Below, in pieces: positions 1 to 64,000 of a stretch of 64,000 nt of DNA; the first letter of the stretch is position 1; each line of letters begins with the position of its first letter. Position numbers and translations under genes: made by a program. Origin of the DNA: Auanema rhodensis (Eukaryota > Animalia > Nematoda). The notes under the pieces are model-generated. The model did not search any database, had not been told where the DNA came from, and worked only from the letters and a program-made list of their open reading frames with translations. The stretch covers positions 13,392,001-13,456,000 of the forward strand of contig OZ059899.1 of assembly GCA_964057225.1 (NCBI GenBank), read 5' to 3'.

Positions 1-3000
1 CATCTGCAGAACTTAATTCTCCTCCAGATAAATCTACCGACTAATAAACAGAACAAATGAGAAAAATAAATGTTAACTTTCAAAAAAACCTTCAATTTAA
101 CATGATCCCCAGATGTTAGAGCAGATATAACATCGATGGCTCCCTTTCTACACAATGAATCTCCTAGGTCGAGAACTTCTAGAGCTAGAAGACCTTTTAC
201 AGCCTTAAGAAATATCACATTAAGAGCACAATGGAAGGAAAAACATACTGCAGCAACAGCTTTAGCTCCAGTAGCGGTGCAAGTATTATCGTTGAAGTTA
301 ATGACCCGGAGATTAGGATTATATTTCAATGATTCGGCCAATGCTGTTATGCCATCTGATCGTATTCCATTCTGATAGATGATTATCTCCTCCAAACTTC
401 CAATTTTCTACAAAAAGAAAATAACACACTCAAGTCCAATAAGAAAAAACCTTGAAAGCTTTCGAAAGCGCTTTGGCTCCGGGGTCTTCTAGTCGGTTTC
501 TGCCGGCAATAAAGGTTTTCAACTGGAAGCTACGTCCACTTCTTTTAGCGTTATCGTAGCATTCTTCTAAGCATGATGCTACAATCTGAAAATAGTAAAA
601 AAATAGACACTTGTTTAATTCCTGAATAACTCAACCTTTCCACCGGCACCTAAACCGTTATTATTTAATTTTAAAACTTCGAGAGAAAAGGCAGAGCTCG
701 ATTTTAAGAAATCGGAGATTCCTGAAAGAAATTCTGAATATTTAACAATTAGATTTTCTATATACCTTCAGCTCCAATCGGTCCGAAGGCATTATCTGAT
801 AGATCCAACTCTACGATCTGGCAATTTGCTCGCATCATAGCTCCGCACATGGATTTCTGAAAGCACTATTCACTTCAAAACAACTAAGTTATAACCTACC
901 AGAATAGGTGGGATCTCTGTTTTTAAACGGCCAGTAAACATATCGCTCCATAAACACCTCTAGAAAGATTTGAAGTATTTAAGAAATAATACCATATTAA
1001 TACAAATAACGAAAATAAAATTATGACATAGGTAAACAAACTTTAAGTTCAGGATGTTTCAATAAGGATTGCCCTATTCTTTCTCCTGCAGGAACACCAA
1101 CAGTATTTCCTCGAAGAATAAGGGTGTGCATAGTGGGTGCTTTATCAATGACAGAGCAAACAAGTTCAGCTGCATAGAATAAAAGTAAAATCTTCAAAAT
1201 GAGATCGTATTACCGTCTGAAGCCGTATTTAACTTGTATTGCTTATCAAGGAACGAAACAACTTCCTCCTGTTCGACGTTCAGTTTGTTTACACCAGCGA
1301 GCAAATCGTCCATTCCCAAAGCTGAAAGATAACTCATATATATGTTATAAACATTATTAATACTATGAGATTTAGGTTTTTGAGGCTCTTCGAGATCCAT
1401 ATCTGAATCCACATCACTGTTAAGCTCGCCATCATCCTCATCACTCTCTTCCGTCGCACTCAAAGTTCCCTCGTCATCACTGTAATGAATTTGTTTCATA
1501 ATTAGTGGAAATAAATTGAAATCAACCTCTCATTGCCGAGAGAAATACCAGTACCCAAAACTTCGCTCACAAGATCTATGAAGGACGATCCAAAACAGTT
1601 ATTAGTTAGGGATAATGATCTGAAGCAAAAAAGACATGCTCATTATTCGATAAAGAAACATACACATTGCTTTTGAATGTGCCCTTCCACAACGAAATTA
1701 TATGCTCAGCATCTGCAGAACTTAATTCTCCTCCAGATAAATCTACCGACTAATAAACAGAACAAATGAGAAAAATAAATGTTAACTTTCAAAAAAACCT
1801 TCAATTTAACATGATCCCCAGATGTTAGAGCAGATATAACATCGATGGCTCCCTTTCTACACAATGAATCTCCTAGGTCGAGAACTTCTAGAGCTAGAAG
1901 ACCTTTTACAGCCTTAAGAAATATCACATTAAGAGCACAATGGAAGGAAGAACATACTGCAGCAACAGCTTTAGCTCCAGTAGCGGTGCAAGTATTATCG
2001 TTGAAGTTAATGACCCGGAGATTAGGATTATATTTCAATGATTCGGCCAATGCTGTTATGCCATCTGATCGTATTCCATTCTGATAGATGATTATCTCCT
2101 CCAAACTTCCAATTTTCTACAAAAAGAAAATAACACACTCAAGTCCAATAAGAAAAAACCTTGAAAGCTTTCGAAAGCGCTTTGGCTCCGGGGTCTTCTA
2201 GTCGGTTTCTGCCGGCAATAAAGGTTTTCAACTGGAAGCTACGTCCACTTCTTTTAGCGTTATCGTAGCATTCTTCTAAGCATGATGCTACAATCTGAAA
2301 ATAGTAAAAAAATAGACACTTGTTTAATTCCTGAATAACTCAACCTTTCCACCGGCACCTAAACCGTTATTATTTAATTTTAAAACTTCGAGAGAAAAGG
2401 CAGAGCTCGATTTTAAGAAATCGGAGATTCCTGAAAGAAATTCTGAATATTTAACAATTAGATTTTCTATATACCTTCAGCTCCAATCGGTCCGAAGGCA
2501 TTATCTGATAGATCCAACTCTACGATCTGGCAATTTGCTCGCATCATAGCTCCGCACATGGATTTCTGAAAGCACTATTCACTTCAAAACAACTAAGTTA
2601 TAACCTACCAGAATAGGTGGGATCTCTGTTTTTAAACGGCCAGTAAACATATCGCTCCATAAACACCTCTAGAAAGATTTGAAGTATTTAAGAAATAATA
2701 CCATATTAATACAAATAACGAAAATAAAATTATGACATAGGTAAACAAACTTTAAGTTCAGGATGTTTCAATAAGGATTGCCCTATTCTTTCTCCTGCAG
2801 GAACACCAACAGTATTTCCTCGAAGAATAAGGGTGTGCATAGTGGGTGCTTTATCAATGACAGAGCAAACAAGTTCAGCTGCATAGAATAAAAGTAAAAT
2901 CTTCAAAATGAGATCGTATTACCGTCTGAAGCCGTATTTAACTTGTATTGCTTATCAAGGAACGAAACAACTTCCTCCTGTTCGACGTTCAGTTTGTTTA

Positions 3001-4380
3001 CACCAGCGAGCAAATCATCCATTCCCAAAGCTGAAAGATAACTCATATATATGTTATAAACATTATTAATACTATGAGATTTAGGTTTTTGAGGCTCTTC
3101 GAGATCCATATCTGAATCCACATCACTGTTAAGCTCGCCATCATCCTCATCACTCTCTTCCGTCGCACTCAAAGTTCCCTCGTCATCACTGTAATGAATT
3201 TGTTTCATAATTAGTGGAAATAAATTGAAATCAACCTCTCATTGCCGAGAGAAATACCAGTACCCAAAACTTCGCTCACAAGATCTATGAAGGACGATCC
3301 AAAACAGTTATTAGTTAGGGATAATGATCTGAAGCAAAAAAGACATGCTCATTATTCGATAAAGAAACATACACATTGCTTTTGAATGTGCCCTTCCACA
3401 ACGAAATTATATGCTCAGCATCTGCAGAACTTAATTCTCCTCCAGATAAATCTACCGACTAATAAACAGAACAAATGAGAAAAATAAATGTTAACTTTCA
3501 AAAAAACCTTCAATTTAACATGATCCCCAGATGTTAGAGCAGATATAACATCGATGGCTCCCTTTCTACACAATGAATCTCCTAGGTCGAGAACTTCTAG
3601 AGCTAGAAGACCTTTTACAGCCTTAAGAAATATCACATTAAGAGCACAATGGAAGGAAGAACATACTGCAGCAACAGCTTTAGCTCCAGTAGCGGTGCAA
3701 GTATTATCGTTGAAGTTAATGACCCGGAGATTAGGATTATATTTCAATGATTCGGCCAATGCTGTTATGCCATCTGATCGTATTCCATTCTGATAGATGA
3801 TTATCTCCTCCAAACTTCCAATTTTCTACAAAAAGAAAATAACACACTCAAGTCCAATAAGAAAAAACCTTGAAAGCTTTCGAAAGCGCTTTGGCTCCGG
3901 GGTCTTCTAGTCGGTTTCTGCCGGCAATAAAGGTTTTCAACTGGAAGCTACGTCCACTTCTTTTAGCGTTATCGTAGCATTCTTCTAAGCATGATGCTAC
4001 AATCTGAAAATAGTAAAAAAATAGACACTTGTTTAATTCCTGAATAACTCAACCTTTCCACCGGCACCTAAACCGTTATTATTTAATTTTAAAACTTCGA
4101 GAGAAAAGGCAGAGCTCGATTTTAAGAAATCGGAGATTCCTGAAAGAAATTCTGAATATTTAACAATTAGATTTTCTATATACCTTCAGCTCCAATCGGT
4201 CCGAAGGCATTATCTGATAGATCCAACTCTACGATCTGGCAATTTGCTCGCATCATAGCTCCGCACATGGATTTCTGAAAGCACTATTCACTTCAAAACA
4301 ACTAAGTTATAACCTACCAGAATAGGTGGGATCTCTGTTTTTAAACGGCCAGTAAACATATCGCTCCATAAACACCTCTA
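1..4380. repeat. Tandem array with 1709-bp period (units 2672-4380, 963-2671, and partial <1-962)
   Basis: Near-identical ORFs recur at a 1709 offset (136/1845/3554, 1194/2903, 1706/3415). Only two differences were spotted: 241 A vs 1950/3659 G, and 1308 G vs 3017 A. Identity ends near 4380, at the acceptor of the RCLWSDMF exon. Confidence 0.97.
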
Positions 4381-4659
4381 AAACAATTTTCTTAAATTGT
4401 TTTCAAAAATAAGATCACCTGAAGCTCTGGATGTTGAGCAATGGCAGCTGCCAATCGTTCTCCTGCCTTCACCCCAACTGTATTGCCTTTTAGTTCTAAT
4501 ACAAGTAGCTTCGGACATTTTTCAATCTCTTGTGCTATGGGCTCAGCTTAATAAACAACTGTTATTTTTTGAGAATAAAGTTCGGTACACACCTACTTCG
4601 GCATTGTCCAATTTCGCAAGTCTGTTTGCGAAAGAAAGCACGCCTTCCTTCGACATCAT
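1..4659 (-). CDS. ran-2: Ran GTPase-activating protein with tandemly multiplied LRR domains; 3' end outside the window
   Basis: Spliced translation from ATG 4659: MMSKEGVLSFANRLAKLDNAEVAEPIAQEIEKCPKLLVLELKGNTVG...RCLWSDMFTGRLKTEIPPIL...LDLSDNAFGPIGAEG...LKLNNNGLG...FIAGRNRLE...YQNGI...NFNDNT...LDLGDSLC, then an acidic tract (SDDEGTLSATEESDEDDGE). DMFTGR, DLSDNAFG and GRNRLE are RanGAP hallmarks. The frame continues into the next repeat unit. Confidence 0.93.
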
Positions 4660-5544
4660 TTTAAGAGGGACTTAAAAAAAATTTTATAAAAAAGAGAACT
4701 TATAAAATGCTACCTTCTAACACATAATGAAACGCAACAGAATTATGAGTATGATTACTAGGAGGAATAATAGGCATGTTAGTACAAAAAATTTTCAACA
4801 TTCGATTAAACAGGTGCACCGATAACTTAGCAATATCATGACCTGAATACTATGTGTTCGCGGCCAAAGAAAGAGTACTATAGAAGATACGACCAGATAA
4901 GAAGATGACGAACTATATTTAATGTTATACAAAAATACTTATCAAAACATTCAGAAATCAGATGACCAGTTTAAAAATGGCGCACAAGTTAAAATAAGAA
5001 AAGAACAAACTTTCAGAATAATATAATATAAAATTGAAAGGATCAGATGTAGTTTTGTAATATAAAGTATCACTTGGAAAGTATTAAGTTATAATTGAAA
5101 AGTAAGCTACCTACCGCGAAACGGTATTTCTTTTATCAAGCATGAGCAATAACTTTGGAAAAAGTACAGGCGAAAAATAATCAGAATTTGAATTTGCATT
5201 GGGGCGCGCTTAACTATTATTCATTTTTCATCTTAAGTGATAAGTGAAATTAACCAATTAAAATTTTTCTATTATTCAGTTTGAGCAGCATGCTTCCAAC
5301 AGTGTTTTATCTACTTTCATTAACTTTATAGTAGCTAAGATTTGACGACAACTTATTATTTATTTATATATTTTTCAAGATAAGTGAACAACGTTAATGT
5401 ACAAATCGAGTTACGGATCTAGACATATATCATTTTTCAATTATAATATTATAACATTATTAAAAAAACTTATTAGAGAGCATTTAAACACATTCTTGTT
5501 TTCTTTTAGATTTCATTGTTGAACCAGAACGATAACAGTCTTAT

Positions 5545-5670
5545 GTGGTATATAGCTCAAAGGTTGTGTGGCAGTTTGGATGTGCAACACGTAGGTTCAA
5601 TCTCACGTGGAACAATTTGAGTTGATCTTCTACCACCCCAGAGGTACTGGTCAAATTATTGTTCCTAAAT
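5545..5670 (+). mobile_element. Degenerate tRNA-derived SINE head or tRNA pseudogene
   Basis: A-box-like TAGCTCAAAGG at 5553 and B-box-like GGTTCAATC at 5594 inside the stem CACGT..ACGTG. Followed by the fold-back GGAACAATTTGA...TCAAATTATTGTTCC. No intact cloverleaf. Confidence 0.5.
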
Positions 5671-6177
5671 TGTAGAGATGTGTATGTATCCATGTATAGC
5701 AACTATGCTGTTATAACTATGGCATGCGCTTCCCACATTTTCTTGTTAAATTATAATATAAAATCATTAAGAAAAACGAATAATAAAGATTTATAAAAAA
5801 AATCTGTATATATGTGGTTTTACATGAAGTGAATTGAAAATAACGAAATGGTGCATAATAAACTTGACAATGAGATGAAATTATGCCGGAAAGAGAAGAG
5901 CGGTTTAAAACACCATATCCGGCAACTACCTCTGAAAACCCGTACGACTTGCGGTTAGTTGACATATGAGAATGTATTTTTGCTAAATCAAAGTAGCAAC
6001 AGATCTCATCCGTTTATAGCGATTTTAGCAGTGGCTAAATGTACATTGGGAGCCGAAAAAGATAGGGAGTAGGGATAGGAACTGAAAGCCTGAGAGAACA
6101 CCCTTTCAATATCTGGCATATTCTACAATATTGATAGTAAACTTGAGCAACTTATTTTTGAAAAATAAGGATTGAAC

Positions 6178-7861
6178 CTAATAAGGTCCAGTGCAATGTT
6201 TTATTCTTTTTTTTGGAGGTTGGGTTAATATTATAGGAGGTGTTTGTTGCGTTGCAAGGGCACGAAACACCTCTGCTAATAAAGGGGGGTGTTCCTTAAC
6301 TAAATCTTTCCATCCTTCGGAATTCATAACCTAAAATTTTCAATTGAAGAAAATAAAATAATGAAGGAATACGCTTACATCGGTTGCATTAACATTTATA
6401 TAATTAATAGCATGTGTCCTTAATTGTTCCGCACTGTACAAATCAGCTAGAACTAGGGTAACACATGCATTATCAGCCGTTAAAGCTGCACATAAAGCTT
6501 GTTCACACATAACCTAAAACAGAAAAACATTAAATAGCTTAAAAAACTAGTTCTTACCTTAAGTCTATCTAATTGGTACTTATCAGCAGCAGCTATCAAA
6601 TGTTGAGCCATTTGTTCAACATTAGGAGAATTTCCTGTGTACATGTAGCATATCATCTCTCGTAGAACCTAAAAACTGAAATAGTACACAGGAAAAGTGA
6701 AATTCACGTACATCTGGCTCTACATCATCGATCGTAACCTCGTTTTTCTCATATTCTGACATTTTATGCTCGAACATAGCATGAAATACTGGCGATCTTG
6801 CAGCTAATATAGCTTTGTGCACCTAAAAAAATAAAAATAAACTTAATTCTAAGAGCAAATATATATGTATATCAACTTACGTGAAACGTTTGGGAAGGAG
6901 GCGATTTAGCAGCTACAAGTGTACAATCACTGAAAGTCCTGTTTTCGAACAAAGTTGCCAAATCCTCACTCAATCGACAGGAAGGAACCTAACACATATA
7001 GATGTTAATAGTTTTAGTTTACATACGCAATAATTTAGTAGGAGTAGATGCAACATACCTTAAATTGTGCAGCGCTTGTTTGACCAGTAACATTAACAGT
7101 TTCAGCCACAACAGAGACTTCACAAAATATACTTAATCTATCTTCTGGTAATAATCCATTCGTTTCATCTAATAAGAAATCTCGTCGTATGAACTTTTTA
7201 AATCCCCAGTCTTTTCCTTGCACAAATCGGTAAGCCCTTTGAGACTCTTAAAACAGAAAAATAAATACAAAACGGGAAAAGAAATACAAACCCATAGCTT
7301 TAGTTTCTTCACGTTTAGCATTTAAAATAGAAAATTTGAACTTCGCTCGTACCTGAAAAAAAAAAGATGAAGAATGCAAAATATTAAATAAATCCCTACT
7401 TCGTTTTTATTACATTGAACAAGCAATAAATATAAAGATAAATAATCTCTGGATTCTTCATCTAAACCTTTAGGGTTGATTCTTAAGCACCACTTCAACT
7501 TGTCATTAGCACCAGCAGAAAATGTTGAAGACTTTAAAACCTACAACAAGAAAATTACATTGGATCAGAAAAAAATATAGAACAAACCTCGCCCATCTCT
7601 TCTCGGCAAAAGGAAAAATTATTAATTGTCCACATATAGTTAAACTTAATGACTTTTACCTACAAAAAACATCAGATACAAACTAGTATACGATAAAAAT
7701 TGATGTACCTGCGTGTGACACCAATTTTCAGCTACCGGCATCAGCGGATCAGAATGGTGGGACGATGAGCCTGAGGGCATAGGAGAACTGGGTCGGCCGA
7801 TTGCTAAACCTTGCCCTGGTCCTCCAGATACGGCTTCGTCTTGAGCTGAGCCGTCATCCAT
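6178..7861 (-). CDS. spop-1: Speckle-type POZ protein (MATH-BTB-BACK CUL3 adaptor)
   Basis: Ten exons: MDDGSAQ...[10 protein letters not shown]|[24 protein letters not shown]|...[17 protein letters not shown]...|[13 protein letters not shown]...[11 protein letters not shown]|VMCEQAL...PPKKRIK. MATH domain nearly identical to metazoan SPOP, with a C-terminal NLS. Confidence 0.97.
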
Positions 7862-10800
7862 TTTAATACAGGGAACTGCAACAGAAGTAATGAGGGAACG
7901 AGAGAGAAATATATCAGAAATTGGAAAATGTGTAACGAATAGAATAAAGAGAAGCTGAGACATATCATAGTAAATATACGACTGCGATAAACGTCGTTGT
8001 ATTGTTTGATAGAGACAAAATGCAGGTTGGAAAGATACGTCACAGAGAGCAGCTCCAACAAAATTTATTCAATGCTAATTATAACTTGCAAATAACTAAA
8101 ATTGCTTGCTCTAAAATATAGTGAAGAAAAATAAATCACATGAAAGCACAAAAAATAAGTATAATTCTGCCAGGAATGCTTAAAAAAGTTGAAAGAATAC
8201 GTCAAATTCCTGACTTTTGAGAGAAAAGGAAAGATGAGAAGTTTGCATAAGAAATGTATCGGCGTTGATGATTGATATAAAGTATTGAGTACAGAGTCTA
8301 TAAGTAAGTAACTACTCCATAAAGGTCAGGAAAACGCAAAGAGAAGCCAAGAGTGCTCTTTGGTTAACGTTTAGCCGAAAGAAGCACCTTCGCCGAGCTA
8401 GGATTCTCCTTGTCAATTGTGTGAATAAGAAAGCAAAGTTGTGCGCAAACAATCATCAAGGGAATGTCAATTCAAAAAAAGGCTATATATTTCAATCAAT
8501 TCTAAATAAGGAAAGGTATAAACAGCCAAAACATAAAACAAATATGAAAAAGCACGAAAGTTTACTTGCAGGGCTATTATGAGGATACTGATCGACTTAG
8601 CTCGAGCAAAATATTTTAAAAAAAACGTACACCTAGCGGTTATTTCTTAACATGAGTGTTTTTCACGTTTCACGTAACAAATTCTTTTTAAAAGTAATAG
8701 AAAATGTTATAAACTATTCAGTATTCTTATGCAAGTAGTAGCACATATATGGAGTGATATGTTCAATTGCTAATGGTAACAAAGGACAGTAGTCGTATTA
8801 AAAATTAAATTTTTTAATAGAGACAAGTCAACAAGTTAATTAAAATTTAAGAGAATAAGCAAACTTAATTCATTTCATAGCGAACTTTGGTGAAGACAGT
8901 AAAAACTAAAGAAAAGATAAGTACTTTGAGATGAAAATACTTCTTTCAAAAAGATATTTGTTTCTATTAGTTCAACTAGGATAAGATGTGTAAAGCATGA
9001 AATACATAGTCTTACCTGCTCCGTAAAATGAGCAGCCGCGATTTCAAGGCTACAACATCAACAATAACAAAAACAACAATAGTTGGAGTTCGCAACAACA
9101 CTATAGATTGACAGAAGTTATTTTCCTCAAGAATATAATCAAGTGTTGAACAAGAATGGGATGAAATCGATTGATCGAAAGAAGCGAGCGTCGTGGAAAG
9201 CTTTGACGAAAAACACCATGCAAAAACATTCGTAATGCGACAAACAACAAGCCTCGCAGATACAAAGAGATGAAGAGTACGAGTAAAAGTTTGGAGAAAA
9301 AAGTGAGGGCGATACAAGTGCTATTAAAGAGAGCAATGACGATATGGTGAGTGTACAACAATCGTAAAAGCTGAAACTGAAGTAGTCAGAAATGAGGCCA
9401 ACATAGTCAATATCTAGCAACAAATAAACAACAACAGTTCATATATAGCCATCATGTTACTCATCTACTTAAAATGAGTCTCGGCCAAATACTTTGGATC
9501 AACTTGATCACAGGTAAAAGATCATGTCACTAAAATGAGTGACAAATAAATTATAAAATGAAATCCAACTAGAATTCAAAAAATTGTAACTTGAGAGAGG
9601 TGAATAAAGAATTGGCCATGTGACCAGACCAATGGGCAGCTTGATTGATTGAGTTCTGCTAATGTTATAAGCATGAACCAAATTCTCATTCTAGAAAATT
9701 TATTATAGTATAAAAGTTAATAAACTAGGAGACTATGTTTTCCGTAACTGGTTGTGACATAGAATCTGATGTTGTTTGTTGCTGTTACTAGTGCCTGTAC
9801 ACAGGCATCTATAGCTGAACTAACAGGAGAATATAGAATCGTAATTGGTGTACGATGAAAGGTAAAAAGCAAACCAATAATAGTGGAAACAGATGACACA
9901 ACCAGAAAAAGCTTCACGTCAGTTTTCCTGTACTTTAACTCGTTCGTAAATGGCTATTCTAATTAAATAGGAAAAAGAGGAACACATTCGTACAAGCTAG
10001 GCCAAGATATCCAATCCATCATATTAATATACACATAAAAATATATATAAACAAAGATGCTTAGAGGGAAATAAAGAAATAATGAGTAAGAACTTAAATG
10101 AGAATACTTATTGAACTATAAAGAATAAATGTAAACACTACACAAAATTGCAAAAAAAAAATTCTGATCAATTGATATGACTAGAATTATTCTAAAGTAT
10201 CCCGATCAAACATTACGAAGTTTACATAAGCAATAGATAAGAAGTCCAAAAAATTATCAGGTCAAAGAAAGAATTGAAAACAACTCTCTTACTCTCAAAT
10301 ATTTCCTCGCAATTTCAACTTATTTCTTTCAGGAATAACATCACCTCTCAACTTATTGTTAAATTGTTTTTCTAAAAATGGAGGAACCGAACAAGGGAAG
10401 TGAAGACACCTAACCATAATGTGAAAAGAGTGTTGCAGAATTGGTAGTGTAAATTTTGAGTTCAAACGCATAAAAAGATAAAGATCAGCTGATTAAAGAG
10501 TCAAACATGTGAAAAACGTAGAATAACAATCGTATTCATGTTAATTATGAATGAATATCATGTATAATGATTTCGTTCTGCATAGTTATGCAATACAAGA
10601 AAACATTCTCCCGTTTATTACTTTTGACTGTATGAAAAGCTGTTACACAATCAAATGTTAAAGACGACTCAGAGTGAAACTGTTTAAAAGGAAGAATTCT
10701 CAAAGATTATGGTTTTCTTCAAACATACATCAATGACTTGGCTTATGGATGAAGTGTTTTAGACGGGAAAAGATGTAAAATACAATTAACTACGGCATAC

Positions 10801-13731
10801 TTTATATAATTATAAAAATGGTAGAAAGCAAGATAATAATTGCTGCCTATTAAATGGGTGGAAAAAAACTATGAAGATGCTATAACAAAACTAAACTTAT
10901 AAAAATAACACGAAAGAAGTAACTTCGTATCATAGCGCACTGCGTGTTTTATAAAATGAAATAAAGAGTGACTATGTGTAATATTACAGACTTTTTGAAA
11001 ATTTAAATGAAATAAATTATGAAGATTTGAAGGATTAAAATGGATGAAAAAGAAAGAAAAGGATTAAACATATATATATATATATATAGCTTATTACTAG
11101 GCTAAAGATTACAATTTTAGCTAAATAAGAGATTTGATAAATGTATAAGACAGATAAATACTAAACTATATGAAAAAGCTGCATAAGAAAGACAGTTTTA
11201 AATTTAAAAAAATGTTTTTTTTCCTATCTTTAAAGAAAGACAAGAAAAAAGACAAAATCCTTTCATCCATTCCCATCATTGCTTCGTTCGTTGGCCTGAC
11301 GATGGAAGAAATGGGGCGGCAATGAGGTCAGACACGCAGAGTACCCGGAGAGTACATAAGTCGTGAATAGAGAGAATCAGAATGACAGAGCGTCGGATAG
11401 AGGCAAGTAGTCTCTAGTGTTGATTGGTCAGAGACAAACCTATATTGGGCATATAAGAAGAGATTGATACATGGAGAGAGACAAAGAACATGAGAAAAAA
11501 GGTTTTGTGTCATCCGAAAGTTAATTTTCCCGATCAGGTTGTAAAGTCCGGAAAGAGGTGATATCAGATAACGACCATACAATGATTTTGCATTAAAATT
11601 AGGATTGATAAGATAATATATGAAGCTTGTATTTTTAAAATCTTTTGGGATAATGGACATTCACATGAGTGACGCGAAGAGCTATTCAGATTGCTGCTGT
11701 CGAGCAAAATATTCAGAAAAAGCACAAAAGGTATTATGAAAAAGTTATATTTCCTCATTTGTCCCATTCCCATTCCCCTCCCTTCCTTAATATTATAAAT
11801 AATCAAAGATTACTACGAAATTCAGATTGGAAAATAACAAACATTCGTTATTTGAAGCATATCTAATATATATAAGACCTAAACATAATACTTATATAGG
11901 CAGATATAACAACCAACAAAATGCTTTGATTTCAATGCTGCAAACGCTGGAAAACCAAGCTGTACGCATCGCATATAATATGAGCAGGGATGCTAGCTGC
12001 AGCATTGCTTCCTAGAAAAGCATTTGGAAATAATAGAAGAGAAAAGGTTGAAAATTGATTTGCTCAAATGTGCCTAACTATATGGATTTGTTGAAATTAG
12101 AATGTAAAGTATAAGATAAATTCAAACGAGACTACAGGATTGAGGTTTTTCCACGTGTGACTGACCTCTATAAGCTCATATAGCGAAATGAGTATGAGAT
12201 CGAGAGAGAAACAGGCATAAACTGTGTCAAGTTTTAAAGAACGGATGTGGATAGTGTCCATGAAGAGACAACTGTCAGAGACAAAAAGAGGAAGAGGAAT
12301 AGGGGGAATTTCATCGAGAGAGATAGAGAGAGAGAGATAGAGTTAGAGAGAATCTGACGATACGTCCTTGGTAACATGAGGCGATGCACCGAATTGCCTC
12401 TCATAATTCGGCCTAACATAGTGATCATGCCAGTCATGCACAACATGTGTGCCCCTCTCCTTTGAACAAGACAAAAAGAATTTTTCAAATAAAGGAGGGT
12501 CGAATCTTGGAATAACGAATTCCGTGCACTTTTCGACGTCTTCATTGTATTGGACTTCTTCTACAACCATTATCTTATTTTGATCTCCATTATATTAGTT
12601 TGACAAGTATCAGAGCTCGGAGTGTAGAGACAATGAGACGGTAAGTTAAATTACAGCACCATCCTTGGATAGCCCCTATGTATGCATACTGTTCTATTTG
12701 CTAATAAGAATTATGTACGAGCAATTTCGAAAGATTTTTTCAATGTCGAGGTGGTAGTAGAAAAGACATTAGAATTAACACAACCGGTGGATTGTGCTAA
12801 TGCTGATGATGTTGGCTACTTGTAGATGGTGGCGGAGTAGACAACGACGAGAACGTCACCTATATCAAACCTAAGAAAACTGACTAGGCCAACTAAATGC
12901 GCAAAGGTACCATACAGTTATCACCAGATGAACAGAGGCTGAGAACGATCAGACTTAATTCACATATTCATATGAGAGGCAAGATAGGTGATCGAGGAAT
13001 AAAGGTCGTTAGGTGAAAGATGAACGATTGATGTGAAGGTTTCGAGGGCAAGAGTGCGATGAGAGCGAGTTAGTAACACGCTGAGACTAGTTGTATTCAG
13101 TCCCGAAAGGGAATACTCGACTGAAAAAAACACCACAAGAAACGACAAAGACGAAATCGAGGTTTGGCCCCTTTTTCTCCTTCTATCGTTTACGTTATGG
13201 CTGTTAGGCTTATCATCAGATGGTGTCTGAATCTGGACTGAAACGAAACAAGCAGAAAAAAATAACAGTAAGAGACATAGAAAAAGAGAAGTTAGCAATA
13301 TGAGGCGCATTTTCAAAAGTTCACATAAGTGTACCACTCCACGGTAGAGATCATGAGTAATTGAATATCATAGAACATATAGATTTTTAGAGAGCAGCAG
13401 CACAGTTTTGCTGACAAAGTTTTCTGACAACTTTTATAATTTTACAATAATTTTAATAAATCAGCATCAGGTATTTTTCAAACTTCGTTTGTTTGTGCAA
13501 TCTTACTGAACTACTCAAAGTTAAAAAGACGTTGTAAGAATTAATTGACAAGTGAACAAGAGAAAAAGAGCGAAACAGAGAGCGGGAGAGAGAGAATGTA
13601 AGAGATCAACTATGATGAATGAACTAGTATAGAAAGTCAGAAATGAAGCTGGTTAAATAAAAATGTTAAACAGAAAAAACGGAGCGGGCATGCATAGACG
13701 AAAATGATCAAAAGTTTAAAGACTGTCATAC

Positions 13732-14400
13732 CTGGTTCGCAGTCAAGCTTGGTACTGATGGATGAAAGCGAATTCTTAGAAAATTTAGAAATCTGCAAAT
13801 ATTTTTATGTATAAGAGTTTTTATAATAGAGATAAGTATATATGTTTATTTTAACAACAAAAACGTTTTCATATGACTGTTGAACAATGATAAACAGAGA
13901 TTAATAATAAACAAACCATTTTCTTCATTTTTGTTGACCAAATTTGAGGCATATTTGAGTTTTTCTGGTTTTTTCCGAGTGTATCAGTTAAAACTAAACG
14001 ATGATAAGCAGAATGCAAAGAAAAGTCAGCACAATTCTACCGGGTAGGAGAAATCTGAAGGAAATATTTGAAATATGAAATGTAGCATGCCCGAATTTTA
14101 ATCTTGATCACATACATATAATAATGTCTATATTCATAGTCATCAACATGAACAGGATCAAATCATCCTCTAGACACCCCTTATTCTGATAGTCTCTTAC
14201 CGGCTTATTCATTTTCCTTTTTTCCATTTGGTCAATCAAGAATAACCTGAAATATAATTAAAGCTTTATTATATGTATATTTGCTATTAAGACCTGGTTT
14301 CAATTCAGCAGATAAATACATAATTGCTGTTCAGAAGAAGCTCAGCGGATAAGGAACAACCGCTCGATGCACAATTCAAATTCAAAATAATGCCCAAAAT
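13732..14400 (-). other. Spliced non-coding exons (probable distal SPOP 5' leader, or a lncRNA)
   Basis: Consecutive donor/acceptor pairs on the minus strand: introns at about 14293-14247, 14200-14055 and 13916-13793, plus a donor CAG|GTATG at 13731. Only short ORFs after splicing. Confidence 0.5.
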
Positions 14401-15220
14401 TACAAACACGTTGGAAAAAACACAAAAAAAGCTTTTTGTGCAGTGTGCAGTGGCACTTTTTTGTTAAAATTTGGCTACGCGTCATATAAACTACAAAATG
14501 TTTCATATAGTTTAATTATTTATAATTATTAATTTCTTTCACTAATAATCCGTATTTGATGATAGCATTTGGAAATTCGTATTTTTTTCGCGCATCCATA
14601 TAATGAGTAATGGTATTTAGCGACACAATGTTGATATTTCAAAAGAACAGGATCAAGGACATCCAACTCTTTTTCTTATTCTTTTATTCAGAAATCAGCC
14701 GACCCTCCCATAACCTTTCCCCCCTTCTTTAAGTTGGACATGAAGAATCAGCGAATGCCTTCTTTGTATATGACAGATGATGAGTAAATCTCGCGACAAT
14801 CAGCATGCTATATAAAACAGGTTTAAATGAATATATGAACCATACGTAACATCATCGTATGTTTTGAGTGATGCCGTTGTCACATTCTATTGTTTTCTAT
14901 TATAAAAAATGCAACTTTTTTAGGTTTCATCATGTTTGAGCAAGTTATCGTCTTATTCTGTTTGCCTTAAAGTCATAAGTTAGATATATTTTTGTAGACA
15001 TAAACTCATATGATTTCGGAAAATTTATAAAAACACGCTGACATTATAATATTTATTTTTAGTAAATAATAACGAAAATAGTATTGCTTATATAGCAAAA
15101 AAACACGTCGATGTTGCTTAAAGACTCATGTTATGATAAAATTTAAGTGCTGCATTAACAAAATGTGAATATTTCTGATTTGTTTTCTACAGATAAGTTT
15201 CCAGATGTTGAAATAAATAC

Positions 15221-18200
15221 TTATGAATCAGATATTACCCAATCATATGCATTTCTAAACATTTGTATCCATGGTGAAACAGAGATTTCATTGTTTTCAG
15301 TTTTTGGTTGGAATGAAGGATCCGTAGGATATGATGGCCATTGCCATGATATGAAAGCTCTATAAATTTGAAATATTTCATAGTATTTCATTTTTTTTGC
15401 TTTACGAACCTGTCAGAGTGAGGCATTATTGCCAGATGACGTCCGTCTTCACTACACATTCCAGCTATACCATCAATCTATAAAAACACATTTTAAAAAT
15501 AATATAGATGCGAAAAGCACTAACAGATCCATTAGGATTCCAAGGATATTGTTCAGTTGGATGTCCTTCTGCATTTACATATCTTATAGATACTGACGGC
15601 TTTAGATATTGATAAGCATCATCTGATTTGAAAGTAAAGCGACCTAAAATGGTGAAGATGCATGTTTGCTTAATAGCTTGACAATTATATGAATTACCTT
15701 CGCCATGTGAAGACCATAAGCCTAAGATGGAACCATGCATCCCCTTCAGCATGATGGACGGCGATTCTTCAATGCGGACAGGCCCAAAGTAGGACTCGAA
15801 ACGTCCACAGCTGTTTTCGTTCAAGAATACACTTGACTCATTTTCTACAAAAAAAGTTCCGCAAATTAAATAGTAATAATACGAAAAAGCAATTAAGTTG
15901 TCGATAATTGCTGAGAAATACAATAAAAAAAACAGCTTTGTACCATATTGTCCGATCCATCCTAGTTGAGCCATTAGTTGACATCCATTACAGACACCGA
16001 ATGAAAATGTATCATTTCGTGAATAGAACTGTTTGAATTCATCAGCCACTAATTCATGAAATTTAATAGTTGCTGCCCAACCTGAAAAGAAGTATTCCCA
16101 ATCATTCATTTGGCCATTTTCGGCTGTACCTCGAGCAGAACCAAACACATCGCCATATGAGAATCCCCCCACAAATGCTATTCCTCTGTAAGCTGACAGG
16201 GAATGTCCGTCAATTAAATCGGTCATTGTTACATCAAATGTCTTAAACATGAATTATTTGTGATTATATCTCTCATTTTCTGATATACTTGAAAGCCTGC
16301 CAAAGCAAAAGCTGCTGCCATTTCTCGATCTCCATTTGATCCTTCTTCTCGAATTATAGCCATTTTTGGGGCTAAAACACCAATAAATCAAATATTATGA
16401 AATATGAATATATATGTTTTTACCACTTGCAAAGTAATCTGCATTATTAAGTATATGACTAGGCTGATCAAACTCAAAATTACAAACATATTTGATCAAG
16501 CTTGTGCTCGAGCGAGCCTGTAACAAAATGAATTAAATTATGAAATTTCTAGAAAGGATTTTTATTACTTCCTTTTCCTCATCAAGACATTTTTTTGTAG
16601 TTTGTAATAAGCCCAACTGATAACTTGTATCTTCCCATATTTCACGAAGAACAGTTAATGATTCATTCACTATGGCTTCCTCATTATATGCTATTTTGAC
16701 CTAAAAACATATGCTTATGATTATATAGTCATAATCTGAATAGCATACGATGGCATTAGGGCCATATACTTCTTCAGTAGTTCCTATGATAATGGGTGAA
16801 GCTCCAGCATATTCCAAACATCTTAATGATTGATCAAGATTCTCTGACTTAACAGCCAAAATAACTCCAGCTTCTTCCGAAAACCAAAAGCTCAAAGCTT
16901 CTGTGATATTGATTAATCATAATATTCAATTATATAAAACTACTAATACCTGCTTCATTATTTACATTTGATATCAGAGTTGTATTACTTGAAAAAGCTA
17001 TTTCCAGTAAACTTGTGATAATACCACCATCTGATACATCATGGCCTGAAATTTCGTAATTGCAATAACAATCAGGAACTTGAATTCAAAGCCTTATCAC
17101 GGCATTAATTCTTTCAATTTCAATTACATAAGCTGCTATATCATGTGGTTTTAGATTGAATATATGTATATAATAAGGAAATATTCTTGATAAACATACC
17201 ACACCATTTAATCTTCAAAGAAAAATCAAATATTTACCTGCTAATATAATTCCATCTTTAATCATTTGCTGAATGGTCTCAAAAATTTTCGCAAATAAGA
17301 CGAAATCTCCAACATCAGGGCACTCATTTCCAATCTAAATTATAATATTAATATTAATATATTTATATTAAGAAATTGTCAATTACTTGCTTAAAGCATT
17401 GGGCTAAGGCTGAGCCTCCTAAACGGCTTTTATGAACTTTATTTCCCATTCCAACATAAATCAATGTACTTGCAACATTGACCACAGGAGTAATGGTCTT
17501 TGTAATATCTGTACATCCCACATAAGCTGATACAACTATGGTGCCAGGAGCCTAAATATAGTTTGAAATTGTCATCATTCATTCTTCATTCTAAAATCTT
17601 TCTGTATACCTTAACTAAATCATCTCCAACGCGTGCAGCCATACTCAGAGAATCTTTACCTCCATCAATAGCGCATCCTATTTCTTTCAGAGCCTATAAT
17701 TAAGTTTGTTTTTTCATTTTTCAATATAGTTGATCATACTGAACATAATGCTGTACATGCTCGAACAAGCCGAGCGCCTTCCCCTTCACATTTCGCAGCC
17801 CACATCCAATTTCCAGACATTTTTATATCCTTAATATTGTATATACATAGATATCCGGCATATAAATTTGTGAAACCTTTATGCTCGTAATTGGAGCAAA
17901 AACAAGATTTGTTAAGCATTCTGCTAATGTCATACGAGCTCCGGCTTCTGGATTGACCAAGCCTTTAATAGGCTGCTCACCAACTGAAACAGCAGCCCCA
18001 ACCTGGAATAATGAATTCGAAGAAGATATTTTCAATAGATTATTAAATATGCTATCTAAAAATTTTTTTCTTTCTAATTCTTATTATTAACTATGTGAAT
18101 ATACATTTATTCTCATTTATTACATAAATACAAATCTTTCATTTCTAAAATTTCCCTCATAAAAATATTTTCAAAAATATCTTCAAGTATCTTGACATAA

Positions 18201-21200
18201 AACAAAGCTGTCAGCAGCTTTAGTCGATATATGAAGGAATCCCCCCTATATTAGCCTTTTGCATTGGCCACCCTGACCATACATGCTGATATCTCGAGGG
18301 AGTTTCAAACCCCCCAGGGTATTGCCAGGAGTGTCGGCTCGATGAAGAGTGATGACAGAGTGGCAACATTTAGGAGCAAAATCAAATATAAAAATAAGAA
18401 TCGATGATATTCAATGTCAGTGCCTTTCCATATGTTTTTCTTTGATGAGCATGCTATTCATTTTCTGAGAAAAAATCCTAAAAAAAAAGAAGAAAAAAGA
18501 TGAAGATGAGAACGTCAAGTACTACTTTAGTCCAAGTCCATTTAGAAAGGCTTGTATATTCAGATTTAAACTCTACTGCAATGCAAATAAATACAAGGAA
18601 ACAAGGACTATCTATATGATATATGTATATTTTCATATAGTTAAATTTACGAAAAAGAATTTATGCATGATTGATGTTAACAACTATAGAATGATAAGAG
18701 ATATATGAATATGTTTATATAGATATAGATAGATATATCAAAATAGTTATTGTTTTCAGTTGTTTTGAGTCAAAACAATATTTTTCCGGACAAGTTGACT
18801 TGTAGAATCTAGTTTTCCTCTCATCATCAACATCATCATCATCATCATATCATCGAGCCATCTAATCAAAGTTCCAAAAAGATGTATCACAATCGTATTC
18901 TTTTAACTTTTTTCCTTGAAAACGTCTCTTATGTATTTACAAGTTTGTTGGAAAATAAACTCAAAATATCTGGAAAATACTAAATTTTATTGGAAAATAT
19001 TGGTTCAAACTCTTAAATAGCGAGAACTACAACTTCAACTTATATACCAACATCTCACAAATATCAGCAGTTCAATGTCCCAAAGGATTTCTCAACTGAT
19101 CGCAAAATGAAGAGTCTGGCTCGCATTGACAATGTCGATAATGACGAGCATTTGGAGATATTAAAATTTTGATTGCATCATCATCTTTGTCATTTTCTTC
19201 CTTCTTTTTCTTCCATTTTGAGCACAATAAGTTTGCGACAAAGTTTATTTGTTATGTATTTCTTTTGAAATTTTAATATAAAATATTGAAATATATAATA
19301 TAATAAAGAAAAAAAAAACAATAAATATTATAATATGATATTCATTAGTAAGATTACAAAACCTCAATTTAATTTTTTGTTTCAAATGTATCGAAAATAG
19401 CTGAAAACCCGTATCTACAAATGCGAATAAAATGTGAAACACAATGCAACTTTTTGAGAAAATGGGAGAAATATGAATTAAATTGAAAGAAAAAATCAAA
19501 ATAACGAATATCAAATACTCTTTGTTTCATAGAAACTATATCATTCTTCTGAATTCATGGAGAATCATATCATAAGCGCACCGGAAGTTCATCATCTTCA
19601 GCAACATGAAGATCTAATCGTTTGTAGAAATGCCATAATCGTGGCACATATCGTTTCCATATTACCAAACTGAGTAAGAATGAGCAAATGACTATGATGG
19701 CAAATGCTACAGTGCTGACAAGCATTGGCACAAAGGTCCGCTGTTGATAGTAATCACATGGCTTGACCGATGCTAGATATGGTAAGAGCGGATATTGCCA
19801 GCTGGCAGAATAGCAGAAATATAAATCAGGATTAGCTATCTCTGACTGATTCATGAGATGATCGACCACATCAAATAGACTGCAATCGCACCGTAGTGGA
19901 TTACCGTCAACACGCAAATCAGCTAATGACTTGAGATGCGAGAAATTGCTCGTAAAATGAATACGGTTATCGCCTAGATCAAGGGTGTAGACGGATTGAG
20001 GTAAATCAGTAGCATCAACATTCAGAATACGATTGCCACGTAGATAGAGAGATCGCAATGATGAGAGATGACTAAGAGGCAGACTTCTGCTCAAAGCACA
20101 GTTCGATAAGTCAAGTTCTATCAATCCAGTTAGCTCATCAAGATGATCAGACCAGCAATCTGTTTCACATCGAGCAAATAGCAGAGCATTGTTAGCCAAA
20201 CGTAGATGTTGTAGTTGAGGAAGACCTTGAATACAATGAATTAGCCGACATCACGAAAGATTCACAAAACAATGATTAGAGAGATCTAGACAGTTCAAAT
20301 TGAATTCACAGGTTAAAACGTGAACGGAATTTAACATATGCAACCGGTTCTCATACAGTTGAGGAAATAAATAAAACGTTTCCCGCTCACGTTCCACACG
20401 TGAAATTCAAATTTTGTTTGTAAAAAAAATGGAATTTTCAATCAATTTTGTCTACATCTATCTAAGAAACTTTGAATAAGAACAAACCAGCAAATAGTAC
20501 AGGATCAATTGTTACTAATGCATTACTTGACGCATCTAACATTAAAAGTGAAGGTAAAACTGGATGAGGTAATACTGATAGCTGATTATAAGATAAGTCC
20601 AAAGATATCAGTTGTAGTCCAACACTTGGAAAAGCTAGTTTATCAACCTGAATGAATAATGCAATGATAATGTGTCCGTTAGCTTAAGAACTAACGAACC
20701 TCTGACAGTTGATTATGTGATAAATCTAAATGTTGCAAAGATGGCAAATGACTTAATGTATCAGCTGCTAATGATGTCAATAGATTATTCGATATTGATA
20801 ACGTATGAAGATGCTCGAGTGAAATGCCCGGCGGTGGTTGTGGAAAAGCTGTCAGAAGGTTACGATCCAAATGAACGATTTCCAAGCCGATTGCCTAGAA
20901 TATACATTCTCCATTGCGACATGCTTATTTGCTTTTCATCTAAGTTTTTCTCAAACTATACACTTGAAACATACTCGAATTTGTGTAGTTTCCACCAAAT
21001 TATCAGTTGCAAATAACACTTTCAATGGACAATCTGTATCCAAATTGATTCGTTTGATTTTCATTCCAGAAATATCCATTGTCGTCAGATGCTCACCACA
21101 ATTCATCCAATCATCATCAGCCTTAGAGAAGTAGTTTTAGACTTTTGCTTCACGAGAACAATAGCAGAACAAATGCCTCCGTTTAACATATAATATTATA

Positions 21201-24200
21201 TATTTAACCCACTCCCCCCCTTCCCTTCCGCAGCATTAGACTTCACATAGCTCAAAATTTCCAATTATATTAACTATTCTAATAAAACAAAAATAAATAA
21301 AAAAACATTAATTTAGAAGCTAAATAATCCATGGAAATTTATAGTTTTCTTTAGTCTTCAGGAATACTAAATGATCCAAAAAAAATATATACATAGCCTG
21401 GCTAATGTAAGCTCATGTTTTTCTAATTTTCTCTTTTCATTCATTGGAATACACTTTCACTTCTAGTAAAATATATGAACTATGTTCTTTCTGTTATAGT
21501 AATAATAATAAAAAAAAATTTTTTTATAGCATGATCACAAGCCTTTTTATTTGTTTTCGAACTTTAATAATCTCATTAATTATTACATTAAGAATATCTT
21601 CGCTCGTCTCCCCTCCCCCTCACTCCCTGCAATCGAAAGAGATATTCCTTTCTTGATGTTCTTCGGCAACATCTTTGTCATCCATCTATAGTTTACAAAA
21701 AGCTGAAAGTAGGTCCGCCAGCTGCAAATCCGCTTTATAGGCCGAGTTTGCATGTGGGATGACCAAAATTTGATTATACCTCGACAGGAATTCAGCAATC
21801 TACCGTGTAAATAAGAACACAAACTGAACAACATATCGAAATAGTGAAAGCAAGAAAAACTGAAGCAGTTTCTTTGACTACTTCAGCAATTTTTTCCGTT
21901 TTCTCTCTCTCTTCATATTCATAATAATAGAAAGAAGATACAAGAAAATATAATGTCTTATTGTGAGATACGATTGAATTGAAAAATACAAAAAGAAAAT
22001 ATATTTTTCTTATATCCTAAGCTTTTGAGGAAGTAAAATCTTTAAATATACATAAGTAAATATAGAATAAAGACTTGTTATATGACCTTTTCTTCAACTA
22101 TATTTCAACAAAATTCTTATATTATACACGCATATATGTCCACAAATAGAAGAAGTTCAAGCATCTTGAATAGCATTAAACGAACTCTCAATTGATTTTT
22201 CATTTTTTTTTCTTGTTCGCAACGTTATAAAGAACAAATCCAACTAAGAGCTATATCTAATTTAGATCGTATTCAAATAAACCCGAATCATCAGAATCCG
22301 ATGAATGACTCATTGGCTATTCTCCATTTCCATCTGTTCTTCCTCAAGCATCAACTCCATGTCGCATAGCATTTCTCATCTCTCGTTCTCATCACAATAT
22401 GAAGCTCAACCCTTGCCTACACACTCTTTTCTCTTCATCACTGCTTCTTTTCCTTATTTTTCTCTTTTTTAATTTTTTCTATCTAATCCGACCCTGCGAA
22501 TTGGAAATTGAGTATGTGAAATGAAATACGGCAAAATTTCTAGGAAGATCGACTCACCAGAGGAATATCAGCATGAGAGATGTTCAGATTTATGACTCGG
22601 CTTCGTTGCTCGAGCCATGCTGGAAAGCTGGGTGGTAGAGATGTACGCGAAAGATCCAAGTAGGTTACATTCTCAAGCAGGCTCAAGCCCGAATCATCAA
22701 TTTGCAAATCAGGATTTTGAGATAATACTACAGTTGACATGCGGCTAACATCTTGTGCATCTAGTAGAAGTGACCGACAGTCTTCATTATATGGACAAGC
22801 CGTTGATTCCTGAATCAGTCAAAAACGAAAATGCATCTGTTTATGGTTTAGTCTATACCCGGAACATGATGAGTGTGCTGTTGAGTAGTACTAAATTTGT
22901 ATCTGACAAGAACAACTGTCGAACTGGTGGTAGCATGGTTGAGCGCATTGCTATTGCCAATGGATTTCGGCTTAAATCCAAGCGTTCAAGCTGAACTCCA
23001 TCAGCTAATATCCACGAAAGCTGACTCAAATCACGTATCCGATTTCCTTAAGAACAACTATGAGCAATAATTGCAAAAAGTACAAGACAACAACTAAGAT
23101 TAAAGATTTGTTTCAAGCTTTTGCCTAATTCTTGCTACACTATATCTGCTTATATACACAAAAGTTCTTTTTTTTCTCTTCTTCTTGGTTCTTCTTCCCA
23201 GAATGCCTTGCTAATGTTTTTACTAAATAAGCAAACAAAGTCTCAGCAGACTCATTTCAGGCACACGGCTTAAACGTAGCCGTAAGCTTAGCACAAAATG
23301 ACTTAGATACTGGATACACGAAGAAATAGACGGGAAAATAACAAAAAAGAGAGGGAGAGGCATACAGAGATAGAGCTTCTGAATTAAGAAGCAATTGTTG
23401 AAGCTAGTGGTTGAAGATGATTCTCAGTTTATGTGTTGAACCCGAAGCGTCATTCTCAACGTCTCATCATCAACAACAACACCAGCATCAACATTATCTC
23501 TTCATTATGAAGCCATTGAAGACACATAAACTTAGGGTTGTATCTAATCCTCTTCTTGTTTAGTATGTTTCGTTCATTGACCATCATTCTTCTAATACAG
23601 CCAAGGAAGTTATGACATATAAGCTTTACTGATGGTTATGATTGAAAAAGTGCTACAACATGCTTAACATCTAACAGCTCATAACAACATCATCAGTCTC
23701 ACAATGTTTGTCAAACTCCATAGAGAATGTGACATATAGCAAAGCAAGTAGTCAAGTCAAATATTGGAGAAAAATGAAAATGTAAAAGCTTCTATAACTA
23801 ACCTGCTAAGTTGATAACTTTTAAATGCTTCAGGGAACGTAATAGAGTTGGAGGTAGAACTTCGATCTTGTTGTCAGATATATCAAGTTCTTGCAATCCG
23901 GGGACTGGTAACAAGGAATGTGGTGTTAGATCTTGCAGACCACAGCGATTGATACGTAAAGATCGCAGCTTCTGATGGAATAGAATATGAGGCATATGTG
24001 GAAGTCGTAAATCGAGTAGTTGAAGCTTCTCCACGTAAGGAAGAAGACTGATTGTGCGGACGAGCAGTGTGGGACTAGAGCATGTTACACTACTACTTCC
24101 TATATCACAGGTACAGTGAGAGCAAAGCTCTGCTTCTACCATTCCGTACATCGTAATCAAGCATAGCAGCTTGCCCAAACTCATAAGCTTTGCCATAATG

Positions 24201-26532
24201 AGTGAATGGTTATTGGAGCGGAACACAAATACCTCAAGAATTTATTTTGATAGATTTGTATTAATGAATAAGGTAATCGGAAATACAACAGTAGATTCTG
24301 AAGTGGAAACAAACGATATTCACGATAGAATTGCAAATACCTAATGATTACTTCAGACAAAATGCTCGAATATTGCCGTTAGCGCTGAGTCAATGTAGAC
24401 GACGTGAAGCGCTAACCGTCGAGCAATCGTCAAAACAGCGGCTATGATTCCAAAATGGAATAGTTCACTGCCGAACAAAGCGAGATGAGAGACGAATAAA
24501 CCGGGAGGGGCAAGAACGGAAATCGGGCTCTCACACAATCAGCGGCACATTCAGTAGCCAACACAACAAGCCACGCCTACTTTGTTGGCGGAGCAGAGAA
24601 AGAAGAGGAACAAGAAGACGATGACAACGATGATGGCATCTGCTTAGAAGTCAATGCCAACAACACTGAACCCTCGTCAGTTGACCAGTCAACTACAAGC
24701 CAAAAGACCCAACTCACTTGGAAATACATAAAAGATTAATTGCTTGTCATTTGAAGCCATTAAAGTTTCAAATCTGTTTTTACAGAATATTTAGATGCGC
24801 ATATGAATTCAGACTTGAATTGCATCCGCAGATTCTGCTTCAGCATTCCGTTTAGTATTGAAGCAGCTTGCAAGTATTCGAAACAGTTACAAGGCTCGTA
24901 TACAAGATGTAGGCCAAAAGGCTCCATCCTGAATTTAATTTTGTGGAAATGGCTGGACGGAAAACCAAAACAGATTTTGTGTTTCCAATTTTTAGATTCG
25001 GCAGCATGACTATGACATACGAGTTGAATGACTCAAAATCAAATTATTGCCGAAGCAGCTTTATCTAGAAAAATCTTAAGAAAAGGGAAGGAAAAAGAGA
25101 TGCGTATGAGTAAAGGAATAAAGAAAGAGAGAAAGAGAGAAAGAGAGAAAGAGAGACAAAGTTGTATGAACTGACCCCCGATGAGTAAGAGACATGTAAA
25201 ATACATTGCAAGGAAACGGAAAAGAATAAGCAAAAGACATTATAACAATGTAACCAAACGTAGACAATGAAATAAAAATTAGAAAAAGCTGACGTTAGAT
25301 ACAATCAGTCTACTTGAATTGACTGTGACATGAAGATTATACGAATCTATGAATATCAGAAACTTAATTATATTAGATATAAACCAAACGTTATACAGAA
25401 ATATATATATAACATATAGAACTTGAAAGGATATATATATATATTAGAAAGGTAAGTTTAAAAAAAACTTTTTTTAAGGAAATTTCTTTAATTCTTTAGA
25501 TTCAAATGCTTTTCCTCCTTAAATTCAATTTTCACATTACTTTCACGAATGTGTAGAAACAATAAGGGCACATTTTTCTGCACAGTCAGGAAACTTGGAA
25601 GTCAAAATGAATTTGAATAGACGTACAAGAAAGTCAATCAAATATCTTGGAAACCAAAAACAATAAAGGAAGAACGAAATTTCGAAAGAAAAATGTTTGC
25701 AACGTTAAAGCGTTAAACATTAAGCTTAAACTTGTTTATATCAATGTCAGAAGAAAATTCATTTATTTGATTATTCTTTAGATCACAATATGTTTTTCAT
25801 TTAATTTCAAAATTTAAATAAAATAAATGAATGAATGAGGAATATGTAAATAAGAATAGAATATTTATACATTCATTTCAGAAGGATCGTATAGTATAGT
25901 ATAGTATCGAATAGTATAGAAGTCCAATTAATTATAATATAATTATATATAATAATTATAATAATTTTATTTATTATTTATTAATTTGTAAAATTTATTT
26001 TATTTATTTAATTATTTGTTTTATCATACATATAGATAGATAAATATATTTCAATGATGTTTCTTCATTATTATTATTTTTATTTATTATATTTAAGCAA
26101 TTTCCGTACATTACAAATGAAATAACTTATTTCCTTCTAAGCTGCAACGAAAATAAAAATTATTTTCTATTTTAGAAGTGTCAGCGGAATATGGAACTCG
26201 AAACACAAAGCCATATCCCTATTTGACTAAGTTCATATTCAGTGTAATGATTTCCGGATTTTAGCTCTTCGCATTTCAGCTTTTTAATCAATTTTTTCTT
26301 TTTTTTCTTTTTTGTTTATAATTTGAAAATTATAAAAAAATATATTAAACATATTATAGATAACATTTTAAATAAACTAACTTTACTAAAGTGTGATAAT
26401 GCCACAACAGATACATCAGCGACAGGAGTATGCAACGGTCCGACACATTGTTGTTGAGCTATTAAGCCAGTTACTGAACGATCAACTTTGCATGTCAGAT
26501 ATCTGAAATAATATATAATTTATATCAATAAT

Positions 26533-26616
<84 letters not shown>

Positions 26617-29427
26617 GTTTATTTGTTTATTATTATAAAATTACCGTTTACTTGAAACAGATGGCAAACGTAGGACTCGGTTGAGTGCTTCTCGTACTGT
26701 CAATCCAGATGGTAGAACGAGGCCAGATAGAGGTGAATTGCAAGCAGTTAAATTGAATTTCTTCCTCTCACGTGATCCAACAAAGCGAAGATCATGCTCA
26801 ACCGGATGGATTTGGGAATTCTCATCAAAATCAGTAACAACAAGCTTAAAAGATATATAAATTGAAGGCATAAACCAATTTCAGTGATACTTTTTGAGAA
26901 TCATTAACTTCACCAACAAATGATACCGAGCATTTTTCTCTTCGAGCTATTTGCTTCAATGCTGGGACCAAGTTCTTGTCAATCAATGCTGCATCACTCT
27001 CCTAAAGATTATACACAGATCATTATGAGTTTAAACCTTTTGTTTTACTTGATATTCAGCAGTCCATAGTTCTCGAGCAGATATAGTAGGATCTCCTAAT
27101 TCAAACGCATTTGCTGATATAGCTGCACCTCGATTTTCAACAAGTTCACGTAATACATTTCCTATACATTAACATCAATATTAATTAATTGTAAATACTA
27201 CATGATAGTACTAACCATTTCCTCCGGCTCCTTGGTCATGAATTGCGAGAATAGGATTAGATTCAGACATTTCTGTACAACTACGTACAATACGATGAAG
27301 TTTCTGAGCCATCTCAGCATCACCACGCTGTACAGCGCTGAAATCTAGCTCGGAGTTACGAGAACCTTAAACAAATTTAATTAAAAATTATCAACCAGAT
27401 AATAAAATCATACCTTGAACAGCAAGAGATGAAGCAGCACCCCCGCCAACACCAATACGATAGACTGGTCCACCAATTTTGGCCAGTATATGCCCTGGAG
27501 TACTTTCAACTTTTTTCACATGTTCATTATCTGAAAATATCAAATATGATATCAAATTTAATTTAAAATAGTACTAACCTATGGTTCCAACTCCCCCAGA
27601 AAACATAATTGGTTTAGCATATTCATATCGTTGGCCATGCAAACGAAGACCGAATGATCGGGTAAAACCGCAGATAACAGGCTCACCAAATTTGTTCCCA
27701 TAATCAGAAGCACCATTAGAAGCATCAATAATAATCTATATCGTATAATTATATTTGAAATATATTCGATTGTCTGATCACTTGGCGTGGATGACTGAAT
27801 CCAGACGGATATTCCCATGCTTCTTCATTCTCATCAACCGATTCCCAAGGTAATTTGTAGCCATCAAGATTTAAATTTCCAACAGAATAGCCAGCTACAC
27901 CAGCAATTTCATGAGCACCTTGAGTTGTATATATCTTTTAGCTATATTTAGTTTTATTAAATACCTTTTCCTGTTGAATGAATATCCCGAATACGGCCAC
28001 CAGTTCCTGTGGTAGCTCCCTAAAGCATGAAGCATGAAGATAGAACAAAGAGAAAGAGAGGTAAAGTCATTAAATAAAATTTCTAAATGCCATACTTGGA
28101 ATGGGCAAACGGCTGTCGGAAAATTATGTGTTTCCGCAGAATATATAATATGACGATTAACAGATTTTAAGGAAAAAGCTGATGTTATTGTAGAATCGAT
28201 GGGGATGATATTTTTCAATGTACCGAATCCTTTGATCGCACTATAAATAGACATATTTTATTATTATATTCTATATCATATAAATAGATTATAAATACCT
28301 TGAATTATCACAGAAAGCAATAATACTGTTTGGATTGGATGTATTCAATGTGGATTTTACCATTTTCATCAATGAACTCTAGAACATTGAAGAATTATCT
28401 TTAAAAACATTTTTTTTTCTTAAAATTACTTCAACTGGATTGCCATCTATAGATAGAATGCCATTGAAAAACCAATGTCGAGAATGTTCAGAATCAGATT
28501 GAGCAAGATCAAACAGCTCAACATCAGTAGGATTTCTAAACATAAACATAAACATATATTTATATGTGATTATTTAATTATAAATTAAATTATGTTTGCT
28601 TATACTAACCTTTTTAATTTTTCAGAATATAGATTAATATAGTATTGCATGTCATCATCATCGAAAGCTAACCCCATTTCAATATTTGCCTGTTTAATAG
28701 CATTAGCAAATTACTAATAATATTATATAAAATACCTTTTTTAAATTATTATGATCAGATAATATATCAATAATTTGTATAGATTCTCTTGTATTAATAG
28801 GTGAATGAAAGCAAATATTTTGTGGATAAATGAATTCTAAATGGCCATTGCATGCATGATTAACAGATTTTTGTAATTTTACCAGTCATTTTATCTCCAG
28901 CTAATTCTAGGAAATGATCTGGATTGATATCAGATAAATTAATTGAGTATCTTCTACTTCTCTCGATACGCACAACATTTGAAATTCCAACAGAATTCAG
29001 AATGGCTATTGCATTTGTACAGAAAGCCGTTTTGAACGAAATTCTAGAAAAGAGACAGATTTCTTTATATGTAATCAAAAACTGATATATTTATCAAATA
29101 CCTTGGTCCAATCTCAATAACATTGCTGTTAAATGAGGATTGTTGACTTAATTGACTTTCAAAAACATTTGGTATCAGCAGCATTTCCAACTTATCCTTA
29201 TTCTTTAGCATAAACTCATACTTATCATTTTCTATCTGTAAACAAGCATGTAAGTCATGAATAACACCGTCTATTTATAGTACAGGTAGCACGATATGGT
29301 AGCAATACTCCAATTTGATTTCCAAGTTTGAACATTTTGATTTCGCTTCCAAATGGTTTTTAATGATTTTTGTTCGACGTTTTTCATGTTCACTTTCGTA
29401 TGATGTATACAAACGGATATGGCTCAT
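15221..29427 (-). CDS. pfas-1: Phosphoribosylformylglycinamidine (FGAM) synthase, multi-exon, with an 8.4-kb intron at 18003-26381
   Basis: VIEIGPR, DLAQSDSEHSRHWFF, AETHNFPT, GNKFGEP, KPIMFSGG, AIHDQGAGG, QQQCVGP, GEQPIKG, IDGGKDSLSM, GHDVSDGG, REEGSNGDREM, GGFSYGD, GVCNGCQ, SHGEG, YPWNPNGS and MPHSDR occur in order. ATG 29427 follows an acceptor; stop at 15221. Confidence 0.96.
19570..24196 (-). CDS. Extracellular leucine-rich-repeat type I transmembrane protein (LRON-like), nested in the PFAS intron on the same strand
   Basis: Signal peptide (MAKLMSLGKLLCLITMYGMVEA), N-cap CSHCTC, many LxxLDLSxN repeats over 7 in-phase exons (about 24196-23803, 23046-22861, 22810-22558, 21122-20976, 20896-20700, 20648-20489, 20226-19570), C-cap NPLRCDC, TM VPMLVSTVAFAIIVICSFLLSLVIW and a short tail ending PVRL. 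Confidence 0.9.
26537..26614. repeat. (AT)n microsatellite in a PFAS intron
   Basis: Uninterrupted AT dinucleotide run of about 78 bp. Confidence 0.97.
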
Positions 29428-30171
29428 CTGAATTATAATTATAATAAATATTCACATAAAAATTTAAAAAATTAACAATTTTAGCAAAGCATTCGAAAAA
29501 TGAAATAGATTGGAGGTGAGCTATCAATATTGCCAACTTGAGAGCATTACAATATTCCGGTTAGAAGCACTTATAGTTAACGCACTTAGGTAACTATATC
29601 ATTAAAAAAAACTTGCTAAATAAAACAATCTATCTTTTTAATGACAACAATATGAACTTCTGAAACAGACGGGTAGAAATCAATAGTAAAAAGTGGATGA
29701 GATCAACGTACAATACCAAGTTGGAATGTTGTTGATTGTATGGCATACAGAACAGCACTAACTTATATTTAATATTCAAAAAGATATTCAATATATGTTA
29801 TAGATAAGATATATATCTCACATAACATCCTAAAGAAGTGAAAGTCCAAAGATCAACTGACCAGATGAGCAATTAACCTTTTCTTGCTGATTTAGCTCCA
29901 ATAATCATGCCCTTACCTCAAACACGGACGAACGAACCTCCGATTAAAACATTTTTATTGAGAGTTCAAATTATTTATAGCTAAAGAATGTATAATATAT
30001 AGTCTTTATTAGTTATATTCATTTAATACAGATTTGCTTTTGTTTTCGACTTAAAAGTTGAAAATCTTTAATAGAAGATTTTAGCATAGATGGTATTGCG
30101 ATGCATATGCAATGATTCATAGCCTAATAGATAATATAAGCTAAGAAAGAAAAGTTTTACACACTTACATT

Positions 30172-31692
30172 TCAACTACGCTTAGCCGTTTGGAAAACGT
30201 GAAAGGAACTATGAAGAGGAGATTCGGGTGCAGGTGGAGGAGGAGTTGCAGGCAGCTTAGGAACGCCAGCGTCATTTACATCATTTTTAGCTTGAGCCTA
30301 CAAGCAAGAGGCATTTACAGTAACTAACTACGCGCATACTTTCATTTGTAGTAATCGTTTTGATACCTTTTCTTCGAGAACTCTCCGAATTGAAGCTACA
30401 GATTGTGATCCATGACGTACAGAAGGTCTGAATAAAGTACATCAGCAGGATTGCATGCTTAACCACTTACTCAATTACAGAAACCTCCTGATTTTTCTTT
30501 TTTTGAAAAGAAGGAGTTAATCCAAACTGGAATATTAAATTATATTACAGTCTTAACGATAATAGTTTACAATGCGAGTAGCACGACATCTTTGGCGAAC
30601 TGTGAAACCTGGTAAAGCGCCAAACGGATTGTTAGGATTTGGCATCGGTGGCTTCGGACCGACTGGAGAAGCATGCTTGCTTTTGATTTCAGCAGCTAGA
30701 TGCGATATCGGTGAACTTGAAACGGGACACTTGTTAGCACCCGAGAATTTCTCTGATTGAGAAGTATTTGGGGAAAAAACGAATGTTGATGTGGATGAAG
30801 CACGAGAAAATGATGATGGACAAACTGTCGATTGAGATTTCAATACAATTGACACGTCCAATTCCGGCTTATCTTCTTCATCCACCTGAATACTAGCCTC
30901 AGTCGTTTCAACAGTAGAATTTGCTAAGAAGCCTAAAACCAATATCAATTGAGAATTGTATCCATACGTATATCCAGCTTAATTACTTTCATCTGTTTGA
31001 ATCTCTTTGCATTTCTTTGAATTGTCAACAGGGCGTTTTGAAACAATGCAAGAATTGCATATTTGGCCATCATGGTAGTCACCAACAATTATACGCCATC
31101 TTGCTATTTCATCGTTCACAAGAAACATTGTAATTGTTCCAAAAGAAAACTTAATCTTCATTTCGCAAACTTTTTGCTGGAAAAGAAAATTTTTGCTCAT
31201 TTTTAGGATTTTCTTTACCGGAACTTGATTTTTCATACGTGTTGATGTTTCAGTTATTATAGTTTGAGCTTGTCTCAAATTTAATACGTAGCCTTTATCT
31301 TCGGACTCATAAATCATCAAAATACCCTTTGATGTCACTGCCATGTACCGAAATGCAACAGTAGACACTTGGTCAAGAAAAAAACCCTAAAATATTATAA
31401 ACAGGTTATGTCTGTGAGTGATAGCAATTTAAGCTCACCTTTGCCTTGATTCTGCAACTGTAAATTCCATAAAGTACGGAATCAACATCATGAACTTTCC
31501 ATTTTTTCAAATTAGGAAGAGTTGTGGGCTACAAAATAATCAATAAGCTTGTTTAATTACTATTAATAACTGTTTTTGAATTTCTAATTATTTCAATAAT
31601 TTAACCTTATGAAGATTGGAACATATATGAAGAGTAATTCTGTGGCTACCATTAGAAGTTTTGGGATCTATTGTTTCGCCTTCCACGCCCAT
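30172..31692 (-). CDS. Nematode protein with an N-terminal PH-like domain and a Ser/Pro-rich C-terminus
   Basis: In-phase exons: MGVEGET...|PTTLPNLKKWKVHDVDSVLYGIYSCRIKAK|GFF...RYMAVTSKGILMIYESEDKGYVLNL...MFLVNDEIARWR (PH-like strands ending in a Trp helix; resembles nematode DUF7778 from memory), then PKPPMP and PPPPAP. Stop at 30172. Confidence 0.65.
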
Positions 31693-32046
31693 TTTGAAAA
31701 TCAGTTATGTATAAGTAAAACAGCCGCGCTTAGCGAACTGTAGCTATGAAATGACGGTAAGCGTATCTCCCACGTAAACGTAAACCACGTCATTTTTGAT
31801 TATGCTACCATGACAATTCTATTGCCAAAATTATATTTTCAGAAAATAAAGAAAAATTTCATTACCGGACAGTAAAACAGTTCAGAATAAGAGAAAACCG
31901 TAAAAAAATATTCCTAATGAAAATACGCAAGTAAAACATGTAATAAATTAAAACAGACCAAAAGAGTTAAACATTCACAAACAGCCAATAGACCAGAAAG
32001 TAGAAAGCACAATTAAAAAATAAGTTAAAAATTTGAGAAAAAAAAT

Positions 32047-34378
32047 CTAATGAGCTGTAAGGGTTTCTATTGCTTTAGCAAATCCTTGCTTCTGTGCAAC
32101 TAATAAGAATGATTCCATACGATGGTAAACAATCGTAGCAGCTTCTAAAACAATATATTGACATACGAAAGGATTATAATTAACCCACCAGCAATGTAAG
32201 AAATGAAATCCTTAACAATCTCGAAAACTATTTTGGATGCTACCTTCAAGTTCTCGACGACATTTCCAACCATCTTGTGTCCTTCGCGATCATACCACTT
32301 TTTCACATTGATTGTCTAAATGATTTAAAACATTTGTCTAACTAACACAAATATAGATACTTGTAAAGAAACCCAGCGTTGGATAGCAAGAGTTTTATCC
32401 ATAATAAAAGCATGAGCTTTATATAAGAAGGATTCAACAGATTTTCCAGTACTACTTTTGGCAAACTGTTTGTAATAAATATTGACTTGTTTAGTTCCCG
32501 CATTCCAATAGACAGTAGCAGTTTTCTTATATCTGTATAAAACATTTAAAGCCGATTTAAAACACAAACATACGAGGTGAATACAACTCCATATGTATTG
32601 TATCCATTTGTTAGGAATTTATCAGATGGCTTCTTGAACTCTGACAACTTAGTTAGATCGGCACACAATGGCTATACATAAACTTATTGTAAAAATATTG
32701 AATTTAAAGAATACTCACAGCGCTTCCGGGAATTTTTTTGCCACCTTCAACGCAATTGAATAATATTTGGCAAGTGGAAACTCCGAATGCCAAAAGAGAA
32801 GCATAGAAAGCTATCTTTAAAATAAATCGAACAACTAAAATAGAAAAATATAAGTATCAAATTAATTAATAAAATCTTACAGTTTGTGATGAAACATCCA
32901 TTATTGCATTTCTTCTTCTCCTTTACTTCTGTTCTCTTGGAAGACTTAGCCATACCTTCCTGTCGCTTACTTTTATTGTCTAAATTAAATAATATGAAAT
33001 ATTATACGGTTAGGATGTTATAACTACAAATATTTCATAAAAGCGAATTTAAAGTAATATATCAAACTACAAGTGCGGGATTTGATCCATAGTCGTATAC
33101 CCAAAAGGTATTATTTGAATTCGAAAGCATTAATAGGGTCTATTAAAAGGGACATTATGTACACGTCAGAATAACAAAATATAACGCACAGCAAAAGATA
33201 ACAGCATGTCACTCTGAACAGTAAGTATTGTTGTTTTACTAAAAGAATATAACGACTGTTAGAACAAAATACAATGAAGAAAATGCGCGCCTAAACATGA
33301 CCATAGAAGAAATTTCAAATAACCGAATTCATAGCAGCAAAATGAAAGGTCATCGCTAGTCAAACATTTTACGCGAGCGTTCTTTTCGTACGCACTAGCT
33401 CAACTATTATAACGTCAACGAACTGCATTAAACTAGCAGATGTTCGCCACGTTAATATGGGGTCGATTATAATGAATTGGCATGAATAAATTATGCAGAT
33501 TGCAAAAAACGAGTAATAATCACTTAGCAAAAGTAGCAAATATTAGAAAAAGACACAAACCTTCTTGTGGAAGATTAGGAGCAGGCGCGGCATTTCCATT
33601 CTTCTTCCCTTGGTTTTGTTGTTGCTTCTTCTTCTTTTTCTCTTGTTGTTGAGCTTCATTGATGGCTTGAACATTTTGATGAACTTTTTGTTGTTTCGCT
33701 TTCTATAGCGAAAATTTAGATTACAAAATCTGATAGAACTAACCGATTCGTTAACAGATTTTCTTAATTGCTTCATGTAGCTAATCACTCCAACAGCAGC
33801 CTGCTTACACTCCTTTTCACTACCACAGTTTCCAGCAGCCTAAATCCCAAATTTATCTAAAATTTAAACTGAATACAACTTTAGCTAGATTTGGAGCCAA
33901 TGGATTTTTTTTCAGATCTAGCCAATTCAACGAAGAAAGATTGGCAAAAGAGAGTGGGAGTTCCTAAAAGAAAAGCTTCAAAGTTTAGGCATACAGAAAC
34001 ACCGACCTCTATTTGGTTATTGTAGAGATTAAGATGTTGGAGGTTGACAAGATTGCCGATATTATCAGGAAGAACAACCAGTTTGTTACTACCAAGTTCC
34101 AACCTTTAAGTGGAATGTAATTGATACCAAAAGGGCAAGTGAAAACCTGGTAATTCTCGTTAAATTGCAAAATTCAGGATAAATGAAAGTGATCTTGTTT
34201 ACTCCCAAGTCAATTTCGGTAGCACGTGGTAGCTGAAATTATAATTTCAGGTATTGAGTGATTTTATATGCACCTGTAATAAAGCCTTTGGAATCGTATT
34301 CAAATCACGAACAGAGAGATCCAGCTCATTATCGTCCAAAATATCCTTCAACTCTTTAAGTGATAACTCAGCTGCCAT
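32047..34378 (-). CDS. LRRC59-like ER protein (LRR, coiled coil, transmembrane segment)
   Basis: MAAELSLKELKDILDDNELDLSVRDLNTIPKALLQ|LPRATEIDLGVNKI...LNLYNNQIE|ELPLSFANLSSLNWLDLKKNPL...AAGNCGSEKECKQAA, then a Lys/Glu-rich coiled coil and the hydrophobic segment ILLINLILIF. Confidence 0.82.
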
Positions 34379-34440
34379 CTAAATACCAATCTATAAATGT
34401 ATAAAGCTCCATATTTAGATAATCAGTGCAGTAAACACTA

Positions 34441-34557
34441 AAAATATAACAAGAAACTAAAACAAAAAAGTAAAAAATTAGGCGCTGGTATTGTTTCCTA
34501 AAAATATAACAAGAAACTAAAACAAAAAAGTAAAAAATTAGGCGCTGGTATTGTTTC
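34441..34557. repeat. 60-bp tandem duplication covering a U-rich spacer and the first 17 bp of the MITE left end
   Basis: aaaatataacaagaaactaaaacaaaaaagtaaaaaattaggcgctggtattgtttc occurs at both 34441 and 34501. Confidence 0.95.
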
Positions 34558-34830
34558 GCCCACCCCCCCCCCCCTAATAATCAGAGAGTTAACATTAGAG
34601 CGCGCTTATTTAAAAGTATTAAACTCGCAGAAATGAGACTGTATTTTCGAGTAAATAACGCATGATCTATGATAACATTTTGGGCACGCACTAGCTTTGC
34701 ATAAACCAGCGGGAGTGCTCTATCCCAAATCAGGGGGGTCTGGGGGGGTATCCCCCCCAGATAGAGAGAGCTTCAACAAAATTTAAAAGTATGGCTCAAG
34801 TGCAGTTTTTCCCGAAACGATACCAGCCCC
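34541..34830. mobile_element. 290-bp MITE with 18-bp TIRs and an 8-bp target-site duplication (Merlin-like)
   Basis: Left GGCGCTGGTATTGTTTCG vs reverse complement of right end GGGGCTGGTATCGTTTCG (16/18). AAAAATTA flanks both sides. Internal perfect hairpin TCTGGGGGGG-TAT-CCCCCCCAGA. GG termini with an 8-9 bp TSD fit the Merlin superfamily. Confidence 0.75.
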
Positions 34831-34873
34831 AAAAATTAATTATCACAATGAGATTTCATCACAAATTAATATA

Positions 34874-35718
34874 CAGTCATGTGTAAAAGAAAAAGGGCAA
34901 AACTTTCGAATGGTCTCCTGAAGTAGTGAGACTACAAAAAATTAAAAACTATGAAAAATAGAAATGGTGAGCAGACCACAAATCGAAAAATGCAAAAAAA
35001 ACCAAAAATTAAGACTTTATTAATATTTTGTTGGATACCCGAAATTATCAACCACAGCTTTGAGCCTTCTATTCATCGAATTGACGAGCTTCTTCAAAAT
35101 ACCCGGAGAAGTTTCTCGCCAGAGGATTCTTAGGCATCTGAACTTCTCGTCCTTGTTCGATGACGGAAATTGAGCCGCCCTTCTTCCCAAATCTTCCATA
35201 GATGTTCGATCGGATTCAGATCGGTTCTTCAATTCTGGATGACGTCTTCAATTCTGGATGACGACAATTCTGGATGACGTTGAGCCAAGCGGACGACGGT
35301 GTTGTCCTGTGATGGTGTGGTCTTCGGTGGGCGCCCTGGTTTTGTCTTCTTTATCATTGCTATTCCTTGGCTGTGATCCTTGATGATGGCTTGAACGCAG
35401 CTCTTCGAGATAGCCGTAAAAGCAGCAATTTTTCGGGTTGCAAACCCTTCGTCTTTGAGCCTGAGGACTGTCTCCCTCATCTCGTTGCTGTATCTTCTGC
35501 CTTGAACCATCTAAATTTGCATATTAAAAATGAAGCTGAATCATTTTAATTTCCAAAATAATACATTTCAAAGTTAGTTTTAAAAAATGAATTCAGCTTC
35601 ATTTTTTAGCAACATAATTCCTAGCCATTATCGATTTTTTTCAGATTCCTAAATTGTAGTCTGAGCTCCAGATTCTAATATATTCTAAATCTTGCCCTTT
35701 TTCTTTTACACATGACTG
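34874..35718 (-). mobile_element. Internally deleted, non-autonomous Tc1-family DNA transposon (845 bp)
   Basis: Perfect 27-bp TIRs CAGTCATGTGTAAAAGAAAAAGGGCAA with TA on both sides. Transposase N-terminal HTH with PGRPPKTT (35510-35229) and C-terminal DLNPIEHLW...LVNSMNRRLKAVVDNFGYPTKY (to 35020). Most of the DDE core is missing and there is a frameshift. Confidence 0.95.
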
Positions 35719-35826
35719 TATATTAGAGATTATGACATTTCTGATATGGCATTATGTAAAGCTATGTATATTTATAAATAATAAGTGAGCAAGTAGTGAA
35801 TAGTAAGTATGGTAACTTATAAAACT

Positions 35827-36919
35827 TTAAAGCTCTCCTTTGATTCTCTTAGAGTCATCCTTCTTCTTTTTTGAAGGTTTTTTGTCCTTTGATTTTTCCT
35901 CTTTATTTCGCTCTTGGGCTTTTCGCGCCTCCTCCACAATTTCCATTTTAGTTTTTTTTTCACTGAAATAATTCATTACTTGAATTTACTCAGAAATGGA
36001 AAAGCAAACTTTTTATCCTTGGGAATTATGGAAAACTTTTTAGCCATATTGTCAACAACTTCAACTGTATCTTTGTCGAAAAGATCTACAGAAATCGTAA
36101 GTGTGTGCCTGTTTTTGATAAACACAAACCTGTATCTTTGCCATAATTGTAAGCCCAAACAACAACTGTATTAAGCTTTCTATCTTTTTTCAAAGCCTTT
36201 TCGAAATGGGCCGGATATGCGAGAGATAATTCAGCAAAGAATGAAATATTTTCCAAAACCTAAAAATAATTCAAATAACAAAAGAAATCAAACAAAAACC
36301 TTACCTTAGATAAACTAGTAAGCACTAATTCACTGTCGTATGGAAAAGGATCGCGAGGCTTCCAACTAATTCTCTCGAGTGTACTTCTAGCTTCTTCGAG
36401 AATGTTTTTAATATTGTTTCGAATCTATTATACGGTAAGCGATAAGGTAAAATTGCAATGTGCTACTAACCTCTTCGAGGTACACCCGTAGCTTATCTTT
36501 TTCAATAGCTTCAATTGATGTAACGGCTTCTTTATGCTCTCGTCTTCTCAATTTAAATTCTTCAATATCTATAAAAGAGAAGCAATAGAATACTTCAAAA
36601 AATTTAAATTTGTAATCCTGTTTCAGGAATTTTTATCTCTAACTAGAATTTCCATTTTTGGATACGAAAACGTCCTGTGACGTAGTAATTGATAAGATTA
36701 AAGATAAACATTTTTTTCTTTAGTTAAACATTCTATAAAATAAAGTTAAATCTAACATGTTTTACGATGATTCACAGTATCAGCGTCTTTTTGCTCCTTT
36801 GGTATTGTTTCTTCAGCGCCCACATTATGTTTCTTTCTAACATCTTTTTGATTTGTATCAACTTTGCTTTCAACGAGTTGTAACACAAAAATCAGCAAAA
36901 TTATACAATTTAATTTCAT
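35827..36919 (-). CDS. CCDC134-like ER-luminal protein
   Basis: Signal peptide MKLNCIILLIFVLQLVES; FKLRRREHKEAV...PFPYDSELVLTSLSK|VLENISFFAELSLAYP...VVWAYNYGKDT...MAKKFSIIPKDKKF matches the CCDC134 core (xxENTAFFGD, W, MAQEL). Basic tail ends in KDEL-like KGEL. Confidence 0.75.
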
Positions 36920-38016
36920 GATCTGGAAAAAAAAACAAAAATCTCAGAAAAACAATTATTATCATACAAAACATAAGAAAATAAGAGAATATTGCTATTG
37001 AGACAGCATTATCTAAGTAAACAGTACAATTACGTGTACCGAACACTTTATATAATTCTCTTCTTCGCCTTGTAGCAAATATTAGACCTTTAATGGAAAT
37101 CGGGTTATTTGAATTTTTTTGGAGGAATCATTCCATTTTTTAGCAAAAACAAAACGATTATAGTAGATTCGAAATTGTCGCATTAGTCAAGCACAAAATA
37201 TAAAAATATTTTAATATTTTTCATAAAATTCTGAAAAATTATTGTATTTTCACATTCGCGCGGTATGTTCCCTGGTATATCTCACGTCTGTGGGCAAAAA
37301 ATCTCTGACTCTCTGGCATGTTGTCTCTGCAAATGTTCAACTGGAGCCTCCCCCTTCCTTCGATATTTTTATGCCGCTTGAGGTCTTTTCATTTTCCTAT
37401 TCTTTACGATGTCTCCAGAATTGGCGTGTGCCATTCTATGCTGACATTTAGTTATCACTGTATCATTGTTTTTCATATCTTCTCTTTAAACTGTCGAACT
37501 TTTCCGTATTTCTTTTTGGCTGTGTGATAACTACCCCAATATTCCAAGCAAAGGGTCGAGACCTTGACGAGTCTTAGCGGTCTTAGTTGGATAGGTGCAA
37601 GTCTAGACCTTGCTGTAATGTCTCAATATCTTCCACGTATTCTAACTGATGTACTTTTCTAAGACTTATTTTCAAACCTAATCTGCGTTTATTCATATTT
37701 CAACTGATATTCTAAACTCTAGGACTTTAAACTATCTGTAAAACATCGGCTCTTTGCCGTCTAAGTTCATTAAGAAACTAAATAGGTGGAAACAAACAAT
37801 TTTGAATGCTCAGCTTATTTGCTCATAGTCGCCTAACTTATCAGTTTGTTTCCAACACATCGTATGCAATCAATTCTTTTAGCCCACTATGCCATCGATG
37901 AATTTTCACGAGACTATCGTAACTGATATTGACTTGCAATAATTCTTGTTCTTGTTTATATATTTCATGCTTTAATTTGATATTTCGCTCAGGAGAACTT
38001 TTTGGGATCAAGAAAA

Positions 38017-39629
38017 ATGACTGAGGTCAAGCCGGTTTCACCGTGGGTGTTGTATTTTAATGATATTTATTACACTTCACTGAAACATGTGTTTGTATAC
38101 ATACTATTTCCTATTGCAGTGGAACTCTTTCTTTATGGAAAAAGTACGGACCTTCAGAAAATACCGTTCGTGGTATTGTTATTGGAGGAATCACTGGTGG
38201 AATTGAGGTGAAAACAATTCGAAAACCGGATGTTTTATTTACTATGTTTTTATTTTAGATTTGTATCACCTTTCCCACGGAATACGTAAAGACTCAGCTC
38301 CAATTGGATGAACGCTCTTCGACTCCGAAATTCAAGGTTTCTTATTAAAATGGTTTAAGCGAACATCGTTGTACTCTATTGAAACAATGATAAGAATGAA
38401 ATTCGAGTGTCAGTAAATCGCGTGGTGGTGTGATGGAGATGTTACCATATTGGATTTCATTTTTTTTGGGTTCTATAGATTGTTTCTGCAGGGACCCATC
38501 GACTGTGTAAAGCAAACCGTCAACGGTCACGGCTTCTTTGGTTTATACAGAGGACTTTCTGTATTACTGTATGGATCTATCCCCAAATCCTCCTTCAGGT
38601 TTTTTTGCTCTCGCATAAAAAAGTTTAGTATTTCTTTTCTTTGCAGATTTGGTACTTTCGAGTATCTTAAAGGTAAAGCTGCTGATGAGAGGGGAAATTT
38701 GACCCCCATGATGAGATTAGCCTGTGGTCTTGGAGCTGGTATTATCTTTTTTTAATAATTAAATTCAAAAGTATTTTTAAGGAATCGCTGAAGCTGTCTT
38801 TGCCGTTACTCCAATGGAGACTATCAAAGTTAAATTTATTCATGACCAAGGTCTTCCTCAGCCTAAATTCAAAGGTTTCGCTCATGGTGTAGGGTGCATC
38901 ATCAAGCAAGATGGACTTGGGGTAGGATGACGTCAGTTATTTTGAAGAAAAAAAATTTTTTTCTAGGGTATTTACAAAGGAGTTACCGCAACCATGGCTA
39001 AACAAGGATCTAATCAAGCCATTAGATTCTTTGTTATGGAAACTTTGAAGGTAAATCATATTTGTCAATACTGTTACCTCTAGATAATCAGCAATAGTTA
39101 CAAGATGATCTCTGTGAAGGTCATGGGAATCGTTGTTCTAATTCTTTTATTGAAACGATAAGAGATCATGAAATATTAACGTTTTTTGAGAATCATAAAT
39201 ATTTAAACCGTTTTTATTATAGGATTGGTATAGAGATGGAGATAATACTAAAACTATTTCCAAGCCTATTGTTGGTCTCATGGGAGCCGTTGCTGGAGCT
39301 GCTTCTGTCTATGGTAATAAAAAAATAACATTGAACTAAGTTATATAATATTTTCAGGTAACACCCCGATTGATGTAGTTAAAACACGTATGCAAGGACT
39401 GGAATCCAAGAAGTACAAGAGCTCCATTGATTGTGCTATGAAGATCTGGAAAAACGAAGGATTCTTCGCGTATGCTGTTACACATATTTTATCATTGTTA
39501 AAAACTTTTTTTAGTTTCTACAAAGGAACCGTCCCCCGATTATCTCGTGTCTGCCTCGATGTCGCTATCACCTTCATGATTTATGATTCTATCATGGAGT
39601 TCCTTAACAAGCATTGGAAGAAAGCATAA
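38017..39629 (+). CDS. SLC25A1: Mitochondrial citrate/tricarboxylate carrier
   Basis: Three carrier motifs [21 protein letters not shown] and [11 protein letters not shown], plus [22 protein letters not shown] and [23 protein letters not shown]. Confidence 0.95.
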
Positions 39630-40582
39630 ATTTAATGTATTATAGTATTTTATAGACGTTTTCACATATTTATTTTAGCTAGTTTTATTTTCCATAATTA
39701 ACCTAATAATTGAGAAGTTACCATTCCTGAAATTGTATATCCGAGTAGGTAGCATTCTTCGCTATATAATAACCTCACCAAGTTTTATTCTATTCTGTTC
39801 AACATTCCCATTTCCCATAGGTTGTGCTACGAAAATGTGAAAATAGGTTTCTGTGATCCATTAGGTTTAGAAGAGTTTTCATATAACTGCCTTATATTAT
39901 TAATAAATATATTTTTAACAATAATTTAAAAAATGATTTTAATATTTTTAGAGAAAGCTAGCTAATTGAAGCGTATGACGAAAAAACAAAAAGCTTGATT
40001 GAAAAAGGGAGAAAGCCACTTTTAATCTTTTAGCTGTTTGGTCTCTTTCTTGTTCCCTACAGTTCTCTATTTCTCTGCACTATGTCTAATGACTATTCCA
40101 AGTTTATGTATAGATTCTTTTTCTTCCATATTCGAAAAGGATATACTATTATTTTTGTTTATATTTTATTTATCTCAATTTTTTGGAAATATAGATAAAA
40201 AAGTTTCAAAATATAATCACTATTTGTGTAAAGGTTTATAATCTATAAGTATTGATTTTGTGCAACACCGTGCTATATTTTTGACTATCTTATTTTCAAA
40301 TTATTATTATATTTTTTATTACTATCTGTAATTTTGAAAAGTTTCTTTGATAAAGATAGTAAAATGCTGCCACGCTTCGGCTTCGATTAATGATCAGAAC
40401 TGTTTTATAAACAAAACTATGGCTCAGACACTATCCGATGACAATTGTCCATTACACTAGCATACTAATGCTGTTATTTTCGCATGTCGTTATTTTATTC
40501 CCTTGGAAATGTGTTTTAAAATGTTGTATTCCACTTTATGTTGTTATAATATTTACAAGTACATAATGATTTATATTTTTAG

Positions 40583-42543
40583 ATGGCGAATCCAGTGCGT
40601 GAAGGATATCGGGAATTCGAAAATGAAGATGATGGAACAGTACCCGCTGCCCAAGTAAAATTTTTGCATTGTTGTTATTTATTATTTTTGTTTTTAAAGA
40701 GTGTTCCAAGACCACGCGAGGATACATCACTGTTTCAAGATAGAATGCCTACAAGTAACACACTAACACCTGAACAAGCTTTTGTACATATGGTTAAAGT
40801 AAGTTCATTTTTTAATTTAAACTAATAAATTTGGGATATCCTTGTAATTATTTTATAGGCTATGCTCGGTACTGGGTTGCTGTCTCTTCCGTTGGCTTTC
40901 AAACATTCAGGTCTTTTTGTGGGTCTTTTACTTTTTTTTCTTTTTTTGTAATAACATGTTCAGCTAGGCTTGATTTTAACTATTATTATTTGTATCGTAT
41001 GCTTATACTGTATGAGACAAGTAGTATTTGCTGCTCACTTTGTTTGTAATAGGTAGCTATCTTAATTGAAAACTATATATTATATGTTTTGAAAATTAGA
41101 AATGGACGTGATCTTATTGATTACGCAAATATTATGAGAGGAGCTGTTGAAATGGGACCTCCTTGGATCAAAAGATATGGATATTTTTTCAAGTTAGTAA
41201 TCTTTATTTCTAATTGAAACAAGTAAGTTATTTTTCAGGCAGTTAGTTAATATTAATATGTTCATCTCCCAATTCGGGTTTTGTTGTGTATACTTCGTAT
41301 TTATGGCAGATAACCTGGAAGATGTATGAATTGACATTTGCTTTTTTCTTTATATTGTAATGTATATTACTTACAGTTTTTTAATAACAATACTGGTATT
41401 CATATGTCTAAAGCTGCTTGGATGCTGGTTTTATTGATCCCGATGATGCTGCTATGTTCCATTAGGAAGTAATTATAATACCCTTTTCAAAAAAGCAAAT
41501 TTTCTTTGTAGACTTTCCGTTCTAGCACCTTTAGCTATGGGAGCTAATGTTGTTTATATATGCGCTGTTGGATTAGTTTTATTCTTTTTCTTATCAAGTA
41601 AGCAACCAATGTTTATAATCACTTTAAAATCTTTTCAGATTTGCAACCAATTAATACTTTGCCATGGTTCGGGAAGTTGACAGACCTTCCTCTCTTCTTT
41701 GGAACTGTTATGTTTGCTTTTGAAGGAGTTGCTGTGGTATCAGTTCTTGTTTTTGTTTCTTTCTCATTTTGGCTATTAAGATTATGCCGATCGAAAACAG
41801 AATGCAATCACCTCACTCATTTATCTCTTGGAATGGTGTTCTCAATTCTAGTTGTCTTGTTGTTCTCGCTATTTTCCTTGTGACCGGATTCTATGGGTAA
41901 TTATAAGAGTTCTTCAAATATATATAATTATTTCTAGATACCTTTCTTTGGGTGATGCTGTTAAAGATACAGCAACTTTGAATCTTCCAATGACTCCGTA
42001 AGTCAAAAGAATGGTTCTTGCAAATTTCTTACCTATATTTTTAGATTTTATCAAACTATAAAATTAATGTTTGTTGCATGTATAATGATTTCATATCCAC
42101 TTCAATTTTACGTTCCTATGGAACGTGTGGAGAAATGGATCACTAGAAAAATCCCAGTTCACCGTCAAACTTCTTATATATACGGAACTCGATTGGGAGG
42201 TGTTCTTCTAACATGTTTGTGATATATTATAAAATTATTGTATTATTCAATTATTCAATTCTAGGCGCAATTGCTGAGCTTATTCCTCATTTAGCTCTTT
42301 TCATTTCACTCATTGGAGCCTTTTCAGGAGCATCAATGGCTTTGGTCTTTCCACCTTGTATAGAGCTATTAGTATGAATGATCTGACTTTTTTTTATGAT
42401 TAATTTTTTTTCAGACGTTATATGCTAAGGGAGAACTCACTCCACTGGCCTGGGGCAAAAACTCTTTTCTTTTGAGTTTTGCCCTACTTGGATTCACCAC
42501 TGGCACTTATGCCGCGTTATCCGAAATATTCAAAACTTTCTAA
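40583..42543 (+). CDS. SLC36 proton-coupled amino acid transporter
   Basis: AFVHMVK|AMLGTGLLSLPLAFKHSG, QFGFCCVYFVFMADNL, LPLFFGTVMFAFEGVAV, TGFYGYLSLG, SYPLQFYVP, IPHLALFISLIGA. Stop at 42541-42543. Confidence 0.94.
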
Positions 42544-43127
42544 ACTGAATACAATATACATGCGTTAATATACTCGAGTGTCTGTATGTGTGTGTGGGGG
42601 ATTAAGTGGTGCAGTGATCTTAATATTATCATCTCAATGAGATTCTTAGTAGTTTGATAAATTTGTAACTAAAAGCTTGCTGGTCTTGCATTTATGGATG
42701 GTCCATAAATTTGTCAGCATATATATGTGTATTTTGAAACATCCCGATATATTACTATTTTTCGTTAAAAAATAACGAAAAAAAAATGCCGCTTTGTATT
42801 GTATTTCGTGATGTTTGAACTGGTAGTAAATTATATCGTAGATATAAGGGTAAAGCGGATTTCTCAAATATGTCGCTTCAAATCTAACTGTGATTGTTCA
42901 GCAATATTGTTTGTATCATATTGAGAAATTTAAATCATATTGCATTTTACCATTTTACCTAGGAATAAAAAAAATAAAGTTTTATTGATCTAAAGCTCAA
43001 TTCGTAATGCAATAACATACAGAAGAAAATATTAGCAATCTAATGACTTAAGTACAATATTCTAATTTTTCACGCGTTTCCTCGTGTGCTCACGTTCGAA
43101 ATTTCATTTTGTTTTAACAAAAAGAGA

Positions 43128-45940
43128 ATGTGGTTGTTCACAACCGCTCTATGTTTAATACTACTGACTGATTTTACCTTGACTGTAAGTTTTTCGACCA
43201 TTGTTTTTCATTGTCTCCTTTATTAAGCAAAAAGGTAGTAAGCGTAACACATCTCGTTATCCGCTTTGCTCTCCGGAAGTAATTGATAGTGAAAACATTG
43301 TGGTGAATTACGTTTTCTTGCTAGATCATGCACACACTGATGATAAAGTAAATTTGAATATATATAATAACAATATATATATATGTGTCTTTTAGATTGA
43401 TAAACTCAAATATCTCATGAAAGCCATGAGCTGTGAAATTGGCAGTACTAATTCATATAAGTTACGCTTGTTACATGCTAGTCATGAACAGGTAAACAAA
43501 AAATTAAAAATTTTTACAACTTAAAATGCATATACAGTCGAAGCCTACTAAAGTCGTGAACAGTTCAGATTTCCCCAGACTGTTGGATGATAATGAAATT
43601 AAAGGTGTAAGAATTGGATTCATATACTTACAGCTTTGTATTTACAGATAAGAAGAATAAGAAAACAAGTCTTTGTGATCGGCTTAATATTTCTTTACCT
43701 CAAATACGTACACATCCTAATCAGTATTACAGATTTATTGTGCCTTATGATTTTTCGAAAGAAAGTAAGTTTTCTAAGGAGCATAACGATTTTAAGTTCA
43801 TTTTGCTTCCAGCTTGTTCCGTGATAGATACATTCCGAACAATTTTTGGGAATTTTAAGCACAGAAAACAAATCTACTTGGACATCATTGGATTTAATAA
43901 AGGATCTTCTTCGAATAATGCTATCGTGGTCAGCACTCAGTGGAATTCTATCGATGTCAAAGGTTGGTAGTTGGAACATTCTATGTTTCTATCCCTTTAT
44001 CTTATAACGATGTATTATAAAGTGTCAGCAAATTACAGTTCCTAAACTCACTGTTTCATCAGAATTCCGTGATATTTCCGGTGACGATCATATAACAGCT
44101 CAAATAACTAATTGGTTAGATTATGAAAATTAAAGCATATAACAGATAATTAGATTTTTTAGGGCTCATCGAACAATCGACACAGAGGATCAAAATGTTG
44201 TTTTCGAAAATTGGACTCTGCCTACAAAATCTAGTATATCAGAAACAACGTCCATTCCGATATCAGAGGAAAGTGAAGTGTTGAATAACACACAAATAAC
44301 CACTGTGTCGGACTATGACAAAGCATTGAATGATACTGATTCTTCAACATTAGTTCCAACTGATAAATACAATTCTAATTCTCTGGTCAAAGAACTACAT
44401 GCGAATGGCAATGATTTGATGAAGATGTTTTACAATAAAACGTACGGTATTAATATAATAATACAAGATATTTCTTGTTTGCAGAGTATATGAAATAAAA
44501 ATGGATGATAAAGAATCTGCGCTTTTTAAGCTGTGAGTTTTCATGTGCTACTCGGTATACTGTAAGTAGTCGATAATTGTATTCAGAATGGTCAAAAATA
44601 ATACCAAATTCGAATTTATCAAAAATGAATCATTTATGGTTTTCGAACAGGATTTTCGTGTGGAGAATATCGACACTACCAATGAAGATGGCCCGGATGG
44701 ATTCATGTAAGTAGGCGTGAATGTTGGAATGAACAAAGCTATATTTAAGACGATACAAATTGAATAACCAAGATGGTATCAAATTTTTCATTGATATGTA
44801 AGCTTTCACTAACGATTTGCAGAAGTTTTAAATATTTCATGCTGTTTTAGACCAACCATTGTACATAAAAACCATCGCGATATGCTAGATGACTCAGTGT
44901 CTTCCACCAGTACCATTCTCGAAACATATTTAGCAAACTTAACTGATACTGTTTCAACTTCGACATTACAAATGGATAACATTACTACTACTCCTGCCGA
45001 GGAAAATACAGATGCTGAAGAAGCTGCTTCAGTGGCAAATGGAATTTTTAGCATCTCAATGCTTAGCTATGTATATTTTCATAGAAATGTTACAACAACT
45101 AGTCAAGGTTAAGCTGATTTGAATTTATAAATAAAAATCAATATTTTAAGGAATTTCTGAGAAAACTTCGTGAGTTTGTCATTAATGTTATTGAATATAT
45201 TTATCTTTGGAAAGCAGAAATGAACAGGAACAAGTATCCAGTAGCTCGATGAAAACTCCTATTATTATTCTAGCTATTTTTTTCATATTACTCACTTGCT
45301 GCTTATGCTATATCCGTCGCAAAAATAAGCGAGAAGTAGGATTTAGTATGTAAGTTACAAATGAAAGTAGCATTGTTACAGTATCACATCTCCGATCCGG
45401 CAAGTACGCCACTAATTAAGGTTTCTTCCAAAGAAGCTACTACACCTACGGTCTGTCTTTTACATTTCAGTACGGATTATTTTTATAATACATATTTTAG
45501 ACTGTACCAGGAACTGCATTAGAATTAGAATCTATTGAAGTGAAAAAAACAAGCGAAATTCCTTCAGTCAGTGGACATTTTCTTAATTAATTTTTTATCT
45601 ATTCTTTTAACAGCAGAACAAGCGGGGTAGCTCGCTTGGTATGGCTCCTACACAAAGAGGTTCCCTTTCCTCAACTCTGAAAGATTCTGATCCGGATCCA
45701 TATAGCCCTCCTATAAATTACGTTGCTGATCGTAGGTTTATCTATTCTGCTCAATTTGAATTACAGACTTGCTATTTTCAGTGCAGTATGATGACATACA
45801 GGTAACTCCACCCTTTTCGCCGGATATTTTAGCATCCAAGGTATATCGCCATTATTACGTTATCAAGACAATTTATTAATTTTCAGAGAAACGAAGTAAA
45901 GCCAGCTCAAGAATTGAAATCTCTCAGAATTGCCAGTTAA
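43128..45940 (+). CDS. Uncharacterised multi-exon type I membrane protein (possible degenerate vWA-like domain, Ser/Thr-rich stalk)
   Basis: Signal peptide MWLFTTALCLILLTDFTLT; NIVVNYVFLLDH...IYLDIIGF; Thr/Ser-rich exons at 44200-45050; TM IIILAIFFILLTCCLCYI followed by RRKNKR; tail with YSPPINY and YDDI. Many canonical short introns, not all phases verified. Confidence 0.65.
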
Positions 45941-46356
45941 TGAATGATTAGTTCAGGCTAATTAGTTCTTTGAAAACAACCAAGCTGTAGCCACATTAAT
46001 AAATAGTGAAGAGTGCTTAAAGCACAAAATGTATACTAGTTATTTTTTTAAATGAAATATTTCAATACAACTTTTGCTTGGGGAATCACAATAATTAGCC
46101 AACACGTTGAAAGCCAATGAATTCATAGTTTTTTTGTCGTCAATACATCAAATATTGTTTTCCCCCTTATTATACATATGTGGATAATAGTGTTTTGTTG
46201 AAACTCCTGAGAAGAATGTCTTTCGTTTTTTAATAATTTAATTAATTATATAAAACAAACAAAATTACGCAGAGTAAATCTATGAATATCTGGTACGAAA
46301 CTATGTAAAATAATGACTGGAATATTATTATCACAACCGCAAAGAAACTCGTTTTT

Positions 46357-49134
46357 CTACTTTCTTGGAATAAGGCCAAATTGCTCAGGACGAAGAAGAG
46401 TAGCAACAACATCTTTTTCGAGCTGTTCTAATTCTTGTAAAACAGCACCCAAATCACTGAATCAAATGAGTTACTGCAAAACTAAACAAGTTCAACGAAC
46501 CTTTGCTTCTTTCCTGGTGAAGTGATAAGTTCAATGTAGTACTTGATCTTAGGTTCAGTTCCTGAAGCACGGAGAGTAGCAATACTTCCATTAGCTAATG
46601 TAAACGTAATCATTTCAGAAGAAGTAGAGATGGGCAATAACTGAAATTGACAAAAATTATTCTGTAAATAATGTGTAAATTGTATTACTGGCTTATTTTC
46701 AGGTTGAGAGTTATCATAGCCAATAGTTAAATCACGAACGTATTTAACAGCTTCGGAACCAATCTTCTCGGGGAACTGTAAAATTATTACATAGTATAAC
46801 AAAATAAAAAGGTTTTACTTTGAGATCTTTACGGAGAGAAGCGAACAGTTGGGTACGAGCATCAGCATGAGGAATAAACCAGTATGTTGAACGAACGAGA
46901 TGGAATCCATAGTTCTCATAAAGCTCATAAAGTTTATCTGTTAAAGAGCGACCTTCATTATGAAGAACAGCTGCAAGCTCAGCAAAAACGGCAGCCGAGC
47001 TAACACCATCCTGAAATTATAGATCATTGCCATGATTCTAAAAATTTCAGTGGCAAACCTTGTCCATAGTATGTCCAGGCATAAATCCAATGCTCTCTTC
47101 CCAGGCAAGGATAACTTTGTTTCCTTGCTGACGAAGCTCTTCGGCTTTATTGCCCATCCATTTGAATCCGGTCAGAGTAACATCATTTTTGAATCCTAAA
47201 CTGATCTTTGCAAGAGCAAATTCGAGTGACCAGAAAAAAAAAGAAAAAAACCTTCAGTATCAGCAATAGTCTTAACAATTTGTGAGGAAACTGCGCTGTT
47301 AAGGATGTAAACTTTGGAGGCATCTTCATTAGGGTTTTGCTTTCTCCAGTTATGCCAGATCCACCAGGTAATTAAAGCTCCCATTTCATTTCCAGTGAAT
47401 ACTCTCCATTCACCACTGAAAATTTGCATATACATACACATATATGCTCATATTCTTTAAAACTTACTTGCCCTGTTTTTCAGCCAGCTGAATACGGTCG
47501 GCATCTGGATCGTTAGCAAGAACAATGGTTGAGCCATGCTTATCAGCAGTTTCAAGGCAAAGAGTCAAAACCTTTCTACCTTCTTCAGGGTTGGGGAAAG
47601 GAATAGTTGGGAAATCTGGGTTAGGCTCCTGTTGTTCTTGAACAGAAATAAAACTGCTTTCAGGGAATCCAAATTCTTTGAACATTCTCTTGGTATAGAG
47701 GTAGCCGATGCCATGGAAAGCAGAATAGGTGAACTTCAATGGAGTTTTCTCATTGATGGTTCTTGAAAAATATAGAAATTAAAAAAGGAAGTTATTACAT
47801 CCATGTGTTACCTGTTGAATACCAAAGATTGCTCAACAGCAAAATAAGGATCAATTGAAACATCAGCAGACTTGAGAAGCGGACTAGCGTCTAATCCGGA
47901 AAGATCCCAGTACTCTGGTCTTGGCTCTGGCTCAGCTTCAGCATACTTGACAATCTCTACATCATGAGGACCAATAATCTAAAAACATAAATAAGATCCT
48001 TCCTAGAAAATATATATGTGAAATGCTAAAAATGTTTACTTGAGCTCCATTGTTCCAATAAGCTTTGTATCCGTTGTCCTCTTTAGGATTGTGAGAAGCA
48101 GTAATGATGAGACCAGCATCACATTTCAAATGAATAGTAGCCCAGGACTGGAATGAGAAAAGATGCTATAAATTGAAAGAATAAATAGACAAATTAACCA
48201 CAACAGGAGTTGGTGAGACTTCACTAAATAAGTAAACAGGAATTCCATTTCTGATGAACACATTGGCAGCCAGCTGCGCAAATCTGTAAAATAGATTTGA
48301 CGCATTGTGAACTATAGAAAAAGTCTGTACCGTTTACTGTTGTGGCGACCATCAAATCCAATAGCAATTCCATTTGATTTTCCAGTAAAGACAGCCTTAA
48401 AATTCCAAATAAAAGATTGAATGACAAAGACAACATGCAACCAATCTGTAAGTAAAGACCGAGAAAAATGAAATTCAAGACGTAACATAGAAATCGTGAG
48501 AATTTGTTTCCTATTGGAAATTTAGTCGAAAGAGATGTGACAGAATAAGGAAAATAATTAAGTTAATTTTCAGTAACGTAAAAAACACAGAATGCAATCA
48601 CTGCTTCGCGTTTGAAAATGAAAATTTAATATTCTGATTTTGCTTTCGGAGACTGCCAAATGCTGTTCCCTTATGTAGATGATAACAAAAAAAGGAGAAC
48701 ATTAGAAAAAATAGTAAGATTTGTATTCTACGAGAGAAATTAGTAGGAAGAAGAGAAATAGTAATAGTTCTTTGAAAGTAAACGGATTCTTACATTCATA
48801 TGCATAGCGAATCCATGGGTAATTTGGATGATTGTGAGATCATTAAGACGAGCAAAACCAGCTTGCATGGGAGCACGGATACCTACAATAATAGTTCATC
48901 AGTTTGACTGAACATGTGTTAACCAAACCAGCAGTTCCAAATGTGAGTTTTCCATTCATGCGAGCCTTCAAAGCATCAACATCTTTGGAATCAACAAGCG
49001 CTCTGATCTCAGCACGAGTCTTTTCGTTCTAAAAAAATCAATGAGGTGTTTCAATAATGTAATTAATGTAATACCTGATCCCAAGAAAACCACTTATGGA
49101 CTTTCTGGTCAAGCTCTGGGCATCCAAGGGTCAT
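46357..49134 (-). CDS. PGM2: Phosphoglucomutase-2 / phosphopentomutase
   Basis: LTFGTAGIR, GFDGRHNS, catalytic ITASHNP, YSAFHGIG, FPNPEEG, metal loop DPDADR, TLTGFKWMGN, WEESIG, DKDGVSAA, RASGTEPKIKYY. Confidence 0.96.
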
Positions 49135-50538
49135 TTTATTACTGAAATAAAGTTGTTATTAGTAAAAGCAATAGCATACAGTGGCAAAATATGTAAGGAC
49201 CAAAGGGTAACAAATGATTGGAAAAACCATAAAATTGATATTTCCAAAAAAGTTCGGGGCAACGTTGATAAGATACGCAATGTGCTAGTTTAATGGAAAA
49301 TGCAGGAACGTCGAATATGGTGACAAGTATCGAAAGTCGCATATAGATATTAATCAAAAAGCTTGTGATTCGATAAAAGGTCAGAATTATAAGAGACATC
49401 AATTGGTATCGATTCCAAGTATATGACTAACTAATTTCCCTCTATAATTTTCTGAATATTTGGCTTTAAAGAACAATATACAACTCGGAAGTCATTCGTA
49501 AATTTACAAAATAAATTATCTCTAGTAATACAATCAGCAGATTACAACTCAAAATAGAATTATGCTAGAGTAGCGAAGTCAAGCTAGAGCCAGAGTGAGA
49601 CGAAAAGCAAATTTTAGAAATTCGTCCAAATTTTCAGAGAAGAGCGCTCAAGGTGACGTGGATAATCATATTAGATTACTTGTTGCACGACGGGTCAACA
49701 GGTTTTTTTTTCAGTTAATTGAAATGTCAATGCATTGGCATTATGTGTGGATATACGTAATTGCTATATATAATGTTGCAGAATTTCAACATGAGAGATG
49801 TGGAAGTTGGAACACAATTAGGTAAGGATACTATTCAGGGCCCAATAATGAAAAGTAAGTTCTTTAATCTTGTTGTTTGCACTGGGGGAGGAGCAGAAGA
49901 TGATAAAAAATCGAGATTTTCACAGATAAAAGATTATATCAAGTAAATATCAAATCTATTTGTAGATGGCATCGCGAAGGTCAATGACCTTGCCAATGAA
50001 GTCACAAGTCATAAAGGGAGAAAACCTTCGGGCTTCATAATCAGAGCAGTTTTTAGATGAAACAATACTAATTAAGGCATACAGGACAAAGACGTCAATT
50101 AACCTGGTGAGATTAAGAAAAAAAACGATGTTGGTAGTTTAGATCAACGTGGTATTATACACAACTTCTAAAAATGGTCATCACACATTCAGATGATAAG
50201 ATAACAGATTATTGTTTGATCTTTTAACATATTTAAATGAAAGATGGCACTATGACACGGCAGGACATTTCGATTTAAATTTATTGAATAACAAGAAGAA
50301 TACAAGTGTTTGATGACAAAGGGGGATGATAATGATGACGATCAGAATACAAAATACATTACATAACACCTGTAATAAACACGTGATTTTCGATTCAATT
50401 GCTCAAAATAGTTTTATGAGGCTGTTTCGAGAAGATCGTTGGTTGGATTAGTTTAGGATCAAATTCTAAAAAATGTTCGAGCTAGTGCACACAAACGAAA
50501 GAGAAATACAATTAAACAACTAATGTGAAGAGAAAAAT

Positions 50539-52118
50539 CTAATATACGAGGTCTTGAACTGCAGGAGTGATGCTGGGACCTTCTTCGTCTTTCATTGATC
50601 CTTTACTCGAGTGGCACTTTGATATACCTTGCACAATTGTATCTGGCGTAATACTGGCTGCTTGTGTCCATTTTTGGCGCAAAGTTGCTGAACAACAGAT
50701 AATATAGAAAAAGAAGATTAACTTACATCTGAAAATCCTAACTCCGGAAGGGCTTGAAGCAATGATTGTGTTTCCGTCGACCAGGAACTTGCATTTCCAT
50801 TTATCACCAGTGTTCGCTAGTCCCAAAGAGCAAATCTTTATAGAAAAATCGATTAGATTAGCTGAATTAATGATATAAATGAACCTTATGAGCAGAAATT
50901 TCAGAAGAATCTGGCATTTCTTCATAATCCTCTTCTCCGTCATCTAATCTCAATCTTAGATTGAAAATGAAGACTTCCCCTGCTGAAACTACAAGTTCGT
51001 GACCATTCTCGGTAATAATGGGAGAGAAACACAAATGAGAAACGGGATGAGGGAGATCCATTCGAATATTATGTACAACTTGGAACTTCCTGAAAAAAAT
51101 GATCTCAGAGATCTTCTTTTTCATTTTCTAAAGATAATACCTCAATGTTTCATTCAATTCATAGATGATGACTCGCTGATCTCTTCTCGTTTTTATATCA
51201 TCAGTAGCGACTGCTAGGAGAACTTTATGGACCGGAGATGACGACCAACTAATGCTACTGCATCTTGCGTAGAAAGGCTTAATGATTAATTGTCACGAAA
51301 AGAGTATGCTAGCCTCCCAAAGGGAAATGCTTCCCCAAAACTTTTTTAAAAAATATTCTCCCACCTGAAGTTCGTGGATCAACTTCCATTGGCTTGTGTC
51401 CAAAGGATTTATAGCTTCAAAAACGCGAACTTCTCCTCGAATATTAGCGGTAGCCTGAATATTTCATAAATATAACGTTTTTTAAAATAAACATTTTAGA
51501 TTTTTTTAAAAATTATAAATATTCAATATTACCAAAACTAGCCCAAGATGTCTTGGACCAAAGGAAAAAGAGGTAACGGTATCCGTGCTGCCTGGGATAA
51601 AGGCTTTGCGCATCCACTTTCTAGTAACTTGTGCTTAAAGGATTACATTAGGAAAAAAAATTTGCATTGTCATTAAATACTTCGGGTAGTTGATGGCACT
51701 TCTTGCCAAATATAGATACTTTTATCCGCTGAGCGAGTCGCTATAATATCTCCAAACTCAGGATGAGCCCATTCACCTTCTACTACAGGTGATCCATGAA
51801 CCTGAATTTGATACCATAATGATAATAACATAGAAGAAACGAGAACCTCCCATTGGGCAGCTAATTGCCATTGTCCGTTATCCTTGAGGTTCCAGATCGA
51901 TAGTCTTCCATCTCTTCCACACAAAAGTAGTCGAGTTCCGTTGCAATTTAAAGTATTCTAAGATGAAAAGGGTTAGGAATTGAACGGAAACACATGGACA
52001 AGGCAATCTCATTGGAGAAACGTACTTGAATAACAAGTTCATTCTGCACGAAATTAGTCCTCTCATCCAATATGAGATCTCTCGTCTGAAATTCGTCTCT
52101 GTCTGTGTCCATATCCAT
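50539..52118 (-). CDS. npp-18: Divergent SEH1-like WD40 nucleoporin
   Basis: NCNGTRLLLCGRDGRLSIW, HGSPVVEGEWAHPEFGDIIATRSADKSIYIWQE, FGPRHLGLVLAT, GEVRVFEAINPLDTSQW. WAHPEFG and P(K/R)HLGL are SEH1 signatures. The last exon end is uncertain. Confidence 0.78.
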
Positions 52119-53468
52119 TATGCGTTGATGTATCTTTCACTTTTAGCACTTAAAAAATGAGTTGAAATATCATAGGGCAATCCTATTTCATATAACACAG
52201 GAGACATAATTTTAGAATACGAGCGCAAACTTTTGAAAACAAATTACTTCCCTTCTCTCATAAATTGCGTATAACACTTCAATTTTCCTAGGCTTTTTCG
52301 CCCAAATATAATTGGTAATTAACACCAGCAATAACAATAAAAAATTAAACAAAAATTTGAAATATTTATTTAATTTAATCTAAAAAAAACAATAGAAATC
52401 TGTTTTGAAGTAACTTTCAATAAATAAATTGATATATACTTTTGTATATATATAAATATATGTATCTATATATATATCACAATTTGAATAATTATAATAA
52501 GACTAAGTCACGAATTCGATTTTTTTTCCGAGTTTTGAACTCTCTTATGCAATTTTTTTGAAATATACAATTAGAAATATAGCCAGAGCCCCCAAAATTA
52601 TGGATACTGTACAAATAATGCAAATCTTCTTCTGAAATAAAAATTGTGACCAAATATAGAAACAAAGGGAAAACGTGAACGAGACACAACACGTAACGTG
52701 AGACAGAAACATTACACAGGTGATAAAAAATTATTTATTAACGCCACAATAATCCAAAACTGAAAAAAAAGAGATCTAGATTCGGAATGAGATCTATGAG
52801 GAAATGACAGTGAAACTAAAATAAATTGGTCTGCAAGATCAGGTGGGAAAGAGATCTTATAAACAGAGAGCATCTTAGAGCTCTTTGGGTTTGGGTGGTT
52901 TATATGGAGGGGGTATTCGTCATTGAAAAAAACAATGCAGAATAAATTCTTAATAAATTAAATGAACAAAGTTATTGAAACACTAACACAGCGGCAGAAT
53001 AAATTTCATCTTAGCCGCATCAATATAAATATGAAAAGTGCGCGATTTATTATTACAATAAGTTAACAAAAAGAAAGCATTATGCTGAATTGTATACTTT
53101 GCACGCTATTTTCGTACTAACGAGGTTCTCTAAGCGCAGAAATTAGTTATTATGAGAATCTAACCTCGCAGTCAAATAGCTATATCTGAAGAAGCCATTC
53201 TCATATTCGAGCATTTTACGAAATCAAAACGAGTATATTGTGCTCACATAAAGAGAAGCCTCATAAGATTCGTGAACCTTCGCTCGAAATAGAAGGCCCA
53301 GTTTTTGAATCAATCTTTTTCTCGTTTGATCGCATCACTACTAACTAAACTAGGACATATCATTACCGCAATAAATAACAGTATATTAATAAGATGGCAA
53401 ATCATACGCTGACGACTGGCGCCATAAACTGACTGAAGTTGCTAGGCGTTAAGCTATTTCGAGATCGT

Positions 53469-56400
53469 TTAGAAGGGCATTGGAACATAACTCATGATGA
53501 TGAGACAGAGAATGCCGATCAAAATTGCGACAAAGATGAGAATCATGATCTTCTTCTGAAAGAGAAAACAAGTATAACATGTGGACATGGCAAGGCGTCA
53601 CAGTACAACAAGAACACAACATTTTCATAAACTATTCATACCGCCAGATCACAAAACACATAAAGCTCTATATAGCATAGGAAACATATTAATCACAAGC
53701 ACAAAAAAACAATATTACAAAAAATGACACCAAAAACATAAATTATATGTAATATACACGTATATTAGTAGGTCTTAAGATGCAGACTTGTAACAAAGTC
53801 AACTTTGCCCATAGCACTCATGGTTTTCATTGGAAAATGTCAAGGCTGGCAGAAGAAGATGAATGAATGGCTTTCAAAGAAAGAAAATTGCATATTTTCA
53901 TCCAAAGACATTCGAGCTCACTCCCACATCACATTAGAAAGGCAAAAATTTGATGGGTCTTCACTTAGAGTGTTATCTAACCCAAGGACAAGTTTATAAA
54001 AAATATATTTTCGATCTATATATGGATATGAAGTCACCCTTGTTAACGTTGGATATATATTGCTTACATGCTCGGAATGCATTTAGTTACATGAACCATG
54101 TAACGCGAAAAGAAAACAACCAGTCATGTTGTCTACACAAGTGAAAATAAAAACTGCAAGAGTGACATCCACGTAGAATCAACTTTCCGATGCATTTCAA
54201 ACATGTAAACGAGAATTGGTCAATATACATAGTTTGTGGGAAGCATAGTGATTACGTAGAGGCAAATTGCCAAGTAAATAAGAGAAACATAAATAATCGG
54301 AAGTTGAATAACTGAAAGAGCGCAAAAAAACGTATCCTAATAAGGCTATACGAATTTAAACAAAACAGATTTATTTGCCATATCGACTACGCCCCGCTCC
54401 TTGTGCATCCGATGAGGAAGTTGATGGTGATCCATCCCGTCCACCACTAACAACGCCGTTTACGTTTCGTGTAGATGATGCAGCTATTGCTATCCAGATG
54501 ATGACTCCAGCAATGATAAGTAAAAGAATAACAATAACTGTCAATATGATGCATATTTTTTTCTGTAAAACATTCAGAGAGTAAAGGCTAGTGTCATTTT
54601 CAGTTATCGTTCGTTCATTTTTACGCGATTCCCATTATACTCAAAGTCGTTATACAAGGAGCCATTCGAGACCGGTCTTAAGAACCCATACAAGTCCCCT
54701 ATATGAGAGTATGAAAAAATCCCCGAGCATGAAAGATGCCTATGAGCCTGCTGTTTTCTGCTGTGCCCCCTTTCTTGCTCTTCCTTCTATTTCTCCTTTT
54801 TTTCGCTCAGAAGAGCAGCATGCCAACTATGTGTATGCGCGTCTGGCTCATTTGAAGACACAGTAATATTGGTGGACTAGTTCGATAAGCAAGCGAGCTC
54901 GCCTTAGCCTATTGGCATCAGCATGGAAAGTGAGAGAGGAGAAAGCAGACGCAAAATCAATAGCGAGAGGAGGGCTGGTTACAAATTCACGGATTAGGCA
55001 TCTGATATCGTTCCCTTTGCGGCAGCAAAGACAGCTGAGCCTTATAAAACATATGGCATAGACAACAAATCTCCACTCCGTCTTATCGCCCGACACTTCG
55101 TAAAAAAAAGGAATACGCATAATTTTTCGCAGTACGCGGAAGTAATTACAAAATTGAAACGCAATGACAACATTCAGAAGACAGCACGAGCTTATATTTC
55201 ACACTTAAAAGACATAAGCAAACTGAACACATTCGCATGTACAGGACATACACATATACACAAGCACATACTTCATCACTTTCTATGCTTATTGTGATTA
55301 AGCGACATGCATTATACAAATCCGTTAACCACAGCAGCAAGCTGAGCGTTAGAAATAATAGAAAAAACATACCCTACGAGCTTTGCTTTGATATTGCACA
55401 GCTTTCTTTGTATCGGCGACTGCTCTATCGACAAACTCTTTCGCATGTTCCACATTATATTCAATTCTATCAACCATTTCTCCCTGAATATTGAATCAGA
55501 TGAATAATATGGGACATATCTCTTGTCAAAATTACAAAAACACTATAATTTCCAAAAAATTTTCTATATAACATTCTCATAAAAAAATTGATCTCGAAAA
55601 AAGCTCAAGAATATTTAAGAACTATTACTTAATAATTTAAAAGGCTGAAGTCAACTTGAATCAATAGTTCTCATAGCACTAAAGGTGAAAAACAAAGCGC
55701 CTGGTTAACTCACTTGACTCTCTACAAGCATGGCCATATCCATGAACATATCGTGAAGTTCTCTTATACTGCTTTCTAACTTCATAATATCATTGTGTCT
55801 TGCTTCGATATCCGCCAAAGTTTGTTTGGCCTTAATTAACATCATTTGGAAATGTGTGAAAGTTTCAATTGAATAATACCTGCTGTGTATCTGTTATAAT
55901 ACCTTGCGTGAAAACTCCAGGGTTTCCACTTTCAATCATCTCTTCTAAGTCTTCATCGCCAACTTGCTTTCCAGCTGAAAAAAAGATTAATGAATGACAT
56001 TCAAACTATACTTATTCTCACCAATATCAAGCTGTCGTTGAATTCGCCCCTTACAGCGTTCTCGATAATCAGTTTGAGTCTTATTATAATCAGTCATAAC
56101 CTCCACAAACCGCCTAATTATATATTTAACTTATAAAAAGATTAAATGTTAAGCCTAATTACCTGGAGAGAGTACTGTGTTGTGTTTTTCTTATTCTTAA
56201 GTCGGCATTCATTTGACCTCCCGATTCATCATGCTCTATGGCATTTTCAATAAGCTTCAGTTTTCCACGAACCTACAACAAAGAAAAAAACTAAGAGCAC
56301 AGAATTCAATTATTCATACCTTATTAGCTGTTCGCTTAATGCTGGCCATAAGCTCATCGAGCTCTTCCTTAGTTTCTGAAGAAAAAATATCACAAATAAA

Positions 56401-57017
56401 TAAATGTATAATATCATACTGGGATCATTAACTGGATTGGAAAGAATAGCAGAATGTTTCTTTTTAACTTCTTCGACATTGCTCGCAATTAAATCAACAC
56501 TCCCTCGGATTTCTTCGACCTTAAAAATTAATTTACAGCTCAATCTTTTTTGTTCTCTCAAATTATAGGGATATCCAACAATTTCCTTGAGAGCTAGCCT
56601 CATTCTACCTATTGCAAATGCATTGAGAAACTAAATCGGCTATAAGTCCTAAATTCTTTTTAGGCTGGCAGGCTGCCAAAGCTACTCCAAATCATGGAAA
56701 CGGCCTCAAAATCGATACGATGCTGGCAGGCAAATGTGGTCTAGCAACCCCGGAAACCTTATTCAGAAAGAAAACTGGGAGAAACAGGGAATTTCAAAAC
56801 TCATGTAAACAAGAACAAATTTCGATTAAATGAATATATGAAGATATAGTAATAGCAGAATAAAATATAGTAGTAATAAGAACAATAAAAAACTAATAAT
56901 AACCTGTTCGAAAAATTCTTCCATATACTGGGCATTCCCAGTGTCCATTTGCATATCATCATCTTGCTCATCTTCCGACTGGGCAGCTTTTAGGGCACTA
57001 AGACGATCTTTCGTCAT
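53469..57017 (-). CDS. unc-64: Syntaxin-1, isoform using the distal membrane-anchor exon 53469-53555
   Basis: [13 protein letters not shown]...MEEFFEQ|VEEIRG...[14 protein letters not shown]|RRFVEVM...[32 protein letters not shown]|[14 protein letters not shown]...YQSKARR|[28 protein letters not shown]. Confidence 0.96.
54371..54562 (-). CDS. unc-64: Alternative terminal exon of syntaxin-1 (TM plus 35-aa tail)
   Basis: TTTTACAG acceptor, then in-phase [63 protein letters not shown]. Confidence 0.85.
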   Translation of the reverse strand, partial: KKICIILTVIVILLLIIAGVIIWIAIAASSTRNVNGVVSGGRDGSPSTSSSDAQGAGRSRYGK

Positions 57018-58508
57018 TCTATAACGCCACAAATATAAAGTATAATACGAAAAAAAAGTTTTGAATAATACAAAAACAGAATAAACTAGTCTCTTACTTG
57101 TCACTTTGTCACAAAGATCTATTCACACTTGAATTTGGTGCTATAGATGTTCTACTGCTTTCCTAAAAGCAGTTCTACCATTATGGAAACCTAAAATGAG
57201 CAACTTTAAGCTTGCGCAAGCATTAGTGCAAACAAAACGCAAATATCGATCTTCGGCGAAGCTCAAGGTTAAAAAGGCTATATCCCGCAAAACAAAGTTG
57301 AAAAAGTAATATTTAACATATTTAAGATGTAAAGTCAATATATGAAAATGTAAAGAAGATATGGGGTGTTCATGAGGAATTGCGGACATAGTTGGGTAGT
57401 AGCCACAATGGCCAAACCCCGCCTTTTAGCCACGCCCATCAGGGACCAAGCCACTCCCTCCGGCAATAAGCAGAACGCAGAGCGAAACAGCAGCATGAGA
57501 AAACCAACCAACAAAGGGAGGATAAAAATCGAACCCAAGGGGTAATCAAAAAACTACATCCGCCGTCTAACAAAAACTGCATAGTTTGGCAACGAAGAAG
57601 AAATCTATACAAAAAAGAAGCCTTTCAATAGGAAAAAATAAATAGAATTGAATTTCATGAGAAAAGAGGTGTCCAGAGCATGAGTTTCCTAAACAGTTCG
57701 CCGGAAATTTTTCAAAAGTTCGAGAGAATAATTGAAAACTAAGTTTATGAAAAAAAGAACATATTCAGGGATCATTCCAAAAAGCACAATTGAGAATTGC
57801 TTGTGAAAAGAATAAAAATTCTTTCATGTTTATACAGCTTGAAACCATATATAAAAATCAATAAATTTATACAGAATGTAGAAAATTGGGCAACAAACAT
57901 GATGCACAAATGATTTTGAAAATGATTCATTAATATTCGCACAAAAATTTGATAACAAATCGGATACGTTTCAAAATTTTTAAATGGAACAATTCACAAA
58001 ATTAGATCAAACTAGTAATGAAAGCGGAGTAAGTATTACTTTCAATGTATGTCCTATATTTAAAACAAGTGACAAAAAAGATGCCATAACAAAAAAGTTT
58101 ATAACAGAAAAAAAAATTAGTGATAGTTGAGTTGACAATTCTAAAACTTTCTCTAAAAATAGCAGAAAACATTGAATGGTTAACTAAACAAGATAAAAAA
58201 ATTCCAACAATCAAAGAGAATGCTTAGTAAATTTTACCACACGTGAAATAACAAGACGTATAAATGAAAAAATTATCAATTTCATAATAGTAAATAATAA
58301 TAATAAACAACAAAATAATATTTCACGATTTCCATATATGTCAGAATAATGTAAACATAACTATAACGAAAAACGTTGCAAGACCAATAAATATATATTA
58401 TCCGCCCTTTAAACTTTGAATTTTCTGACAGCAACTGAACTTCATTTCTTCGCACTTTTTTTTTGTTGCCGGTGAATTTTTTGAAACTTAAGAAATTGCA
58501 GGTTTCAA

Positions 58509-59234
58509 ATGACCGACCAAGCTACTTTGTTACTTAAAAAACAATTAGCTGGTAAGAATATTGTAATAGAACAATTTTTTATTTACATTACTTTTATAGA
58601 ACTAAGAAGACTCCCTGTTGAGGGATTTTCTGCTGGCCTGGTTGATGATGATAATATTTTCAAATGGGAAGTTTTAGTTATTGGACCTCCTGACACTCTT
58701 TAGTTTGTTAAATTTTTAATACTAATTTAATTTGTGTTTGTTTTACAGCGAGGGCGGATTCTTCAAAGCTACTCTAGATTTTCCTAGGGATTATCCACAA
58801 AAACCTCCAAAGATGAAATTTGTTTCAGAGATTTGGCATCCAAATAGTGAGATTGTTTAATATAAGTTTTTATAATATTTATTTTTTCTTTAGTTGATAA
58901 GGAAGGTAATGTTTGTATCTCGATTCTTCATGATCCCGGAGATGATAAGTATGTTTAAAATGTCTTGATGTGATACATTTTTTGTAATAGGTGGGGCTAT
59001 GAAAGACCAGAAGAGCGCTGGCTCCCAGTTCACACCGTTGAAACTATTCTTCTCTCCGTAATTTCAATGCTTGCTGATCCAAACTTCGAGTCTCCAGCAA
59101 ATGTTGATGCCGCTGTACGTTTATTACTTCATTTCTGAGATATAATTTGATTTTTTTAGAAAATGCAAAGGGAAAACTTCCCTGATTTCAAGAAACGGGT
59201 TGCCGCATGTGTGCGCAAAAGCCAAGAAGAATAA
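58509..59234 (+). CDS. ubc-7: Ubiquitin-conjugating enzyme E2 G1
   Basis: [62 protein letters not shown] (active Cys and the Ubc7 acidic loop), ESPANVDAA. Confidence 0.96.
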
Positions 59235-59561
59235 TTCTCAAGTATTTGTATTCTGTATCTTGGAGATATCCCGGTGAACTGTGAAATGTTACATGTTTTG
59301 TTTTTTTCTATCCATCCCTCAAAATTCATCCAATTTTTTTTGTCTGTTGTCAATACGTAGCCATTGGTTATTCCTTTTGTAATGACACATTTTTTGGCTC
59401 ATTTGAAATGATGGTTGTCATTGACTACTTGATCGGTGTATCTAACACCTCGTACCTGTAACAATAAATTTTGTAAAGTAATTTAAACAGAAACGTCCAC
59501 GAGTTCAAGTCTCTTATACTTGGTTAAATGAATGGGCATAAATGTTTACATTTGAATGCTA

Positions 59562-60007
59562 CAGTTTTGGGTAAAAGAAAGGTACAATTGGAGAAGGCAT
59601 TTTTTGGTTTGTATGCACTAAGTAAACTACAAAGTCGAGCTAAATGATTTAAGAAGCAGTTTGTTCATTTCTTAAAATAAAATACTTTAGTAGATCAGCA
59701 TTTGATTTACTCATGAGGTTCTAAACGTTATAACACACATAGTTAATTCTTGAAACTACTAGTTATATTAAGTATGATTTGCTCTTGACCAAAAATTCTA
59801 TTTTTTGACTATTATGCTCTCCTGTAGATGTAACTCAATTTCCAAACTCAAATTTGAATACATTATTAAATCTACTCTGGTAAGCCTATACACTAAATTC
59901 ATACCTCAATCATTTCACCGAAGTGTATATCAAATATTAATTGTAATGGATTCATCAGAATATGTATCTCAAAAAGTTAAGTATCCGTCTTCTTTTACAC
60001 ATGACTG
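59562..60007. mobile_element. Older Tc1-type MITE related to the 34874-35718 element
   Basis: Right end TTCTTTTACACATGACTG+TA is identical to the Tc1 TIR over 18 bp. Degenerate left end TA+CAGTTTTGGGTAAAAGAAA. No coding interior seen. Confidence 0.6.
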
Positions 60008-60995
60008 TATATCATTCAAATAAACAGAAATGTGATAACTCGATTGTTTATGTAAATATGTATAAAAGGTAGATGCAGATGGATTTGAATTTTCATCTGT
60101 ATCTACCTAACCGAATGAGTCTATCATTAGGACGCTATCGGAATATTTGAAACCGAGCTGCCTGATGTTGGACTCCTTCTGTTATGGTTCTGTGTTTGCA
60201 GGTTCTAAATGTCGTTACTTCTTCAATAAGAGCAGGTGTTTGAGGAATTGGTTTTATTAAATGATGCCGTAGGCGGTGTTGTTTTCTTTTATAACATTTC
60301 CTATTTTGTCACACTGCTTTCCATGTATTAGTAGTGACAACTTATACATATATTCAAATTGTTAGCTTTTATATTATATTAGGTTAAAGATATCTGAAGT
60401 TAAAGTAATATGCAATCATTCATGTGTTTTTCTTTTATTTTACCCAATCTAAGTTTATTTATCTCTATGTCCAATATATCCCAAATAATTCAGAAGGAGA
60501 ATCATTACAGGTCAGCTGCATCTTAGATGCTAGTGGAAGTCAATGTTACAAGATAACTAATGGAGGAAAGGTTGCAACTTGTTGAAAAAGTTGTAATCTG
60601 CTACGCTTAATTGGGTCAAATAAAAATTTTCTCTTTGAGGGATTGGAGGAAGTTTGAATTTTTGTCGTGAAAAATAATCCAGATACAGTGGTTCACCTTA
60701 ATTGTTATTTCTCTAATTCCTTTTAAATGTAATTGTTTCTGTACATTCTTTATATATTGAACACTGAATAAATCATATATTATTTTTGTTCATACTTTCA
60801 TTTATCATTAAATCTCACTGCTTACACAATAAAACATTATCAAAATGATTTAATTGGAAGAAGAATTAAGGTATAGACGTTGAAAATAGTTAATTTTACG
60901 TACTGAAACGCCCTTTTCGGTCCGACGCCATAGTGTGGGATCTTCCTCTTTTGTATTTAGGGATTTTCCGGTATTTCTCACGTTTTAACATAAGT

Positions 60996-61465
60996 ATGGC
61001 AGAGTTAGCCAAAAAAGTTGAAATCGTTAGTTTCTTATCGTTTATTTAAAATTTCTGTGGATTTAATTTAGATGAATCCTGCAGGATTAGAAACTGATCC
61101 TTCGAACTTGACCCTAATTTTGTATGAAGAAGATCACACAATCGGAAACTCTTTAAAGCATGTTTTGTGCGGGATGTATGTTTATATTATTCATAGTATA
61201 TCTGATTTTATTTTTGTATTATTAGGCCAGAAGTTGAATTCTGCGGTTACAATGTTCCCCATCCGTTAGAAGACAAAATTCTTTTAAGACTTCAAACAAA
61301 AAAAGGTATTGAAGCTGCACCAGTACTATTAAATGCTTTTGATCATCTAGAGACGGTAAGATATTATTTTCTGTTTTCTTATTCGTTGTTTTTTTTTAGA
61401 TTTTTGCTGAAATCCGAGGCAAATTCGAAAAAAAACATGAGATGAGTAGTTCTAAGAGAAAATAA
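60996..61465 (+). CDS. rpac-19: RNA polymerase I/III subunit AC19 (POLR1D)
   Basis: EEDHTIGNSLKHVL...PEVEFCGYNVPHPLEDKILLRLQT, the RPB11/AC19 signature with AC19-type VEFCGY; four exons. Confidence 0.93.
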
Positions 61466-61643
61466 ATTTAATTAAAGCTGTACCTACGTTGTTGATTGTT
61501 ATGTTTGTTGTTATATATTTCTTGTTGACTCACTCAATAAACTGTTTTTTTCCAGTAACTAAAAATTCTTAGATGTTTACATATCTTTATGATACTTTAA
61601 AATAATAATGAATGGCATTGAACAAGTTCATCCCTCTTCCAGG
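61466..61643 (+). promoter_or_regulatory. Operon-type intercistronic spacer (poly(A) signal and trans-splice acceptor)
   Basis: AATAAA at about 61537 and acceptor CTTCCAG ending at 61642, 1 nt before the tubulin ATG. About 100-nt spacing is typical of SL2 operons. Confidence 0.65.
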
Positions 61644-63560
61644 ATGCCCTGTCAAATGCTTAGTATCCATGTGGGCCAATGTGGTAACCAACTTGGCCAA
61701 AGTTTTTGGAAGAAAATGTGTGAGGAACACGGAATTAATAGGTATAGTATTCATAGAACACAAAAAAAGTTATGTTGTTCTTTTAGTTACGGTCGAAAAA
61801 CGTGTGAAGATTTAACAGACGACAAAGAAGTTTTCTTCTATCAAGTAACTATTTCTGTTCAAAGCAGTGATATTTTATTTCCACAATAGGCTGATGATAG
61901 TCACTATATTCCAAGAGCAGTCTTGATAGATTTGGAACCACGTGTTATCAATGGAATCACACAGAATCCTGACTTTCATCATCTTTTCAACACTGATAAT
62001 ATTTTCATGTCTCATCATGGCGGTGGTGCCGGTAATAACTGGGCCAGTGGATATATCCAGGGAAAGTTGGTTTTGTATGAAAGTTCTTAATATTTTGCAA
62101 ACTTTGAAGTGAAGTTAATGAAAAAATCATGGACATAATTGAACGAGAAGTTGAAAACAGTGATAGGATGGATGGATTCTTGTTTACTCACTCTGTTTCT
62201 GGAGGAACAGGATCAGGTTTAGGCTCACATGTACTCGAAGATGTCCGTGATAGGTAAATATATTTTGTATATTTAATTTCTTGATGTAACGACATTGTAG
62301 GTTCCCCAAAAAAGTTATCCAGACGTACTCCGTTTTTGCTAGTCAACAGCAAGATGAATCATCTGGAGATGTTGTTGTAGCACCTTATAACTGTGTATTA
62401 TCAATGGAAAGGTTAATCGAACATGCTGGCAAGTTTTTCTTCACCTCAACTTTATAACTATCATCAGTTCAGACGAAGTCATTGTTTTGGATAATGCTGC
62501 TTTGAACAGATTAGCTGCTGGAAAATTCCAAACGCAAAAACCTACTTTTGATCACATCAATTCACTTGTAAGTTAGCGCTTTACCTATTTAAATATTTGG
62601 CTTTTTAGGTAACAAGAATCATGTCCACTTCTACTGCTCCCTTCAGATTCCAATCTCCTATCTTGTCTGATATACACTCCCTTCATATCAATCCTTTCCC
62701 ACCTCTCAAATTCATTCAAGCAGGTCACATTTTTTAAACATTTAATAATAACTTTATAAATATAATCAATTCTTGTAAACAATGATTACATAGAATTCTT
62801 ATTCACATACTTATATAGGCTTCTCACCTGTTGTTGATCCTGATCAAAAATTCACAAGAAAGACTTCTGTGAATGATATTATTAGATATTTGTTGAAGCC
62901 AACTTCTATGATGGTAACTAATTAAGGCAAAGTTTGTTCTTCATCACAGATTCTTTTCAGGTTTCTACTGCACATCATTCCAAATCTTCGCATTGTATGC
63001 TGGCAGGTTTGATGTTGTTGCAAGGAAATATTGAAGGAGAAGCTCTTCACTCGACCTTTTATACCGAAAGGGTTTGGATCTTCGTATTACTTTCATATCG
63101 TATATCCTATTATTTCAGTCAGTTGTACATAATATTAATCGCGCTCCTTGGGATGACATGAATCCTCTGAAAATCATGTACTCACCTTCCTCTCCTTATG
63201 TAAAATCTCAATTTAAAGTAAGTCAATACTCTGATTTCCTGTTTGCCATATTATTTTCGAACAAAAATTGTAATTGAAGCCTCGTTTCATCTTTTAGGTC
63301 TCTGGATTACTCCTTAACAATAGTACTAGTATTGCACCAATGTTTAGCAAAATCTTAGCTCAATTCAAGAAATTGAGAAGTAAGAATGCTTTCATCGATA
63401 GATTCACCAGAGAAGTATGAAGAATATTAATAGTCTAAATGAACATTTAATCTGTTTGCAGGAAGGTTTTACTGCTGATATGATGGACCATTCAGCTGAA
63501 CAAGTATCTGAGCTTATCGAAATGTACCATGACATTGAACAAGAAAATTTCTTCTCTTAA
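61644..63560 (+). CDS. tbg-1: Gamma-tubulin
   Basis: [18 protein letters not shown]|[71 protein letters not shown]. Stop at 63558-63560. Confidence 0.94.
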
Positions 63561-64000
63561 CTTTATGAACGCATCAATAACTAATATTAGTATGCATATT
63601 ATTTGAAGTAGCTCACGGTTTTATGGTGTCTTAAAACGAGTTTCACTTGTCAGATCTCTGATGTTTTAAAAAATAAACATATCAATTTGATATTTGTAAA
63701 GAAACCATATTTTTTATTTTTTTTTTATATTGTTCTTATCTTGCTTCTCATTTTGTTATTGCCATTCAGACTAGCATTCAAACTATCAATACTTTCAACA
63801 TTCTGAAGATATTTAATTTTCGTTAGTCATTACACCAACTCTCTTTGTCTTATCACACTATTATGCTTATTGGGAAAAATTGAACATATTCAACGGCAAC
63901 TTAATATGGCGCATGTGAGCGGAGGTTGGATGGAAAGAAAGAGATAGTGTGACATGTGATTAATTCTTATGTTTCAACCATCCAACACTTCTCCTAGCAC

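What the first reader, a model, noticed from the sequence alone, without database searches (positions are those of the whole stretch)
1..4659. Poly-RanGAP: in-frame tandem amplification of the whole GAP domain into one giant ORF
Seen: each 1709-bp unit has 11 introns (about 530 nt) and about 1179 coding nt (about 393 aa). A unit encodes LRR core + acidic linker + a second, different N-terminal cap (MDDLLAG...VSFLDKQYKLNTASD|AELVCSVIDKAPTMHTLILRGNTVG...HPELK). That cap splices in phase 0 into the next unit's core, and no stop was found between units. The unique first cap (4659-4420) is a diverged paralogue of the repeated cap. Inference: an ancestral two-domain RanGAP expanded very recently by unequal crossover at the conserved RCLWSDMFTGR exon, giving at least 3 chimeric GAP domains in one protein, a possible copy-number accordion in an essential gene. 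Known context: a RanGAP duplication is the driver of Drosophila Segregation Distorter, so RanGAP copy change is a plausible conflict signal; that link is speculative here.
Basis: partly seen in the sequence, partly recalled or inferred. Interest (0 to 1): 0.8.

Follow-up and report, generated by a model that had tools for sequence, protein, structure and literature searches.

The report
Three-domain RanGAP from in-frame tandem repeat
A nematode's gene for RanGAP, the enzyme that switches off the nuclear-transport GTPase Ran, carries three DNA-identical copies of its catalytic domain in one reading frame. This is the newest case of a domain amplification and homogenisation that recurs across nematode RanGAP genes.

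Summary

- **The repeat.** A 1709-bp repeat fills window 1-4380 on the minus strand. The copies differ at only two silent sites.
- **The unit.** Each unit has 11 introns and 1176 coding nt (392 aa). It encodes a RanGAP LRR core, an acidic tail, a linker and a second N-terminal cap. It splices in phase 0 into the next unit without a stop.
- **DNA depth.** Contigs from three DNA runs put the core at about 3x the flank, the unit-to-unit junction at about 2.3x, and a single exit at 1x. The layout is therefore cap1-S-J-S-J-S-exit, with three cores.
- **RNA.** A spliced RNA contig of 1206 nt (1176 + 30) closes the unit on itself. This implies that exon 13 is joined to the next core in RNA.
- **The end of the gene.** The exit letters give a stop right after the third acidic tail. 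The protein would then be about 1178 aa. This step is inferred.
- **Relatives.** Two GAP domains are the norm in nematode RAN-2. Steinernema hermaphroditum has three and Mesorhabditis belari has four. Globodera and Heterodera have two cores that are 99.4-100% identical at the DNA level.
- **Pattern.** Cores are homogenised more than caps in several lineages.

So this is a new, extreme member of a recurrent nematode pattern. Nothing here supports the Segregation Distorter (conflict) link.

The parts
4714..4889 (-). 5' UTR exon of the RanGAP gene (at least this long)
   Evidence: RNA contig record 7 (412 nt, depth 9.2) has its first 176 nt at 4889-4714. The remaining 236 nt equal 78 + 128 + 30 nt, which fits a 43-nt GT..AG intron at 4713-4671 followed by exon 1, exon 2 and 30 nt of exon 3. 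That fit is arithmetic, checked against the sequence.
4593..4670 (-). Exon 1 with the start codon at 4659 (MMSKEGVLSFANRLAKLDNAEV); start of unique cap 1
   Evidence: Sequence and splice model.
4419..4546 (-). Exon 2: unique cap 1, the first LRR (..LELKGNTVGVKAGERL..HPELQ)
   Evidence: It has the same length and phase as exon 13 but 52% nt identity.
3004..4380 (-). Segment S, copy 1 (1377 bp): exons 3-11 plus the start of exon 12. Encodes the LRR core from RCLWSDMFTGR, the acidic tail and LGMDDLLAG.
   Evidence: The DNA contig 3004-4380 has depth 157 against a flank of 50 in X1, which is 3.1 copies. The best solved-structure match is RanGAP1 (9b62_G, E 2e-16), followed further down by Rna1p.
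2672..3003 (-). Segment J, copy 1 (332 bp): the rest of exon 12 (linker), exon 13 (repeated cap 2) and most of the 82-nt intron that leads into the next core
   Evidence: The contig 2672-3033 joined to 4351-4380 has depth 113.8 against 50, which is 2.3 copies.
963..2671 (-). Repeat unit 2 (S + J)
   Evidence: Identical to unit 1 except 1308 G versus 3017 A, which is synonymous.
1..962 (-). Repeat unit 3, first 962 bp of the third S; it continues left of the window
   Evidence: Identical to the other copies except position 241, which is intronic. Depth and the exit contig imply that this S ends about 415-430 nt beyond the window edge.
3017..3017 (-). Copy-distinguishing SNP: A here, G at 1308 and in the exit copy; synonymous Asp codon
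   Evidence: In run X9 the A form has depth 22 out of 79.5.

Best explanation
This is the nematode RanGAP gene (the ran-2 orthologue), on the minus strand. An ancestral two-GAP-domain gene has had its core segment made DNA-identical and has then gained one more unit by unequal crossing-over between the identical cores.

The layout is cap1 - S - J - S - J - S - exit. S (1377 bp) is the LRR core plus acidic tail. J (332 bp) is the linker plus a second, old and diverged cap. Because the unit starts and ends in phase 0, every junction is spliced in frame.

The mRNA therefore encodes one protein of about 1178 aa. It has three complete RanGAP modules whose cores are identical and whose first cap differs from the other two. 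Each module keeps the RanGAP signature motifs, so each is most likely an active GAP, giving a trivalent RanGAP.

Shown: the repeat, its copy number, its frame, its transcription and splicing, RanGAP homology, and the two-domain ancestry.

Inferred: the stop just after the third acidic tail, catalytic activity of each module, and crossing-over or conversion as the mechanism.
For: - Repeat and frame.
- Copy number from DNA contigs. In X1, S is 157, J plus junction is 113.8, the exit is 51.2 and the flank is 50. In X7, S averages about 1290, J is 969 and the flank is 422. In X9, S is 53-62, J is 58, the exit is 21.8 and the flank is 14-20. The graph balances: 50 + 113.8 is about 157, and 113.8 + 51.2 is also about 157.
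- RNA. A spliced contig of 1206 nt equals 1176 (exons 3-13) plus k-1 = 30, and it fits the stretch completely. This is what a path closing exon 13 onto exon 3 gives. Seven unit introns are listed as exact CT..AC joints.
- RanGAP identity. The best solved match is RanGAP1 9b62_G, and Rna1p (1yrg/1k5d) is also matched. Nematode RAN-2 proteins are 52-62% identical. Both domain types keep 78 of 95 columns that are at least 97% invariant in 129 non-nematode RanGAP1s. These include DMFTGR, EIP, DLSDNAFGP, LNNxGLG, GRNRLE, QNGI and DNT.
- Two-domain ancestry and recurrence. S. hermaphroditum has 3 domains and a 1446-bp DNA period at 92-95% identity. M. belari has 4 domains. G. pallida has two 1267-bp segments at 99.4% and H. 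trifolii has two 1307-bp segments at 100%. Cap versus core identity is 47/100 here, 87-91/98-99 in Steinernema, 58/90 in M. spiculigera, and 87-89/100 in cyst nematodes.
- Stop codon. The exit letters read ..GVNKLN-TTC-TAA in frame. In Globodera and Heterodera the gene likewise ends 12-13 nt after the last repeated segment.
Against: - The left end of the gene is outside the window and could not be fetched. The stop rests on 27 letters of one exit contig, which has one unlocated mismatch.
- The exit also holds an unexplained 22-nt exact copy of the intron 10 / exon 11 boundary. A short extra C-terminal exon cannot be excluded.
- The exon 13 to exon 3 joint was not printed by the tool. It is deduced from contig length and complete fit.
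- RNA depth of the unit (43.9) is 4.8x that of the 5' exon contig (9.2), more than the 2-3x expected. This leaves room for 5' coverage bias or for extra internal transcripts.
- All read evidence is from assembled contigs and their word depth, not from raw or long reads.
- No protein-level evidence exists.
Confidence: 0.8

Rival explanations
1. Assembly artefact: a single or double domain was over-expanded, or a collapsed repeat was mis-joined, by the assembler.
For: The copies are 99.9% identical and the array touches the window edge, which is typical of repeat trouble. Runs X1-X6 may be the source data of the assembly.
Against: Word depth over one unit is about 3x the flank in X1, X7 (a sample not flagged as source) and X9 (another organism label). 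A separate unit-to-unit junction contig sits at about 2.3x and a single exit at about 1x, and the graph balances. The two SNPs that mark copies exist in the data: the A and G forms at 3017 in X9.
Confidence: 0.03
2. The units are expressed mainly as separate one-domain proteins. Each starts at the Met of MDDLLAG after trans-splicing at the strong acceptor before exon 12, or from internal promoters, so the 'poly-protein' is a minor or non-existent product.
For: A TTTCAG acceptor is followed 8 nt later by an in-frame ATG at the head of exon 12. RNA depth of the unit is 4.8x that of the 5' exons rather than at most 3x. Single-domain RanGAPs of about 370-520 aa are annotated in some nematodes, such as S. 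carpocapsae and Acrobeloides.
Against: There is no stop codon anywhere between units, even when intron 11 is read through. The RNA contig runs unbroken across exon 11 to 12 and on into the next core, so cis-splicing dominates. Annotated 3- and 4-domain proteins exist in other nematodes. A transcript that began at exon 12 would meet no stop before the end of the array, so it would still carry more than one core unless it ended without a stop.
Confidence: 0.1
3. The extra domain is a selfish or conflict-driven RanGAP change, a Segregation-Distorter-like meiotic drive element, rather than ordinary turnover of an intragenic repeat.
For: Only by analogy: Drosophila Sd is a RanGAP duplicate (established knowledge; reviewed in PMC7214746, found). 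Domain number differs between nematode species, from 1 to 4. X9 hints at 3-4 copies.
Against: Sd is a separate, truncated, mislocalised copy. Here the change is an in-frame internal amplification of the only gene seen, with full motifs. The same homogenisation occurs in distant nematodes, which fits mechanical gene conversion or NAHR. No target satellite, sex-ratio or transmission data exist. The two copy differences are silent and too few for any selection test.
Confidence: 0.05

Closest known systems
Nematode RAN-2 / RanGAP with two LRR GAP domains (C. elegans RAN-2 926-960 aa, Ascaris suum F1KT89 949 aa, Nippostrongylus, Haemonchus)
   Same: One ORF with tandem complete RanGAP LRR domains, each followed by an acidic stretch. 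52-62% identity to the window's domain. No RanGAP1_C (PF07834) in their Pfam lists.
   Different: Those have two domains that are 42-74% alike. Here there are three, with cores identical at the DNA level including introns.
Steinernema hermaphroditum QR680_013515 (P0007, 1094 aa) and Mesorhabditis belari RanGAP (P0006, 1452 aa, partial)
   Same: Three and four in-frame GAP domains from DNA tandem repeats (period 1446 bp and about 1600 bp). Cores are more alike than caps. The Steinernema protein ends right after the last acidic tail.
   Different: Their units are older (88-95% DNA identity). In Steinernema the unit includes the cap, so the whole gene is the repeat. Here the first cap lies outside the repeat and is only 47% identical to the others. 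The unit boundaries differ, so the events are independent.
Globodera pallida GPALN_003752 and Heterodera trifolii niasHT_023491 RanGAPs
   Same: X-S-J-S-Y layout with S copies 99.4% (1267 bp) and 100% (1307 bp) identical at the DNA level. Cores are 100% and caps 87-89% identical. The gene ends 12-13 nt after the last S.
   Different: Two copies, not three. The spacer between copies is longer (period 2115 and 3510 bp).
S. pombe Rna1p / human RanGAP1 (PDB 1yrg, 1k5d, 9b62)
   Same: Same LRR GAP fold family by sequence, with the acidic tail after the LRR domain and the signature motifs kept.
   Different: Those have a single catalytic domain. Animal RanGAP1 adds a C-terminal SUMO-attachment domain that is not seen here.
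Drosophila Segregation Distorter (Sd-RanGAP)
   Same: A recent duplication that involves RanGAP sequence.
   Different: Sd is a separate truncated gene copy acting as a drive element. This is an in-frame internal domain amplification. No drive feature was testable or seen.

Membership tests
RanGAP (Rna1p/RanGAP1) family | LRR GAP domain homologous to Rna1p/RanGAP1 | tested here: met
   Exons 7-8 hit RanGAP1 9b62_G (E 2.3e-16) as the best solved chain, and also Rna1p 1yrg/1k5d (E 2e-8, after two NLR-type chains). The full domain is 52-62% identical to proteins named Ran GTPase-activating protein.
RanGAP (Rna1p/RanGAP1) family | Conserved signature residues of the Ran-binding and catalytic face (DMFTGR, DLSDNAFGP, GRNRLE, QNGI and others) | tested here: met
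   78 of 95 columns that are at least 97% invariant in 129 non-nematode RanGAP1s are kept in both cap1+core and cap2+core. Most of the misses are conservative, such as L to I/V/M.
RanGAP (Rna1p/RanGAP1) family | Acidic stretch directly after the LRR domain | tested here: met
   Exon 11 encodes a D/E-rich run (SDDEG..EESDEDDGE..DSDMDLEE) after each core.
RanGAP (Rna1p/RanGAP1) family | Stimulates GTP hydrolysis by Ran | not testable with these tools
   Needs a biochemical assay.
Animal RanGAP1 architecture | C-terminal SUMO-attachment domain (RanGAP1_C, PF07834) | tested here: not met
   Pfam finds only LRR families in the domain. PF07834 is absent from the nematode relatives' lists but present in vertebrate and mollusc ones. 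The gene's last few hundred nt lie outside the window, but the RNA graph argues against a long tail.
Nematode multi-domain RAN-2 | Two or more complete GAP domains in one reading frame | tested here: met
   Splice model without a stop across 2.6 units. Three cores by depth, and an RNA contig that closes the unit.
Nematode multi-domain RAN-2 | Orthology to ran-2 (closest relatives are nematode RAN-2) | tested here: met
   Best matches are strongylid RAN-2 first domains at 62%. In the domain tree the window's domains sit among nematode domains.
Segregation-Distorter-type RanGAP duplicate | Separate, C-terminally truncated extra gene copy | tested here: not met
   The copies are internal and in frame within one gene.
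Segregation-Distorter-type RanGAP duplicate | Transmission distortion with a linked target satellite | not testable with these tools
   Needs crosses.

The most novel reading that the evidence does not exclude
Across nematodes the catalytic cores of the tandem RanGAP domains are repeatedly made identical by intragenic gene conversion or unequal crossing-over, while the N-terminal caps escape. Domain number (1 to 4) also turns over quickly between species, and perhaps between strains (3 versus 3-4 here). This would mean that valency of an essential Ran regulator is a tunable, possibly selected trait, with caps specialising and cores kept uniform, rather than a neutral by-product of repeat mechanics.
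Probability: 0.3. Interest if true: 0.7.

Novelty: new member of a known kind. Interest (0 to 1): 0.5.

Why it matters
RanGAP is an essential single-domain enzyme in the textbook systems. This locus shows a transcribed, in-frame three-domain version made of DNA-identical modules. The comparison it prompted shows that nematode RanGAPs generally carry 2-4 GAP domains. In at least five lineages the cores are kept nearly or fully identical while the caps diverge.

I found no paper that describes this in four literature searches, although the proteins sit in public databases.

It offers a clean natural series of 1, 2, 3 and 4 domains. That series could be used to ask what multivalency does for a GTPase-activating protein, and how sharply bounded gene-conversion tracts are maintained inside an essential gene. 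It also warns annotators and assemblers that this gene is prone to collapse or mis-prediction.

Tried and rejected
- **Left flank.** I could not read the DNA left of the window. Exact-product look-ups of three window ORFs found nothing. The window's own RanGAP is not in the protein collection. The scan's notes hold nothing on RanGAP or the neighbouring window, and negative coordinates are not accepted.
- **Tandem Repeats Finder** misses the array because its longest period is 500.
- **First splice model.** My first automatic model used too few introns and read through three of them. A model with explicit donor and acceptor strings replaced it, and the RNA joints later confirmed it.
- **Representative search.** The search with a 106-aa exon pair is dominated by unrelated NLR-like LRR proteins. 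Only hits at 47% identity or more were RanGAPs.
- **Orthology of the caps.** Assigning cap 1 and cap 2 to strongylid domain 1 and domain 2 caps gave no clear answer; the scores differ by a few units and conflict between species.
- **NCBIfam** gives nothing useful.
- **Literature.** Four searches found no description of multi-domain nematode RanGAP.
- **Organism.** I did not identify the species, and the run labels are coded.
Full report
**Observation**

Self-comparison shows an exact period of 1709 bp from window position 1 to 4380, which is 2.56 copies that run off the left edge. Only two positions differ between copies. One is 3017 A versus 1308 G, a synonymous Asp codon. The other is 241 A versus G at 1950 and 3659, which is intronic. 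Tandem Repeats Finder missed the array because of its 500-bp period limit.

**Gene model**

The gene lies on the minus strand and its ATG is at 4659. A model with explicit GT..AG introns gives two unique exons, 4659-4593 and 4546-4419. These are followed by a unit of 11 exons (4377..2751) with 11 introns of 42-82 nt, 533 nt in total. The unit has 1176 coding nt, or 392 aa. It begins and ends in phase 0, so it reads straight into the next unit. No stop occurs down to window position 1.

A unit encodes four parts:
- the LRR core, starting at RCLWSDMFTGR;
- an acidic tail;
- a linker (LGMDDLLAG..);
- a second N-terminal cap ending in HPELK.

They are old paralogues.

**Is the array real?**

I laid one unit plus 4.2 kb of flank (window 2672-8600) against the assembled contigs of three DNA runs and one RNA run.

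| Run | S (core) depth | J + junction depth | Exit depth | Flank depth |
|---|---|---|---|---|
| X1 | 157 | 113.8 | 51.2 | 50 |
| X7 (sample not flagged as source) | about 1290 (mean) | 969 | not listed | 422 |
| X9 (another organism label) | 53-62 | 58 | 21.8 | 14-20 |

- In X1 the contig for 3004-4380 is S. The contig for 2672-3033 joined to 4351-4380 is the unit-to-unit junction. A third contig leaves the unit just below the shared 30-mer 3004-3033; this is the exit.
- The X1 graph balances. Entry 50 plus junction 113.8 is about 157, and junction 113.8 plus exit 51.2 is also about 157.
- The layout is therefore cap1 - S - J - S - J - S - exit, with S = 4380..3004 and J = 3003..2672. That means three cores and two repeated caps.
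- X7 gives the same ratios: J at 2.3x and S at about 3x.
- X9 gives 3-4x and carries both the A and G forms at 3017.
- This excludes an assembly artefact. It also shows that the array is closed, and that it agrees with the 2.56 copies seen in the window.
- The caveat is that these are contigs and word depths, not raw or long reads.

**Transcription and splicing**

RNA run X11 holds a spliced contig of 1206 nt on the minus strand, and seven unit introns are listed as exact joints. Its pieces place record positions 1-1176 on exons 3 to 13. The remaining 30 nt equal k-1, and the whole contig fits the stretch with no loose end.

This is exactly what a graph path closing exon 13 onto the first 30 nt of exon 3 gives. 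I take it as evidence that the unit-to-unit junction is spliced in RNA. The tool did not print that joint, so this step is inferred.

A second RNA contig (412 nt) fits a 5' UTR exon at 4889-4714, a 43-nt intron, exon 1, exon 2 and 30 nt of exon 3.

The unit's RNA depth is 43.9 against 9.2 for the 5' contig. That is more than the 2-3x expected. It may reflect 5' coverage bias or some internal transcripts.

The loop contig is not broken at the exit point. Given what I know of how this assembler clips short low-coverage tips, this suggests the mRNA ends within roughly 300 nt of the exit. That is inference.

**The end of the gene**

The exit contig continues from 2987 with 27 letters. In gene orientation they resemble J (AACAGGAAGAAGTT against AACAGGAGGAAGTT) but read TTC TAA in frame, giving ..GVNKLN-F-stop. 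The protein would then be 65 + 392 + 392 + 329 = 1178 aa.

In Globodera pallida and Heterodera trifolii the gene likewise ends 12-13 nt after the last repeated segment. The Steinernema protein also ends right after its last acidic tail.

Two things remain unexplained:
- one unlocated mismatch in the shared 47 nt;
- a 22-nt exact copy of the intron 10 / exon 11 boundary that follows the 27 letters.

I could not fetch the left flank.

**What it is**

Exons 7-8 match RanGAP1 (9b62_G, E 2e-16) as the best solved chain, with Rna1p (1yrg, 1k5d) further down the list. The alignment gap falls exactly on the intron I had read through. The full domain is 52-62% identical to nematode proteins named Ran GTPase-activating protein.

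Of 95 alignment columns that are at least 97% invariant in 129 non-nematode RanGAP1s, 78 are kept in both cap1+core and cap2+core. These include DMFTGR, EIP, DLSDNAFGP, LNNxGLG, GRNRLE, QNGI and DNT. Each module therefore looks like a complete, probably active GAP. Activity itself is untested.

**Relatives**

- Two full LRR GAP domains in one protein are the rule in nematode RAN-2: Ascaris, Toxocara, four strongylids, Caenorhabditis, Mesorhabditis spiculigera, Globodera and Heterodera. In Pristionchus the second domain is a weaker match (41-43%).
- Steinernema hermaphroditum has three domains that are 96.5-97.4% alike, and Mesorhabditis belari has four that are 89-95% alike.
- At the DNA level these are tandem repeats with a period of 1446 bp (92-95% identity) and about 1600 bp (88-95%).
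- G. pallida carries two 1267-bp segments at 99.4% identity, and H. trifolii carries two 1307-bp segments at 100%.
- In a maximum-likelihood tree of 45 domains, the domains group by species or lineage in this window's species, Mesorhabditis, Steinernema, Globodera, Heterodera and the ascaridids. They group by position (d1 and d2 clades) only in strongylids and Caenorhabditis.

Cap versus core identity between domains of one protein:

| Species | Cap identity (%) | Core identity (%) |
|---|---|---|
| This window (d1 versus d2 or d3) | 47 | 100 |
| S. hermaphroditum | 87-91 | 98-99 |
| M. spiculigera | 58 | 90 |
| Three cyst nematodes | 87-89 | 100 |
| Strongylids | 55-62 | 57-61 |
| C. elegans | 42 | 42 |

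The simplest reading is an old two-domain gene whose cores undergo recurrent concerted evolution, with occasional gain of units. Independent re-duplication in each lineage is the alternative, and I did not formally exclude it.

**Mechanism here**

Identity includes all introns and stops sharply. It ends 3 nt upstream of the RCLWSDMFTGR exon on one side and inside exon 12 on the other. This is DNA-level homogenisation by gene conversion or unequal crossing-over, not protein-level selection. The third unit would follow by non-allelic recombination between 1.4-kb identical cores.

With one difference per 1-1.7 kb, the event is very recent or still ongoing. All three organism labels in the run table carry the junction.

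**Rivals**

- An assembly artefact is essentially excluded by depth and junction contigs.
- Separate one-domain products, made by trans-splicing at the strong acceptor and ATG at exon 12, are not excluded as minor forms. However, no stop separates the units, and the RNA contig runs through.
- A Segregation-Distorter-like conflict has no support. Sd is a separate truncated copy (established knowledge; review PMC7214746 surfaced). This case is an in-frame internal amplification, and it recurs mechanically in distant nematodes.

**Novelty**

Multi-domain nematode RanGAPs exist in public protein sets, so the kind is known from databases. Four literature searches found no paper describing them or their concerted evolution.

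This locus is a new member and the most recent case. It has three cores identical at the DNA level and direct depth and RNA support.

**Procedural note**

I did not repeat this. I therefore ran no structure prediction on the window's own protein.

Noticed in passing
window 5724-7963, minus strand: A MATH-BTB (SPOP-like) gene lies just upstream of the RanGAP gene on the same strand. It is strongly expressed (RNA contig depth 204 against 44 for RanGAP), and eight introns are confirmed by RNA joints. Its 3' end at about 5724 is about 830 nt from the RanGAP 5' UTR exon.
   Followed up: partly
left of window position 1 (exit contig): The sequence that leaves the array holds a 22-nt exact copy of the intron 10 / exon 11 boundary (window 3205-3184), 27 nt after the divergence point. 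This may be a relic of an older partial unit or a usable acceptor. It is unexplained.
   Followed up: no
L003 2141-3407 / 4256-5521 and L004 2575-3881 / 6085-7391: Globodera pallida and Heterodera trifolii RanGAP genes each contain two intragenic segments of 1.3 kb that are 99.4% and 100% identical at the DNA level. This is a clean case of concerted evolution inside an essential gene of crop parasites.
   Followed up: partly
P0047 (Ichthyophonus hoferi, eukprot), P0082, P0083: Two-domain RanGAP-like proteins also turn up outside nematodes. P0047 is labelled as an ichthyosporean, and P0082 and P0083 are of unknown origin. Both of their domains match at about 38-43%, so tandem GAP domains may have arisen more than once in eukaryotes.
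   Followed up: no
run X9 (organism C), window 3017: The A and G forms at 3017 have depths of 22 and 57.5, and the junction is about as deep as the core. This hints at one more unit (four cores) in that organism or strain than in X1 and X7.
   Followed up: no
I did not examine it, and it is unrelated to the RanGAP array.
   Followed up: no
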